Assembly: GCA_963674745.2 (NCBI GenBank)
Contig: CAXXDV010000003.1
Span: forward strand, 1,888,001 to 1,952,000
Reading direction: 5' to 3'
Source of the DNA: Desulfosudaceae bacterium
GTDB lineage: Bacteria > Desulfobacterota > Desulfobacteria > Desulfobacterales > Desulfosudaceae
DNA length: 64,000 nt
The position numbers and the translations under genes are program-made. The stretch's first letter is position 1, and the number at the start of each line of letters is the position of its first letter. Under the pieces are notes generated by a model, which was not told the origin of the DNA, made no database searches, and saw only the letters and a program-made list of their open reading frames with translations. Shown here piece by piece: positions 1-64,000 of this stretch.

Positions 1-123
1 TTCTTCCGTGTTGAGCATGGCGTAATGGGCGACATTACGCCGTACAATCGCTTCCCAGGCGGAAGGGAAGGGTTTCGCCGTCAGCTTTTTCCGTCGCCGA
101 TTGGCCAGCCAGGCAAACATGGA

Positions 124-2172
124 TCATTTTTCCATACAAAGGACGATGGCCGTCCGTGTGGGCAGATAAAGGCTCAGCGCGTTTCGGTTACCATCGTTGG
201 AATCGATCGGCAACGTAAAGTACGCCTGGTCCGGTGCCAGGCGATCATGCCCGCCATAACGCCGGCTGTCGCTGTCTAAAACCAGACGGTATTTCCCGGT
301 TGGCGCGGGTACAGGGTAGTCGACATGAGACACGGTGGGATGAAAGTTAAATACAAACAATAAACCATTGCGCATGAATGCGATTATCTTGTCTTCATTA
401 TGCTCGGTCAGAAGATACGGCCAGGGATCGGCAAAGAGAGAGGCTTTCTTCGCCAGGTTGATCATAGCCCGGTCAAACTGTTGTAAAAAACCGTACTTCA
501 GGTCGGGGTTATCCACCAGTGACCATTGCCGCCGGGCATGATGATAGGACCAGCCGTTTCCAGCCCGGGGGAAATCGATCCATTCCGGGTGCCCGAACTC
601 ATTGCCGATGAAATTCAGGTAGCCGTGACCGGCAGTCGCCAGTGTTATCAGGCGTATCATTTTATGCAGGGCCATGGCCCGATCAATGACAAGGCTGGTA
701 TCGTTAACGTGCATCTGATCATACATGGCCGCGTCCGCCAGCCTGAACATCAGCGTTTTATCCCCGACCAGTGCCTGATCATGGGATTCGGCATAATTGA
801 TCGATCCTTCACCGGCGCGGCGATTATTTAGCTCATGCCACAGTGTTCCCATGGGCCAGTCTTCATCGCGGTACTCCTTGGTCAGTTTTATCCAGAAGTC
901 CGGAACCCCCATGGCCAGCCGAAAATCAAAACCGCAGCCGCCTCCTGACAACGGCACAGCCAGGCCGGGCATACCGCTGATATCTTCGGCAATGGTGACG
1001 GCATCCGGGCGCACTTCATGAATAACGGTATTGGCCAGTGCCAGGTAAGTCAGGGCATCTTCATCCACATTGGAATTAAAATAATCATCATACGAGGTAA
1101 ATGCTTTTTCCAGACCATGATCCAGATAAAGCATGCTGGTGATACCGTCAAAACGAAATCCGTCAAACCCGTATTCCTCCAGCCAGAAGCGACAATTGGA
1201 CAACAGAAACCGCAACACCGGCAGCTTGCCGTAATCAAAACAGCGGGAATCCCAGGCATGATGCATGCCCCGGGGATCGTCATGAAAGTACTGATAGCGG
1301 GTGCCGTCAAACCGGCTAAGCCCCTCTACTTCATTGTTGACGGCATGAGAATGGACAAGGTCCATGATAACCGACAATCCGGCGCCGTGAGCGGTGTCGA
1401 TCAGATGTTTCAATTCTTCCGGGGTCCCGAAACGGGAGGATACGGCAAAAAAACTGGAAACATGATAACCGAAGGAGCCATAGTATGGATGTTCCTGTAC
1501 GGCCATCAGTTGCATGACGTTGTATCCGGAGGCGGCAATACGGGGAATCACTTTTTCGGTAAACTCAGAAAAGGAACCCACCCGCCCCTCTTCCTGGGCC
1601 ATGCCCACATGGGCCTCATAAATTAAAGTCTGCCCCCCCTGCTTGTCCGGACGATCATACTGCCATTGATAATCCGGCCGGTGCCACACCTGGGCGTTAA
1701 AAATCAAGGTCTCCGGGTCCTGAACAACGCGTCTGGCATAAACGGGAATCCGGTCGCCACCACCGCCGGGCCAGGCCATATAAAGCCGGTAATAATCACC
1801 ATGGGCAAGCGCATCGGCCGGCAGATGAAGCTCCCAGAGACCTTCATTGCCTCTTTTTTGCAGCTCGAAGTTCTTTTTCCGCTGCCAGGCGGTCATGTTC
1901 CCGATCAGCCATATGGATTCGGCATTGGGCGCCCATTCCCTGAATACCCATTCATTGTTTTTAAAATGCAGGCCGAAATAATTATGACTGTCGGCAATAT
2001 CGGATAATCGCGATCCGCTTTGCCCGATAAGACGACCGGCCACTTCATCAAGGTTCGACAGGCGATTTTCCAGGGCCCGGGCATAAGGGGCCAGGTAAGC
2101 GTCACCATCAACCAGCGACTTCACCATGGCTTGGACAGACCGTCTGTGATTACCGTCAGGTGTATTTGACAT
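124..2172 (-). CDS. glgB: 1,4-alpha-glucan branching enzyme (GH13)
   Basis: 682 aa; FREWAPNA, IYEAHVG, YYGSFGYHV, GFRFDG, AED and YAESHDQ motifs. Confidence 0.95.
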   Translation of the reverse strand: MSNTPDGNHRRSVQAMVKSLVDGDAYLAPYARALENRLSNLDEVAGRLIGQSGSRLSDIADSHNYFGLHFKNNEWVFREWAPNAESIWLIGNMTAWQRKKNFELQKRGNEGLWELHLPADALAHGDYYRLYMAWPGGGGDRIPVYARRVVQDPETLIFNAQVWHRPDYQWQYDRPDKQGGQTLIYEAHVGMAQEEGRVGSFSEFTEKVIPRIAASGYNVMQLMAVQEHPYYGSFGYHVSSFFAVSSRFGTPEELKHLIDTAHGAGLSVIMDLVHSHAVNNEVEGLSRFDGTRYQYFHDDPRGMHHAWDSRCFDYGKLPVLRFLLSNCRFWLEEYGFDGFRFDGITSMLYLDHGLEKAFTSYDDYFNSNVDEDALTYLALANTVIHEVRPDAVTIAEDISGMPGLAVPLSGGGCGFDFRLAMGVPDFWIKLTKEYRDEDWPMGTLWHELNNRRAGEGSINYAESHDQALVGDKTLMFRLADAAMYDQMHVNDTSLVIDRAMALHKMIRLITLATAGHGYLNFIGNEFGHPEWIDFPRAGNGWSYHHARRQWSLVDNPDLKYGFLQQFDRAMINLAKKASLFADPWPYLLTEHNEDKIIAFMRNGLLFVFNFHPTVSHVDYPVPAPTGKYRLVLDSDSRRYGGHDRLAPDQAYFTLPIDSNDGNRNALSLYLPTRTAIVLCMEK

Positions 2173-2184
2173 GATAATATTTCG

Positions 2185-3702
2185 TCAGGGATTGATAAAT
2201 GGCCGTTTGAGCATTTTTTCATAAAGGTCGATATAGTGCTGCGCGGTGACTGAATGGTTAAAAGCGGCCATGCTTTCGGTCATAATCCGGGAGATGATGT
2301 CTTTTTTCGTCTTCTGGGGAAGATGAAAAAAATGGATGGCCTGATCGATCGCCCACATCAATCCACCGCTGTCGTGTATATTGAACAAAAAGCCGTTACC
2401 GGTATCACGCTTTATATCCAGTGCCTCGACTGTATCATGAATACCGCCGGTGTCATGGGCGATGGGAAGGGCGCCGTACATGGGGGCGATCATCTGGGGC
2501 AGGCCGCAGGGTTCAAAAGCCGAAGGCATCAACATGAAATCAGCGGCACCGTAAGCCAGCCGGGCCAGCTGCTCATCAAAATCACAGACCGCAACTCGAT
2601 TTCCCAGGTTGAAATGCGAAACGGTCTGTCTCAGGTAGGGCTGGAACTCTCCGTTGGCCACAAACACGATCTGCATGGGCTGTTCCCAGTATTTGGAAAC
2701 AACCTCGTAAAGAACATGGGTCATCAGGGAACTGCCCTTTTGAATCCGGTCCAGCCGTGAGGGCCAGAAGAAAAGCGGGGCATGCGGATTTTCAATCAGC
2801 CCCAGCTGCTGTTGCAGGTGTTGCTTGTTCTTTTTCTTGCCTTTGACATGGGTCCGGGCGTCATAGGTGCAGGCCAGATCCGGGTCACGGGATGGGTCAA
2901 ACGAAGGGTCCGGGCTGTTTAATATACCGGCGGCACAACCGGCATACCATTTACTGGCCAGCTCCTGCTGAATGGAAGGTTCCACGAACGGATGACGGCC
3001 ATTAACGATTTCAGACAGAAACGTCGGACTGACGGTATTGACAAAATGAGCCGCAAAAATACCACTGGTAAGAAAATCCACCGGATTATTGTCCCGGCTT
3101 TCTTCGTAATTCTGGGGCGGCCGGGAGAAAAACAGATGATTCCAGAAGGATGCGGCGTCAATACCCCGATCTTCAATCTCAGCCATGGTCCGTTTAACGG
3201 TAAAAATATTATGTATCGTAAACAGGCAGGGAATCTCCAGCGCCCGGGCCATGGCCGGTATCAGCCCGGTCATCCAGTCGTTGCAGTGGATCAGATCCGG
3301 TTTCACAATCGGAACAATATTGTTGATCACCTCACGCTGAAAGGCCAGGGCTATCTTTATATTTTCCCAGGAATAACTTGAATAAACCGCGTCCATGTAA
3401 AAAAAGGCCCTGTCCCGGGCCAGGTGAATGCGGTCTTCGGGCATCTTGTTCCTGATATGCTTGTATTCCTTGATCAACACCGGGTCGGCATTACCATCAA
3501 AAATAGTGCGGTAATCCGGCATGGCCACATGCACGTCACCACCATGTTTGAACAGCGCGCTGATCAGCGCCGCCGAGACATCGGCCAGGCCTCCGGCCTT
3601 GGCGGCCAGGTTATTGGCAATGTTACCCATGCCTTCCGGAAGATAGGTCACTTCCGGTGTAACCACCAGCACCCGCGGTTTCTTATCGGACTTATCCGGC
3701 AT
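2185..3702 (-). CDS. glgA: glycogen/starch synthase (GT5)
   Basis: 505 aa; KAGGLADV, HCNDW, FTIHN and PSAFEPCGL motifs. Confidence 0.92.
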   Translation of the reverse strand: MPDKSDKKPRVLVVTPEVTYLPEGMGNIANNLAAKAGGLADVSAALISALFKHGGDVHVAMPDYRTIFDGNADPVLIKEYKHIRNKMPEDRIHLARDRAFFYMDAVYSSYSWENIKIALAFQREVINNIVPIVKPDLIHCNDWMTGLIPAMARALEIPCLFTIHNIFTVKRTMAEIEDRGIDAASFWNHLFFSRPPQNYEESRDNNPVDFLTSGIFAAHFVNTVSPTFLSEIVNGRHPFVEPSIQQELASKWYAGCAAGILNSPDPSFDPSRDPDLACTYDARTHVKGKKKNKQHLQQQLGLIENPHAPLFFWPSRLDRIQKGSSLMTHVLYEVVSKYWEQPMQIVFVANGEFQPYLRQTVSHFNLGNRVAVCDFDEQLARLAYGAADFMLMPSAFEPCGLPQMIAPMYGALPIAHDTGGIHDTVEALDIKRDTGNGFLFNIHDSGGLMWAIDQAIHFFHLPQKTKKDIISRIMTESMAAFNHSVTAQHYIDLYEKMLKRPFINP

Positions 3703-3829
3703 TAAAAAAATCCCCTCCTCAACAACTTAAACCCCAAGCTGATAACCACCTGAAGCCCTAAAACCCATGTCTCAACCCCTGAGCCCTGCCCCGCATTGCG
3801 GCCTCGCCACACCTCAAACCCCGGCCACA

Positions 3830-3907
3830 TAATCACTTAAACACTTAATCACCTAACCACCAGGGACCTAAAACCTTAACACCCTGAAACGTAAAACCTT
3901 GAACATT
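3830..3907. repeat. degenerate 8-bp tandem repeat (TAAYCACH / TAAAACCT type)
   Basis: taatcact-taaacact-taatcacc-taaccacc then taaaacct-type units between glgP and glgA; same unit as 11869-11980. Confidence 0.7.
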
Positions 3908-3972
3908 TGACTGGAGATCGACCAAAAACCGACACATGGATTTTTGAAAGAAATCCGGGCAGAAAAGAAAAA

Positions 3973-6528
3973 TCACGCCCAGGTCATCAAACCGGGTGTA
4001 TAACGAATATAATCATCCCCCCGGGGCGTTACCCTGACCGTAAAACCGAAACGGCCCGGCAGGTGGCAAGGCAGATCACACGCATACTTATAGTTCCCGT
4101 TTCCCTGATCTTCTTCAACCGTCATCGGCTCAACACGGCCATTGGCAATCTGCTCGACCGATCTGACCGCACCATAATATAGCTCTACATTCACATCTTC
4201 AGGTTTAAGGTTTCCCAGCTGGACGGTTGTTTCTATTTTAAAAGACTGCCCGACCCTGAAGGGGCCGTTCATTTTCCGCTTGGGCTGTTCGATTGAAATA
4301 TGCTGCCAGTGATTGCGCAGTCGCTCGTGAAAATCTCTCAGGTTCACCGCCACGGCGGCCTTGTCCCGTGTCAATTCCTCGTAACGGTTTCTGGCCGGCA
4401 TATAAAACATGCTGTTATAAGCATCAACCATATGGTGAGCGCAAAAACGTATCATGGCCATTTTCATGGAGGCTTTCATCCGTTTGAGCCACTGAACCGG
4501 CAAGCCGCCGCCTTCCCGCTCATAAAAACAGGGGATGACATCGTTTTCCAGTATATTATACAGCGCCTGGCTTTCCACGGCATCCTGATAATTGTGGTCA
4601 CCGTATTCTTCGCCATCGCCGATGGCCCAGCCGGTTTCCGGTGAATACCCCTCAACCCACCAGCCATCCAGAACACTGAAATTCAACACACCGTTGGCCG
4701 CGGCTTTCATGCCGGAAGTACCGCAGGCCTCGAACGGCCGTCGGGGTGTATTCAACCAGACATCCGCCCCCTGAACCAGGTGCCGGGCGATATTGATGTC
4801 ATAATCTTCCAGAAAGATCACCCGATGGCGGAATTCAGGATGTTTCGCGATTTTGACGATCTGTTGAATCAAGGCTTTTCCTTCGTCATCCCGGGGATGC
4901 GCCTTGCCGGAAAAGATGAACTGAACCGGATGTTCCCTGGATCTTAACATCGCCTCCAGACGCTCCATGTCCCTCAGCAACAGTGTCGCCCGTTTATAGG
5001 TCGCAAACCGCCTGGCAAAGGCAATGGTCAGCACGCCCTGGTCCAGCACCGACTCCGCCTCTTTCATGACGGATTTTGGTGCGTTACGACGACCGTACTG
5101 CATGACCATCAATCTCCGGCAGGAACGGATCAGACGGGTCCGGCTCATCTCATGGGCCCGCCACAGCTCTTCATCATAAATATCGTCAATACGTTCGAAA
5201 AGATCATTATCGTGCGAGCCTGAAGACCACTCCGGACCAAGATATCGCTCAAAAAGCTGGCTGTTCTCTATGGAGATCCAGGACGGGATATGAGCGCCGT
5301 TGGTAATATGAGAAATAGGAATTTCCTGTTCCGGCCATCTGGGCCAGACATGGGCCCACATGCGTCGGGCCACACTGCCATGCAGGGCACTGACCCCGTT
5401 CCGATACTGGGCCAGGTGCAATCCCAGGACAAACATGGAAAAGGGACTGTCCGTCGAAGTGTTGTCAATCTGGCCCCATCCCAGCAACGATTCAGCGGAA
5501 ATCCCAAACGCCTTTACATACGGCGCCAGGTAAGGTCTGACAGTATCCGGTGGAAATTCGTCGTGACCCGCCGGAACCGGTGTGTGGGTGGTGAATATGG
5601 TTGTCCTGGCATTAATCTCTATTGCGGTTTTTAAATCCACCTGATGCTGAGCCATAATCTGCCTCAAGCGCTCAAGCGTGGCAAACGAACAATGCCCCTC
5701 GTTCATGTGGCACACTTTGGGATTAATGCCCAGCGTTTCCATCAGCAGCATGCCGCCGATACCGAGGATGACTTCCTGGGCCAGACGGACCTTGCCGGTG
5801 GAACGGTAGAGACGGGAATTAATATCCCGGATTTCCTGGTGATTCTCCTGCAGATTCGTGTCGAGCAGATAAAGCGGCACGCGCCCGACTTTCAACCGCC
5901 AGGCTACCAGTTTAATTTCCCCATCCGGACCGGGAATGGACAGTTTTACCTCGTTTCCATTTTTGTCCAGAACCCGTCTCATGGGGAGATGAAAAATATC
6001 GATATCAGGATAACTCTCCTGCTGCCAACCTTCATGATTCAAAAACTGATGAAAATAACCACTGCGATAAAACAGGCCGATACCGATAATGGGCAATTTC
6101 ATGTCGGAGGCGGCTTTCAAATGGTCCCCCGCCAGGATGCCGAGCCCGCCGGCAAACTGCGGCAGGCTTTCGTGAATGCCGAATTCCATGGAAAAATAAG
6201 CGACAGCGTCTTTCTCCAGTCGCTGCTCATCGCTCATCGACGCATCCACCGGATCCAGCACATGCTTTTGAAACAGTTCCTGAACGCTTTCCAGATGGGC
6301 CAGGAAACCTTCGTCTTCGGAAAGCTCACGCAATCGTTCCGGTGTAATCATGGTGGAAAATACAATGGGATTACGACCGGAGGCATCCCATAGCCTGGGG
6401 TCGATGCGTCGAAAAAGATCGATGGCATCCATGTTCCAGCACCACCAGAGGTTTCTGGCCAGGACCTCAAGAAACTTCAACGACCGGGGTACATCAGGAA
6501 ATACTTGAAACGTCTGCAAAAAGGTCAT
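3973..6528 (-). CDS. glgP: alpha-glucan (glycogen) phosphorylase
   Basis: 851 aa; YFSMEFG, GGLGILAGD, ARRFATYKR and EACGTSGMK (PLP lysine). Confidence 0.96.
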   Translation of the reverse strand: MTFLQTFQVFPDVPRSLKFLEVLARNLWWCWNMDAIDLFRRIDPRLWDASGRNPIVFSTMITPERLRELSEDEGFLAHLESVQELFQKHVLDPVDASMSDEQRLEKDAVAYFSMEFGIHESLPQFAGGLGILAGDHLKAASDMKLPIIGIGLFYRSGYFHQFLNHEGWQQESYPDIDIFHLPMRRVLDKNGNEVKLSIPGPDGEIKLVAWRLKVGRVPLYLLDTNLQENHQEIRDINSRLYRSTGKVRLAQEVILGIGGMLLMETLGINPKVCHMNEGHCSFATLERLRQIMAQHQVDLKTAIEINARTTIFTTHTPVPAGHDEFPPDTVRPYLAPYVKAFGISAESLLGWGQIDNTSTDSPFSMFVLGLHLAQYRNGVSALHGSVARRMWAHVWPRWPEQEIPISHITNGAHIPSWISIENSQLFERYLGPEWSSGSHDNDLFERIDDIYDEELWRAHEMSRTRLIRSCRRLMVMQYGRRNAPKSVMKEAESVLDQGVLTIAFARRFATYKRATLLLRDMERLEAMLRSREHPVQFIFSGKAHPRDDEGKALIQQIVKIAKHPEFRHRVIFLEDYDINIARHLVQGADVWLNTPRRPFEACGTSGMKAAANGVLNFSVLDGWWVEGYSPETGWAIGDGEEYGDHNYQDAVESQALYNILENDVIPCFYEREGGGLPVQWLKRMKASMKMAMIRFCAHHMVDAYNSMFYMPARNRYEELTRDKAAVAVNLRDFHERLRNHWQHISIEQPKRKMNGPFRVGQSFKIETTVQLGNLKPEDVNVELYYGAVRSVEQIANGRVEPMTVEEDQGNGNYKYACDLPCHLPGRFGFTVRVTPRGDDYIRYTPGLMTWA

Positions 6529-6552
6529 AATCTCACTTCCTAAAAAAACATT

Positions 6553-6861
6553 TTAGACAATAATAACGGAATTTTCGCAATTCCCGTACTCACTTCGAAC
6601 ATATTTATCAGCTTCCCAGTCATTTTCCCATATTTTTTCATCCATCAGGTAACGAAATTGATATTCCCGGTTTGGTTCCAGATCAATGGTAACGGTAAAC
6701 TCACCACTTTTTAAAGGTTTCATGGGAGTATCCATGATACTCCAGTTATTAAAGTCCCCAACGATATTGATGGCATTGGCTCCATTTGACTCTTTTTCAG
6801 AAACCCTGAACGTTACCTTACATACCTGGTTTTTTTTAACGTACTTTTTCTTAAAGCTCAT
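6553..6861 (-). CDS. stand-alone CBM48 / isoamylase early-set glycogen-binding protein
   Basis: 102 aa; IVGDFNNW, YQFRYL and WEND motifs; GGAGG RBS. Confidence 0.88.
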   Translation of the reverse strand: MSFKKKYVKKNQVCKVTFRVSEKESNGANAINIVGDFNNWSIMDTPMKPLKSGEFTVTIDLEPNREYQFRYLMDEKIWENDWEADKYVRSEYGNCENSVIIV

Positions 6862-6945
6862 AACGCCCTCCTCCAGAAAGATGATTATTAATGTGCACCT
6901 TTTTCAACAGCACCGGTTTGCGCTCCGTTGGCCTTAACATGTATA

Positions 6946-6961
6946 TGCAAATATGATGCCA
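6946..6961 (-). promoter_or_regulatory. sigma54 (-24/-12) promoter for CBM48-glgP-glgA-glgB
   Basis: minus strand TGGCAT-CATAT-TTGCA matches TGGCAC-N5-TTGC, ~85 bp upstream of the CBM48 start. Confidence 0.7.
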
Positions 6962-7053
6962 CTACGCCCCACCCACATTAATAATTTTAATAAACAATAA
7001 CAAACGGTTATAAACAATAAGCGGTTTTCGAGCCGTTCGTCACCTGATGCCTG

Positions 7054-7114
7054 CTGGAATATTTTACAGCATGTCGAAACCGGTTTCACCGGACTGAAGG
7101 GGAAAATATTATCC
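7054..7114. promoter_or_regulatory. candidate enhancer-binding-protein sites
   Basis: imperfect palindromes CTGGAATATTTTACAG (7054-7069) and GGAAAATATTATCC (7101-7114), 90-150 bp upstream of the sigma54 site. Confidence 0.4.
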
Positions 7115-7179
7115 GATCATTATTAAGAAATCGTTAGGGAGAGTATAACAGTATATTAAATTTTTTCAAGAGTAATGAA

Positions 7180-10100
7180 TCATGTTTTTTTTAACTGTTC
7201 CCAGACCCGGCACCACTCACTCAAACCCCAGGCCTGGGCGTCACATCCCCTTGGTGTATGCGGAAAATCACCGTCGAGGATTTCAGGCAAATGACCGGTA
7301 CAGCCGTGAGCCATCAGGTCCACACTGGCGGCCAGCATAGAACGGGCGGTCTGTTTTCCCCGGGTACCATAGATCATGGCCCAGGCTTCACAGTAGAGCG
7401 GATACATCCAGGTCCAGGCCGTGCCGTTATGATAAGCGGGTTTCCGGCTGGTGTCCTCGTCTCCAAGGTATTTTCCCTGATAGGGCTGGTGAGGATTGTT
7501 GAGCACGCGCCCATTATGCATAATGGTTAACGGATATTTGACCGGTCTGTTCGCCAGGCTCCGAATAGCCCCGGGAACCAGAAGCATATTGCAGGCGTCC
7601 AGGACGGCCCTGCCGATTGTCTTATCGGACACGGCACCCAGCGTGACGGCCAGCAGCTGATTAGGCCGAAGGGCGTCGTCCGTCGTGGCCTGCAGAGCGG
7701 ATTGTCCCGGTTCGGCATGAAGACAATCCGCCAGATATCCATTTTCCAGTATAAACAAAGATGCGATAGACGCCCGGACCCGTTCCGCCATTTCGCGCCA
7801 CTGCCCCCCCTCGCCGCGTTCCATCCCGGACAGCAGGTTCAGGGCCGCATACCACAGGGCCTGAATCTCGATGCAATAGCCCTGGCGGGGCGTACAGGCC
7901 GGATGGTCAGTATCCATCCAGGTAAAATGTCCGGGGCTGAAAACCAGCCCGGAGGCCTTGTCCACGCGAATATGATTGTAGGTTCCCTGAATGTATGAGG
8001 CCGCAATGGATATCAGAATTTCCCTGATCGTTCTATCACCGCATTTTTCATGAAGAAAGGCGGCTGACTGCTCTAACCGGATCATGTCCGCGCAGGCCGT
8101 AAAAAACCATAACGGGGCGTCGGACGTATCCCGGTTCCGGGCATCGTCACCCACGATCATGTTCGGCAGGGTACCGTCCTTTTCAAAACGGCCGAACTGC
8201 TTTATCACCTTTCGCGCTTCGGTGGTCAATCCTGCCGCGATTAACCCCCTTACGGCGATCAGCGAATCCCGGCCCCAGTCCAGAAACCAGGGGTATCCGG
8301 CAATGACGGATTTAAGGTCACCGCGGTCGACGACATACTTCAACAGGTTGGCATGCAGGACGGCGGTCAACCCCGCCTCTTCGGCCGGTTCCTGAACAGC
8401 GGATGCCGATTCGAAAAACCGCTCTTTTATGTAAACCGGCGCTTCTGTTTCGTTGACAACGGCATCCAGATGAATCGTCTGCCCGCCTTTTAAAAATATG
8501 GAAAAATATCCGGGGCTGAAAAGATCAGAAGCGGCCTCCATGCCGCGTTCGGCTTCAAGCGGACGATGCACCATATACAACCATTCCGGCTCCCGGACAA
8601 ATCTGCCGGAACTCACGGCCAGTCGAAGCCGTCGGGAGGGGTCGGGTGAAAAAACAAAAGCGGCCGGTTCCTGCACAACGGCCTGGGGCCAGGCATATTC
8701 AGGGCCGGTATAGGCCTTGGTTAAAAAATGAAAATTCCTGTCTTCGATGTCCGGCCTGAGAATCAGCTGGACATCAAGATCGTCGTCCAGCCCCCGGGTG
8801 GTTCCATCCATGGGTTTTCTAAAAAAACTGATCCGGACGGCATTTTGATTCTGCGCCATGCAAATGCCGGCCATCAGATCGATCCACTCCCCCTGCCCGG
8901 TCGGTATCTGATAATGCCAGACGCCGTATCCATCTTCGACCCGGAACGCATCCAGACAATCAAAACAGATTTCCTGGGAAAACCCCTGGTATACCGTCCA
9001 GGCCCGGCACCTGGTAAACATAATCCAGCGATCTTCGGGAAATAGGGGATTCAGGTTCGCCGCCAGCAAGGCGTCATATTTGCTGTCAAGTTCGCCCCAC
9101 AGGACGTTGGCCCGCAGCATTCCGCCCACATGATTGGTGTCCAGCAGCAGCGGGGAAAACCGACTCACATCATTGCGGCTATATTCAGACTTGAGATTGA
9201 TATGATCCGGATCAGGCAAAAAGTATAGCGGCGCCCGGTGATGGCCTGACGCGCCATCATTGTAAGAAACCAGTTCCAGCGTCAGATGGCAGCCGGCAGC
9301 AGGCATGTCGGGGGGTAAAAATAAAATAAAAGAGCCGCCGTCGGCAGCCGGCAGGCTTTCCTCGCTGATGATCACCCGGTCATTGCCATCGGAAATATCA
9401 ACAATCAAAGCACGAAAAAACATGGGCGTGCGCACCATCAGAAAATGCCCGCGCGGAATCATGACTTCACGTTTTAAATCATGGGGCCAATGCCAGGTAA
9501 TGACACGACTTTCTTCATCGGCAGAGGCAAAAGAGCGGCAGAAGTCGACGGGATCGTCCCGGAACCGGCCGGCCGCGCCCTCAACATCAAAACCATCAAC
9601 GTCAACCGTTCCATGGTAATGGCAGAAAACCGCCATGGCCTTGGCCCGCAGGCGCTGCCGCAACAGTCGATCGGGCAGCATCAGGCGATCTTCGGAAACG
9701 TTAAACAGATCAAGGTCTGCCCTGTCTGTTGACAGGCAGTAAACCTGGCCTGGCGCCAGATCGCAGCCGGCGGTATTATCAACCGGGCTGGCCGTCATTT
9801 CGCGGCCGGTTAACAGATCAATATAATCAAACCGGTTTATATCGGGAGGCACGATCCAGGATGCGCGACCCGGCTGTTCATCATCGAGGTTAATCACAAT
9901 GATAAGTTTTTTCCCGGTCGGCTGATGATGTCTGAGCAGAACAAGATGATTTCCCTCACCGGTTTGAATCATCCGCAATAAGACGGCATCAAAGAAACAG
10001 GGATGGTTTTTAAGCAGGACCGTCAACCGGCGGATGAAATCCACCTGGTTTTCCGGCGCACCCCAATTTAACGAGGGTGATTCATGAACATCAATTTTTT

Positions 10101-11469
10101 CGGCGGCAAACCATTCTACGCCATTGGTAAAACCGAAACCGCCATAGTAAGAGCTTAAGGCGCAAAGCGCGGTCCGCATCATGGCATAATCCATGGAGCG
10201 TGCGGCCAGGCGGTTATTGTCGTGGGTTTCTGAAAAATGAACGGTCAGGCCGTCACTAGCCGATATAGCCATGGTTTCCGGCAGGTAGTGTTCAATCTGG
10301 CCGCGGCTGTAATTCTGAAACAGTTCGGAATAGGCCCAGTTGAAATTGGCCCGGTTCAAAATATCGCGGGTAACGGAAATCTTTCCCCCCAACCCTTCCA
10401 GAAAAAAAATAGCGCCCGGAAACTGCTGCCGGACAATGGCCACGATATAGGTCCAGGCCGGGACAGGTATCATGTACCCGGCGTCACACCTGAAGCCATC
10501 CACGCCCCGACGACACCATGTCAGAAAAACACGGGCAATATAAAGCCAGAGTTCTTTCTTGGCATAATCAAGGCTGGTCAGATCCATCCATTTCACGCCC
10601 CAGGCGCCCGGCACCTGGATTTCACCGTCATCATCCCTGACCAGCCAGTGGGGATGGGTTTCATGGAGATTGGCGGCCCAGCCCATATGGTTGACGGCGA
10701 TATCAAGTATGATTCTGGCGTGACGGGCGTGAACAGCATCCACCAGTTCGGCAAACTGTTCCAGCGGAGTTTTGGTGGGGTCAAATTCGGCCAGGGCGGG
10801 ATCCACACCGGTAAAATTCAAGGCCGCGTAGGGGCTGCCGAATCGGCCCATACGGCCATAGGTCGTCGGGGTGGGGTGGATGGGCAGCAGATGAATGTAA
10901 CGGCAGCCCAATCGATTGATGATGAAATCCAGTTCCTTGATAAGATCACGAAAGGTACCGGATCGGGGGATGACGGAATATTCCCGGGCATCGAGCCTGT
11001 TGAGGCATTCCGATTCTTCCGGTGTCAGCCGGTATTCACCGGCCTTATTGGGCCCGAACTGTCGCACAAAAGCGTTATAAACAATGTTGGCGCAACAGGT
11101 GTCGGCCGGTTCAACATTGATCACCACATTGGGGCCCTCGGGCCAGGAGGGCCGAATGGCCCCTTTTTCCATAAAAAAACATTTGGCCTCGAAATGACCG
11201 ACCTGAACCAGCGGAATGGTGACTTCAAACCGGTCATCTGCAACCCGCCGCATGGGGATATCAAACCACTCCTCACCCAGTGAAGGAATATCATCTTCGA
11301 CACTTCGAATAATGCTTTCCCGGATCAAATCCACATGACCGATATTGGTCCGCAACCAGGCATACCCGGCAGGTTGCTTTGAAACCGTGATGAAAAAAAC
11401 AACCGTGTCTCCCTGAAATCGGATCATCCGTTTGCCGGGGGACGGGGTTTGGGAAATAGTGTATGTCAT
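7180..11469 (-). CDS. multidomain glycogen debranching enzyme (GH13 domain + C-terminal amylo-alpha-1,6-glucosidase)
   Basis: 1429 aa; GSPYA, DGFRCDAG and ETHD (GH13); AGYPWFLDWGRD, TWMD, RPNQL, AYHNGTAW and QAWG (GDE_C). Confidence 0.92.
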   Translation of the reverse strand: MTYTISQTPSPGKRMIRFQGDTVVFFITVSKQPAGYAWLRTNIGHVDLIRESIIRSVEDDIPSLGEEWFDIPMRRVADDRFEVTIPLVQVGHFEAKCFFMEKGAIRPSWPEGPNVVINVEPADTCCANIVYNAFVRQFGPNKAGEYRLTPEESECLNRLDAREYSVIPRSGTFRDLIKELDFIINRLGCRYIHLLPIHPTPTTYGRMGRFGSPYAALNFTGVDPALAEFDPTKTPLEQFAELVDAVHARHARIILDIAVNHMGWAANLHETHPHWLVRDDDGEIQVPGAWGVKWMDLTSLDYAKKELWLYIARVFLTWCRRGVDGFRCDAGYMIPVPAWTYIVAIVRQQFPGAIFFLEGLGGKISVTRDILNRANFNWAYSELFQNYSRGQIEHYLPETMAISASDGLTVHFSETHDNNRLAARSMDYAMMRTALCALSSYYGGFGFTNGVEWFAAEKIDVHESPSLNWGAPENQVDFIRRLTVLLKNHPCFFDAVLLRMIQTGEGNHLVLLRHHQPTGKKLIIVINLDDEQPGRASWIVPPDINRFDYIDLLTGREMTASPVDNTAGCDLAPGQVYCLSTDRADLDLFNVSEDRLMLPDRLLRQRLRAKAMAVFCHYHGTVDVDGFDVEGAAGRFRDDPVDFCRSFASADEESRVITWHWPHDLKREVMIPRGHFLMVRTPMFFRALIVDISDGNDRVIISEESLPAADGGSFILFLPPDMPAAGCHLTLELVSYNDGASGHHRAPLYFLPDPDHINLKSEYSRNDVSRFSPLLLDTNHVGGMLRANVLWGELDSKYDALLAANLNPLFPEDRWIMFTRCRAWTVYQGFSQEICFDCLDAFRVEDGYGVWHYQIPTGQGEWIDLMAGICMAQNQNAVRISFFRKPMDGTTRGLDDDLDVQLILRPDIEDRNFHFLTKAYTGPEYAWPQAVVQEPAAFVFSPDPSRRLRLAVSSGRFVREPEWLYMVHRPLEAERGMEAASDLFSPGYFSIFLKGGQTIHLDAVVNETEAPVYIKERFFESASAVQEPAEEAGLTAVLHANLLKYVVDRGDLKSVIAGYPWFLDWGRDSLIAVRGLIAAGLTTEARKVIKQFGRFEKDGTLPNMIVGDDARNRDTSDAPLWFFTACADMIRLEQSAAFLHEKCGDRTIREILISIAASYIQGTYNHIRVDKASGLVFSPGHFTWMDTDHPACTPRQGYCIEIQALWYAALNLLSGMERGEGGQWREMAERVRASIASLFILENGYLADCLHAEPGQSALQATTDDALRPNQLLAVTLGAVSDKTIGRAVLDACNMLLVPGAIRSLANRPVKYPLTIMHNGRVLNNPHQPYQGKYLGDEDTSRKPAYHNGTAWTWMYPLYCEAWAMIYGTRGKQTARSMLAASVDLMAHGCTGHLPEILDGDFPHTPRGCDAQAWGLSEWCRVWEQLKKT

Positions 11470-11524
11470 TTGTACTAATACCTGTTTTTATCTGATAAGA
11501 TATTCTGTTATTCAATTTTTAAAA

Positions 11525-11564
11525 GGGTTCAAGGGGCCGAGGATTCAAGGGTTCAAGGGGTTAT
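11525..11564. repeat. short 8-bp tandem repeat (GGRTTCAA type)
   Basis: gggttcaa-ggggccga-ggattcaa-gggttcaa-ggggttat. Confidence 0.6.
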
Positions 11565-11573
11565 GGTTTGGGC

Positions 11574-11750
11574 TTAATCGGCCTTTTTGTATATATTTGA
11601 AAGTAATTTTATAAATTCGTCAATATCAGAATTTGATGAAACGGATTGCATGGGATAAAAACCAATGACCAGTTCACCACCATACACATTCCCCATGGTG
11701 ATAAATGGAATCAAAATATATAAAAAGAAAAGCACAACCTTCTTAAGCAT
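11574..11750 (-). CDS. small 58-aa ORF with signal-peptide-like N-terminus (possibly a truncated gene)
   Basis: MLKKVVLFFLYILIPFITMGNVYGGELVIGFYPMQSVSSNSDIDEFIKLLSNIYKKAD; GAGG upstream; below the ORF-track size cutoff. Confidence 0.45.
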   Translation of the reverse strand: MLKKVVLFFLYILIPFITMGNVYGGELVIGFYPMQSVSSNSDIDEFIKLLSNIYKKAD

Positions 11751-11868
11751 TTCTCATAGCCTCTACCAAAGTCCATAACACCTAAAACGCTAAAACCCTA
11801 AAACCCACCTCTTTTAACGACGCCTGCCATTTCCCGGTCCGGTCCCGCGCCAAGCCCGGTTGGCACGC

Positions 11869-11980
11869 TAACCACATAACCACATAACCACATAACCACT
11901 TAATCACTTAATCACTTAATCACATAACCACTTAATCACCTAATCACTTAATCACTTAATCACTTAATCACATAATCACA
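11869..11980. repeat. tandem array of 14 x 8-bp units (TAAYCACH)
   Basis: in-register units taaccaca/taaccact/taatcact/taatcaca/taatcacc, counted directly. Confidence 0.95.
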
Positions 11981-12097
11981 TAAAAACATTATACCTTCTG
12001 ATGCGCCCCCAAAAGACCGATTGCAGTACGAATAAATTTTGACACGGATGTGGCGCGACATCGGGATTGGATTTTTCTACCAGGCCGTCAAATTGAA

Positions 12098-12565
12098 CTA
12101 TTGCTCCTGCTGAAAAGAGGACACTGATTTTTGTTTCGTCTGAAGCATCATATAAGTGGCTGACGCCTTGGCAACAAGCGCGCCCTGCTCATTTCTCACT
12201 TCCGTTTCACCCAGAGCGGTATTGCGCCCCTTGTGAACGATCACGCCTTCGGCGAAAAGCGTTCCTTTTGTAAATAAACTCAGGTAATTAATCTTCATCT
12301 CAACGGTTACAAAATTTTCATTGGATTCGACAAGACCGATCAGGGCCATGGCAACCGCCGAGTCCGCCAACGAAAAAACAGCACCGCCGTGAGCAAAACC
12401 AAACGGATGAACCAACTTTTTGTCAAAGGGCAGTTTAATCCTGGACCAGCCTTTTTTCACATCGACAAGCTCAATGCCGAGAAGTGACCAGTAAAGAGAC
12501 CGGGTCCTCATCGTCTCCTCGATAACGGCTTTTTCTGCCGGATCAAATTCTTCAAACGTTTGCAT
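12098..12565 (-). CDS. PaaI-family hotdog thioesterase
   Basis: AHGGAVFSLADSA and TVEMKINYL motifs. Confidence 0.9.
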   Translation of the reverse strand: MQTFEEFDPAEKAVIEETMRTRSLYWSLLGIELVDVKKGWSRIKLPFDKKLVHPFGFAHGGAVFSLADSAVAMALIGLVESNENFVTVEMKINYLSLFTKGTLFAEGVIVHKGRNTALGETEVRNEQGALVAKASATYMMLQTKQKSVSSFQQEQ

Positions 12566-12595
12566 GTCTTCCTGCCCTTCTTTTTTGAAAAAAAA

Positions 12596-13027
12596 TCACT
12601 CCAGCAGCTCCATTGATTCGTCTTCTGTTTTAAAGAGCTTCCATTCACCCTCGTATTTTTTGAGGGTATGGACGGTTATTGAACGACTATCCTTATAATT
12701 TTCCGGTCCGGAAATCCGTCTGGCTTCCTGAGTGGTCCGGACCCTGGCTTCATTGTCTGAGATATTGAGCACTTCTGTATTGACCAGATCATGTTTCAGT
12801 TCATAAATCTCAAAAATCCTGGGGCACAACAACTCCATTTTTGCGTAACCCGGACTCTCGGGATGAAGCGTGGACAGATAGTCTTCAAGGTTCTCATCCT
12901 GAAGTGCTTTGAGATTTTTCTGGATAACGGTTCTCAGGGCTTCTTCATCGGCCTTTTTGTTGGAGCAACCCGCGGTTATCAATACGGACAGAAGTAAGGC
13001 AGTGACAATGGCGATCACACGGTTCAT
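12596..13027 (-). CDS. lipoprotein, NTF2/SnoaL-like fold
   Basis: lipobox ITAG-C; C-terminal LKKYEGEWKL pattern. Confidence 0.7.
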   Translation of the reverse strand: MNRVIAIVTALLLSVLITAGCSNKKADEEALRTVIQKNLKALQDENLEDYLSTLHPESPGYAKMELLCPRIFEIYELKHDLVNTEVLNISDNEARVRTTQEARRISGPENYKDSRSITVHTLKKYEGEWKLFKTEDESMELLE

Positions 13028-13102
13028 GGCAATAGCTCCTTTTTAATATCGTATATAAGATAAATTTGGTTAAGATAATTGTTAATGGGGCACCCGCGCG
13101 GA

Positions 13103-14230
13103 TCAACCAGCGGCTTTGGCCAGTACGGTTGTGCAGACCTGGTTTCTCCCCCGGGCTTTACCCAGGTAAAGGGCTTTGTCAGCCATGTCCAGGGCCGAAA
13201 GGGTTTCTTCGGCGTCTTCCGGGACTCCGACGACACCGACCGTGATCGTCAAACTGCACGGCCCGAGATTGTCGGCGTCCTCATTAAAATCAATTTTTTC
13301 TACTTCTTTACGGAGTTTTTCACCGACGACGGCGGCCTTGGCCTTGGTGGTTTCCGGAAGCACTACCAAAAATTCTTCACCACCATAACGGGCAACCATA
13401 TCAATCTGCCTTAAGGCGCCCGTAAAGGCCTCGGCCACTTTCTTTAGCGCTTTGTCTCCTCTTAAGTGACCGAAATTATCATTATATTTTTTAAAATGGT
13501 CGATGTCGATCATAAGCAGGGAAAGTTCACGTCCATACCGGCGGCAGCGATACAGTTCCCGTTCGAAGCGTTCAAAAAAATAACGGCGGTTATACAATCC
13601 GGTCAACTCGTCTCTGCGAATCAGCTCCTGTGTCTGCTGAAACGTCATGGCATTGTTGATGGCGATGGCAACATTCTCCGCAACGGCTGTGAAAAGGCGG
13701 TATTCCATCTGGGAAAAACCGTTCACGACCGGTTTGTGGACATTCAGCACGCCCATTATCGAGCTGTTGCCGGTCTTTAACGGAATCCCCAGATAACTGC
13801 CTTCTGTAATTCCGCTGTTGGAAAAATAAAAAAAGTTTTTTTCCACGGTGATGTCATTGATAAGCAGGGGCTCACCACTGGATATGACCCTTCCGGAAAC
13901 ACTTTCAGAAACTTTTATCTCACCACCATTCAGGATACCGTCAGGCATGCCGTGACTGGCCCGGATCTGTAGCGTCTGCATTTCCTTATCAAGAAACATC
14001 AGGCAATACTGATCCACATTCAAAGATTCTCTGATTAAACCAACGACAAGATCAAACAGATCTGAAACATGGAGAGAGGCGCTGAGTGTCCGGCTGACAT
14101 TATAAAGCGTATAAAGCTCCAGAACCCGCTCATTGAGACTGTTATTTGACTTCAATAACGCGACATATTGCTCTTTTAACTCTTCAACAGTGTCAGGGAT
14201 CGGTACATCCCCGAGGTCGACTTCCGTCAT
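13103..14230 (-). CDS. GAF-domain diguanylate cyclase
   Basis: DELTGLYNRR, DIDHFK, RQID I-site five residues before GGEEF. Confidence 0.93.
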   Translation of the reverse strand: MTEVDLGDVPIPDTVEELKEQYVALLKSNNSLNERVLELYTLYNVSRTLSASLHVSDLFDLVVGLIRESLNVDQYCLMFLDKEMQTLQIRASHGMPDGILNGGEIKVSESVSGRVISSGEPLLINDITVEKNFFYFSNSGITEGSYLGIPLKTGNSSIMGVLNVHKPVVNGFSQMEYRLFTAVAENVAIAINNAMTFQQTQELIRRDELTGLYNRRYFFERFERELYRCRRYGRELSLLMIDIDHFKKYNDNFGHLRGDKALKKVAEAFTGALRQIDMVARYGGEEFLVVLPETTKAKAAVVGEKLRKEVEKIDFNEDADNLGPCSLTITVGVVGVPEDAEETLSALDMADKALYLGKARGRNQVCTTVLAKAAG

Positions 14231-14378
14231 TTGCTGCTTCCCCCCATAAAAAAATCAAATACATCTTTTTAATATGGTTTACCCGCTTTTTGCACATCTA
14301 TTCTCAAAACAGAAAGGATGTCAAGAAAATCCTTGATCAAATTAAATGACCGGGCGACAACCCAACCCGTATCGTAAA

Positions 14379-15995
14379 TCACCTGTTTTGAGAGGAATTA
14401 TCACGTATCATACGTTCAATCCGCTTGACCGCCTTACCGTCAAACTGCTTGATGTACCGACTGACGCCGATCCTGAAAAAGGCCGGCATCAATCTTAAGA
14501 ATCGGCTCATATTACCCTGTGCTCCCCTGAAAACAACCCGCAAATAGGTCAGCGGCTCAAACCAAACGGCTGAAATCAACTCGGCCAGCCGCAACAACAG
14601 GCGGAACCTGGGGGTTGACCCATTTTTTGCATACAAAGCCCTCAAACGCCTGATCATGGGCAATGGTAAATATCCGGAAATTCTAATCAATCGATTGAGA
14701 TCGGTTTTTCTGTAATCATGATAATTTCTGATCAGATAGTCGTCATTATGCCGGCCATGCTGACTGACCAGCCGCCGGTACAGGCTTGTTCCGGGATACA
14801 GCACCAGGGAAAACATTTGCAGAAAATAGGGTCTGGGTACGGCGGTCAAGATGTCGACCGTTTCCAGGCGTTCCCCATCTGTTTCAAGCGGGTTGTCCAG
14901 TATCACATCATAGTAGGCGGCCACATTCACTTTGCTGATAATCTTCGCTGCTTTTAAAAAGTCTTTGCTCAGCGACCGCCGGTTGTAAATATCCATCAGG
15001 ACATGGTCACTGCCGCTTTGCAGGCCCATGGAAATCCAGGACAGGCCGGCCGCTTTCAATTGCCGTAACCGTTGCTCCGTAATAAAAGACGGTATGCAGC
15101 GGACAATAAAAGGCCTATGAATGCGCTCCTGGTAGGCAATGCAGAATGCCGTCAGATAAGCATCCGAACAGGCCAGAAAACAGTCATCCTGAAAATTGAT
15201 ATAAGCGATATCCGGATAACCTTCAATGGCGGCTTCGAGTTCGGCGATAATGCTGTCTACCCGCCTGTGCCTGATCACCTTTGAGCCATACATCCGGGTC
15301 AACATCTCGTTACAGCAGTAGGCACAGGCATAGGCACACCCCCTGCTTGCCATAAAGCTGTATACGGTTCCTTTCCAGCGGGCGTATTTTTTAAACAGCA
15401 CTTTATCCAAAGGCAGAATCCGATTGTTATGCCCAATAAAACTATGTTGCGGTATATGGCCGGTAAAAGGCAATCGGTCCAGGTTTTTTATTCGGGGAGA
15501 CGGCGGGGTATTTGTAAGCAGCCCCTTTTCTCTGGTTTGGAATCCACATATATTATTGGTATCACAACCTTTTTTAATCTCCTCCAGGAACTGTACAAGC
15601 GACGACTCCCCTTCTCCAACACAAACAAAATCAGCATGTTCCAGGCACATCTCCGGCGCGATGGTTGGATGAATGCCGCCCCAGACAACCGGGATTTCGA
15701 TTGCTGCCTGTCGGATATGTCCGGTCAGGGCCGCAGCGGCTGAATATTCATGAGACATCAGGCTGATACCGACCACCCGGGGACGGATACGCCGAAAAAA
15801 TGAAAGAGCGGTCTTCATCAACATATGATCACCCGGCAGCAAGCCCGGTAGATATAGTATTGAAGAAGAAAATCCGCTGGTTAGAAGGGTGGCGTGCAAG
15901 CTCTTCAGCCCGATGGTATCAAGATCAATCTGGAGTGAAATCAACAGTATATCCAGGGATGAAGAAACGGTTGGATCATGGCCCGACTCAGTCAC
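14379..15995 (-). CDS. cobalamin-binding radical SAM protein
   Basis: N-terminal GGIHPT/GEGE B12-binding motifs; SRGCAYACAYC. Confidence 0.9.
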   Translation of the reverse strand: MTESGHDPTVSSSLDILLISLQIDLDTIGLKSLHATLLTSGFSSSILYLPGLLPGDHMLMKTALSFFRRIRPRVVGISLMSHEYSAAAALTGHIRQAAIEIPVVWGGIHPTIAPEMCLEHADFVCVGEGESSLVQFLEEIKKGCDTNNICGFQTREKGLLTNTPPSPRIKNLDRLPFTGHIPQHSFIGHNNRILPLDKVLFKKYARWKGTVYSFMASRGCAYACAYCCNEMLTRMYGSKVIRHRRVDSIIAELEAAIEGYPDIAYINFQDDCFLACSDAYLTAFCIAYQERIHRPFIVRCIPSFITEQRLRQLKAAGLSWISMGLQSGSDHVLMDIYNRRSLSKDFLKAAKIISKVNVAAYYDVILDNPLETDGERLETVDILTAVPRPYFLQMFSLVLYPGTSLYRRLVSQHGRHNDDYLIRNYHDYRKTDLNRLIRISGYLPLPMIRRLRALYAKNGSTPRFRLLLRLAELISAVWFEPLTYLRVVFRGAQGNMSRFLRLMPAFFRIGVSRYIKQFDGKAVKRIERMIRDNSSQNR

Positions 15996-16233
15996 GTCTC
16001 ACCTTTTGGAAAAATATTTTTCTTGACTATTTTAAAAAACAAGATTAATATTTAACTATCCAACAATTCTATTCTGTCTTTTTGCAGGCATGATTTTTCT
16101 GACCTTTCTCGCTTCTGATGAATAGTTGAACTTTTTATTATTATCAACCGCCAAGGCAAGAGTCAACGGAAAGTGCTTTAAGTCAGGCAGCGTGGTGACT
16201 GCATTATCAATGACCTTAAGGAGGGGGAAAACC

Positions 16234-16659
16234 ATGGCCAAGATCCTGCCGGAAAACAATACTGCCAGGAACAGGACGTTCATGCCGGGCAGTCTGAAAT
16301 CAGGTGTGACCAAACTCTCCGCGGTTCCAACCGCCAGCAACAGAAGACCGCTTCACACCCGAAGATGCCAGTGCCGGATTTATCGAAAAAACAGTATCCG
16401 GTTCGCGGAACACAATTCAGGACAATTTCATGACGGCGTGATGTATAATGAAAGCACCAACGGTATGTATTTTGAAACGGATATTCAGCTTTCTCCGGGC
16501 TCCCTGATTCATATTAATGTCATCCCCCCGCCTTACCCGGGAACCTGGTCCCCGGACAACATGTACACGGCTGAAATCAGGTGGTGCCGCCCGACAAAAA
16601 CGGAAAGTAATCAACGCTTTGGAATCGGCGTCCGGTTCTGCCCGCCTGTCAAGCATTAA
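16234..16659 (+). CDS. PilZ-domain protein
   Basis: RRPLHTR and NESTNG motifs, C-terminal GIGVRF; start chosen at the ATG after GGAGGGG. Confidence 0.75.
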   Translation: MAKILPENNTARNRTFMPGSLKSGVTKLSAVPTASNRRPLHTRRCQCRIYRKNSIRFAEHNSGQFHDGVMYNESTNGMYFETDIQLSPGSLIHINVIPPPYPGTWSPDNMYTAEIRWCRPTKTESNQRFGIGVRFCPPVKH

Positions 16660-16676
16660 TGGCTTCGTAAAAAGTA

Positions 16677-17315
16677 TTACAGCATGGTCGCCTGCGGTTC
16701 TTTACCCTCCTGATAATCGATAAGCATACCGGCGCCTTTTTTTGCCATACTGCAATTTACCACCAGTGTCCTTCCCAGAAATGCCGCCCCGGCGTTTTCA
16801 TGAATATGCCCGCATATCAGAACGGACGGCTGATATTTAAGCGTCAGCTGACGTAACGCTTTTGAGCCGGACGGAAATCGGCCCATCACCTTGTCAACCG
16901 TGTTGTGTGGCGGCGGATGCGCCACAAGAATGGAGACATCGCTGAAAAAGGTATCCAGCCTGGCAATCATTTTTTTTTCCCTCAAGCACAAACGGGATTC
17001 AAAAGGCAGGAGAAACGTGCCGCTGATACCGCCAAAGCAAATACCCCGGCACTTGACCTTATTTTCATGAAGATGGGTAACATGGGGATATTGATTTAAC
17101 AGATGGTCTGTTTTGCTGCTGTCACTGTTACCTCTGACATAGAATACGGGAACCGGCATGTCGCTCAAATGGCGGGGAACAGTCTTATGAGATCGAAAAC
17201 CACCGATATCACCTGCCATCACGATCAGATCGGCTTGTTTTTCAGCAACATTTCTGCGAATCAACTCAAATCGCTCAGCACTACCGTGAATATCCGCCAC
17301 AGCATAGATCCGCAT
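16677..17315 (-). CDS. calcineurin-like metallophosphoesterase
   Basis: DIHG, GD, GNSD and GHIHE motifs; start at MRIYAVAD. Confidence 0.9.
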   Translation of the reverse strand: MRIYAVADIHGSAERFELIRRNVAEKQADLIVMAGDIGGFRSHKTVPRHLSDMPVPVFYVRGNSDSSKTDHLLNQYPHVTHLHENKVKCRGICFGGISGTFLLPFESRLCLREKKMIARLDTFFSDVSILVAHPPPHNTVDKVMGRFPSGSKALRQLTLKYQPSVLICGHIHENAGAAFLGRTLVVNCSMAKKGAGMLIDYQEGKEPQATML

Positions 17316-17331
17316 CAAACAATCGGCCCCA

Positions 17332-17703
17332 TCAACTCGATTTCCCATCCAGAATAGCCAGAGCTTCCTCCATGCTGTTAACACTCCGGGCATGATAACC
17401 GACATCCATGGAGGACTTGTCAAACTGAAAATGTCCCAATGCACCGAATTTCTTAACAACACGGACTACATTGGCCAAACCGATGCCGACAAGGTACTCC
17501 TGGATCTCTTTTATGTTAGCTTCCAGACTTTCATCAACCAGTTCATATTCACGTAAATCCGTAAGACAATTAAAACCCGGCACCAGATCCTGACAGTCAC
17601 ACTTGATCTTTTCTCCCAACTGTTCAATTTCTTCGGGACCTTCAAGCTTCCCAAGTGTAAGGTAAAGCCTGTTTTTCTGTTTATCTGCCATCACGTGATA
17701 CAT
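17332..17703 (-). CDS. hypothetical protein (STAS/SpoIIAA-like pattern)
   Basis: 123 aa with GGAGG RBS; LTDLRE and C-terminal SMEEALAIL pattern. Confidence 0.6.
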   Translation of the reverse strand: MYHVMADKQKNRLYLTLGKLEGPEEIEQLGEKIKCDCQDLVPGFNCLTDLREYELVDESLEANIKEIQEYLVGIGLANVVRVVKKFGALGHFQFDKSSMDVGYHARSVNSMEEALAILDGKSS

Positions 17704-17744
17704 AGCCCCTCCACAGACATACAGTTTCCATTCAACGATTTAAG

Positions 17745-18536
17745 CTACGCTTTAAGGCATCGCAACCGGGCCAATTCCTCGGCATATCCATAAAGGTGAA
17801 GCCCCTTACTCTCAATAATCATTTCACCGTCTTCCACGCCTATCGCAGTCGCCATGTATTCCTTTAGGTTCTGAATACCGGCCAGATTGGCCGGCATACC
17901 ACTCCACAGGTCCCAGGAGCGGAAATAAACAAAAAAAATCAACTTCCCGTCCTGGATTCTGGTATCAATAGAACGCAAGCAGGGAGGGTCGAGCAGAATA
18001 AGATCAGATGGATCAGCCACCTGCAACACCATCTGATTGTTACGGGCACCAAATTTTTTGTACGTATCGATCACCCATTCAATCTGATTGATATACAACC
18101 GACCGTCTTCTTCAAAAATGATCTTTCCGTCAGGCTCTCTAAAATCAACAATATCAACATCCCTGGTTTGCCACCACTGGAGTTTGTCACCATAAACAGG
18201 GGCCTTGGTCAATCTTTCCCCGTAAGTGTAAGATTCACCCGGTTCTTTTCTCGGTGTCATTAAATATTCAATATATGCCCGATCATATCCTTCGCCCCCA
18301 TATACATAAGCCTCTTCCACGGGATTGGGTATACCGCAGGAAGGCGGAATGTCAGGCAACAAGGGCCTGGTACCCGGATGACTGATATAACCGGTAAAAT
18401 AATCATATTCCAGTCGGGTCTGGCCGGAAAAAGAGCCGCGATCGATTGTAAATCGATTACCTTTATCTAAAATATCATAAACCGCCTGGAACCAGAGATC
18501 CGGTAAATCCCTGGCATTCACCCCATGAATACGCAT
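17745..18536 (-). CDS. thyA: thymidylate synthase, divergent/archaeal-like
   Basis: YTYGERL, PPC (catalytic Cys), FRSWD, PAN and LHLY motifs. Confidence 0.8.
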   Translation of the reverse strand: MRIHGVNARDLPDLWFQAVYDILDKGNRFTIDRGSFSGQTRLEYDYFTGYISHPGTRPLLPDIPPSCGIPNPVEEAYVYGGEGYDRAYIEYLMTPRKEPGESYTYGERLTKAPVYGDKLQWWQTRDVDIVDFREPDGKIIFEEDGRLYINQIEWVIDTYKKFGARNNQMVLQVADPSDLILLDPPCLRSIDTRIQDGKLIFFVYFRSWDLWSGMPANLAGIQNLKEYMATAIGVEDGEMIIESKGLHLYGYAEELARLRCLKA

Positions 18537-18731
18537 TACATCTCCTGTTCAGTATTTTTTATGGATGGACACTAACTACAATCATCGAATTATTTACGCT
18601 ATACCCTAAACACTGTTTGCGGTCAAGTTTTTCAACACTTGTGTCATCATTTTCATAAATTTTCTGTTGCCTGATTATTCTTTTTAAGGCTATAATAAAT
18701 TCTTTATAATACTATATAATATGGAATTACC

Positions 18732-21080
18732 ATGAACGAATCGATTATCGGAAAAGAGAACCTGACGGCCTCTGTCCGCGTTGGTGACTGTCTTATCAAA
18801 GAAGGCTTTGCGACCATCGATGATATCTCCAGGGCGATAGCGCTTCAGAAAAAAGAAGAAAAAGAGATTAAATTCTCAGATCGACCGGTTTTCCCCTCGT
18901 TGGACAAACTACCCCAGAAGCAGATCAAACATATTCTTTCGCAGCCGCCGCTTGATTCCAATATCGGCCTGATTTGCATACAGAAAGGGTTGATCAGTAA
19001 ACCGGTCCTGTACGATCTGCTTAAAGAAAAAAAAGAAACCGAATCCCTGGGTGAAGCACTCATCAAAAAAGGGTACCTGACCTCAGACAAGCTCGAGGAC
19101 TTACTGTTTGAAAACCTTGGCGCCACTTTATTCGGCGAACTCGCTCAACAACTGGGACTGATTACGGCGGATGAGCTCAAAAAAGCGCTGTATGCCAAAA
19201 AAGCGCCCAGAACCATCGGCCGGATCTTGTGTGATATGGGGGTTATTAATCCCGCCGACCTTGATTATGTACTGAAGAAATACGGTAAACAGATCAAATT
19301 CGGTGAAATCCTGGTAAAAGAAGGTATCATCGACAACACCAAACTGATGAACGCCCTGCAGGAACAGTTTCACCGGGAACTACCGCTGGGAAAAATTCTG
19401 CTGGAACAAAATCTGATAACGGTCGATCAACTGTATCACGCATTATCGGTCCAGCATAATATCCCGTTTAAAAAAATCAAAAAACTGGGATTATTTGAAC
19501 CACAGAAAATCGCTTTAACCAATATTGTCGGCAAGAAATACGCCCAGAAAAACCATATTCTGCCAATCGCCATGGAAGGCAAAAAGATGACGGTTGCCAC
19601 CTATGATCCGGAACATCTTTCCGCTGTGTCCGACATTAAAAATGTATATACGCACCTGGAAATGTCCTGTGTTTTTATCAGCGAAGACAACTATATTGAT
19701 CTTTTTGAAGAATTATACCAGAGCGGCCCTGTCAACAGGCCTTTGCTGAAAGACACCCAACCTGCCGCTTCCATATCTTTAGACGCACTGGACATCAACC
19801 TGGATACCCAGACCGATGACATGAAACCGTCCGCAAAAACGGACTATGGCCTTGAAAAGGTCGAAGCACTGGAACTGGTCAATTACATCATCAAATACGG
19901 CATTGCCCATAACGCCAGTGATATTCACATCGAACAGGATAGGAAAAACCCCAAGTTACGATTCCGGATTGACGGTATGCTGCAGACACTGCAGCAAAAA
20001 TGGCTGGATGACAAACTGCGCGAATTGATCAACGGTATTATCTCCAGAATCAAAGTCGTGGCCAACCTGGATATTTCTGAACGACGTCTGCCCCAGGACG
20101 GGGTCTTTCGGGTGAACTATTATGACGCCAGCAAAAAGGAACAAGTCGATCTTGATTTCAGGGTGGCCACCTGCCCCGGTATCGTCGGTGAAAACATTAC
20201 CATCCGTATTCTCGATCCACGAAAGGCCAAGGTTGATCTTGATTCCCTGAACCACTCCAGTCATGTGGCAGAGCCCCTGAAAAAAATGCTGAAAAGCGCC
20301 GCCGGCATGATACTTGTCTCCGGTCCGACCGGCAGCGGGAAAACGTCTACATTGTACAGCGCCCTTCGATATGTGTATAACCCGGCCATCAAAATCATCA
20401 CGGCCGAAGATCCGATTGAGTACAGCTTTCCGGGCATTATGCAGACCCAGGTCAACCCGAAGATAAACCTGAATTTTTCCCGTCTGCTACGCTCTTTTCT
20501 CCGGTTGGACCCGGACGTCATTCTGGTCGGAGAAATCCGCGATCAGGAGACCGCCAATATCAGCTTTGACGCTGCCCAGACAGGCCACCTGATGCTCAGC
20601 ACGGTTCATACCAATGACGCCGTCGGGGCTATTCCCAGGTTGATTGACCTGGGTATCGATCATAACCAGCTGGCATCAAGCCTGATGTGTGTTGTAGCGC
20701 AACGCTTACTGCGCAAGCTCTGCCCGCTGTGCCGTGTACCTTACACGCCGACACCGTTCGAATGGGAGCCGCTTTTTGAAAACTACCCCGACCATCTTGA
20801 GTTTTACAAGAGCGAAGGGTGTCCGGACTGCAATTTTTCCGGCTATACCGGCCGAACGTTGATTTCGGAAATACTGATTATCGATCAGGAAATCGCCCGG
20901 GCCCTGAACAAAGAGATACCGGTTAACGAGATAAAAACCCTTGCCATTCAAAACGGAATGAAAACCATGGTTGATGATGGTTTGACCAAAATGGCTTCCA
21001 CGACATTGTCCGAGATCATTCGCGTTGTCCCCAATGAGATGTTGAAAGAATTCAAATCCCGGCAGCAAAAGGCCGGCTGA
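18732..21080 (+). CDS. GspE/PilB-family secretion ATPase with multiple MshEN-like N-terminal repeats
   Basis: ASDIHIE, RLPQDG, GPTGSGKT, EDPIEY, LRLDPDVILVGEIRD and CxxC Zn motifs. Confidence 0.93.
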   Translation: MNESIIGKENLTASVRVGDCLIKEGFATIDDISRAIALQKKEEKEIKFSDRPVFPSLDKLPQKQIKHILSQPPLDSNIGLICIQKGLISKPVLYDLLKEKKETESLGEALIKKGYLTSDKLEDLLFENLGATLFGELAQQLGLITADELKKALYAKKAPRTIGRILCDMGVINPADLDYVLKKYGKQIKFGEILVKEGIIDNTKLMNALQEQFHRELPLGKILLEQNLITVDQLYHALSVQHNIPFKKIKKLGLFEPQKIALTNIVGKKYAQKNHILPIAMEGKKMTVATYDPEHLSAVSDIKNVYTHLEMSCVFISEDNYIDLFEELYQSGPVNRPLLKDTQPAASISLDALDINLDTQTDDMKPSAKTDYGLEKVEALELVNYIIKYGIAHNASDIHIEQDRKNPKLRFRIDGMLQTLQQKWLDDKLRELINGIISRIKVVANLDISERRLPQDGVFRVNYYDASKKEQVDLDFRVATCPGIVGENITIRILDPRKAKVDLDSLNHSSHVAEPLKKMLKSAAGMILVSGPTGSGKTSTLYSALRYVYNPAIKIITAEDPIEYSFPGIMQTQVNPKINLNFSRLLRSFLRLDPDVILVGEIRDQETANISFDAAQTGHLMLSTVHTNDAVGAIPRLIDLGIDHNQLASSLMCVVAQRLLRKLCPLCRVPYTPTPFEWEPLFENYPDHLEFYKSEGCPDCNFSGYTGRTLISEILIIDQEIARALNKEIPVNEIKTLAIQNGMKTMVDDGLTKMASTTLSEIIRVVPNEMLKEFKSRQQKAG

Positions 21081-21143
21081 ACCGGAAATTTCCCCCTCCG
21101 GGCGAGTCACCTTGGGCCCTGGCCTCTGGCCTTGATTCACAAT

Positions 21144-21185
21144 TAGGCACGGCACGCCATAGGGCATGACACGCCGTGCTCCTAC
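21144..21185. repeat. degenerate GTAG-type REP palindrome
   Basis: minus strand GTAGGAGCACGGCGTGTCATGCCCTA followed by a second partial GGCGTGCCGTGCCTA. Confidence 0.5.
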
Positions 21186-21337
21186 ATTAATTGCGTCCTG
21201 CGCCTTGCAGGTGTGGCCAGATGCCAAAAAACAATTTTTAGATGTGCCCTTAAGGATCGGTTGACAAAACGGCTACCGGCCTTTATAAAAAACCAGCCGG
21301 TTCAAACAGACAAATAAAAGAATACAAAGGAACACAT

Positions 21338-22099
21338 ATGAGTTGGATTGGGAAAATGGTCGGTGGGACCATCGGGTTCGCTCTTGGCGGTCCCATTGGT
21401 GCAGTAGCCGGAGCTGTTTTCGGCCATGCTTTTGACGTGAATGATGACCGACGGCTGGAAGGCGGCGGCGCCTACCGGCAACTTTCAACCGAAGAAGAAG
21501 ACCAGATGACATTTTTTGTGGCTGTATTTTCCATGTTGTCCAAGCTGGCTTTGGCAGACGGCCGCATCAGCCCGGAGGAAACCAGAACCATCGAACAGTT
21601 CATGAGCCGTGATCTTTCACTGACGCCGGGGAACAAGCAGGTAGCCGCAAAAATTTTCAACCAGGCCGCCAACAGCAGCAGTTCCTTTGATGAGTTCGCG
21701 CACCAGTTTTATGCCCGGTTCAAAGATAAACACCAACTGCTGGACCTGATGCTGGATATCTTAGTGCGTGTCTCTTTTGCCGACGGTGTCCTGAGTGCCC
21801 AGGAAGAAGCGTTGATACATTCCGCCGCCCGGATATTCAACTATGATGAAACCGCCTTTCAGCGCATCAGAAAACGGTATGCACCGGACAATGAAAATGA
21901 CTACGCGTTGCTCAACAGCACCAGCAGCGACTCGGATGAGCACATCAAAAAACAATACCGGAAGCTGGTCAACGATTTCCACCCGGATAAAATCGCGTCC
22001 AAAGGCCTGCCCGAAGAGTTTACCCTTTTTGCCACTGAAAAATTTCAGAAAATCCAGGAAGCTTACGAAAATATCAAGCGCGCCCGTAACATGTCTTGA
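21338..22099 (+). CDS. djlA: DjlA-like co-chaperone (TerB-like + DnaJ domain)
   Basis: Gly-rich N-terminal TM with GHAFD; ADG motif; J domain with HPD. Confidence 0.88.
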   Translation: MSWIGKMVGGTIGFALGGPIGAVAGAVFGHAFDVNDDRRLEGGGAYRQLSTEEEDQMTFFVAVFSMLSKLALADGRISPEETRTIEQFMSRDLSLTPGNKQVAAKIFNQAANSSSSFDEFAHQFYARFKDKHQLLDLMLDILVRVSFADGVLSAQEEALIHSAARIFNYDETAFQRIRKRYAPDNENDYALLNSTSSDSDEHIKKQYRKLVNDFHPDKIASKGLPEEFTLFATEKFQKIQEAYENIKRARNMS

Positions 22100-22109
22100 C
22101 CCGTTTTGC

Positions 22110-22922
22110 TCATGATTTATCCGGGGAAGCACAGGAACGAACAATATTGGCAAAACTGACATTACCCATACACAGCATCTTCACAAAACGATCTTCCCTG
22201 TCTTTCATCATATGAATGATCGCCTTCTGTGAATAGCCGCTTGTCAGAAGTCCGGTGATTTCACCGTAAAGATCTTCCAGAAAATTCAACTTTCGTTCCA
22301 GGTGTACGCGGCCGTTTTCCGGCCAGGGATTATGGGCGCACATCAACCCGTCAAAAGCGTATGTTAAAATTTTTTTAAGCGATCTGATCTGATCGGAAAT
22401 ATCTTCATCAGCCCGGAAATACTTGATCCGATCACCCAGATACGAATCCCCGGAAAAAAGCCATCCCCTGTTTTGTTCCAGAAAAACCGTGTGGTCCTTG
22501 CTGTGACCGGGGGTGTGGATAGGCAGAAATTGAAATGAGCCGAACTCGATTTTTTCCGGAAACGGTTTAACCGCAACCGGGTCCGCTTTTCCCCAGATCA
22601 GACGCTGATAGGGATAAATCCGGTATGCGTGTTTCATTTTTTCAGCCGTAAGCGGGTGACCGATCACATCAACATGATGCGCCTTACCGAGAACAGCCGC
22701 ATTACCGCTGTGATCTTCGTGGTGATGGGTCAGCAGAATGGATTCTATCTTTTTCTCAGACAGGGCCTGGAGAATCTTTTTTCGCATGTTCCGCAGCCCG
22801 GTATCAATCAGAACGGATCCGACCAGATAAATATGAACGGTCATCAGCGGCGGGCCAATCGGCCCGAATCCCGCCTCAAAAGCGACAATGTCACCGAACT
22901 GCTTGCGGGTAAACACATTCAT
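22110..22922 (-). CDS. metallo-beta-lactamase-fold hydrolase
   Basis: THHHEDH, HTPGH and FSGD motifs. Confidence 0.9.
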   Translation of the reverse strand: MNVFTRKQFGDIVAFEAGFGPIGPPLMTVHIYLVGSVLIDTGLRNMRKKILQALSEKKIESILLTHHHEDHSGNAAVLGKAHHVDVIGHPLTAEKMKHAYRIYPYQRLIWGKADPVAVKPFPEKIEFGSFQFLPIHTPGHSKDHTVFLEQNRGWLFSGDSYLGDRIKYFRADEDISDQIRSLKKILTYAFDGLMCAHNPWPENGRVHLERKLNFLEDLYGEITGLLTSGYSQKAIIHMMKDREDRFVKMLCMGNVSFANIVRSCASPDKS

Positions 22923-22957
22923 TTATGCCATTATCTAGGCGCATATCAAAAGCCGCC

Positions 22958-23380
22958 TCATTTCTTTTCCAGTTCAAGCAGACGATCTCTCAGCCGCTGC
23001 CCCAGCTCCAGCATTTCATTTTCCAGAAGCTGCAATTCATTGATACGGTCTCTGATATCGCCGATTTTTTTCGCGCCGAACTCAATGGCTTTCCGGATCT
23101 GGTCTTTTTCGTCAAAGTCGACATCATTAAAACCGATAATTTCGGCAATTTCATCAAGGGTGTAACCAAATCTTTTGCCCCTCAGAATGAGACGCAGCCG
23201 GCGCCTGTCCCGTTTGGAATAAAGCCGGTAATTTCCCTTGGTACGCCGGGGTGAAATCAGGTTTTTTTCTTCGTAAAACCGGATGGAACGCTTGCTGACA
23301 TCAAATTCTCTGGCCAAGTCGGCGATGGTATAAAATGTTTCCTGACTTTCCTGATCTTTTTGTTTTTCCTGTTTTTTCAT
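22958..23380 (-). CDS. MerR-family regulator (LiuR-like)
   Basis: YTIADLAREFDVSKRSIRFYEE...LRGKRFGYTLDEI; start at MKKQEK. Confidence 0.88.
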   Translation of the reverse strand: MKKQEKQKDQESQETFYTIADLAREFDVSKRSIRFYEEKNLISPRRTKGNYRLYSKRDRRRLRLILRGKRFGYTLDEIAEIIGFNDVDFDEKDQIRKAIEFGAKKIGDIRDRINELQLLENEMLELGQRLRDRLLELEKK

Positions 23381-23392
23381 AACGAGGGCCTT

Positions 23393-23428
23393 TAACCTTA
23401 ACGTAAAGGTTAGGGCGGGGGATGTCAA
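23393..23428 (-). promoter_or_regulatory. sigma70 promoter with overlapping palindromic operator for the MerR gene
   Basis: minus strand TTGACA-17bp-TACGTT; palindrome TAACCTT-N6-AAGGTTA over the -10. Confidence 0.7.
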
Positions 23429-23562
23429 GAAGTGTTTTAATCTCCATAAAAACCTTTTTATGCGCTTATTTTCCAACTTTGTTTGGCTACTGCTTGCAGC
23501 CAAAGAAAATTTGAAATACAATCCGTAAGAATAATTAACAAGTTTAAACGGAGGAAAAATCC

Positions 23563-23670
23563 ATGGCCAAAGGAAGAGATGCCCAGAAAACAGATAAGAA
23601 AAAATCAGAAAAAACCTTGAAAGAAAAACGCAAAGAGAAAAAAGAGAAAAAATCCAAAAAAAGTTTTTAA
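23563..23670 (+). CDS. small lysine-rich 35-aa protein
   Basis: MAKGRDAQKTDKKKSEKTLKEKRKEKKEKKSKKSF, strong GGAGG RBS. Confidence 0.65.
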   Translation: MAKGRDAQKTDKKKSEKTLKEKRKEKKEKKSKKSF

Positions 23671-23773
23671 TTAACGCTTTAATCAATTGAGTCTTGATAC
23701 CATTATGACAGTCAAGACCTGATGCTTGGGCTACGTAATCAGCAAATACAGCTGCGGACAAATGTGGGGAGGC

Positions 23774-23836
23774 ACATAACAAACGGCTTTACGTTGGGCC
23801 GCTCGTACCTCGCGGCCTGTGAGGCTTAACGTAGCG
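23774..23836 (+). mobile_element. degenerate attC-like site
   Basis: ACATAAC R''-like box and central hairpin GGCCGC-TCGTACCTC-GCGGCC; R' box degenerate. Confidence 0.35.
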
Positions 23837-23857
23837 GCAAATTTTGAGTATGCTGTA

Positions 23858-24475
23858 ATGACACTGATTTCCTGGCTGACGCTTGTCGGTATATGCGCCG
23901 TCGGCGCCATGTCACCCGGCCCGAGCCTGGCGGTAATTCTCCAGAAAAGGATCCGGAGTTCTCTTGGTCAGGCGCTGATCGCAAGCTGGTCCCATGCGGC
24001 AGGTATTTTTTTCTGGGCCCTGGCGGCCAGCACCACACTGGGCACCCTGTTTGAACGTTTTCCTCCGATTAAAACCTTGCTAACGATGGCCGGCGCAACC
24101 TTTCTGGTATACCTGGCCATCAAGTCATGGAAACATCAAGAGGATGATTACAGCGGTCCCGACAAGCAATTACCGGCCGCCTGGTTGAGCGGCTTGAGCA
24201 TTTCACTGCTCAACCCCAAAATTTTTGTCTTTTTCACGGCCCTTTTTTCACAGTTTATTCCTCAAGGCGCGGGGTTGATGACGATGGTCGGCATGGCCAT
24301 AGTTGCCTGGCTCGTTGATGGTACATGGTACAGCTTTGTTTCTCTGCTTGTGGGGACGATCGGGCTTGAAAAAAAGCTCAACCGCTACAGCCTTTTCATC
24401 AACCGGACCGCCGCTGTTTTCTATCTGGTCATCGCCGTCCTGTCCCTGGTGCAGATTGCGGGTTTAACCGCATGA
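23858..24475 (+). CDS. LysE/RhtB-family exporter
   Basis: SPGP and LLNPK motifs, multiple TM helices. Confidence 0.9.
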   Translation: MTLISWLTLVGICAVGAMSPGPSLAVILQKRIRSSLGQALIASWSHAAGIFFWALAASTTLGTLFERFPPIKTLLTMAGATFLVYLAIKSWKHQEDDYSGPDKQLPAAWLSGLSISLLNPKIFVFFTALFSQFIPQGAGLMTMVGMAIVAWLVDGTWYSFVSLLVGTIGLEKKLNRYSLFINRTAAVFYLVIAVLSLVQIAGLTA

Positions 24476-24639
24476 AACACAACCAGCCTTAATAACAGGC
24501 CGCCATACTGCCCCATACGCCCTGCCCTGTTGCTTTATCTACCCAGCGTTTTGACCTTCCGATTTAAATAAGTTAAATAATTTTCAATGCGTTTTCGTAT
24601 TATTCGCGGGAATGGGGGATCGAGCTCCCCTACCCATAC

Positions 24640-24786
24640 AATTTTCCATATAAAAATGCTGCTTAATTCCTTAAACCGCTTACGGCAGTTTGTCTTTTTG
24701 AAAAACGCCTAAATTTTATTTTAACTATTTGTATTTAATAGACATATTTTCCTATGTCGAAAAATTTCATGAAATATTAGGGCTAG
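24640..24786. mobile_element. partial MITE-like element (copy of 36392-36538)
   Basis: collinear ~148-bp similarity (atataaaa, attcctt, cagtttg, aaaacg, aaaaatttcatgaaatat..gggytar). Confidence 0.65.
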
Positions 24787-25034
24787 TTTCCATTAATTAC
24801 TACTGTTATGCCACATATATACAGTGACCAAGCCATGAAACCGCATAATACGAAAATTTTTAATTTTTGCCGGATAAAAAATATAGGTATTGAAAGATGG
24901 GCAAAAGAGGAGGCAGGCGAAATCCTTGATAAATATTATTATGACACTTGGACCTTATAACAAAGTTTTTAAATAGCATAACGAACAAGGATAGATCGTG
25001 CGAGGACACCATGGGCTTAGAAGTATAAAAGTTA

Positions 25035-25062
25035 TTGACAATCGGCCTTAATTTGGTACCAT
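25035..25062 (+). promoter_or_regulatory. sigma70 promoter of the TA operon
   Basis: TTGACA-16bp-TACCAT, then a GGAGG RBS. Confidence 0.55.
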
Positions 25063-25084
25063 AAAAAGACCGGAGGCAACCCCA

Positions 25085-25366
25085 ATGAATATGATAAACG
25101 ACATCAAACCAGTTACTTATTTGAAATCTAAGGCCGCAGATCTCTTGAATCAAATAAATGAAACCCGTCGACCTGTAATTATAACTCAGAATGGGGAACC
25201 CCGAGCAGTCCTTCAAGATCCCAAAAGCTATGAAGATATGCGGAATGCTATCGGCCTATTAAAACTGATTTCGCAAGGTGATAATGATGTGAGAAATGGT
25301 CATTTAAAAGCACAAGAGAACGTTTTCAAAGACCTTGAAGATTCATTGAAAACAAAATTGAGATGA
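25085..25366 (+). CDS. Phd/YefM-family antitoxin
   Basis: IKPVTYLK...RPVIITQNGEPRAVL; 4-bp overlap with the toxin gene. Confidence 0.92.
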   Translation: MNMINDIKPVTYLKSKAADLLNQINETRRPVIITQNGEPRAVLQDPKSYEDMRNAIGLLKLISQGDNDVRNGHLKAQENVFKDLEDSLKTKLR

Positions 25367-25695
25367 CTTCAGAGTATAAAGTTGTTTGGGCCAATGTGGC
25401 AGAAAATGATTTAAAAAATATTATTGCGTACATTGCAGAAGATAGTCCTCAAAAGGCTTTAAACATTTTAAATAAAATACGACAGAAAGTGTCCCAGCTA
25501 TACACTCTACCCGAAAGTGGTAGAATTGTTCCAGAACTTCAAGACCAAGGGATAGTCCAATATAGGGAATTAATTATTTCACCTTGGAGATTAATTTACC
25601 GAATTTTTGAGCTGAAAGTATATGTATTATCCGTTATCGATTCACGTCAGAATGTTGAAGACATCCTGCTAAAAAGATTTATTAATCAAACATAG
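25363..25695 (+). CDS. RelE/ParE-family toxin
   Basis: AENDLKNIIAYIA, PESGRIVPE, RELII..WRLIYR and DSRQ motifs. Confidence 0.92.
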   Translation: MTSEYKVVWANVAENDLKNIIAYIAEDSPQKALNILNKIRQKVSQLYTLPESGRIVPELQDQGIVQYRELIISPWRLIYRIFELKVYVLSVIDSRQNVEDILLKRFINQT

Positions 25696-25698
25696 AAC

Positions 25699-25759
25699 TG
25701 CCAACAAGGGCATTCAGCAGACTGGAAAAAACAACGGCTGCTGATGCCCGCCGTTATGT
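25699..25759 (+). mobile_element. integron attC recombination site
   Basis: TGCCAAC (R'') ... GTTATGT (R'); arms GGGCAT(T)CAGCAG / CTGCTGATGCCC pair with one extrahelical base; 3 bp after the toxin stop. Confidence 0.75.
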
Positions 25760-25864
25760 TTCCCTCTTCAAGACTGAACGCAGATTTTTTTTTGCTGGCG
25801 AAGCTGGTGGGATGATAACCATAAAAAATTTAGAAGTAGTTACCCAATTCCGACGGAGACCATT

Positions 25865-26350
25865 ATGTCAACCAGTCGAAGTGTATTGCTCGTATCCCTT
25901 GTCTTTGGGGCGCTGCTGTTTGGCGGCTGCGCCGCCCTTCAGTTCCGAGAACCTGTTTATGTGAACCTGGCTGACGTTGAGCCGCTTCAGGGTGAGGGGT
26001 TGGAGCTTAGAATGCTGCTCAAGCTGCGAATTCAGAATCCCAATGATGTGCCTCTGAACTACAACGGTATGTCAATCCGAATGGATGTGCAGGGCAAAAA
26101 TTTCGCTACCGGCGTAAGCGACGCTGCAGGCAGCATACCCAGTTTTGGAGATGCAATCGTTGACATCCCTATGAGTATCTCTGTGTTCAGTATCGCGCGT
26201 CAGGCGTTCGGCATCGCCCGTAACGAATACCGTGGGAAACTCCCTTATGAGATAAGTGGAAAACTCGCCGGATCAGCGTTTGATAGTATACGATTCGAGT
26301 TCCAGGGGGTGTTCACGCTGCCCCCAGAGCTCTTCGAGAGCAGCATGTGA
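25865..26350 (+). CDS. LEA type 2 / WHy-domain lipoprotein
   Basis: lipobox FGG-C; LRIQNPND motif. Confidence 0.88.
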   Translation: MSTSRSVLLVSLVFGALLFGGCAALQFREPVYVNLADVEPLQGEGLELRMLLKLRIQNPNDVPLNYNGMSIRMDVQGKNFATGVSDAAGSIPSFGDAIVDIPMSISVFSIARQAFGIARNEYRGKLPYEISGKLAGSAFDSIRFEFQGVFTLPPELFESSM

Positions 26351-26375
26351 GCCGGTTCGGCAGCTGCTTAATCCA

Positions 26376-26432
26376 GGCAAGAGGAGCATTTCTGCCGCTA
26401 CTTCGCCCAGGCTGGAAAGATATTTTGGAGTT
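26376..26432 (+). pseudogene. short HigA-antitoxin-like remnant
   Basis: translates GKRSISAATSPRLERYFGV, resembling HigA GKRxITxxTALRLxRYFG; no start codon. Confidence 0.4.
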
Positions 26433-26518
26433 GTTCGAGGCGTGCTTTTTATTGACAAAGTTGATGAAAGTATAAGAGATCGGATGCAAAGCTTAGTTGA
26501 TGTAATGAAGATGAAGGA

Positions 26519-27856
26519 TCAGGGTGTATCAACAGCCTCTGCCCAGACCCGTAACCCCTCAACCCGCTCACCGATCCTTACGAAGACATCCTGATTCATC
26601 GGGGCGTCTTCGCCGTCAACCAGAACCGTCAGGTAATTGGATGTCACCCCTTTCAAGCGCCCGGTGGCCCGGTCTCTTTTATCCTCAATGCGAACAGGCA
26701 GGATACGCCCTGTTTGTTCACGACAAAATCGGGCTCTTTTGACTTCACCCAATTGCCGTATCAGGCGGCATCTTTCTTTGATAATCGACTGCCGGACCTG
26801 GTCGGAAAATTTTGCGGCAGGTGTTCCCGGACGTGGCGAGAACGGAAAAACATGCAGATAGCTTGCAGGTATTTCATCGATCAGGGCCATCGTCTGCTCA
26901 AATTCAAGCTCGCTTTCACCCGGGAATCCGCTCAGCACATCGATACCGATGGCCGCATCCGGCATGGCGCCTTTTATCTTTTTCACCCGGCCCTTAAAAT
27001 AGTCCGCCGTATAAGGCCGTCCCATGCGCGCCAGAATTGTATCGCTGCCGCTTTGCAACGGGATATGAAAATGGTGACAGATATGCGGGGAACGGGATGC
27101 CAGGTCAATGATGTCATCCGATATTTCACAGGGTTCGATGGAACTCAAACGGATACGGCCAATGGCCGTGGTTTCGTCAATCCGACACAACAATTCATAA
27201 AGGGACAACGGCGGAGAAAAGTCCAGGCCATAGGCCCCAAGATGAATACCGGTCAGGACGATTTCGGCATAACCGGCGGAAGAAAACTGCTCGATGCCGG
27301 CCATCACGTGCTCCGGCGGCATGCTGACACTTCTCCCCCTGGCATAAGGCACAATGCAGTAAGCGCAAAAGGCGTTGCACCCGTCCTGGATTTTCAGCGC
27401 CGGCCGGGTGCGGGAGCCCTGAACCGGCATGGTGGAAAAACAGACAAACATGTCTTTGGCACTGCCATCGTCGACAAAATGCGGCAGGCTTTCTGTATCA
27501 GATGCTTGAACAAGACGGGCGGCAATCTCCGGAATTTTATATTTGGCGGCATGGCTGACGATACAATCGACACAGCCGATTTTATTAATATCATTTTTTC
27601 CCACGGTCGCATAACATCCGGTAGCGATAATCACGGCCTGTGCGTTTTCACGACGATAATGGCGCAAATACTGCCGGGACTGCTGGGCGCTTCTGCCGGT
27701 CACGGCACAGGTATTGACAATATAAAGATCAGCCGGTCCATCATCCACCTGCACCCATCCGGCGGCAGACAAAAGGCCGGCAATGGCCTCGGATTCGAAC
27801 TGGTTGACCTTGCATCCCAGGGTCCTGATGGTAAATGTCGGCACCGGTTTATCCAC
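26519..27856 (-). CDS. mtaB: tRNA t6A37 methylthiotransferase
   Basis: TLGCKVNQFES, LKIQDGCNAFCAYC and HVFPFSPRPGT; GTG start overlapping the mnmA stop. Confidence 0.9.
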   Translation of the reverse strand: MDKPVPTFTIRTLGCKVNQFESEAIAGLLSAAGWVQVDDGPADLYIVNTCAVTGRSAQQSRQYLRHYRRENAQAVIIATGCYATVGKNDINKIGCVDCIVSHAAKYKIPEIAARLVQASDTESLPHFVDDGSAKDMFVCFSTMPVQGSRTRPALKIQDGCNAFCAYCIVPYARGRSVSMPPEHVMAGIEQFSSAGYAEIVLTGIHLGAYGLDFSPPLSLYELLCRIDETTAIGRIRLSSIEPCEISDDIIDLASRSPHICHHFHIPLQSGSDTILARMGRPYTADYFKGRVKKIKGAMPDAAIGIDVLSGFPGESELEFEQTMALIDEIPASYLHVFPFSPRPGTPAAKFSDQVRQSIIKERCRLIRQLGEVKRARFCREQTGRILPVRIEDKRDRATGRLKGVTSNYLTVLVDGEDAPMNQDVFVRIGERVEGLRVWAEAVDTP

Positions 27857-28871
27857 TGATGATGCCTCCGCCCAGGACCATATCCTCCTGATAGAACACC
27901 GCGCCCTGCCCCGGCGCGACACCGAATTGAGGCCGGGCAAAAGTTATCCCGGCCTTGTCTTCTGGCAACAGCCTGACCGTGGCAGCAACCGCTTTGTGCT
28001 GATAACGCACTTTTAAGAGGCATGAAAAATCAGCATCCGGAACGGGACTGATCCAGTTGACGTCCCGCACAAGGCATTCGGTGCGCATCAGGTCGCTTCT
28101 GAATCCGACGCAAATCCGGTTGCGTTCGACGTCAATGGCGGCAACGTAATAAGGTTCCGCGGCCGGGCAGTTGATACCGCGACGCTGGCCCACGGTAAAC
28201 AGGTGAACGCCGTTATGTTCGCCGATCACTTTACCGGCCATGTTCTCGATCAGGCCCGGCTGGGGCACCCGACCGGCCTGCCGCGCGATAAACTCGCCGT
28301 AGGTTTCTTGCGGTCGGATAAAACAGACATCCTGACTTTCACCGGCACGTAACGGGGCCAGCCCTTTTTCATGCGCCAGGGCGGTTACCGCGGTTTTGGT
28401 CATGTGACCGACGGGAAAACGGACCCGTTCCAGTTGCTCCCGGCTCAAAAAGGCCAGAAAATAGCTCTGGTCCTTTTTGGGATCCAACCCTTTTAACAGC
28501 CTCATACCCTGAGATGTTTCCTCAACCCGGCAGTAATGACCCGAAGCAACGAATTGAGCGCCCTGTTTTAAGGCATACTCGATTCCGACACGGAATTTAA
28601 TGAAAGGATTGCAGCGAAGGCAGGGATTGGGGGTTTCTCCACGAAAATAAGAACGGGTAAAATAATCCACCACTCCGGATTTGAAATCCTGTTGGCAGTA
28701 GATCACTTCAACCGGCATATCGGCCCGGCTTGAGATGGTCCGCACCTCATCATCCGCCAGATCGTTATAACCGGTCTTCAGATAGATACCGAAAGCCCGT
28801 GGATTCGATTTTTTCAATAAATAAGCGGCCACCAGAGAGTCTACACCGCCGCTGAGCAGGATCGCGGCCAT
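27849..28871 (-). CDS. mnmA: tRNA 2-thiouridylase
   Basis: SGGVDS, TPNPC, KDQSYF, ESQDVCF and PGQ motifs. Confidence 0.95.
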   Translation of the reverse strand: MAAILLSGGVDSLVAAYLLKKSNPRAFGIYLKTGYNDLADDEVRTISSRADMPVEVIYCQQDFKSGVVDYFTRSYFRGETPNPCLRCNPFIKFRVGIEYALKQGAQFVASGHYCRVEETSQGMRLLKGLDPKKDQSYFLAFLSREQLERVRFPVGHMTKTAVTALAHEKGLAPLRAGESQDVCFIRPQETYGEFIARQAGRVPQPGLIENMAGKVIGEHNGVHLFTVGQRRGINCPAAEPYYVAAIDVERNRICVGFRSDLMRTECLVRDVNWISPVPDADFSCLLKVRYQHKAVAATVRLLPEDKAGITFARPQFGVAPGQGAVFYQEDMVLGGGIISG

Positions 28872-29803
28872 CAGAGTTGCCTGTTTCGCCTGTCTAGAAA
28901 TTCCAACTGGCAGGCCACCGCTTCCGCCCGGGGCATAGCCACCCCGGCCCGGGCGGCGGCATTGATTGGTTGCCGGTAAATCTCTTCGATTTCCAGCGGC
29001 CGCCCGGCTTCAAAATCAAGCTTCATGCTGGGGCTGTAGGCCACCATTTGCCGGGTGGCGGCGATCATCGATTCAATGAACCTGTCCTGAAGCGGTTGTC
29101 CGCAGGCGCGAGCACCGGCCGCAACCTCTTCCATGATATTTCGGACCAGTTCCAATGACGACGCATCCGCCATCAACTGGTCCGTGGTGGCGGACAGAAC
29201 AACCGTTACCCCGTTAAAAGCCATATTCCAGACCAGCTTCTGCCACCTGGCCAGGGCCAGGTTTTCCGCCACATCGACTTGAACACCCGCCGAGCGGAAG
29301 GTTTCGGCGACCGCCTCCAGCGCCGGTGTCAGGCCGGACGGAAACCCGTCCTCACGGAATTCACCCAGTCGGATCGACCCGAAATCAAGATGATGAATGT
29401 GTCCCGGCCCTATTTTATTGCTGCACAAAAAACATAATCCGCCGATAACCGTTGCTTCGGGAACAATGCCATGAATGGCTTTTTCGGCTGTAAAGCCATT
29501 TTGGAGGGCCACCACAATGCCTTCCGGTTTGGCCACATGAGGCAGGATATCCGCCAGCCGATCATTGGCGGTTGTTTTCAAGGCGACCAGAACGACATCA
29601 CAACGGGGCATATCTTCTGCCCGGTTATAGGCATTGATTTTTTCCAGCCTGAAATCACCGTCCTTGGAATCGATTGTCAGCCCGTTTTTTCGGACATGTT
29701 CGTAATCACTGCGCAAAAGAAAATGCGTCTCAAAACCATGGCGGCAGAGCAACCCGCCGTAATATCCACCGACGGCGCCGGTGCCGATAACCGCAAACTT
29801 CAT
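28871..29803 (-). CDS. panE: 2-dehydropantoate 2-reductase
   Basis: GTGAVG, LQNG, WQKLVWN and SMKLD..GRPLE motifs. Confidence 0.88.
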   Translation of the reverse strand: MKFAVIGTGAVGGYYGGLLCRHGFETHFLLRSDYEHVRKNGLTIDSKDGDFRLEKINAYNRAEDMPRCDVVLVALKTTANDRLADILPHVAKPEGIVVALQNGFTAEKAIHGIVPEATVIGGLCFLCSNKIGPGHIHHLDFGSIRLGEFREDGFPSGLTPALEAVAETFRSAGVQVDVAENLALARWQKLVWNMAFNGVTVVLSATTDQLMADASSLELVRNIMEEVAAGARACGQPLQDRFIESMIAATRQMVAYSPSMKLDFEAGRPLEIEEIYRQPINAAARAGVAMPRAEAVACQLEFLDRRNRQL

Positions 29804-30462
29804 TATTGCCTCCAGCGGAATTGTAAAAAAGCCTCCGCGTTTTTCTGCATCTGCCTAAAATCATCCTCCGTCAGGCCTGCACCACGAGCGATACGGCAGG
29901 CCGACGTTTTATCCTTTAAATCACCTGGCGCGTGACTATCGGTATTGAGCACCAGGCCGGCCCCGTGTTTTTTTGCCAGAGCGGCAACATGACCGTTGGC
30001 AAAGGCATGCCCCGGCCGGGCGGATATTTCCAACAGCACCTTGTTCTTTACTGCGGCGATCACATCCTCTTCCGTGATCAGCCCGGGATGGGCCAGTACA
30101 TCAACGCCGGCTTCAATAGCCGCCCGATTCGTCCCTTCAGCAACAGGCTCGACCAGGGTCTCACCATGGACAATCACGATAACGGCCCCCAGAGAGCGCG
30201 CTTTGGCGCACATATCGGCGATTAAAACCGGGGGTACGTGGGTGATCTCAATACCGGGAATTATCCTGATCGACATGACACGGTTTAATTCTTCGGCCAC
30301 ATTGACAATCCTGGGAATAATAAAATCAATATTGGATGAATCACCGTGATCGGTCATGCCGATTGCGCTTAAACCGCAATGTTCGGCCCGCCTGGCCAGT
30401 TCGGCCGGGACGAGCACCCCGTCACTAAACAGCGTATGCGTATGAAGGTCTATCATATCCAC
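29803..30462 (-). CDS. PHP-domain phosphoesterase (histidinol-phosphatase-like)
   Basis: DLHTHT..SDG, TDH, AHPG and TDSH motifs. Confidence 0.88.
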   Translation of the reverse strand: MDMIDLHTHTLFSDGVLVPAELARRAEHCGLSAIGMTDHGDSSNIDFIIPRIVNVAEELNRVMSIRIIPGIEITHVPPVLIADMCAKARSLGAVIVIVHGETLVEPVAEGTNRAAIEAGVDVLAHPGLITEEDVIAAVKNKVLLEISARPGHAFANGHVAALAKKHGAGLVLNTDSHAPGDLKDKTSACRIARGAGLTEDDFRQMQKNAEAFLQFRWRQ

Positions 30463-30499
30463 CTGACAATCAATTAAATGTTAACTTCTTACGTTGCCG

Positions 30500-31003
30500 T
30501 TAAACCTTATACTTGCCGAAATCTTCAGGCGACAACTTCTCCAGGTACTCCGCCCATTTTTTCCCTTCTTCACTTTCGTCTTCCATCTCATACGTGCGAT
30601 CACCCTCAGCGGGCTTCAATTCGGAAATCACCTTGTCATCGATATAAATCGGCGCGTTGAAACGAACGGAAAGCGCGATGGCATCACTGGGTCGTGAGTC
30701 CATTGTGAACGTCTGATCACCGGATGCAAAAACAAGCCGCGCGAAAAAGGTGTTATCTTTCAAATCACAGACTTCTATCTTCATCAGGGTAACGTCCATG
30801 TGCATGATAAAATTCTTGAACAAATCATGTGTCATGGGCCGATCAAAATCAATTTTCTGTAAGGCCGATGCGATGGAAGCCGCCTCCAGCAGCCCGATCC
30901 AGATGGGAACCGTCTCATTGGTTTCAATGGTTCTTAAGACCAGAATCGGGGCGTTGGTCTCTTCATCCACCGTTAGGCCGATAATCTTTGCTTTATGCAG
31001 CAT
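30500..31003 (-). CDS. bifunctional nuclease family (DUF151)
   Basis: PIWIG..EA, RPMTHDL and DSRPSDAIAL motifs. Confidence 0.92.
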   Translation of the reverse strand: MLHKAKIIGLTVDEETNAPILVLRTIETNETVPIWIGLLEAASIASALQKIDFDRPMTHDLFKNFIMHMDVTLMKIEVCDLKDNTFFARLVFASGDQTFTMDSRPSDAIALSVRFNAPIYIDDKVISELKPAEGDRTYEMEDESEEGKKWAEYLEKLSPEDFGKYKV

Positions 31004-32405
31004 TAAAACTTCCCCCTGTATTCTTAAACGAATTTTTTTTTTGAACAGCACGGCCTGACAAACTATGAGCGAATCCGCCTTCGATAATGACCTGAACAAA
31101 ATCTCCAGGCATCACAGACAGGCACTTTTCTGACAGTGTAAAGTTCACGACTTTGTTGGTCGTTGTGCGTCCGGTCCATTGTGCCTGTTCGGGTTCAATG
31201 GTGTCTTTTCTCGCGGACGAGCGCCTGCTGGGCCCTTCAACCAGGACCGTTAAGGTCTTGCCGACCAGCGCACGGTTCTTCTTCTGGCTTATATGTTTCT
31301 GGAAATCGAGTAACTGATTCAATCTCCTGTTTTTCTCTTTTTCCGAAATTTTATCAGAAAATTTTATCGCCGGCGCCAGCGGCCGGTCTGAATACATGAA
31401 CCCGAAAATACTGTCATACTCAACCTGTTCCAACAGGCTCATGGTCTCGTCAAAGTCTTCTCCGGTTTCACCCGGAAAGCCGACGATAATATCAGTTGAA
31501 AGCGCTATGTCACCGACTGTCTCCCGCAGTTTTAAAACCCTTTCCAGATACTGTTGCCGGGTGTATTTACGGTTCATGCGTTTAAGGATCCGGCTGGAAC
31601 CGGATTGCACGGGCAGGTGAAAATGATCGCATAATTTATCCAGGGTGACAAACGCCTGTATCAGTTCATCGGAAAAATCCTTGGGGTGGGACGTGACAAA
31701 CCGTATTCTTTCAATTCCATCGACATCATTCACCATGGCCAGCAATTCTGGAAACGTACAAAGCTTCTTCTTGTTCCCATAACTGTTCACATTCTGTCCC
31801 AATAGAACAATCTCTTTCACACCGGATGCGGCCAACTCCCGTACCTCTTCAACAATATAATCCGGGTGCCGACTGATTTCCCGTCCCCGCACATAAGGTA
31901 CCACACAGTAAGTACAATAGTTATCACACCCCCTCATGATGGTAATAAATTCCGAGACATTGTCTGAGTGCCTGCCATGCCGGACGCTGCCGGATCTATC
32001 ATCGATGATGTCCGTCATGGTTGTGTCCACAATCGAATGACCATCTTCTCTGACGTTTTGCAACAAATCGGGAAACCGGGCAACCGCATGGGTTCCAAAC
32101 ACGATATCCACCTGGGGGAACTTATCGATCAGGGTTCGGCCTTCATGTTGGGCGACACAGCCGCCGACAGCAATAATCAGGGACGGATTTTTCCGCTTTT
32201 GTGCCGCCAGGCGCCCCAGAAAGCTCACCGCTTTCTGCCTGGCCTTGGCCCTTATGGTACAGGTGTTGACAATAATCAGGTCGGCCTCCTGATAGGAATT
32301 AACGGGCCTGTAATTCATGCCGATCAACATATCGGACAGCCGGGTAGAATCATAGCTGTTCATCTGGCATCCGATCGTATTAATAAAGAAATTACGTCCC
32401 ATCAT
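30993..32405 (-). CDS. miaB: tRNA i6A37 methylthiotransferase
   Basis: GCQMN, GCDNYCTYCVVP, LLGQNVNSY and C-terminal TRAM. Confidence 0.93.
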   Translation of the reverse strand: MMGRNFFINTIGCQMNSYDSTRLSDMLIGMNYRPVNSYQEADLIIVNTCTIRAKARQKAVSFLGRLAAQKRKNPSLIIAVGGCVAQHEGRTLIDKFPQVDIVFGTHAVARFPDLLQNVREDGHSIVDTTMTDIIDDRSGSVRHGRHSDNVSEFITIMRGCDNYCTYCVVPYVRGREISRHPDYIVEEVRELAASGVKEIVLLGQNVNSYGNKKKLCTFPELLAMVNDVDGIERIRFVTSHPKDFSDELIQAFVTLDKLCDHFHLPVQSGSSRILKRMNRKYTRQQYLERVLKLRETVGDIALSTDIIVGFPGETGEDFDETMSLLEQVEYDSIFGFMYSDRPLAPAIKFSDKISEKEKNRRLNQLLDFQKHISQKKNRALVGKTLTVLVEGPSRRSSARKDTIEPEQAQWTGRTTTNKVVNFTLSEKCLSVMPGDFVQVIIEGGFAHSLSGRAVQKKNSFKNTGGSFNAA

Positions 32406-32688
32406 ACCTGCCCGAATTATTCTCTTGTGTATCAGTATCGTAAATACAGCCGTTTGTATCAGGCGCCGGCGCCGGTTCAATCAACATCTCTTTTTGCAGG
32501 CTGCGGATCAGTCGGGTAATGTCCTGCTCGCAACCCGGCACGACCGAAAGAACAACGTTACCGGTAAGCGCGTCAAGCGTTGTCAGAACCCCCAGGTTGT
32601 CATATCCTTCAAGAATGTACTTAAAAAACGAAATATCCCGCCTGTCAACCCGATAGTATTGTTTAATCGTTTCCACTGATGGCCTCAT
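32392..32688 (-). CDS. DUF4911-like small protein
   Basis: FKYILEGYDNLGVLTTLD pattern; sits upstream of miaB. Confidence 0.7.
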   Translation of the reverse strand: MRPSVETIKQYYRVDRRDISFFKYILEGYDNLGVLTTLDALTGNVVLSVVPGCEQDITRLIRSLQKEMLIEPAPAPDTNGCIYDTDTQENNSGRYDGT

Positions 32689-32694
32689 GGTTAT

Positions 32695-34794
32695 CTACAA
32701 CCTTGTCCGGTTGCTTTTTTTCCCCAGCCACTTTTCAATCTTGGTCAACAGCGTTTTCCCCTGGATAGGTTTTAACAGCAGGTCATCCATACCGATTTGA
32801 ATATATTGAGCTTTTTCATAACTAACGGCGCCGGCCGTAACAGCAACAATACAGACATGCCGGGGGGAATCCCCTGCCCCGGGATTATTCGCGTATTGAT
32901 CCGCCTCCCACTGCCGAATGGCCTTGGCGGCGGCGATACCGTCAAGTTCAGGCATCTGAATATCCATCAAAATCAGGCTGTATTCGTCGGGCCTGGCAAT
33001 ATATTTATCTACGGCAATTCTTCCGTCTTCCACCACATCCACCTTGTAGCCGGCTTTCCTGAGTATGGCGGCAACAAGTTTCTGATTCACAAGGTTATCC
33101 TCTGCCAGAAGGATTGTTCCAACCGATTCAGGCGCTGTAATCAAATCATCGGTCATCGAATGTTTGATGATGGACGTTTTTAAAGTATCCGTTGAATCGC
33201 TTACCCGAATCATATCGCGCAACATCTTGAACAGTTGTTCCCTGTAAACCGGTTTGGAAAGGAATCCGTCAAACCCCGCTTCCTGACATTTGCCGGGATT
33301 GCCCGAAAACGGATCGGACGTGGCGATCATGGGGATATGACCAATCGGTGGCCCGGCTTCACGAACCCGCCTGACGTAAAAGAAGTCACCGGGCATATCG
33401 CTTGCCAGTGTCGCGTCAATGATACATAAGCTGAAAGGCGCTTTTGATTTTTCAGCTTTATCGAGAATTTCCAGCATATTTTCACAACTGTCCCGGAGTT
33501 CAACTTCCATGCCCGCTGATTTCAATAAGTGGAAAAATATCTCCAGGTTGGTCTGGTTGTTATCAGCGATAAATATTTTCCCCTTTGATAAACCCGAAAG
33601 AAAAAACTGTTTCGGGCGCCCGCCATCGACCATTTTCATCCTGGGCGTAAAATAAAACACACTGCCCGCACCAGGCTTGCTTTCCACCCTGATATCGCCA
33701 TCCATCAATTCGGCAATCCGTTTACAAAGAAAAAGGCCGAGCCCGGTGCCGCCATATTTTCTGGAAACAGAGTCATTGGACTGCCGGAAAGGCTCGAAAA
33801 GGCCTTTCATATCGTCGTCAGACAATCCGATCCCGGTATCTTTTACAGAAACAAAAAGCTGTACAGCGTCCGTGTCCTCCGGATTAAAACGAGCGCCGAG
33901 TGACAACACGACTTCGCCGGAACCTGTGAACTTGGCGGCATTGCTCATCAAGTTGAGAAGAACCTGCCGAAAACGATGAGGATCGCCAAATAAATTTGCC
34001 GGTACGTTATCGTCGATGCGGCATACCAACTCAACCGGCTTGCGGTAAAGCCTTGGTCGAATCAGATTGCAGACCTCATAACAAACGGTTTCCGGATCAA
34101 AAACGATGTTTTCCAGCTTCATTTTCCCTGCTTCAATCTTCGAAGAATCAAGCAGGTCATTGAGTAAAGACAGCAGGACCTCCCCGCTCATCTTTATATT
34201 GTCGGCATATCCTTTCTGTTCCGGGTTCAATTCAGTGGTTAAAAGGATATCCGTAAAACCGAGGATACCTGTCAGCGGTGTCCTTATTTCATGACTGATA
34301 TTGGCCAGCAGATCACTTTTTGCCTGAGCTGTCTGACGTACTTCATTCATCATCCGATTGACCTGGTGCACTGTTTCCATCAACCGCTCATTGGTGTTCT
34401 GGAACTCCTTGACCAGCTTTTTCTCTCTTTCAATCCGTTCGATGCGGGCCGCCAGCTCCATCATTTCAAACGGTTTGACCAGGTAATCAGAGGCGCCGGC
34501 ATTGATGATCTCCACATAGGAATGTTCCCCGGAATGGCCGGTCATAATAATAAAGTCCAGATCCGGGGACATCATTTTGGCCTCGTTCATCAGCTCAATG
34601 CCGTCTTTTCCGGGCATAACGACATCGGCCACCACCACATCGATTGCCGAATCCCTGATGATCTTCAGGGCGCTGTCGGCATCACGGGCGGCCTTGCTGT
34701 AATAGCCGCGCTGCAAGAGGAACTGCTCTAATGAATCCAGAAACATCCTGTCATCATCGACGATGAGAACAGTCTTATTGATCTGTTCCGCCAT
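32695..34794 (-). CDS. cytoplasmic hybrid histidine kinase (REC-HisKA-HATPase-REC-REC)
   Basis: N-terminal [30 protein letters not shown]-terminal MDIQMP. Confidence 0.93.
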
Positions 34795-34797
34795 ACC

Positions 34798-35361
34798 CTA
34801 TCCCTTAACGCGTTCCACGTAAGCTTTTGTCCGGGTGTCAACTTTCAACTTATCACCGACTTCGATGAACGGCGGCACCTGAAGAACGCATCCGGTTTCC
34901 AGTGTAACCGGTTTATTACTGCCCGAAGCGGTGTCACCCTTGACCCAGGGGTCCGCCTCGGTGACCGCCAGCTCGATGAAATTCGGCAAGGTAATACCGA
35001 TGGGGGTATTTTCAAAAAAGAGAACGTCACAAACCGTGTTCTCTTTGAGCAGGTCCAGAACATCCGAAATCTGATCGGCCGTAACAAATATCTGTTCATA
35101 GGTTGAAGAATCCATGAAACAGTAACTGTTACTGTCGGCGTAAAGATACTCCATTTTACGTTCTTCCAGATCGGCCTTGTCCACTTTGTCACCGCTCCGG
35201 TAAGTATGGTCAAACTGCGCCCCGGTTTTCATGTTTTTTAGTTTGCACTTGTAGAGGGCCTGACCTTTTCCGGGCTTGACAAACTCAAACCCCACAATCA
35301 CGTGCGGATCACCATCAATAGCGATTTTTAACCCTTTTTTCAATTCTCCGGCTTCGTACAT
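34798..35361 (-). CDS. efp: elongation factor P
   Basis: KPGKG, KGDTASG and VPPFI motifs. Confidence 0.97.
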   Translation of the reverse strand: MYEAGELKKGLKIAIDGDPHVIVGFEFVKPGKGQALYKCKLKNMKTGAQFDHTYRSGDKVDKADLEERKMEYLYADSNSYCFMDSSTYEQIFVTADQISDVLDLLKENTVCDVLFFENTPIGITLPNFIELAVTEADPWVKGDTASGSNKPVTLETGCVLQVPPFIEVGDKLKVDTRTKAYVERVKG

Positions 35362-35394
35362 CCTGTTTTAGCCTCCTTCAATAATTGGTTCCCT

Positions 35395-36174
35395 TCACAT
35401 TAATCCGTCCGCCGCCGCCCGTCGCACCTCGTCGACCAGGCGCTTAACCTTTTCATAATCCTTTTCAAACCGTATAAAACCGCCCCGTCCGTCATCCCGA
35501 TTGGTGCGGCTGCAACTATCCACACCGGCCGGGCGGGTTCGGGCAATTGCCTCATAAACATTTTCCGGTGATATGCCACCTGCCAGTATCACAGGGATAC
35601 GGGTAGACGCAACCAGCGCTGAAACGGCATCCCAGTCACAGGGGATACCGGTGATACCGACGAATCCCGGCACAGGCTGCCGATCCGGACCGGCATCCGC
35701 AGGAGCAGGAAGAACGGTATCCGTCAAAAAATAGTCCGTCATCGGCTCAAACAGGGGGACGATCTCCAAAAGCCCCTCTTTTTCGCCTTCGACCGAAGGA
35801 CTGACGGGAAGACTTCTCATTATTTTTATTTCCGGAAACCGTTCTTTTAATTTCTTCTGTCGCTTCAAAAGTATGTCGATTTCCGACTTTTTTATCGGTA
35901 TCGTAGAAATCGTCTCACAGCAGTGGACAATATGCGGCTGGTAATAATCAAGCGCCCGGGAAATGCTATCCACAGAAGAAAACAGGGGGAGAATGCTGCT
36001 TTTTGAATCACTTTCCGATACAAGACGCACGGTCTCTTTTAATTCCCGGACCTTCCAGTTCTGTTCATCCAGCAACACACTGCCGATATGATCAACCCCC
36101 ATATTGATCATTGGATCCGCCGCTTTGGGTGATTGAATTTCATATATCTGAGTTAAAATGTGATGATCGGTCAT
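35395..36174 (-). CDS. phosphoribosylanthranilate isomerase-like (TrpF family, divergent)
   Basis: GITG...DW, ILAGGISPENV and GVDS motifs; atypical N-terminus. Confidence 0.7.
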   Translation of the reverse strand: MTDHHILTQIYEIQSPKAADPMINMGVDHIGSVLLDEQNWKVRELKETVRLVSESDSKSSILPLFSSVDSISRALDYYQPHIVHCCETISTIPIKKSEIDILLKRQKKLKERFPEIKIMRSLPVSPSVEGEKEGLLEIVPLFEPMTDYFLTDTVLPAPADAGPDRQPVPGFVGITGIPCDWDAVSALVASTRIPVILAGGISPENVYEAIARTRPAGVDSCSRTNRDDGRGGFIRFEKDYEKVKRLVDEVRRAAADGLM

Positions 36175-36265
36175 AACAACCGTCCTTCATCATCGGCTTG
36201 CGGGGGAAGCGGATCAAAAAAGTGCCCCGCCCTGTGATCACAATTAATCCGGATATCGGGATTTC

Positions 36266-36538
36266 TTAACCCGGTTATTTCACGAGTCGAGTTTGCCGCA
36301 GATGCGAGGCGCAGCATGCGAAGCTGTAGTGAACTACTGCGAGTATGCTGCAACAAAGCAGATGCGGTGAAATCGGCTCGCCCAAAGGGTGAAATTTTTT
36401 GATATAAAATTGACCGGATTCCTTCAGATAAAAATTACAGTTTGCATTTTATTAAAACGGATAAAACCCGACATAACATTCTGAGATATAAATATAATAT
36501 ATCCAATATCAAAAAATTTCATGAAATATCCGGGTTAA
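36266..36538. mobile_element. MITE-like element with 20-bp terminal inverted repeats
   Basis: TTAACCCGGTTATTTCACGA / TCATGAAATATCCGGGTTAA (18/20); internal perfect IR 36390-36405 vs 36506-36521; GC-rich hairpin GCAGCAT..ATGCTGC. Confidence 0.75.
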
Positions 36539-36546
36539 CGCTCCTG

Positions 36547-37431
36547 TCAAGACGTCATCCATAAATTAATAAACCCCTGGTTGGAACAGTCCGCATCCAC
36601 TTCATTCACCCATGACCGGAGAACATCAGTTCCGACAGGCCACAGTTGATGGCTGTGATGGTCTATAATACTCATATCCATACCAAAAGATGCCAGAATG
36701 TCCAACAGTTGATGTCCGGAAGCACCGGACATTCTTAAACCAAAAGGCCAGAATTCCACAATCATCTTCAGATGGCTTTTATTGTCCAAAACGATATCTT
36801 CCAAGCCTCTAAGAATGTGGTATTCCGCTCCCTGGGTATCGATCTTGATAAAATCAACCCTGTCGCTCAGGGATTTCAGGCGTCTTCCGTCAATCACCTC
36901 AATGGTCGTTTTTACGCGTTTTTCGCCGCTGCTATACAGACGATGATCGCCCATATTATCCGGTGACTTATATAGATGCCCACATCCCTCGTAATCGGAT
37001 ACGGCCGCCTGGACAGCAATGACATTATCAATCTGATTTAACGACAGGTTCTCGCAAAGCAACTTGAAATTTGCCTCGTCCGGTTCGCAGGCGATGACGA
37101 TACCACCCTCTTTTACAATGGCCGAAGCCAATATCGTATAATAACCGATATTGGCACCAATATCCAGAAAGATATCACCGGCTTTAAGGTAGTTTATCAC
37201 CAGTGATGTCTCGTAGGGTTCCCAGATTTTGCTGGTTTGGATCTGCCTGGAAACACATAAGTCCGACTGCGCATGTGTGCGCATGATTAAACGGCTGTCA
37301 AGGCCGGGTATGTCAAGTCGGCTTTCCAACACGGGCACCTGGTATGTTCGATTTCTTCTTGCGGTATTATTTGATGGCCTAGTAAAAAATAAAATACCGC
37401 GATTGAACTTTTTTACGAAGCCCTCAGACAT
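36547..37431 (-). CDS. FkbM-family SAM-dependent methyltransferase (true start probably downstream)
   Basis: WEPYET, DIGANIGYY and IKIDTQGAE motifs. Confidence 0.88.
   Translation of the reverse strand: MSEGFVKKFNRGILFFTRPSNNTARRNRTYQVPVLESRLDIPGLDSRLIMRTHAQSDLCVSRQIQTSKIWEPYETSLVINYLKAGDIFLDIGANIGYYTILASAIVKEGGIVIACEPDEANFKLLCENLSLNQIDNVIAVQAAVSDYEGCGHLYKSPDNMGDHRLYSSGEKRVKTTIEVIDGRRLKSLSDRVDFIKIDTQGAEYHILRGLEDIVLDNKSHLKMIVEFWPFGLRMSGASGHQLLDILASFGMDMSIIDHHSHQLWPVGTDVLRSWVNEVDADCSNQGFINLWMTS
37372..37426. repeat. short inverted-repeat element (GATGGCyTCGTAAAAA type)
   Basis: tgatggcctagtaaaaaa ... ttttttacgaagccctca; a half-site atggcttcgtaaaaagt also occurs at 16659. Confidence 0.6.
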
Positions 37432-37542
37432 TTCATACTTGCACCAATATCCCGTTTAACCTATATTTACTTTGCTGTTATAGCAAGCAATTACTTTTCA
37501 CCCGGGCGCAAAACGGAACCGACATAAAAAAGGAATAACACA

Positions 37543-39120
37543 GTGCCTGTAATATACCCTGTCGCAGGCGGCAAGGGCGGTATTGGAAAAAGCTTTATTA
37601 CCGCTAACCTCGGATACCTGCTGGCAAAAGAGGGGAAAAAGGTGCTTTTAAGCGATTTCGACCTTGGCAGTGCCAACCTTCATTCTATGCTTGGGATGAA
37701 AAACCCGGATACAGGTCTGAGCCATTTTCTGGACAAAACGTCGCCGGATCTGATGGATACGATTGTATCCTGCCAGAACCCCGGGCTTTTTCTGTTGAAC
37801 GCTCAAAAATGCGGTCTGGAAGCCGCCAACCTGCCTTACGCCCAGGTTCAGAAAATTATCAATGCCATTTCCCGATTGTCGTATGACCTTATTCTGCTGG
37901 ACCTGGGTGCCGGCACCCATTTCAATACCCTGGATTTCTTACTGACATCAACAAATGTGATTATGGTCTTTACCCCGGAACCGACCTCAATTGAAAGCGG
38001 TGTCAGATTTATCGAAACGGTTTACTTCAGGGCTTTAAAAAAACTTTTAAAACAACAGCGAATGAATGCGATCCTGAAAAGCACGGGCACACCATTTGCC
38101 CTATCCCTCTCGGAAATTGTGAACACGCTTGTCCGCGAAACGGACGATGACGGTCCGAACCTGCTTCAATGCCTGGGTAATTTTTCTTTCAAACTCATCA
38201 TCAATCAGGCCAGAAGTCAGGACAGCCTGAGTTTTGGCACGGCTTTATTGAAAATGTTTCGGCGTCACTTTTATTCCAGCTTTGAACTGATCGGCATCCT
38301 CGATTATGACGAAAAAATCCTTGATGCCATATCCTCAAAACAACTTTATGCCAAGAAATTCCCTCGTTCCAGAACCACTCATGATCTGACAAAAATCGCA
38401 AAACGTATTGTCTCCGTCAACAATGCGCCTGCACATGCCCCCGTCAGAATTTTTTCCACCCGTAACTATTACGAACTTTTAGACATCCAGCCTGATGCCA
38501 CGTTGAGTGAGGTGCAAAAGGCGCACCAGACCACCCTCGACCTTTACCGGAACAACCCGAAAATTACAGATGCGTTATTCAGCATAAAAGAAATAAACAA
38601 TATCCTGGAAAAAATTGATTCAGCCGCCCAGGTCTTAATTAATCCCAATAAAAGAAGGGAATATGACGCATCTTTATTCATTAACAAACCAGAAAATGAA
38701 AAGAATTACGCTAAATCGGCCGGCAGCAGAGAAACAACTATTGGCAATAATGACGATTTCGACAGAAAGGAGGGTCGTATCCCGTCATTGCAGACAAAAG
38801 CAAAGAAAAATCCTGAAACGCAAAATTTGATAGAAAAGCTCAACAAGCAGCCGGTTATTTCCGGCTGGGATTTAAAAGCACTCCGGACTGCTTCAGGTTT
38901 TACCATTGAAACCATTTTTGAAAAAACCCGGGTCGGCATCTCCATTTTGAAAGACATCGAAGAAGACCGGTTTGACGCTTTACCGCCGATGATCTATCTA
39001 AAAGGTTTCCTGAAAGCATATGCCCGGGAACTCCAACTGCCACCCGGCGCTGTTGTTGATGGATATCTGAAAAATATCGAAAAAAAAGATCGTTACCGGC
39101 CGGAAAGGCCGAACGGTTAA
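37543..39120 (+). CDS. MinD/FlhG-like ATPase fused to J-like and XRE/HTH_25 domains
   Basis: GGKGGIGKS, DLGAG, TPEPTS; NYYELLDI...KRREYD; LKDIEEDRFDALP..YLKGFLKAYA. Confidence 0.85.
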   Translation: MPVIYPVAGGKGGIGKSFITANLGYLLAKEGKKVLLSDFDLGSANLHSMLGMKNPDTGLSHFLDKTSPDLMDTIVSCQNPGLFLLNAQKCGLEAANLPYAQVQKIINAISRLSYDLILLDLGAGTHFNTLDFLLTSTNVIMVFTPEPTSIESGVRFIETVYFRALKKLLKQQRMNAILKSTGTPFALSLSEIVNTLVRETDDDGPNLLQCLGNFSFKLIINQARSQDSLSFGTALLKMFRRHFYSSFELIGILDYDEKILDAISSKQLYAKKFPRSRTTHDLTKIAKRIVSVNNAPAHAPVRIFSTRNYYELLDIQPDATLSEVQKAHQTTLDLYRNNPKITDALFSIKEINNILEKIDSAAQVLINPNKRREYDASLFINKPENEKNYAKSAGSRETTIGNNDDFDRKEGRIPSLQTKAKKNPETQNLIEKLNKQPVISGWDLKALRTASGFTIETIFEKTRVGISILKDIEEDRFDALPPMIYLKGFLKAYARELQLPPGAVVDGYLKNIEKKDRYRPERPNG

Positions 39121-39821
39121 GGCCGCTTCCGGCTTTCGGAAAAGACGGTAGCCTGTTTTGACATACTTTGCTGCTGATACCTGGGCTTTTTAACCATTCG
39201 CTTCAAGTTTTCAAGTGTCTTGTAAGGCGTATTATCAAAGAAGGTGGTCATCAGCCATGCCGGGAAATGCCCACCCACATCCGCATAAACCAGATAAGTC
39301 AATTTCGTTTTATTCCGGTCAAGCATGGTCAGCGTCCATCGGCCTTTCATAAAAGTGACTTTTACCATCGAATCGGTATCCACTAATGTGCCCACATCCC
39401 GGTTAAGGGAATCTTCATCAACCTCAAAATCAATGATAATCTGTTTCTGAGAAGTGTCAGCGGATTTTCGGAAACTGAAAACCGCGTAACGGTCCTGAAA
39501 AGGCCATGGTAAATCAGCAATATTAATAATTGTTTTCCTGCCATCCGCCGTTTCATCAATCAGCCTGGCAAACCGGCAATAGGGGAACCATTCAACAGCA
39601 GCCGGTATATCCCCCATGACAGCCGACACACACAGAATGTCTTCTTCAAGAACCATTTCGGACCGATATTCCCTTATGTCCGTTCCCGAATGAGTTTTCC
39701 TGTATACCCTGATATCATTTTTTTCGACAACCAGTGTCCAATCATCCTCGGCGCAAACAGCCTGCGTCCAGCAGAGAACGATCAGCACCACAAAAAAAAT
39801 GATGTTTGTTTTTATCACCAT
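39117..39821 (-). CDS. secreted START-domain protein
   Basis: signal peptide; W..VVEKNDIRVY, LPWPFQDR and GGHFPAW motifs. Confidence 0.82.
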   Translation of the reverse strand: MVIKTNIIFFVVLIVLCWTQAVCAEDDWTLVVEKNDIRVYRKTHSGTDIREYRSEMVLEEDILCVSAVMGDIPAAVEWFPYCRFARLIDETADGRKTIINIADLPWPFQDRYAVFSFRKSADTSQKQIIIDFEVDEDSLNRDVGTLVDTDSMVKVTFMKGRWTLTMLDRNKTKLTYLVYADVGGHFPAWLMTTFFDNTPYKTLENLKRMVKKPRYQQQSMSKQATVFSESRKRP

Positions 39822-40122
39822 AAAAATGTTTCCCATTAAAAAAAAGCGTAATTTTAAAAATATATCATCAGAGAACAAAACAAGTCAAAATGATATATAA
39901 AAAATTCGAAATATCGTTTTTTATGATGTAACCGGCATTGAAAAATATGGTTCATTTCCCGATTAGTGGTAGTAAACAAATTGTATAATGTTCAGTAAAG
40001 TCGATGGGTTTTAAGAAAGAGCCAAAAAACAAAACCCGAACAATTCGGTCTTTGCCCTTTACAAGAAATGTAAATCAGAGTATTTAAGCTGGGACAAACT
40101 TAATTAAACGAATTTTATATAT

Positions 40123-41184
40123 ATGTCCGCACTTTACAGTCTCACCATTATAATTTTTTGCGTTTACCTGCTGATCATCATTTCCAATGATTATTTCATC
40201 AAAAGCCTGGACCGGATTGCGGAAAAGCTGAAGCTTTCCCCCAGCGTGGCCGGCGCCACACTCATGGCGGCCGGTTCATCGGCACCGGAACTTTCCATCG
40301 CCCTGTTCGCCCTGTTTACGCACGGCGGCGTTCACAGTGATGTGGGTATCGGAACGATTGTCGGCTCTGCTGTCTTTAACATTCTTGTCATCACCGGTCT
40401 GTCCGCAATCGTCAGAACTGCTGAAGTCACCATCAGCGCCATCCTTCGCGATACAGCCTTTTACCTGGCCAGTATCATTGCTTTACTGGTGGTTTTTATT
40501 GATGGTCGGATCACCGCTTATGAACCTTTTATTTTATTGGGACTTTACGGTATTTATATGCTGGCGCTTTATTTTATGCCGGGTGATGAATACCTGGAGC
40601 ACCACCCTCCTGCTGACGACAACGTTATTCAGGTCCGGGGTAAGTCCTTGAAAAACATCCTGATCCGGCTTGACCGTTACCTTAAATCCGTCATATCCCT
40701 TTTATCAGGCGACGCCCATCAAAACTATATCAGGGCCTTTACGGTTTCCATTCTCATAATTGTTCTGCTGAGTAAATTCCTGGTTGACCACGCCATTCTT
40801 TTCGCCCAGTCCATTCACCTGCCCCCGGTCATCATTGCCCTGACCATTCTGGCAGCCGGCACATCAGCTCCAGACCTTATCTCTTCAATAATTGTCGTCC
40901 GGCGGGGACATGGCGACATGGCCATTGCCAACGCGGTCGGTTCAAATATATTCGATATCCTCATCGGCCTGGGACTGCCCTGGCTGATAGGCCTCTGGTT
41001 CACAACCCAGGATACAATCATTGTAGGCACGGCCAACCTGATCGAATCCGTGTTTATACTGATCGGCACGGTTCTGCTTCTCTTTGCATTCCTTTTTTTC
41101 AACAAACATCTGGCCAAGTCCCATGGCATATTTTTGTTAATTGTCTATGCCTGCTACGTGGGATGGGTCATGATTTTCTCATGA
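40123..41184 (+). CDS. calcium/sodium antiporter (CaCA family)
   Basis: duplicated alpha repeats AGSSAPE/GSAVFN and AGTSAPD/GSNIFD. Confidence 0.93.
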   Translation: MSALYSLTIIIFCVYLLIIISNDYFIKSLDRIAEKLKLSPSVAGATLMAAGSSAPELSIALFALFTHGGVHSDVGIGTIVGSAVFNILVITGLSAIVRTAEVTISAILRDTAFYLASIIALLVVFIDGRITAYEPFILLGLYGIYMLALYFMPGDEYLEHHPPADDNVIQVRGKSLKNILIRLDRYLKSVISLLSGDAHQNYIRAFTVSILIIVLLSKFLVDHAILFAQSIHLPPVIIALTILAAGTSAPDLISSIIVVRRGHGDMAIANAVGSNIFDILIGLGLPWLIGLWFTTQDTIIVGTANLIESVFILIGTVLLLFAFLFFNKHLAKSHGIFLLIVYACYVGWVMIFS

Positions 41185-41245
41185 TATGAACCGGCACCCA
41201 TATTTACGACCTGCTCTTTTATCTTGCCTGAAATTTGATTTCCAC

Positions 41246-41353
41246 TTTGTCATCCCGGCAAGCGAAACGGAACGCAAGCCGTTATCCAGATTGGACGTGC
41301 GGCTAATCCCGATGGGAACAAGCATAAATGATCAAAGATTATGGAATGACAAA
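41246..41353. repeat. degenerate GTCATTCC...GGAATGAC palindromic element
   Basis: termini TTTGTCATCCC and GGAATGACAAA (10/11 inverted). Confidence 0.45.
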
Positions 41354-41464
41354 TACCGGATACGAAAACCCGAAAAAATTGACAACTATTTAGAATTAAA
41401 TTATAATTGTTTGATCATATGGCATTTACAATAAAAGTCACTCAATCCATTAAAAGGACAGGCC

Positions 41465-41782
41465 ATGAAACGAAAAAAAACCAAACGAATCCTATGTATA
41501 TTGGTGTTGTTTGTTCTCACCGTCAACCTGTGCCCGGCAGTCCTGGCTGAACAGGTTCGAAGTCCGGTCCAGAAAACCCTGGACACCCCGACGCCGACAG
41601 ATACGTTTATCGACGCCCTCTTTTACAGACCCGTGGGGCTGGCGCTGATTCCCATCGGTGCGGCGGTGTTTATTATCTCCCTGCCCTTTTCGGCAACCGG
41701 GGGGAATGTGCCCACCGCTTTTAACAACCTGGTTACGGCTCCGGCCAAATACACCTTTTGCCGGCCGCTGGGGGAAATTTAA
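41465..41782 (+). CDS. small exported/membrane hypothetical protein
   Basis: signal peptide; D..FYRPVG...SLPFS..GG...P..YTF.RPLG pattern. Confidence 0.75.
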   Translation: MKRKKTKRILCILVLFVLTVNLCPAVLAEQVRSPVQKTLDTPTPTDTFIDALFYRPVGLALIPIGAAVFIISLPFSATGGNVPTAFNNLVTAPAKYTFCRPLGEI

Positions 41783-41832
41783 CGCAGATGTTGCCAGGGT
41801 CCCGGGTTCAACCCCCTCTTTAAAAGTTCGGG

Positions 41833-42954
41833 TCAGCCTGCCTGCCGTTCAGCGACCGCTTTTACGATCACACCAAGGTTCACCCCTGACCGCTGTATAA
41901 CCCGGCGGCATCGGGCAAACAACAACCCTGAAGCATTGGCGTTTCTCCCGGCCGATTCCCGCCCCAGCACGATCATTGCCGGGAGCAAGGTTTCCTTTAA
42001 CAACATCAGCTTGTCATGTCGTGACGCAAGGCAATTCATCCACAATATATTGCCCCAGTCTCCGATCGAACGGCCCCGTGATCTGAAGCCCAGCAAAGCC
42101 TGTTCAATACCGGAAATACTCATCTCGGAATGACAAAGCCGTGAACCTCCCGGAGGCTGAAAACAGAACATCCTGCCGAGCAGAAAAAAAGCATAGGACA
42201 ATGGTTTCTCCTGTTGAAACAAAAGAGCCCTGTCGTCCAGGCTTTTCCAGAATCCCGCGTCCCTGCCCCTGACAATCAAAAAAAAATCGACCAGCCAGAC
42301 CAGTTTTGAAAATGAATGCTTGATCATATGATGGGCCATATAGATTAAATGGGTAAATTCGTCGGGCACCCGCACAAGAGAAAACTCTTCACCCCAGGGG
42401 AGGGATTGGTTAAATATCTGTCGCTGATGCACAGGAAACAAGGCCTGCCTGCTTTTAATGCGCGATGTATGCATCAAACTGGTGTGCACATCGATCCGGA
42501 CATCATCTTTGTGAAACATCTGGGGGAACCGATGATCTGTTTTATAGCCGTTTTGTTTTAAAACTTCTTTCAGGCCCGACAAATCTTCTTTGCGGACCAG
42601 GAGATCAATGTCCTCCATGGGTCGTAGACCCGGGTCTGCATAAACGGTATCAAGTAAAGCCGCGCCTTTGAGCAGCACCACAGATATGTTTTCTGAGGCA
42701 AGAAGAGACTCAAGGATTTTAAGGTGCTCCCTTCTGAGGGTGTTCATCGCAAGCGTGGAATAATAGGCCTGTTCCAGAAAATGAAAGACGTCAGCAGGAA
42801 TGCCGTCCTGATTCGCCATCAAGCGATAGGCCAACCCCTGGAGCTGTTGTTGCGATAAAAACCGGGTAAACCCGTCCCAGGACTCGGGTGGCCTTGCGGG
42901 TTGATGCAGTAAAAGAGACAGGAGATAGTTCTGAAAACGTAAATCAGACATCAT
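41833..42954 (-). CDS. nucleotidyltransferase family protein (NTP_transf_5-like)
   Basis: LKGAAL and RPMEDIDLLV (DxD) motifs. Confidence 0.88.
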   Translation of the reverse strand: MMSDLRFQNYLLSLLLHQPARPPESWDGFTRFLSQQQLQGLAYRLMANQDGIPADVFHFLEQAYYSTLAMNTLRREHLKILESLLASENISVVLLKGAALLDTVYADPGLRPMEDIDLLVRKEDLSGLKEVLKQNGYKTDHRFPQMFHKDDVRIDVHTSLMHTSRIKSRQALFPVHQRQIFNQSLPWGEEFSLVRVPDEFTHLIYMAHHMIKHSFSKLVWLVDFFLIVRGRDAGFWKSLDDRALLFQQEKPLSYAFFLLGRMFCFQPPGGSRLCHSEMSISGIEQALLGFRSRGRSIGDWGNILWMNCLASRHDKLMLLKETLLPAMIVLGRESAGRNANASGLLFARCRRVIQRSGVNLGVIVKAVAERQAG

Positions 42955-43475
42955 CTTACCCGTAATCTTTTCAAGACAGCCAGATATTTGACGATCAACG
43001 ATTTGAAGCGATAGTATTGTGCCCGGAAACGGTTCAAGATAATCGACCTGAGGCTAAGCATGTCGATCGAAATTAACCCTTTATGTCCCGGGCGTTCGAC
43101 AGAAACAACTCTGCCAAGACATTGTGCGGCGTCCAGGGGTAAATCCATCATATCCAGGGCATCACCTTTTGTATGCAGGATATTGTTATCACCGCCGGTG
43201 CCGTTGTTTTGAATTCTCAAAAGCCGGTGCAGCGCCATGGTTCCATTATCACGTGTACAAAGAACAACGTCCCCGGTTTTAAGCATTGCCGGGGGCACTT
43301 TCCGGATGGTGGCGATATCCCCGTCTTTAAGAGCGGGTGTCATACTGTCTCCGGTAACACGGACACGCAGATCTTTTCCGCTGGCCAGCAACGCTGATGC
43401 GAGTTCGCTCGACAGCGGATGGGTCTCGCGCGGATTGCCGGTTTCACAGGCATGATATTCATGTATTGAATTCAT
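42951..43475 (-). CDS. S24/S26-family peptidase (Ser-His type)
   Basis: GDSMTP (Ser), GDVV, HRL (His) and KGD; no TM segment. Confidence 0.85.
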   Translation of the reverse strand: MNSIHEYHACETGNPRETHPLSSELASALLASGKDLRVRVTGDSMTPALKDGDIATIRKVPPAMLKTGDVVLCTRDNGTMALHRLLRIQNNGTGGDNNILHTKGDALDMMDLPLDAAQCLGRVVSVERPGHKGLISIDMLSLRSIILNRFRAQYYRFKSLIVKYLAVLKRLRVR

Positions 43476-44370
43476 TGGCGTTCTCTTGAAAAAAATCCGA
43501 GATCGAAGCATCGGCTCGAAACGTCAACTCATAAGCGGGAATCCGGCTTATCAAGTGGTCACAAAAGGCCATCATGGCGGCTGTTTTTTCTTTATCATAC
43601 CAGGGGATGGATAATACCGGCAACAATCTGCCAATCGTGTCCGAAGCGGAAAGTTCGGCCATCCTGTTCTCCGAGCCCTTGGACAAAAAAGCCATTTGCT
43701 TGAGTTCAACGCCCAGATTGACCGCGTGCCCCCCTTCCCCGGGCCACGGCGTCCCGTGCATTTGAAAGGTATGACCGGTTCTGCGGATGACGATGCGGTC
43801 ATCGCTTAACACCGCTCCAGAATTCAGGCCTGACAGATATCCGGCCAGGGTTGTCTTGCCGGCACCTGATTTTCCCGGGAAAACCCATCCCGAATTGTTT
43901 TGCGCCCATCCTGCCGCATGAACGATGACACCTTCATGATGGGCCAGAAAGTTCATCAGCATGATCTGATCCAGCGGATAGGTGACAGGATTAAGCGCCA
44001 GTGACCGCGTCTGTGTATTAATAATGTCACTGCTGCAGAACACAATGACCCGTCCGGCCTTTAAACAAAGCTGCGCCGTCCAGACCGGTTTTGCGAAAGG
44101 CGGGTATTGATCCGTAACATATAATTCGTCTTGACGAGCATAAACAGACCACGAATCCTGGCTGTCAAAAATTCGCTTGCAGCCCGTTAATTCCGGAGCA
44201 GGGTCTGCGGTCAAAATCACTTCGAGGTGTTCCTGATGGGAGCAGACGCGGTCATTATCGTCTAAGACGAACTGCCGGGAAATGTTTTGCGCCCATGCTT
44301 CTGCCGGCAACTTTAAATGACCGGTATCAACCTTCAGGGCCAGGCCTGCTATTGAAAGGATAAGTTTCAA
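43459..44370 (-). CDS. HPr-kinase-related P-loop kinase
   Basis: VHAAG, GKSGAGKTT, LSDD and GTPW motifs. Confidence 0.8.
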   Translation of the reverse strand: MKLILSIAGLALKVDTGHLKLPAEAWAQNISRQFVLDDNDRVCSHQEHLEVILTADPAPELTGCKRIFDSQDSWSVYARQDELYVTDQYPPFAKPVWTAQLCLKAGRVIVFCSSDIINTQTRSLALNPVTYPLDQIMLMNFLAHHEGVIVHAAGWAQNNSGWVFPGKSGAGKTTLAGYLSGLNSGAVLSDDRIVIRRTGHTFQMHGTPWPGEGGHAVNLGVELKQMAFLSKGSENRMAELSASDTIGRLLPVLSIPWYDKEKTAAMMAFCDHLISRIPAYELTFRADASISDFFQENANEFNT

Positions 44371-44384
44371 AGGTTTACTGGCAC

Positions 44385-44576
44385 TTATGATCCGAGGCTG
44401 AAGCAGGCGGAAGGCGCCACGCAGCTGAAGGGCGGTATGGCTGGCTGGCCTTTGCCCCCGGAGCTACTGACGTTTGTTTTGCACCCCACGGCCAGCACCT
44501 CATCGGCGACCAGCTCTATTATCTTGACGTCCGGTTTCTCATAGGGGCGCTTTTTCGGTTCGCTCTTTTCGGACAT
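44385..44576 (-). CDS. putative RiPP precursor peptide (63 aa)
   Basis: leader with YEKP motif; Cys/Ser/Gly-rich core; lies between the rSAM and kinase genes; GAGGGCG RBS. Confidence 0.8.
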   Translation of the reverse strand: MSEKSEPKKRPYEKPDVKIIELVADEVLAVGCKTNVSSSGGKGQPAIPPFSCVAPSACFSLGS

Positions 44577-45678
44577 GTTCGCCCTCGACTGTCATTTGAT
44601 TAACATTTAATTTTTTTCCCATGCAACGGCCGATGCTGCAGAGATATTCTGAAATCTGTGTTTCAACACCCGTGTCCAGCCGGAAAAAAGCGGGACAGTA
44701 ACCGCAATAAGCACGATTTTCACAGGTTTTACATTCAAACTCAAGGGGAATCTTCTTTTTCCTGATGGCCGGAATCCGGTTTTGCCAACCGTCCATAAAA
44801 GATCCCTTCAAAAGATCATACCAGATATCGCTGACCATCAGGCAGGGTTTCAACCGCCCACCCGGGTCTATATGAAAATTAGTAGTGCCCGCACCGCAGT
44901 CATACAGCACATCGGAAAACGGCACCTGCGCCATCCGTTCCGCAAGCGCCCTCCATTCACCTACCATTCTTGAATCAGTCAGATTTTTTTCCGCCACCTC
45001 ATCCGGCGAAACCCGGTATGCAGCTGGAACGCGACTGCCGTCCAGGCAGGGAAATATCATACCGTCAAAACGGAACTTGATGCTGAAATTTTCAGCTACC
45101 TCTCGGATCCCATCAAATTCATGCCGGTTGATTGACATTAAAACAGTCTTCATCCGTGTCTGGACACCGGCATCAACCAATAATCGAATGCCATTCAGCG
45201 CTTTTTCCATCATGCCTGAACGGCGGGTTATCGCTTCATAGGTCGCTTCCGTTGACCCGTAGAAGGAGACCTCCACACAATTGGGCGGATATTCTTGAAA
45301 CAGCTCAATGATACGTTCGTTTATCAGGGAACCGTTGGTAAAAACGGTTACCACCAGTCCTTTTTTTTTCGCGTGGGCATAAAGGTCCGGGAAGTCTTTT
45401 CGCAGCAGGGGTTCCCCGCCGGTAAACAAAAGATATAAACAACCGGCTTCAGTAATTTCATCAATAATCGTAATCCATTGTTCCGTAGTCAGCTCTTGGG
45501 AAGTCTTATCAGGATTGTTTTTATCCGAACCCAGATAGCAATGAACGCAATCAAAGTTACATCGCCGGGTGATTTCAATATCGCCGCTGATCGGGACTCT
45601 GGCCCTCATGACCCGGCGCGCAAAAGCCATAAATGCGGATTCCGCTTCTATGTTCAATCGTTTCGGACAATCCATCAC
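44539..45678 (-). CDS. radical SAM/SPASM-domain peptide maturase
   Basis: CNFDCVHC, TGGEPL; SPASM cysteines CGAG..PC..CKTC..CGYC..C. Confidence 0.92.
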   Translation of the reverse strand: MMDCPKRLNIEAESAFMAFARRVMRARVPISGDIEITRRCNFDCVHCYLGSDKNNPDKTSQELTTEQWITIIDEITEAGCLYLLFTGGEPLLRKDFPDLYAHAKKKGLVVTVFTNGSLINERIIELFQEYPPNCVEVSFYGSTEATYEAITRRSGMMEKALNGIRLLVDAGVQTRMKTVLMSINRHEFDGIREVAENFSIKFRFDGMIFPCLDGSRVPAAYRVSPDEVAEKNLTDSRMVGEWRALAERMAQVPFSDVLYDCGAGTTNFHIDPGGRLKPCLMVSDIWYDLLKGSFMDGWQNRIPAIRKKKIPLEFECKTCENRAYCGYCPAFFRLDTGVETQISEYLCSIGRCMGKKLNVNQMTVEGEHVRKERTEKAPL

Positions 45679-45992
45679 CGCACTTCACATATTAAATCCA
45701 GGTCAATCAACCGGTCGATGAGCTCACAGACATCGTTTCTGGCTACGGACCCGTTAACGGTAAAATTCTCTTCGACCCCATGACAGATTTGGTTTACCCG
45801 GTTTTCCCCGGATAATTGCTCCCACACAAATTCGGCAACCGGATTAAGCATGAATATCCGCTGCATATCAGCCACTTTTCCCCTGATGGGCACCAGGATT
45901 GCCTGACCGGCAATATTGCGGGAAACGATATCGGACTTTTTCTGATAAACACGATCCAGGATTGTTTCCGGGGCAGAACTGTTCATGGGCAT
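45675..45992 (-). CDS. PqqD-family RiPP recognition element
   Basis: SRNIAG.AILVP...LNPVAEFVWE...DVCELIDRL; start at the ATG after AAGGA. Confidence 0.88.
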   Translation of the reverse strand: MPMNSSAPETILDRVYQKKSDIVSRNIAGQAILVPIRGKVADMQRIFMLNPVAEFVWEQLSGENRVNQICHGVEENFTVNGSVARNDVCELIDRLIDLDLICEVR

Positions 45993-46002
45993 CAATCCTT
46001 CT

Positions 46003-64000: not shown

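Follow-up and report, generated by a model that had tools for sequence, protein, structure and literature searches.

What does the six-gene operon at positions 41833-45992 of this Desulfosudaceae contig make, and has a pathway of its kind been described before? Within the window (the whole stretch of 64,000 nucleotides that was analyzed), the genes overlap or nearly abut, and they had been put forward in a preliminary description as a RiPP cassette dependent on a RiPP recognition element (RRE) and containing a radical SAM (rSAM)/SPASM enzyme. All six RiPP-type genes were recovered, co-oriented on the minus strand (Table 1), and evidence from families, motifs, and folds bore that description out. 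As read from sequence, with a probability of about 0.8, the operon would encode an RRE-dependent RiPP pathway comprising rSAM modification, Ser phosphorylation, and leader removal by a signal-peptidase-like enzyme; this figure applies to the general reading and not to each chemical detail. The cassette is probably a one-rSAM member of a large family in which an rSAM/SPASM maturase is combined with an RRE-kinase-peptidase-NTP_transf_5 module of the type seen in lasso peptide and linear polyphosphorylated peptide (LPP) clusters.

Table 1. Features of the cassette and of the genes upstream of it (window coordinates)
Feature	Coordinates	Strand	Size and evidence
PqqD-family RiPP recognition element (RRE)	45675..45992	-	105 aa; PF05402, E 6e-13
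Radical SAM/SPASM peptide maturase	44539..45678	-	379 aa; PF04055, E 2.5e-26
Precursor peptide	44385..44576	-	63 aa; Shine-Dalgarno, syntenic homologues, family profile
HprK-like P-loop peptide kinase	43459..44370	-	303 aa; TTG start as listed
Archaeal/ER-type signal-peptidase-I-like (S26B; Pfam S24 clan) Ser/His/Asp peptidase	42951..43511	-	186 aa; PF00717, E 5.6e-8
NTP_transf_5 nucleotidyltransferase-fold protein (PsmN/LppN type)	41833..42954	-	373 aa; PF14907, E 2.4e-40
Giant secreted protein, partner gene	46003..54912	-	2,969 aa; Peptidase_C25, E 1.8e-70
Choice-of-anchor U domain protein, probable surface protein	55080..56873	-	597 aa; NF041766, 86.9 bits vs cut-off 32
Co-oriented exopolysaccharide gene row	57342..63989	-	Pfam
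Wzy_C-type ligase/polymerase	57342-58700	-	Pfam
Wzz/GNVR tyrosine autokinase	58697-60973	-	Pfam
Poly_export/SLBB protein with FG-GAP repeats	61027-63177	-	Pfam
AAA_22 ATPase	63192-63989	-	Pfam

Organization and distribution of the cassette

By their coordinates, the PqqD and rSAM genes overlap by 4 nt, the rSAM and precursor genes by 38 nt, and the peptidase and NTP_transf_5 genes by 4 nt, while 14 nt separate the precursor from the kinase. The kinase and peptidase genes overlap by 53 nt, or by 17 nt if the peptidase begins at an alternative start at 43475. The PqqD reading frame is open up to 46094, and its ATG at 45992 lies 10 nt beyond the stop codon of the giant gene upstream. The reported absence of a lasso cyclase, a B2 protease, and an ABC exporter held for the genes scanned with Pfam between 30.5 and 64 kb of the window, and the sole weak B2-like match (PF13471) genome-wide was on another contig.

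The order PqqD-rSAM-precursor-kinase recurred in ~30 loci of many phyla among the matches listed, and the six-gene arrangement is therefore not regarded as chance. Near-full-length rSAM homologues were found in 9 of 40 relatives; a scan of genome contigs gave at least 595 confirmed relatives, from which 76 loci were kept. When 87 sources were searched with HMMs, PqqD was detected in 70, the HprK-like protein in 74, the S24 peptidase in 57, NTP_transf_5 in 24, and a syntenic precursor homologue in 51. Related loci also contained fusions, 12 of rSAM with HprK-like and 4 of S24 with NTP_transf_5. The related two-rSAM loci have W-x-x-P leaders, whereas the window's type has Y-x-x-P (Y-type loci). 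Because NTP_transf_5 occurred within the examined flanks of only 9 of 34 Y-type loci, it was not counted as a core part. One-rSAM cassettes with predicted kinase-tailored peptides are widespread across many phyla.

A conserved precursor with three cysteines and a terminal serine

The precursor ATG is preceded, at 5 nt, by a Shine-Dalgarno GAGGG (44586-44582). The encoded peptide, present in one copy in the genome, has a basic N terminus, a leader motif Y12-x-K14-P15-x-V17 ... L22, a conserved box D25-E26-V-L-A-V-G-C32-K33, and a variable core, rich in Gly, Pro, and Ser, that contains C52 and C58, and it ends in G62-S63. In its close relatives (89, 84, and 71% identity), the leader box and the GS end are retained and the cysteines keep their positions. 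The family-wide pattern comprises the leader Y-x-K-P-x-[LVI], an invariant Cys-Lys box (reading E-E-A-V-L-x-G-C-K), two further core Cys, and a (Gly-)Ser end.

Among 55 precursor ORFs, 48 ended in Ser and 4 in Thr, 48 contained C-K, and 38 had exactly three Cys. Searched against 1.84 billion proteins, the precursor profile matched 2,359 cluster representatives at E<=1e-3 (215 at E<=1e-10), the family members being proteins of 50-90 aa. In the best 150 of the 2,359 matches, Y-x-x-P and C-K were present in 150/150, three Cys in 144/150, a Ser end in 140, a Thr end in 9, and a GS end in 110; such counts are partly circular, the profile having been built from such peptides, although it does not require a stop codon immediately behind the Ser. 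The 144 three-Cys peptides had spacings of 10-17 (C1-C2), 2-8 (C2-C3), and 5-9 residues (C3-end). The small ORF first proposed as the precursor is thus real and conserved beside homologous rSAMs, given its syntenic homologues and its many representatives. The preliminary description did not mention the conserved C-terminal Ser, the Y-x-x-P leader motif, the giant C25 gene, or the exopolysaccharide context.

Leader recognition and the radical SAM enzyme

A profile of 21 RRE homologues matched the lasso RRE TbiB1 best (5v1u, E 4.7e-12), followed by 9x90_B and 9x8z_B and then by PqqD; R25, W57, and D87 were invariant. The RRE is discrete, with no RRE domain fused to the rSAM protein, and resembles lasso B1 proteins. 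Leader motifs of the Y-x-x-P type are those bound by lasso B1 RREs. In the first step of the pathway, the discrete PqqD protein would therefore bind the leader through Y12-x-x-P15-x-V17, as this likeness and the motif suggest.

The rSAM protein had no match to the Pfam SPASM model. Ten cysteines were invariant in 26/26 homologues, namely C40, C44, and C47 (CX3CX2C) and C261, C279, C316, C319, C325, C328, and C347, and the predicted model (pLDDT 90.2) resembled SPASM enzymes, with PqqE, SkfB, SuiB, a sactipeptide thioether enzyme, and anSMEcpe as structural neighbors. The protein was counted as SPASM type despite the Pfam miss because of the seven invariant C-terminal Cys and the SPASM-like model. 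Its best NCBIfam matches were AhbD, NirJ2, ScmE, StsB, and MftC, every score being far under cut-off.

In the second step the enzyme would modify the core, and thioether cross-links from C32, C52, and C58 appear the likeliest of the rSAM chemistries, at odds somewhat better than even. Since the structural neighbors span several chemistries, among them those of PqqE (C-C), SuiB (Lys-Trp), anSME (Cys oxidation; top TM, 0.68-0.70), and the epimerase EpeE, and no NCBIfam sactipeptide or ranthipeptide model reached cut-off for the enzyme, epimerization, C-C/C-O cross-linking, or Cys oxidation, with the three Cys serving as disulfides or metal ligands, is a tentative but real possibility that is compatible with the main reading. 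Against it, apart from the terminal Ser no conserved modification site is obvious other than the three invariant Cys, whose spacing is constrained within an otherwise variable core, and K33 is the only conserved aromatic or Lys partner. Sactipeptide and ranthipeptide systems likewise combine an rSAM enzyme with a 7-Cys SPASM domain, an RRE, and a Cys-bearing core, and SkfB and the sactipeptide thioether enzyme belong to them; the window differs in its discrete RRE and its additional kinase, nucleotidyltransferase, and signal-peptidase-like protease, and its thioethers are predicted only.

Kinase, nucleotidyltransferase-fold protein, and peptidase

The HprK-like protein had no Pfam match, and its NCBIfam scores were below cut-off (HprK_rel_B, 31 bits vs 200; HprK_rel_A, 23 bits). 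Conserved residues were H151, a Walker A motif (G166-x-S168-x-x-G171-K172-x-T174), D190/D191-R192 (DDR), and G206-T-P-W209, and Foldseek placed PEPCK and HprK/P at the top for the predicted model (pLDDT 90.4). In the pathway it would phosphorylate the Ser63 side chain, possibly several times; this residue is proposed because the terminal Ser is near-invariant and because PsmK and PadeK phosphorylate a C-terminal Ser (PMC6993621). In the LPP family of Bacillota, whose clusters encode LppA/K/B/S/D/N, LppK polyphosphorylates a Ser that is Ser3 of the core (Popov et al. 2026, PMC13381572), so the phosphosite is not fixed by homology.

The NTP_transf_5 protein retains G97 and D115-x-D117, and, as first claimed, the kinase and nucleotidyltransferase are a pair of the paeninodin type. 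The nucleotidylated product that had been envisaged is not suggested by a studied homologue: PsmN is required for hexose addition to the phosphate in pseudomycoidin (PMC6993621), and LppN had no detectable activity in the part of the LPP report available (PMC13381572). In what is the weakest of the steps, the protein may add or enable a further group on the Ser63 phosphate, as with the pseudomycoidin hexose.

The peptidase fell in Pfam Peptidase_S24, with NCBIfam scores of 47.4 bits for sigpep_I_arch (cut-off 51.85) and 29 bits for SipW, and SEC11C/SEC11A were the best PDB matches of its profile (E 2.7e-13). Its earlier S26 label is right in substance, archaeal-type signal peptidase I and SEC11A/C being nearest. 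S56, H95, and D117 were conserved across 58 sequences, no long hydrophobic segment was seen by eye, and the S-to-H spacing of 39 equals that of S29-H68 in LppS, a leader peptidase that depends on an RRE and has an S/H/D triad (PMC13381572). The idea that it releases the peptide is supported, with leader removal as its likely role: by analogy with LppS, this soluble enzyme, to which the RRE would present the leader, would cut within or just after the E-E-A-V-L-x-G-C-K box. The predicted cut site is ambiguous: both L-x-G/C and G-x-C/K (cut at the slash) fit the small -1/-3 rule, whereas cleavage near E-V-L/A is expected if Tyr and the cut are 16-17 residues apart, as in LPP and lasso leaders.

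Relationship to described systems

Many parts are shared with LPP clusters, which, in the text available (PMC13381572), have a discrete lasso-type RRE, a Y-x-x-P-x-[VLI] leader, an HprK-like peptide kinase, a soluble archaeal-type SpI-like Ser/His/Asp leader peptidase, an NTP_transf_5 gene, no lasso cyclase, and frequent siting in capsule/exopolysaccharide loci. By the same source, the rSAM/SPASM enzyme and three-Cys core belong to the window only and an MsbA-like pump to LPP only; the LPP leader box is VLxHQxIxFET rather than E-E-A-V-L-x-G-C-K, and the conserved Ser is core Ser3 rather than the last residue. The window's host is not of the Bacillota, and its type is often linked to a giant C25 protease. 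Paeninodin and pseudomycoidin clusters share the kinase and nucleotidyltransferase pair, a terminal Ser as phosphosite, and a B1-type RRE with a Y/W-x-x-P leader (PMC6993621), but lasso clusters have a macrolactam synthetase and B2 cysteine protease where the window has a signal-peptidase-like peptidase and an rSAM enzyme.

SynChlorMet (TIGR04248-TIGR04251: ScmC, ScmD, ScmE, ScmF), the related family whose NCBIfam names come nearest and which, like the window's, is defined bioinformatically and uncharacterized, combines PqqD, rSAM/SPASM, and an HprK-like ScmC-type protein. That the cassette is simply a SynChlorMet or LPP member is very improbable, even with ScmD and ScmE among the best NCBIfam matches and with RRE, kinase, SpI-like peptidase, and NTP_transf_5 forming the LPP core set (PMC13381572). 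SynChlorMet has two rSAM enzymes and the window one, and the window's proteins scored far under all four Scm cut-offs (ScmD 30 vs 100, ScmE 108 vs 400, ScmF 76 vs 400), whereas a separate near-SynChlorMet cassette on another contig of the same genome scored 387 and 367. LPP clusters, for their part, lack an rSAM enzyme ("radical," "rSAM," and "SPASM" are absent from PMC13381572), carry a pump, differ in their leader box, and are, according to the text available, restricted to Bacillota. The claimed distinctness from SynChlorMet and lasso clusters was thus upheld by the Scm scores, the single rSAM, and the lack of a lasso cyclase among the genes scanned. The further claim of no characterized product of this type no longer stands for the RRE/kinase/peptidase/NTP-transferase module, given LPP (2026, PMC13381572, as far as available), but does stand for the rSAM-bearing form, of which no description was found in the literature searched; that form is the uncharacterized part of an otherwise characterized module.

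Linkage to a giant C25 protease and exopolysaccharide genes

The giant protein upstream begins with what looks, by eye, like a signal peptide, carries SdrD_B, DUF11, and dockerin-type repeats, and closes with a PorU-like C25 cysteine-peptidase module of ~540 aa whose catalytic His (GHG) and Cys align with gingipain R (1cvr). The module and dyad are its likeness to PorU, the type IX secretion sortase; however, it scored 191 bits against a cut-off of 420 (model positions 174-732 aligned), the host is not of the Bacteroidota, the module forms the C terminus of an adhesin-like protein of 2,969 aa, and no T9SS context was seen within the window. A homologue of the module adjoins the cassette in 14 of 35 Y-type loci (~40%), a new linkage of a giant secreted PorU-like protease to this cassette type, and the genome has only two C25 genes. 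This linkage, and the 10 nt between the genes, would fit enzymes that tailor the giant protein or another surface protein instead of the small ORF. Such a role is barely credible: 21 of the 35 loci have no C25 gene within the examined flanks, the positionally conserved small ORF bears the lasso-RRE-type Y-x-x-P-x-[LVI] and belongs to a 2,359-member family, and a signal peptide was read on the giant protein and none on the enzymes.

The small peptide being taken as the substrate, gene linkage (the secreted C25 protease in ~40% of loci, exopolysaccharide export in some) points to a possible cell-surface role. An opposite location would follow if the peptide were a scaffold from whose conserved C-terminal residues a small molecule, like mycofactocin or PQQ, is excised for use inside the cell. 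PQQ and mycofactocin likewise rely on PqqD, rSAM/SPASM, and a peptidase. This gene logic, the conserved C-x-x-x-G-S end after a variable middle, and the MftC model, one of few aligning over nearly the whole rSAM protein (residues 28-325, 95.5 bits), agree with such a cofactor, which would also account for the missing exporter (none in the cassette, none recurring in the flanks of 18 loci). It is nevertheless improbable, because the MftC score is far under its cut-off of 265, three conserved Cys over ~27 residues and the C-K box better fit a cross-linked peptide than a dipeptide-derived cofactor, the kinase/NTP_transf_5 module has so far been tied to peptide products only (PMC13381572 and PMC6993621, as far as available), and the linked genes point outside the cell.

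The window's cassette stands at the end of an exopolysaccharide-export gene row, for which the best NCBIfam matches, all below cut-off, were the XrtA/PEP-CTERM-associated ATPase, exporter, tyrosine kinase, and chain-length determinant. Homologous exopolysaccharide trios adjoin cassettes in L020, L033, and other loci. The choice-of-anchor U gene lies upstream of the giant gene, and a homologue adjoins the cassette in locus L014.

Composition of the cassette and catalytic residues

The six-gene cassette at 41833-45992 was confirmed as the preliminary description had placed it, with six co-oriented open reading frames (ORFs) that overlap or abut on the minus strand. All NCBIfam matches of its proteins were sub-threshold, such as HprK_rel_B on the kinase (31 bits against a cutoff of 200) and the archaeal-type signal peptidase I model on the peptidase (47.4 bits against a cutoff of 51.85). 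Promoter and terminator scans did no better than on shuffled sequence (20 found versus 15.1 expected and 23 versus 19.0).

Features of the cassette and its flanks, with positions in the window
Feature	Coordinates	Strand	Length	Pfam match
Giant C25 protein	46003-54912	-	2,969 aa	Peptidase_C25, E 1.8e-70
PqqD	45675-45992	-	105 aa	PqqD PF05402, E 6e-13
Radical SAM (rSAM) enzyme	44539-45678	-	379 aa	Radical_SAM, E 2.5e-26
Small ORF (precursor)	44385-44576	-	63 aa	None
HprK-like protein	43459-44370	-	303 aa	None
S24/S26-clan peptidase	42951-43511	-	186 aa	Peptidase_S24, E 5.6e-8
NTP_transf_5 protein	41833-42954	-	373 aa	NTP_transf_5, E 2.4e-40
Convergent ORF	41465-41782	+	105 aa	None
MinD/ParA-DnaJ-HTH_25 protein	37543-39120	+	525 aa	

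In the rSAM enzyme, the CX3CX2C cysteines C40, C44, and C47 were invariant among 26 homologues from same-type loci, as were the C-terminal cysteines C261, C279, C316, C319, C325, C328, and C347. These seven invariant C-terminal cysteines make up a full SPASM domain, despite the missing match to the Pfam SPASM model. Its AlphaFold2 model had a mean pLDDT of 90.2, and the Foldseek neighbors were PqqE, SkfB, BlsE, SuiB, the 5why enzyme ("thioether bond formation in sactipeptides"), and anSMEcpe, the last being the highest-TM rSAM neighbor (TM 0.68-0.70). As several chemistries are represented among these neighbors, they do not reveal which reaction the enzyme performs. Non-thioether rSAM chemistry is one rival reading. 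A SPASM/twitch rSAM enzyme and a Cys-containing core, a pair of features of sactipeptides and ranthipeptides, are both present in this cassette, with seven invariant SPASM Cys and three conserved core Cys.

The kinase model (pLDDT 90.4) matched PEP carboxykinases and HPr kinase/phosphorylases best in Foldseek (E about 1e-5), and its Walker A motif G166-x-S-x-x-G-K-x-T174, H151, and D190/D191-R192 were conserved among 76 homologues. Further matches to the kinase profile were found elsewhere in the same genome (G000), at C1:284392-284763 and C1:1866164-1866364, with E values of 2e-13 and 5e-13 in frames of 555 and 363 aa. The peptidase motifs G-x-S56-M-x-P, H95-R, and G-D117 were kept in 58 homologues. 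When a profile of 16 peptidase homologues was searched, the ER signal-peptidase catalytic subunits SEC11C/SEC11A were the best match (E 2.7e-13), with bacterial SPase I and LexA far behind, and for this reason the enzyme is assigned, by homology, to the archaeal/ER (Ser/His/Asp) type, in line with its preliminary label S26. As a lone query against the PDB, the PqqD protein gave a best E value of only 0.22. A profile of 21 PqqD homologues was used instead, and it retrieved the lasso RiPP recognition element (RRE) TbiB1 best (E 4.7e-12), followed by two 2026 entries named as lasso/PqqD-family chaperones and then PqqD.

The precursor family

The ATG of the 63-aa ORF is preceded at 5 nt by a GAGGG Shine-Dalgarno sequence, and the ORF is the sole copy in its genome. 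Homologous loci were collected as 87 sources (the window and loci L014-L099), and HMMs made for this analysis were iterated over all their ORFs. Among the loci listed, a precursor was found in syntenic position in 51 of the 87 sources. Of 55 precursor ORFs in these loci, 48 ended in Ser and 4 in Thr, 48 carried a Cys-Lys pair, and 38 had exactly three Cys. The leader separated the loci listed into two types, with Y-x-x-P paired with one rSAM gene in 31/34 loci and W-x-x-P paired with two or more rSAM-type ORFs in 18/20. This split parallels the Tyr/Trp discrimination between the RREs of linear polyphosphorylated peptides (LPP) and of paeninodin described by Popov et al. (PMC13381572).

A profile of 33 Y-type precursors was then searched against 1.84 billion proteins, yielding 2,359 cluster representatives at E<=1e-3, of which 215 reached E<=1e-10, from Thermodesulfobacteriota, Nitrospirota, Chloroflexota, Acidobacteriota, Actinomycetota, Omnitrophota, Verrucomicrobiota, and others. 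The best 150 of these 2,359 measured 51-90 aa; all 150 contained Y-x-x-P and C-K, 144 had three Cys (at spacings of 10-17, 2-8, and 5-9 residues), 140 ended in Ser and 9 in Thr, and 110 ended in Gly-Ser. These counts are partly circular, as the profile was built from such peptides; a stop codon directly after the Ser was not imposed by it.

Column conservation delineated a strongly conserved leader that ends in the box with C-K (K9 R10 P11 Y12 x K14 P15 x [LVI]17 x x [VI]20 x L22 x x E25 E26 [AV] [VL] [LA] x x C32 K33) and a variable, Gly/Pro/Ser-rich core (G39-P40) with C52, C58, and G62-S63, Ser63 being the final residue of the window's precursor. The box, the placement of the Cys, and C-[FY]-x-x-G-S were retained in close relatives at 89, 84, and 71% identity, which varied in the N terminus and mid-core. 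All 17 database relatives were named "hypothetical protein," with no other name. The precursor signature of the family thus comprises a Y-x-K-P leader, a C-K box, three Cys at defined spacings, and a terminal Gly-Ser.

A short gene beside modifying enzymes, a conserved leader with a variable core, and a PqqD-like RRE (PF05402, with the TbiB1 profile match) are the features of a RiPP system, and the cassette represents a real, conserved, and experimentally unstudied RiPP family. A rival to this assignment, considered improbable, is a cofactor-type pathway. The family is very large, defined, and testable, and no member has a known product.

Distribution and gene fusions

Near-full-length rSAM homologues occurred patchily, in 9 of 40 related genomes, the other rSAM matches in those 40 covering the rSAM core only. 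When 10 loci of these genomes were searched by tblastn with the window's proteins, PqqD and the kinase were each detected in 8, the peptidase in 6, and NTP_transf_5 and the small ORF each in 3. Scanning one genome per species gave at least 595 confirmed rSAM relatives, of which the best 76 loci, from many bacterial phyla and one archaeon, were kept. Among the loci listed, the HMM counts in the 87 sources were 70 for PqqD, 74 for the HprK-like protein, 57 for the peptidase, 24 for NTP_transf_5, and 16 for the C25 protein, and the window's order PqqD-rSAM-precursor-kinase(-peptidase) was common to about 30 loci.

Two kinds of gene fusion in the related loci support one common pathway. Twelve ORFs of 650-739 aa joined the rSAM and HprK-like proteins (e.g., L062:4127-6208), occurring in two-rSAM, W-leader loci, and four joined the peptidase and NTP_transf_5, in both orders (L027:3892-5973, L033:12174-13784, L037:3845-6070, and L052:12146-13765). 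The rSAM HMM picked up the former fusions and also tagged kinase ORFs; those tags were ignored.

Relation to characterized systems

The nearest characterized system is the LPP family of Bacillota (Popov et al., Nat Commun 2026, PMC13381572). The LPP core set consists of a discrete RRE, the HprK-like kinase LppK, the SpI-like peptidase LppS, LppN, and an MsbA-like pump. LppK polyphosphorylates core Ser3, leader removal by LppS (S29/H68/D93) requires the RRE, and LppN showed no activity. The clusters are located within capsule loci. The authors describe the family as limited to Bacillota, and their paper contains none of the words "radical," "rSAM," and "SPASM." The discrete RRE, HprK-like kinase, SpI-like peptidase, and NTP transferase are shared with the window's cassette, whereas the pump is not. 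The LPP precursor reads YxxPxVLxHQxIxFETxxS, of which the present family shares only Y-x-x-P-x-[LVI], having instead the box E-E-A-V-L-x-G-C-K, and the LPP product is linear and made with no other core-modifying enzyme, whereas the window's cassette has an rSAM/SPASM enzyme.

According to PMC6993621, the kinase of pseudomycoidin and paeninodin attaches one to three phosphates to the C-terminal Ser, and PsmN is needed to add one or two hexoses onto the phosphate. The present family likewise ends almost invariably in Ser, the predicted phosphorylation site, which fits that type of kinase. Paeninodin-type lasso clusters differ in having a macrolactam synthetase (C) and a B2 cysteine protease. Neither gene was found among those scanned in 30.5-64 kb, which bears out the preliminary description, and the only PF13471 (B2) match in the genome (31 bits) lay on another contig, with none near the cassette.

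SynChlorMet (TIGR04248-04251) has two rSAM/SPASM proteins, ScmE and ScmF, whereas the window's cassette has one. An identity with it was rejected on this count and on the scores for ScmE (108.1 against 400), ScmF (76.3 against 400), and ScmD (29.9 against 100); ScmC gave no match to the kinase at E<=0.01. A second, different cassette was observed in the same genome, at G000:C1 about 164.6-172.8 kb (locus L100: 2662-10812, minus). It comprises an S24 peptidase, a short HprK-like ORF, an rSAM enzyme (ScmF, 367 against 400), PqqD (ScmD, 71 against 100), and an N-terminally extended rSAM enzyme (ScmE, 387 against 400), with NTP_transf_5 2 kb on, and is, judged by its predicted proteins, a near-SynChlorMet cassette. 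No precursor was found in it by the family profile or by motif search. A defense-system reading of the window's cassette was also discarded, because PADLOC matched only the rSAM core, generically, to pVip and none of the other five proteins.

In the open-access literature searched, neither a cassette combining rSAM, HprK-like, and signal-peptidase-like proteins nor the term "SynChlorMet" was found, and word look-ups within PMC4289311, PMC13692751, PMC12710340, and PMC7470986 returned no such rSAM-bearing cassette. The novelty claimed at the outset was overstated, as the tailoring module had been characterized in 2026 (PMC13381572). What is new is the joining of rSAM chemistry to the LPP/paeninodin tailoring module, so that the family unites two peptide chemistries so far studied apart, radical SAM cross-linking and the Ser-phosphate tailoring of paeninodin, pseudomycoidin, and LPP.

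Predicted order of maturation

From homology and conservation, the most likely sequence of events has five steps. The RRE would bind the Y-x-x-P-x-[LVI] leader, and the rSAM enzyme would cross-link the core at its three Cys. The kinase would then phosphorylate Ser63, and the NTP_transf_5 protein would extend the phosphate. Finally, the RRE would present the leader to the signal-peptidase-like enzyme for removal. The candidate cut sites L-x-G/C and G-x-C/K (slash, cut) both fit small residues at -1/-3, and the 16-17-residue spacing from Tyr to the cut in LPP and lasso leaders points near E-V-L/A as a further putative site.

A giant C25 protein beside the cassette

The gene that ends ten nt upstream of PqqD encodes a protein whose N terminus resembles a signal peptide on visual reading. 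The protein also carries SdrD_B, DUF11, and dockerin-type repeats and, at its C terminus, a C25 domain whose catalytic His and Cys align with those of gingipain R. Its last ~540 residues align to the model of the T9SS sortase PorU, NF033707, with 191 bits against a cutoff of 420; measured against this cutoff and a T9SS host, it was rejected as a true T9SS PorU. Between the adhesin-type repeats, at residues about 930-1130 and 1260-1460, lie two long near-repeats, each opening with a "...RDEFSSAAYDNDDGTANW...GDW.ETD..." stretch, for which no Pfam family was found.

The ~540-aa C25 module was directly beside the cassette in 14/35 Y-type loci among those listed, many of the unlinked loci ending at contig edges. 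This figure is 13/34 plus L054, a locus classed as W-type by regular expression through an upstream chance match and counted as Y-type after reading. The module occurred in 0/15 W-type and 2/37 unclassified loci among those listed. It immediately preceded PqqD or immediately followed the kinase; in one locus, L048, it lay between kinase and peptidase. Chance adjacency is very unlikely because the genomes hold few C25 genes, with 2 in the window's own and 0 to 3 above the Pfam cutoff in five relatives. In the related genome G003, the cassette contig C104 breaks right upstream of PqqD (L015, PqqD 8430-8786 of 8807), and the 3' end of the only C25 gene of that genome (a 2,848-aa frame) lies where contig C141 starts (domain 573-1598, minus). 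The two may be neighbors split by the assembly, and their orientation fits.

On a tree of 26 rSAM proteins, C25-linked cassettes did not form one clade (8 changes, matched by 216 of 500 shuffles), and phyla were mixed. The tree thus gives no support to a single origin of the linkage, and the scatter speaks for repeated gain or loss together with horizontal transfer. A rival reading, in which the cassette enzymes act on the giant protein, would draw on this adjacency; the conserved small precursor and the loci with a cassette and no adjoining C25 module favor the peptide as substrate.

Exopolysaccharide genes and a possible surface role

Farther upstream, beyond the giant gene and on the same strand, are genes for a choice-of-anchor U protein, a Wzy_C-type protein, a Wzz/GNVR tyrosine kinase, a Poly_export/SLBB protein, and an AAA_22 ATPase, whose best NCBIfam matches, all below cutoff, were to the XrtA/PEP-CTERM-associated exopolysaccharide set. 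Homologues of the export genes were found by phmmer beside cassettes in 9/86 other loci among those listed, and by Pfam in 3 to 4 of 18 well-flanked Y-type loci; with numbers this low, the link between cassette and exopolysaccharide is recurrent and not general. Close Poly_export, GNVR kinase, and Wzy_C homologues (E down to 1e-208) were observed in locus L020 of the related genome G037 (G037:C3, 34-11644). The trio there adjoins a cassette of the two-rSAM, W-leader kind that lacks a C25 gene, so that the exopolysaccharide row also pairs with the other cassette type. The preliminary description was largely right overall, having missed the most informative features, namely this row, the C25 partner, the leader motif, and the terminal Ser.

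The recurrent linkage to a giant, secreted PorU-like C25 protease and the polysaccharide export genes in some loci suggest a surface or matrix role for the peptide rather than the usual antibiotic role, and such a linkage echoes the placement of LPP clusters in capsule loci. In one specific form, which we consider improbable, the peptide would be a building block of the cell surface and no free antibiotic. After cross-linking, sugar would be added to its C-terminal phosphoserine through the NTP_transf_5 protein, and the giant PorU-like C25 protein would process it outside the cell, as a protease or a sortase-like transpeptidase. The resulting peptide-phosphoglycan adaptor would link the exopolysaccharide to surface proteins or to the protease. 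If true, RiPPs would have gained a new kind of function, and a PorU-like sortase system would exist beyond the Bacteroidota. An alternative on an equal footing with the adaptor is that the peptide serves the giant protease, as its dedicated inhibitor or chaperone.

No transporter was found in or beside the window's cassette, in agreement with the absence of an exporter noted at first, and no exporter recurred in the flanks of the 18 well-flanked Y-type loci searched with Pfam. The immediate neighbors are the giant C25 gene and the convergent ORF, which encodes a signal-peptide/lipoprotein-like N terminus and a second hydrophobic segment; it matched no Pfam or NCBIfam family and had no homologue in the 86 loci. 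Farther on, the 525-aa protein has an unusual architecture, combining a MinD/ParA-type P-loop ATPase, DnaJ, and a C-terminal RodZ-like HTH_25 domain.
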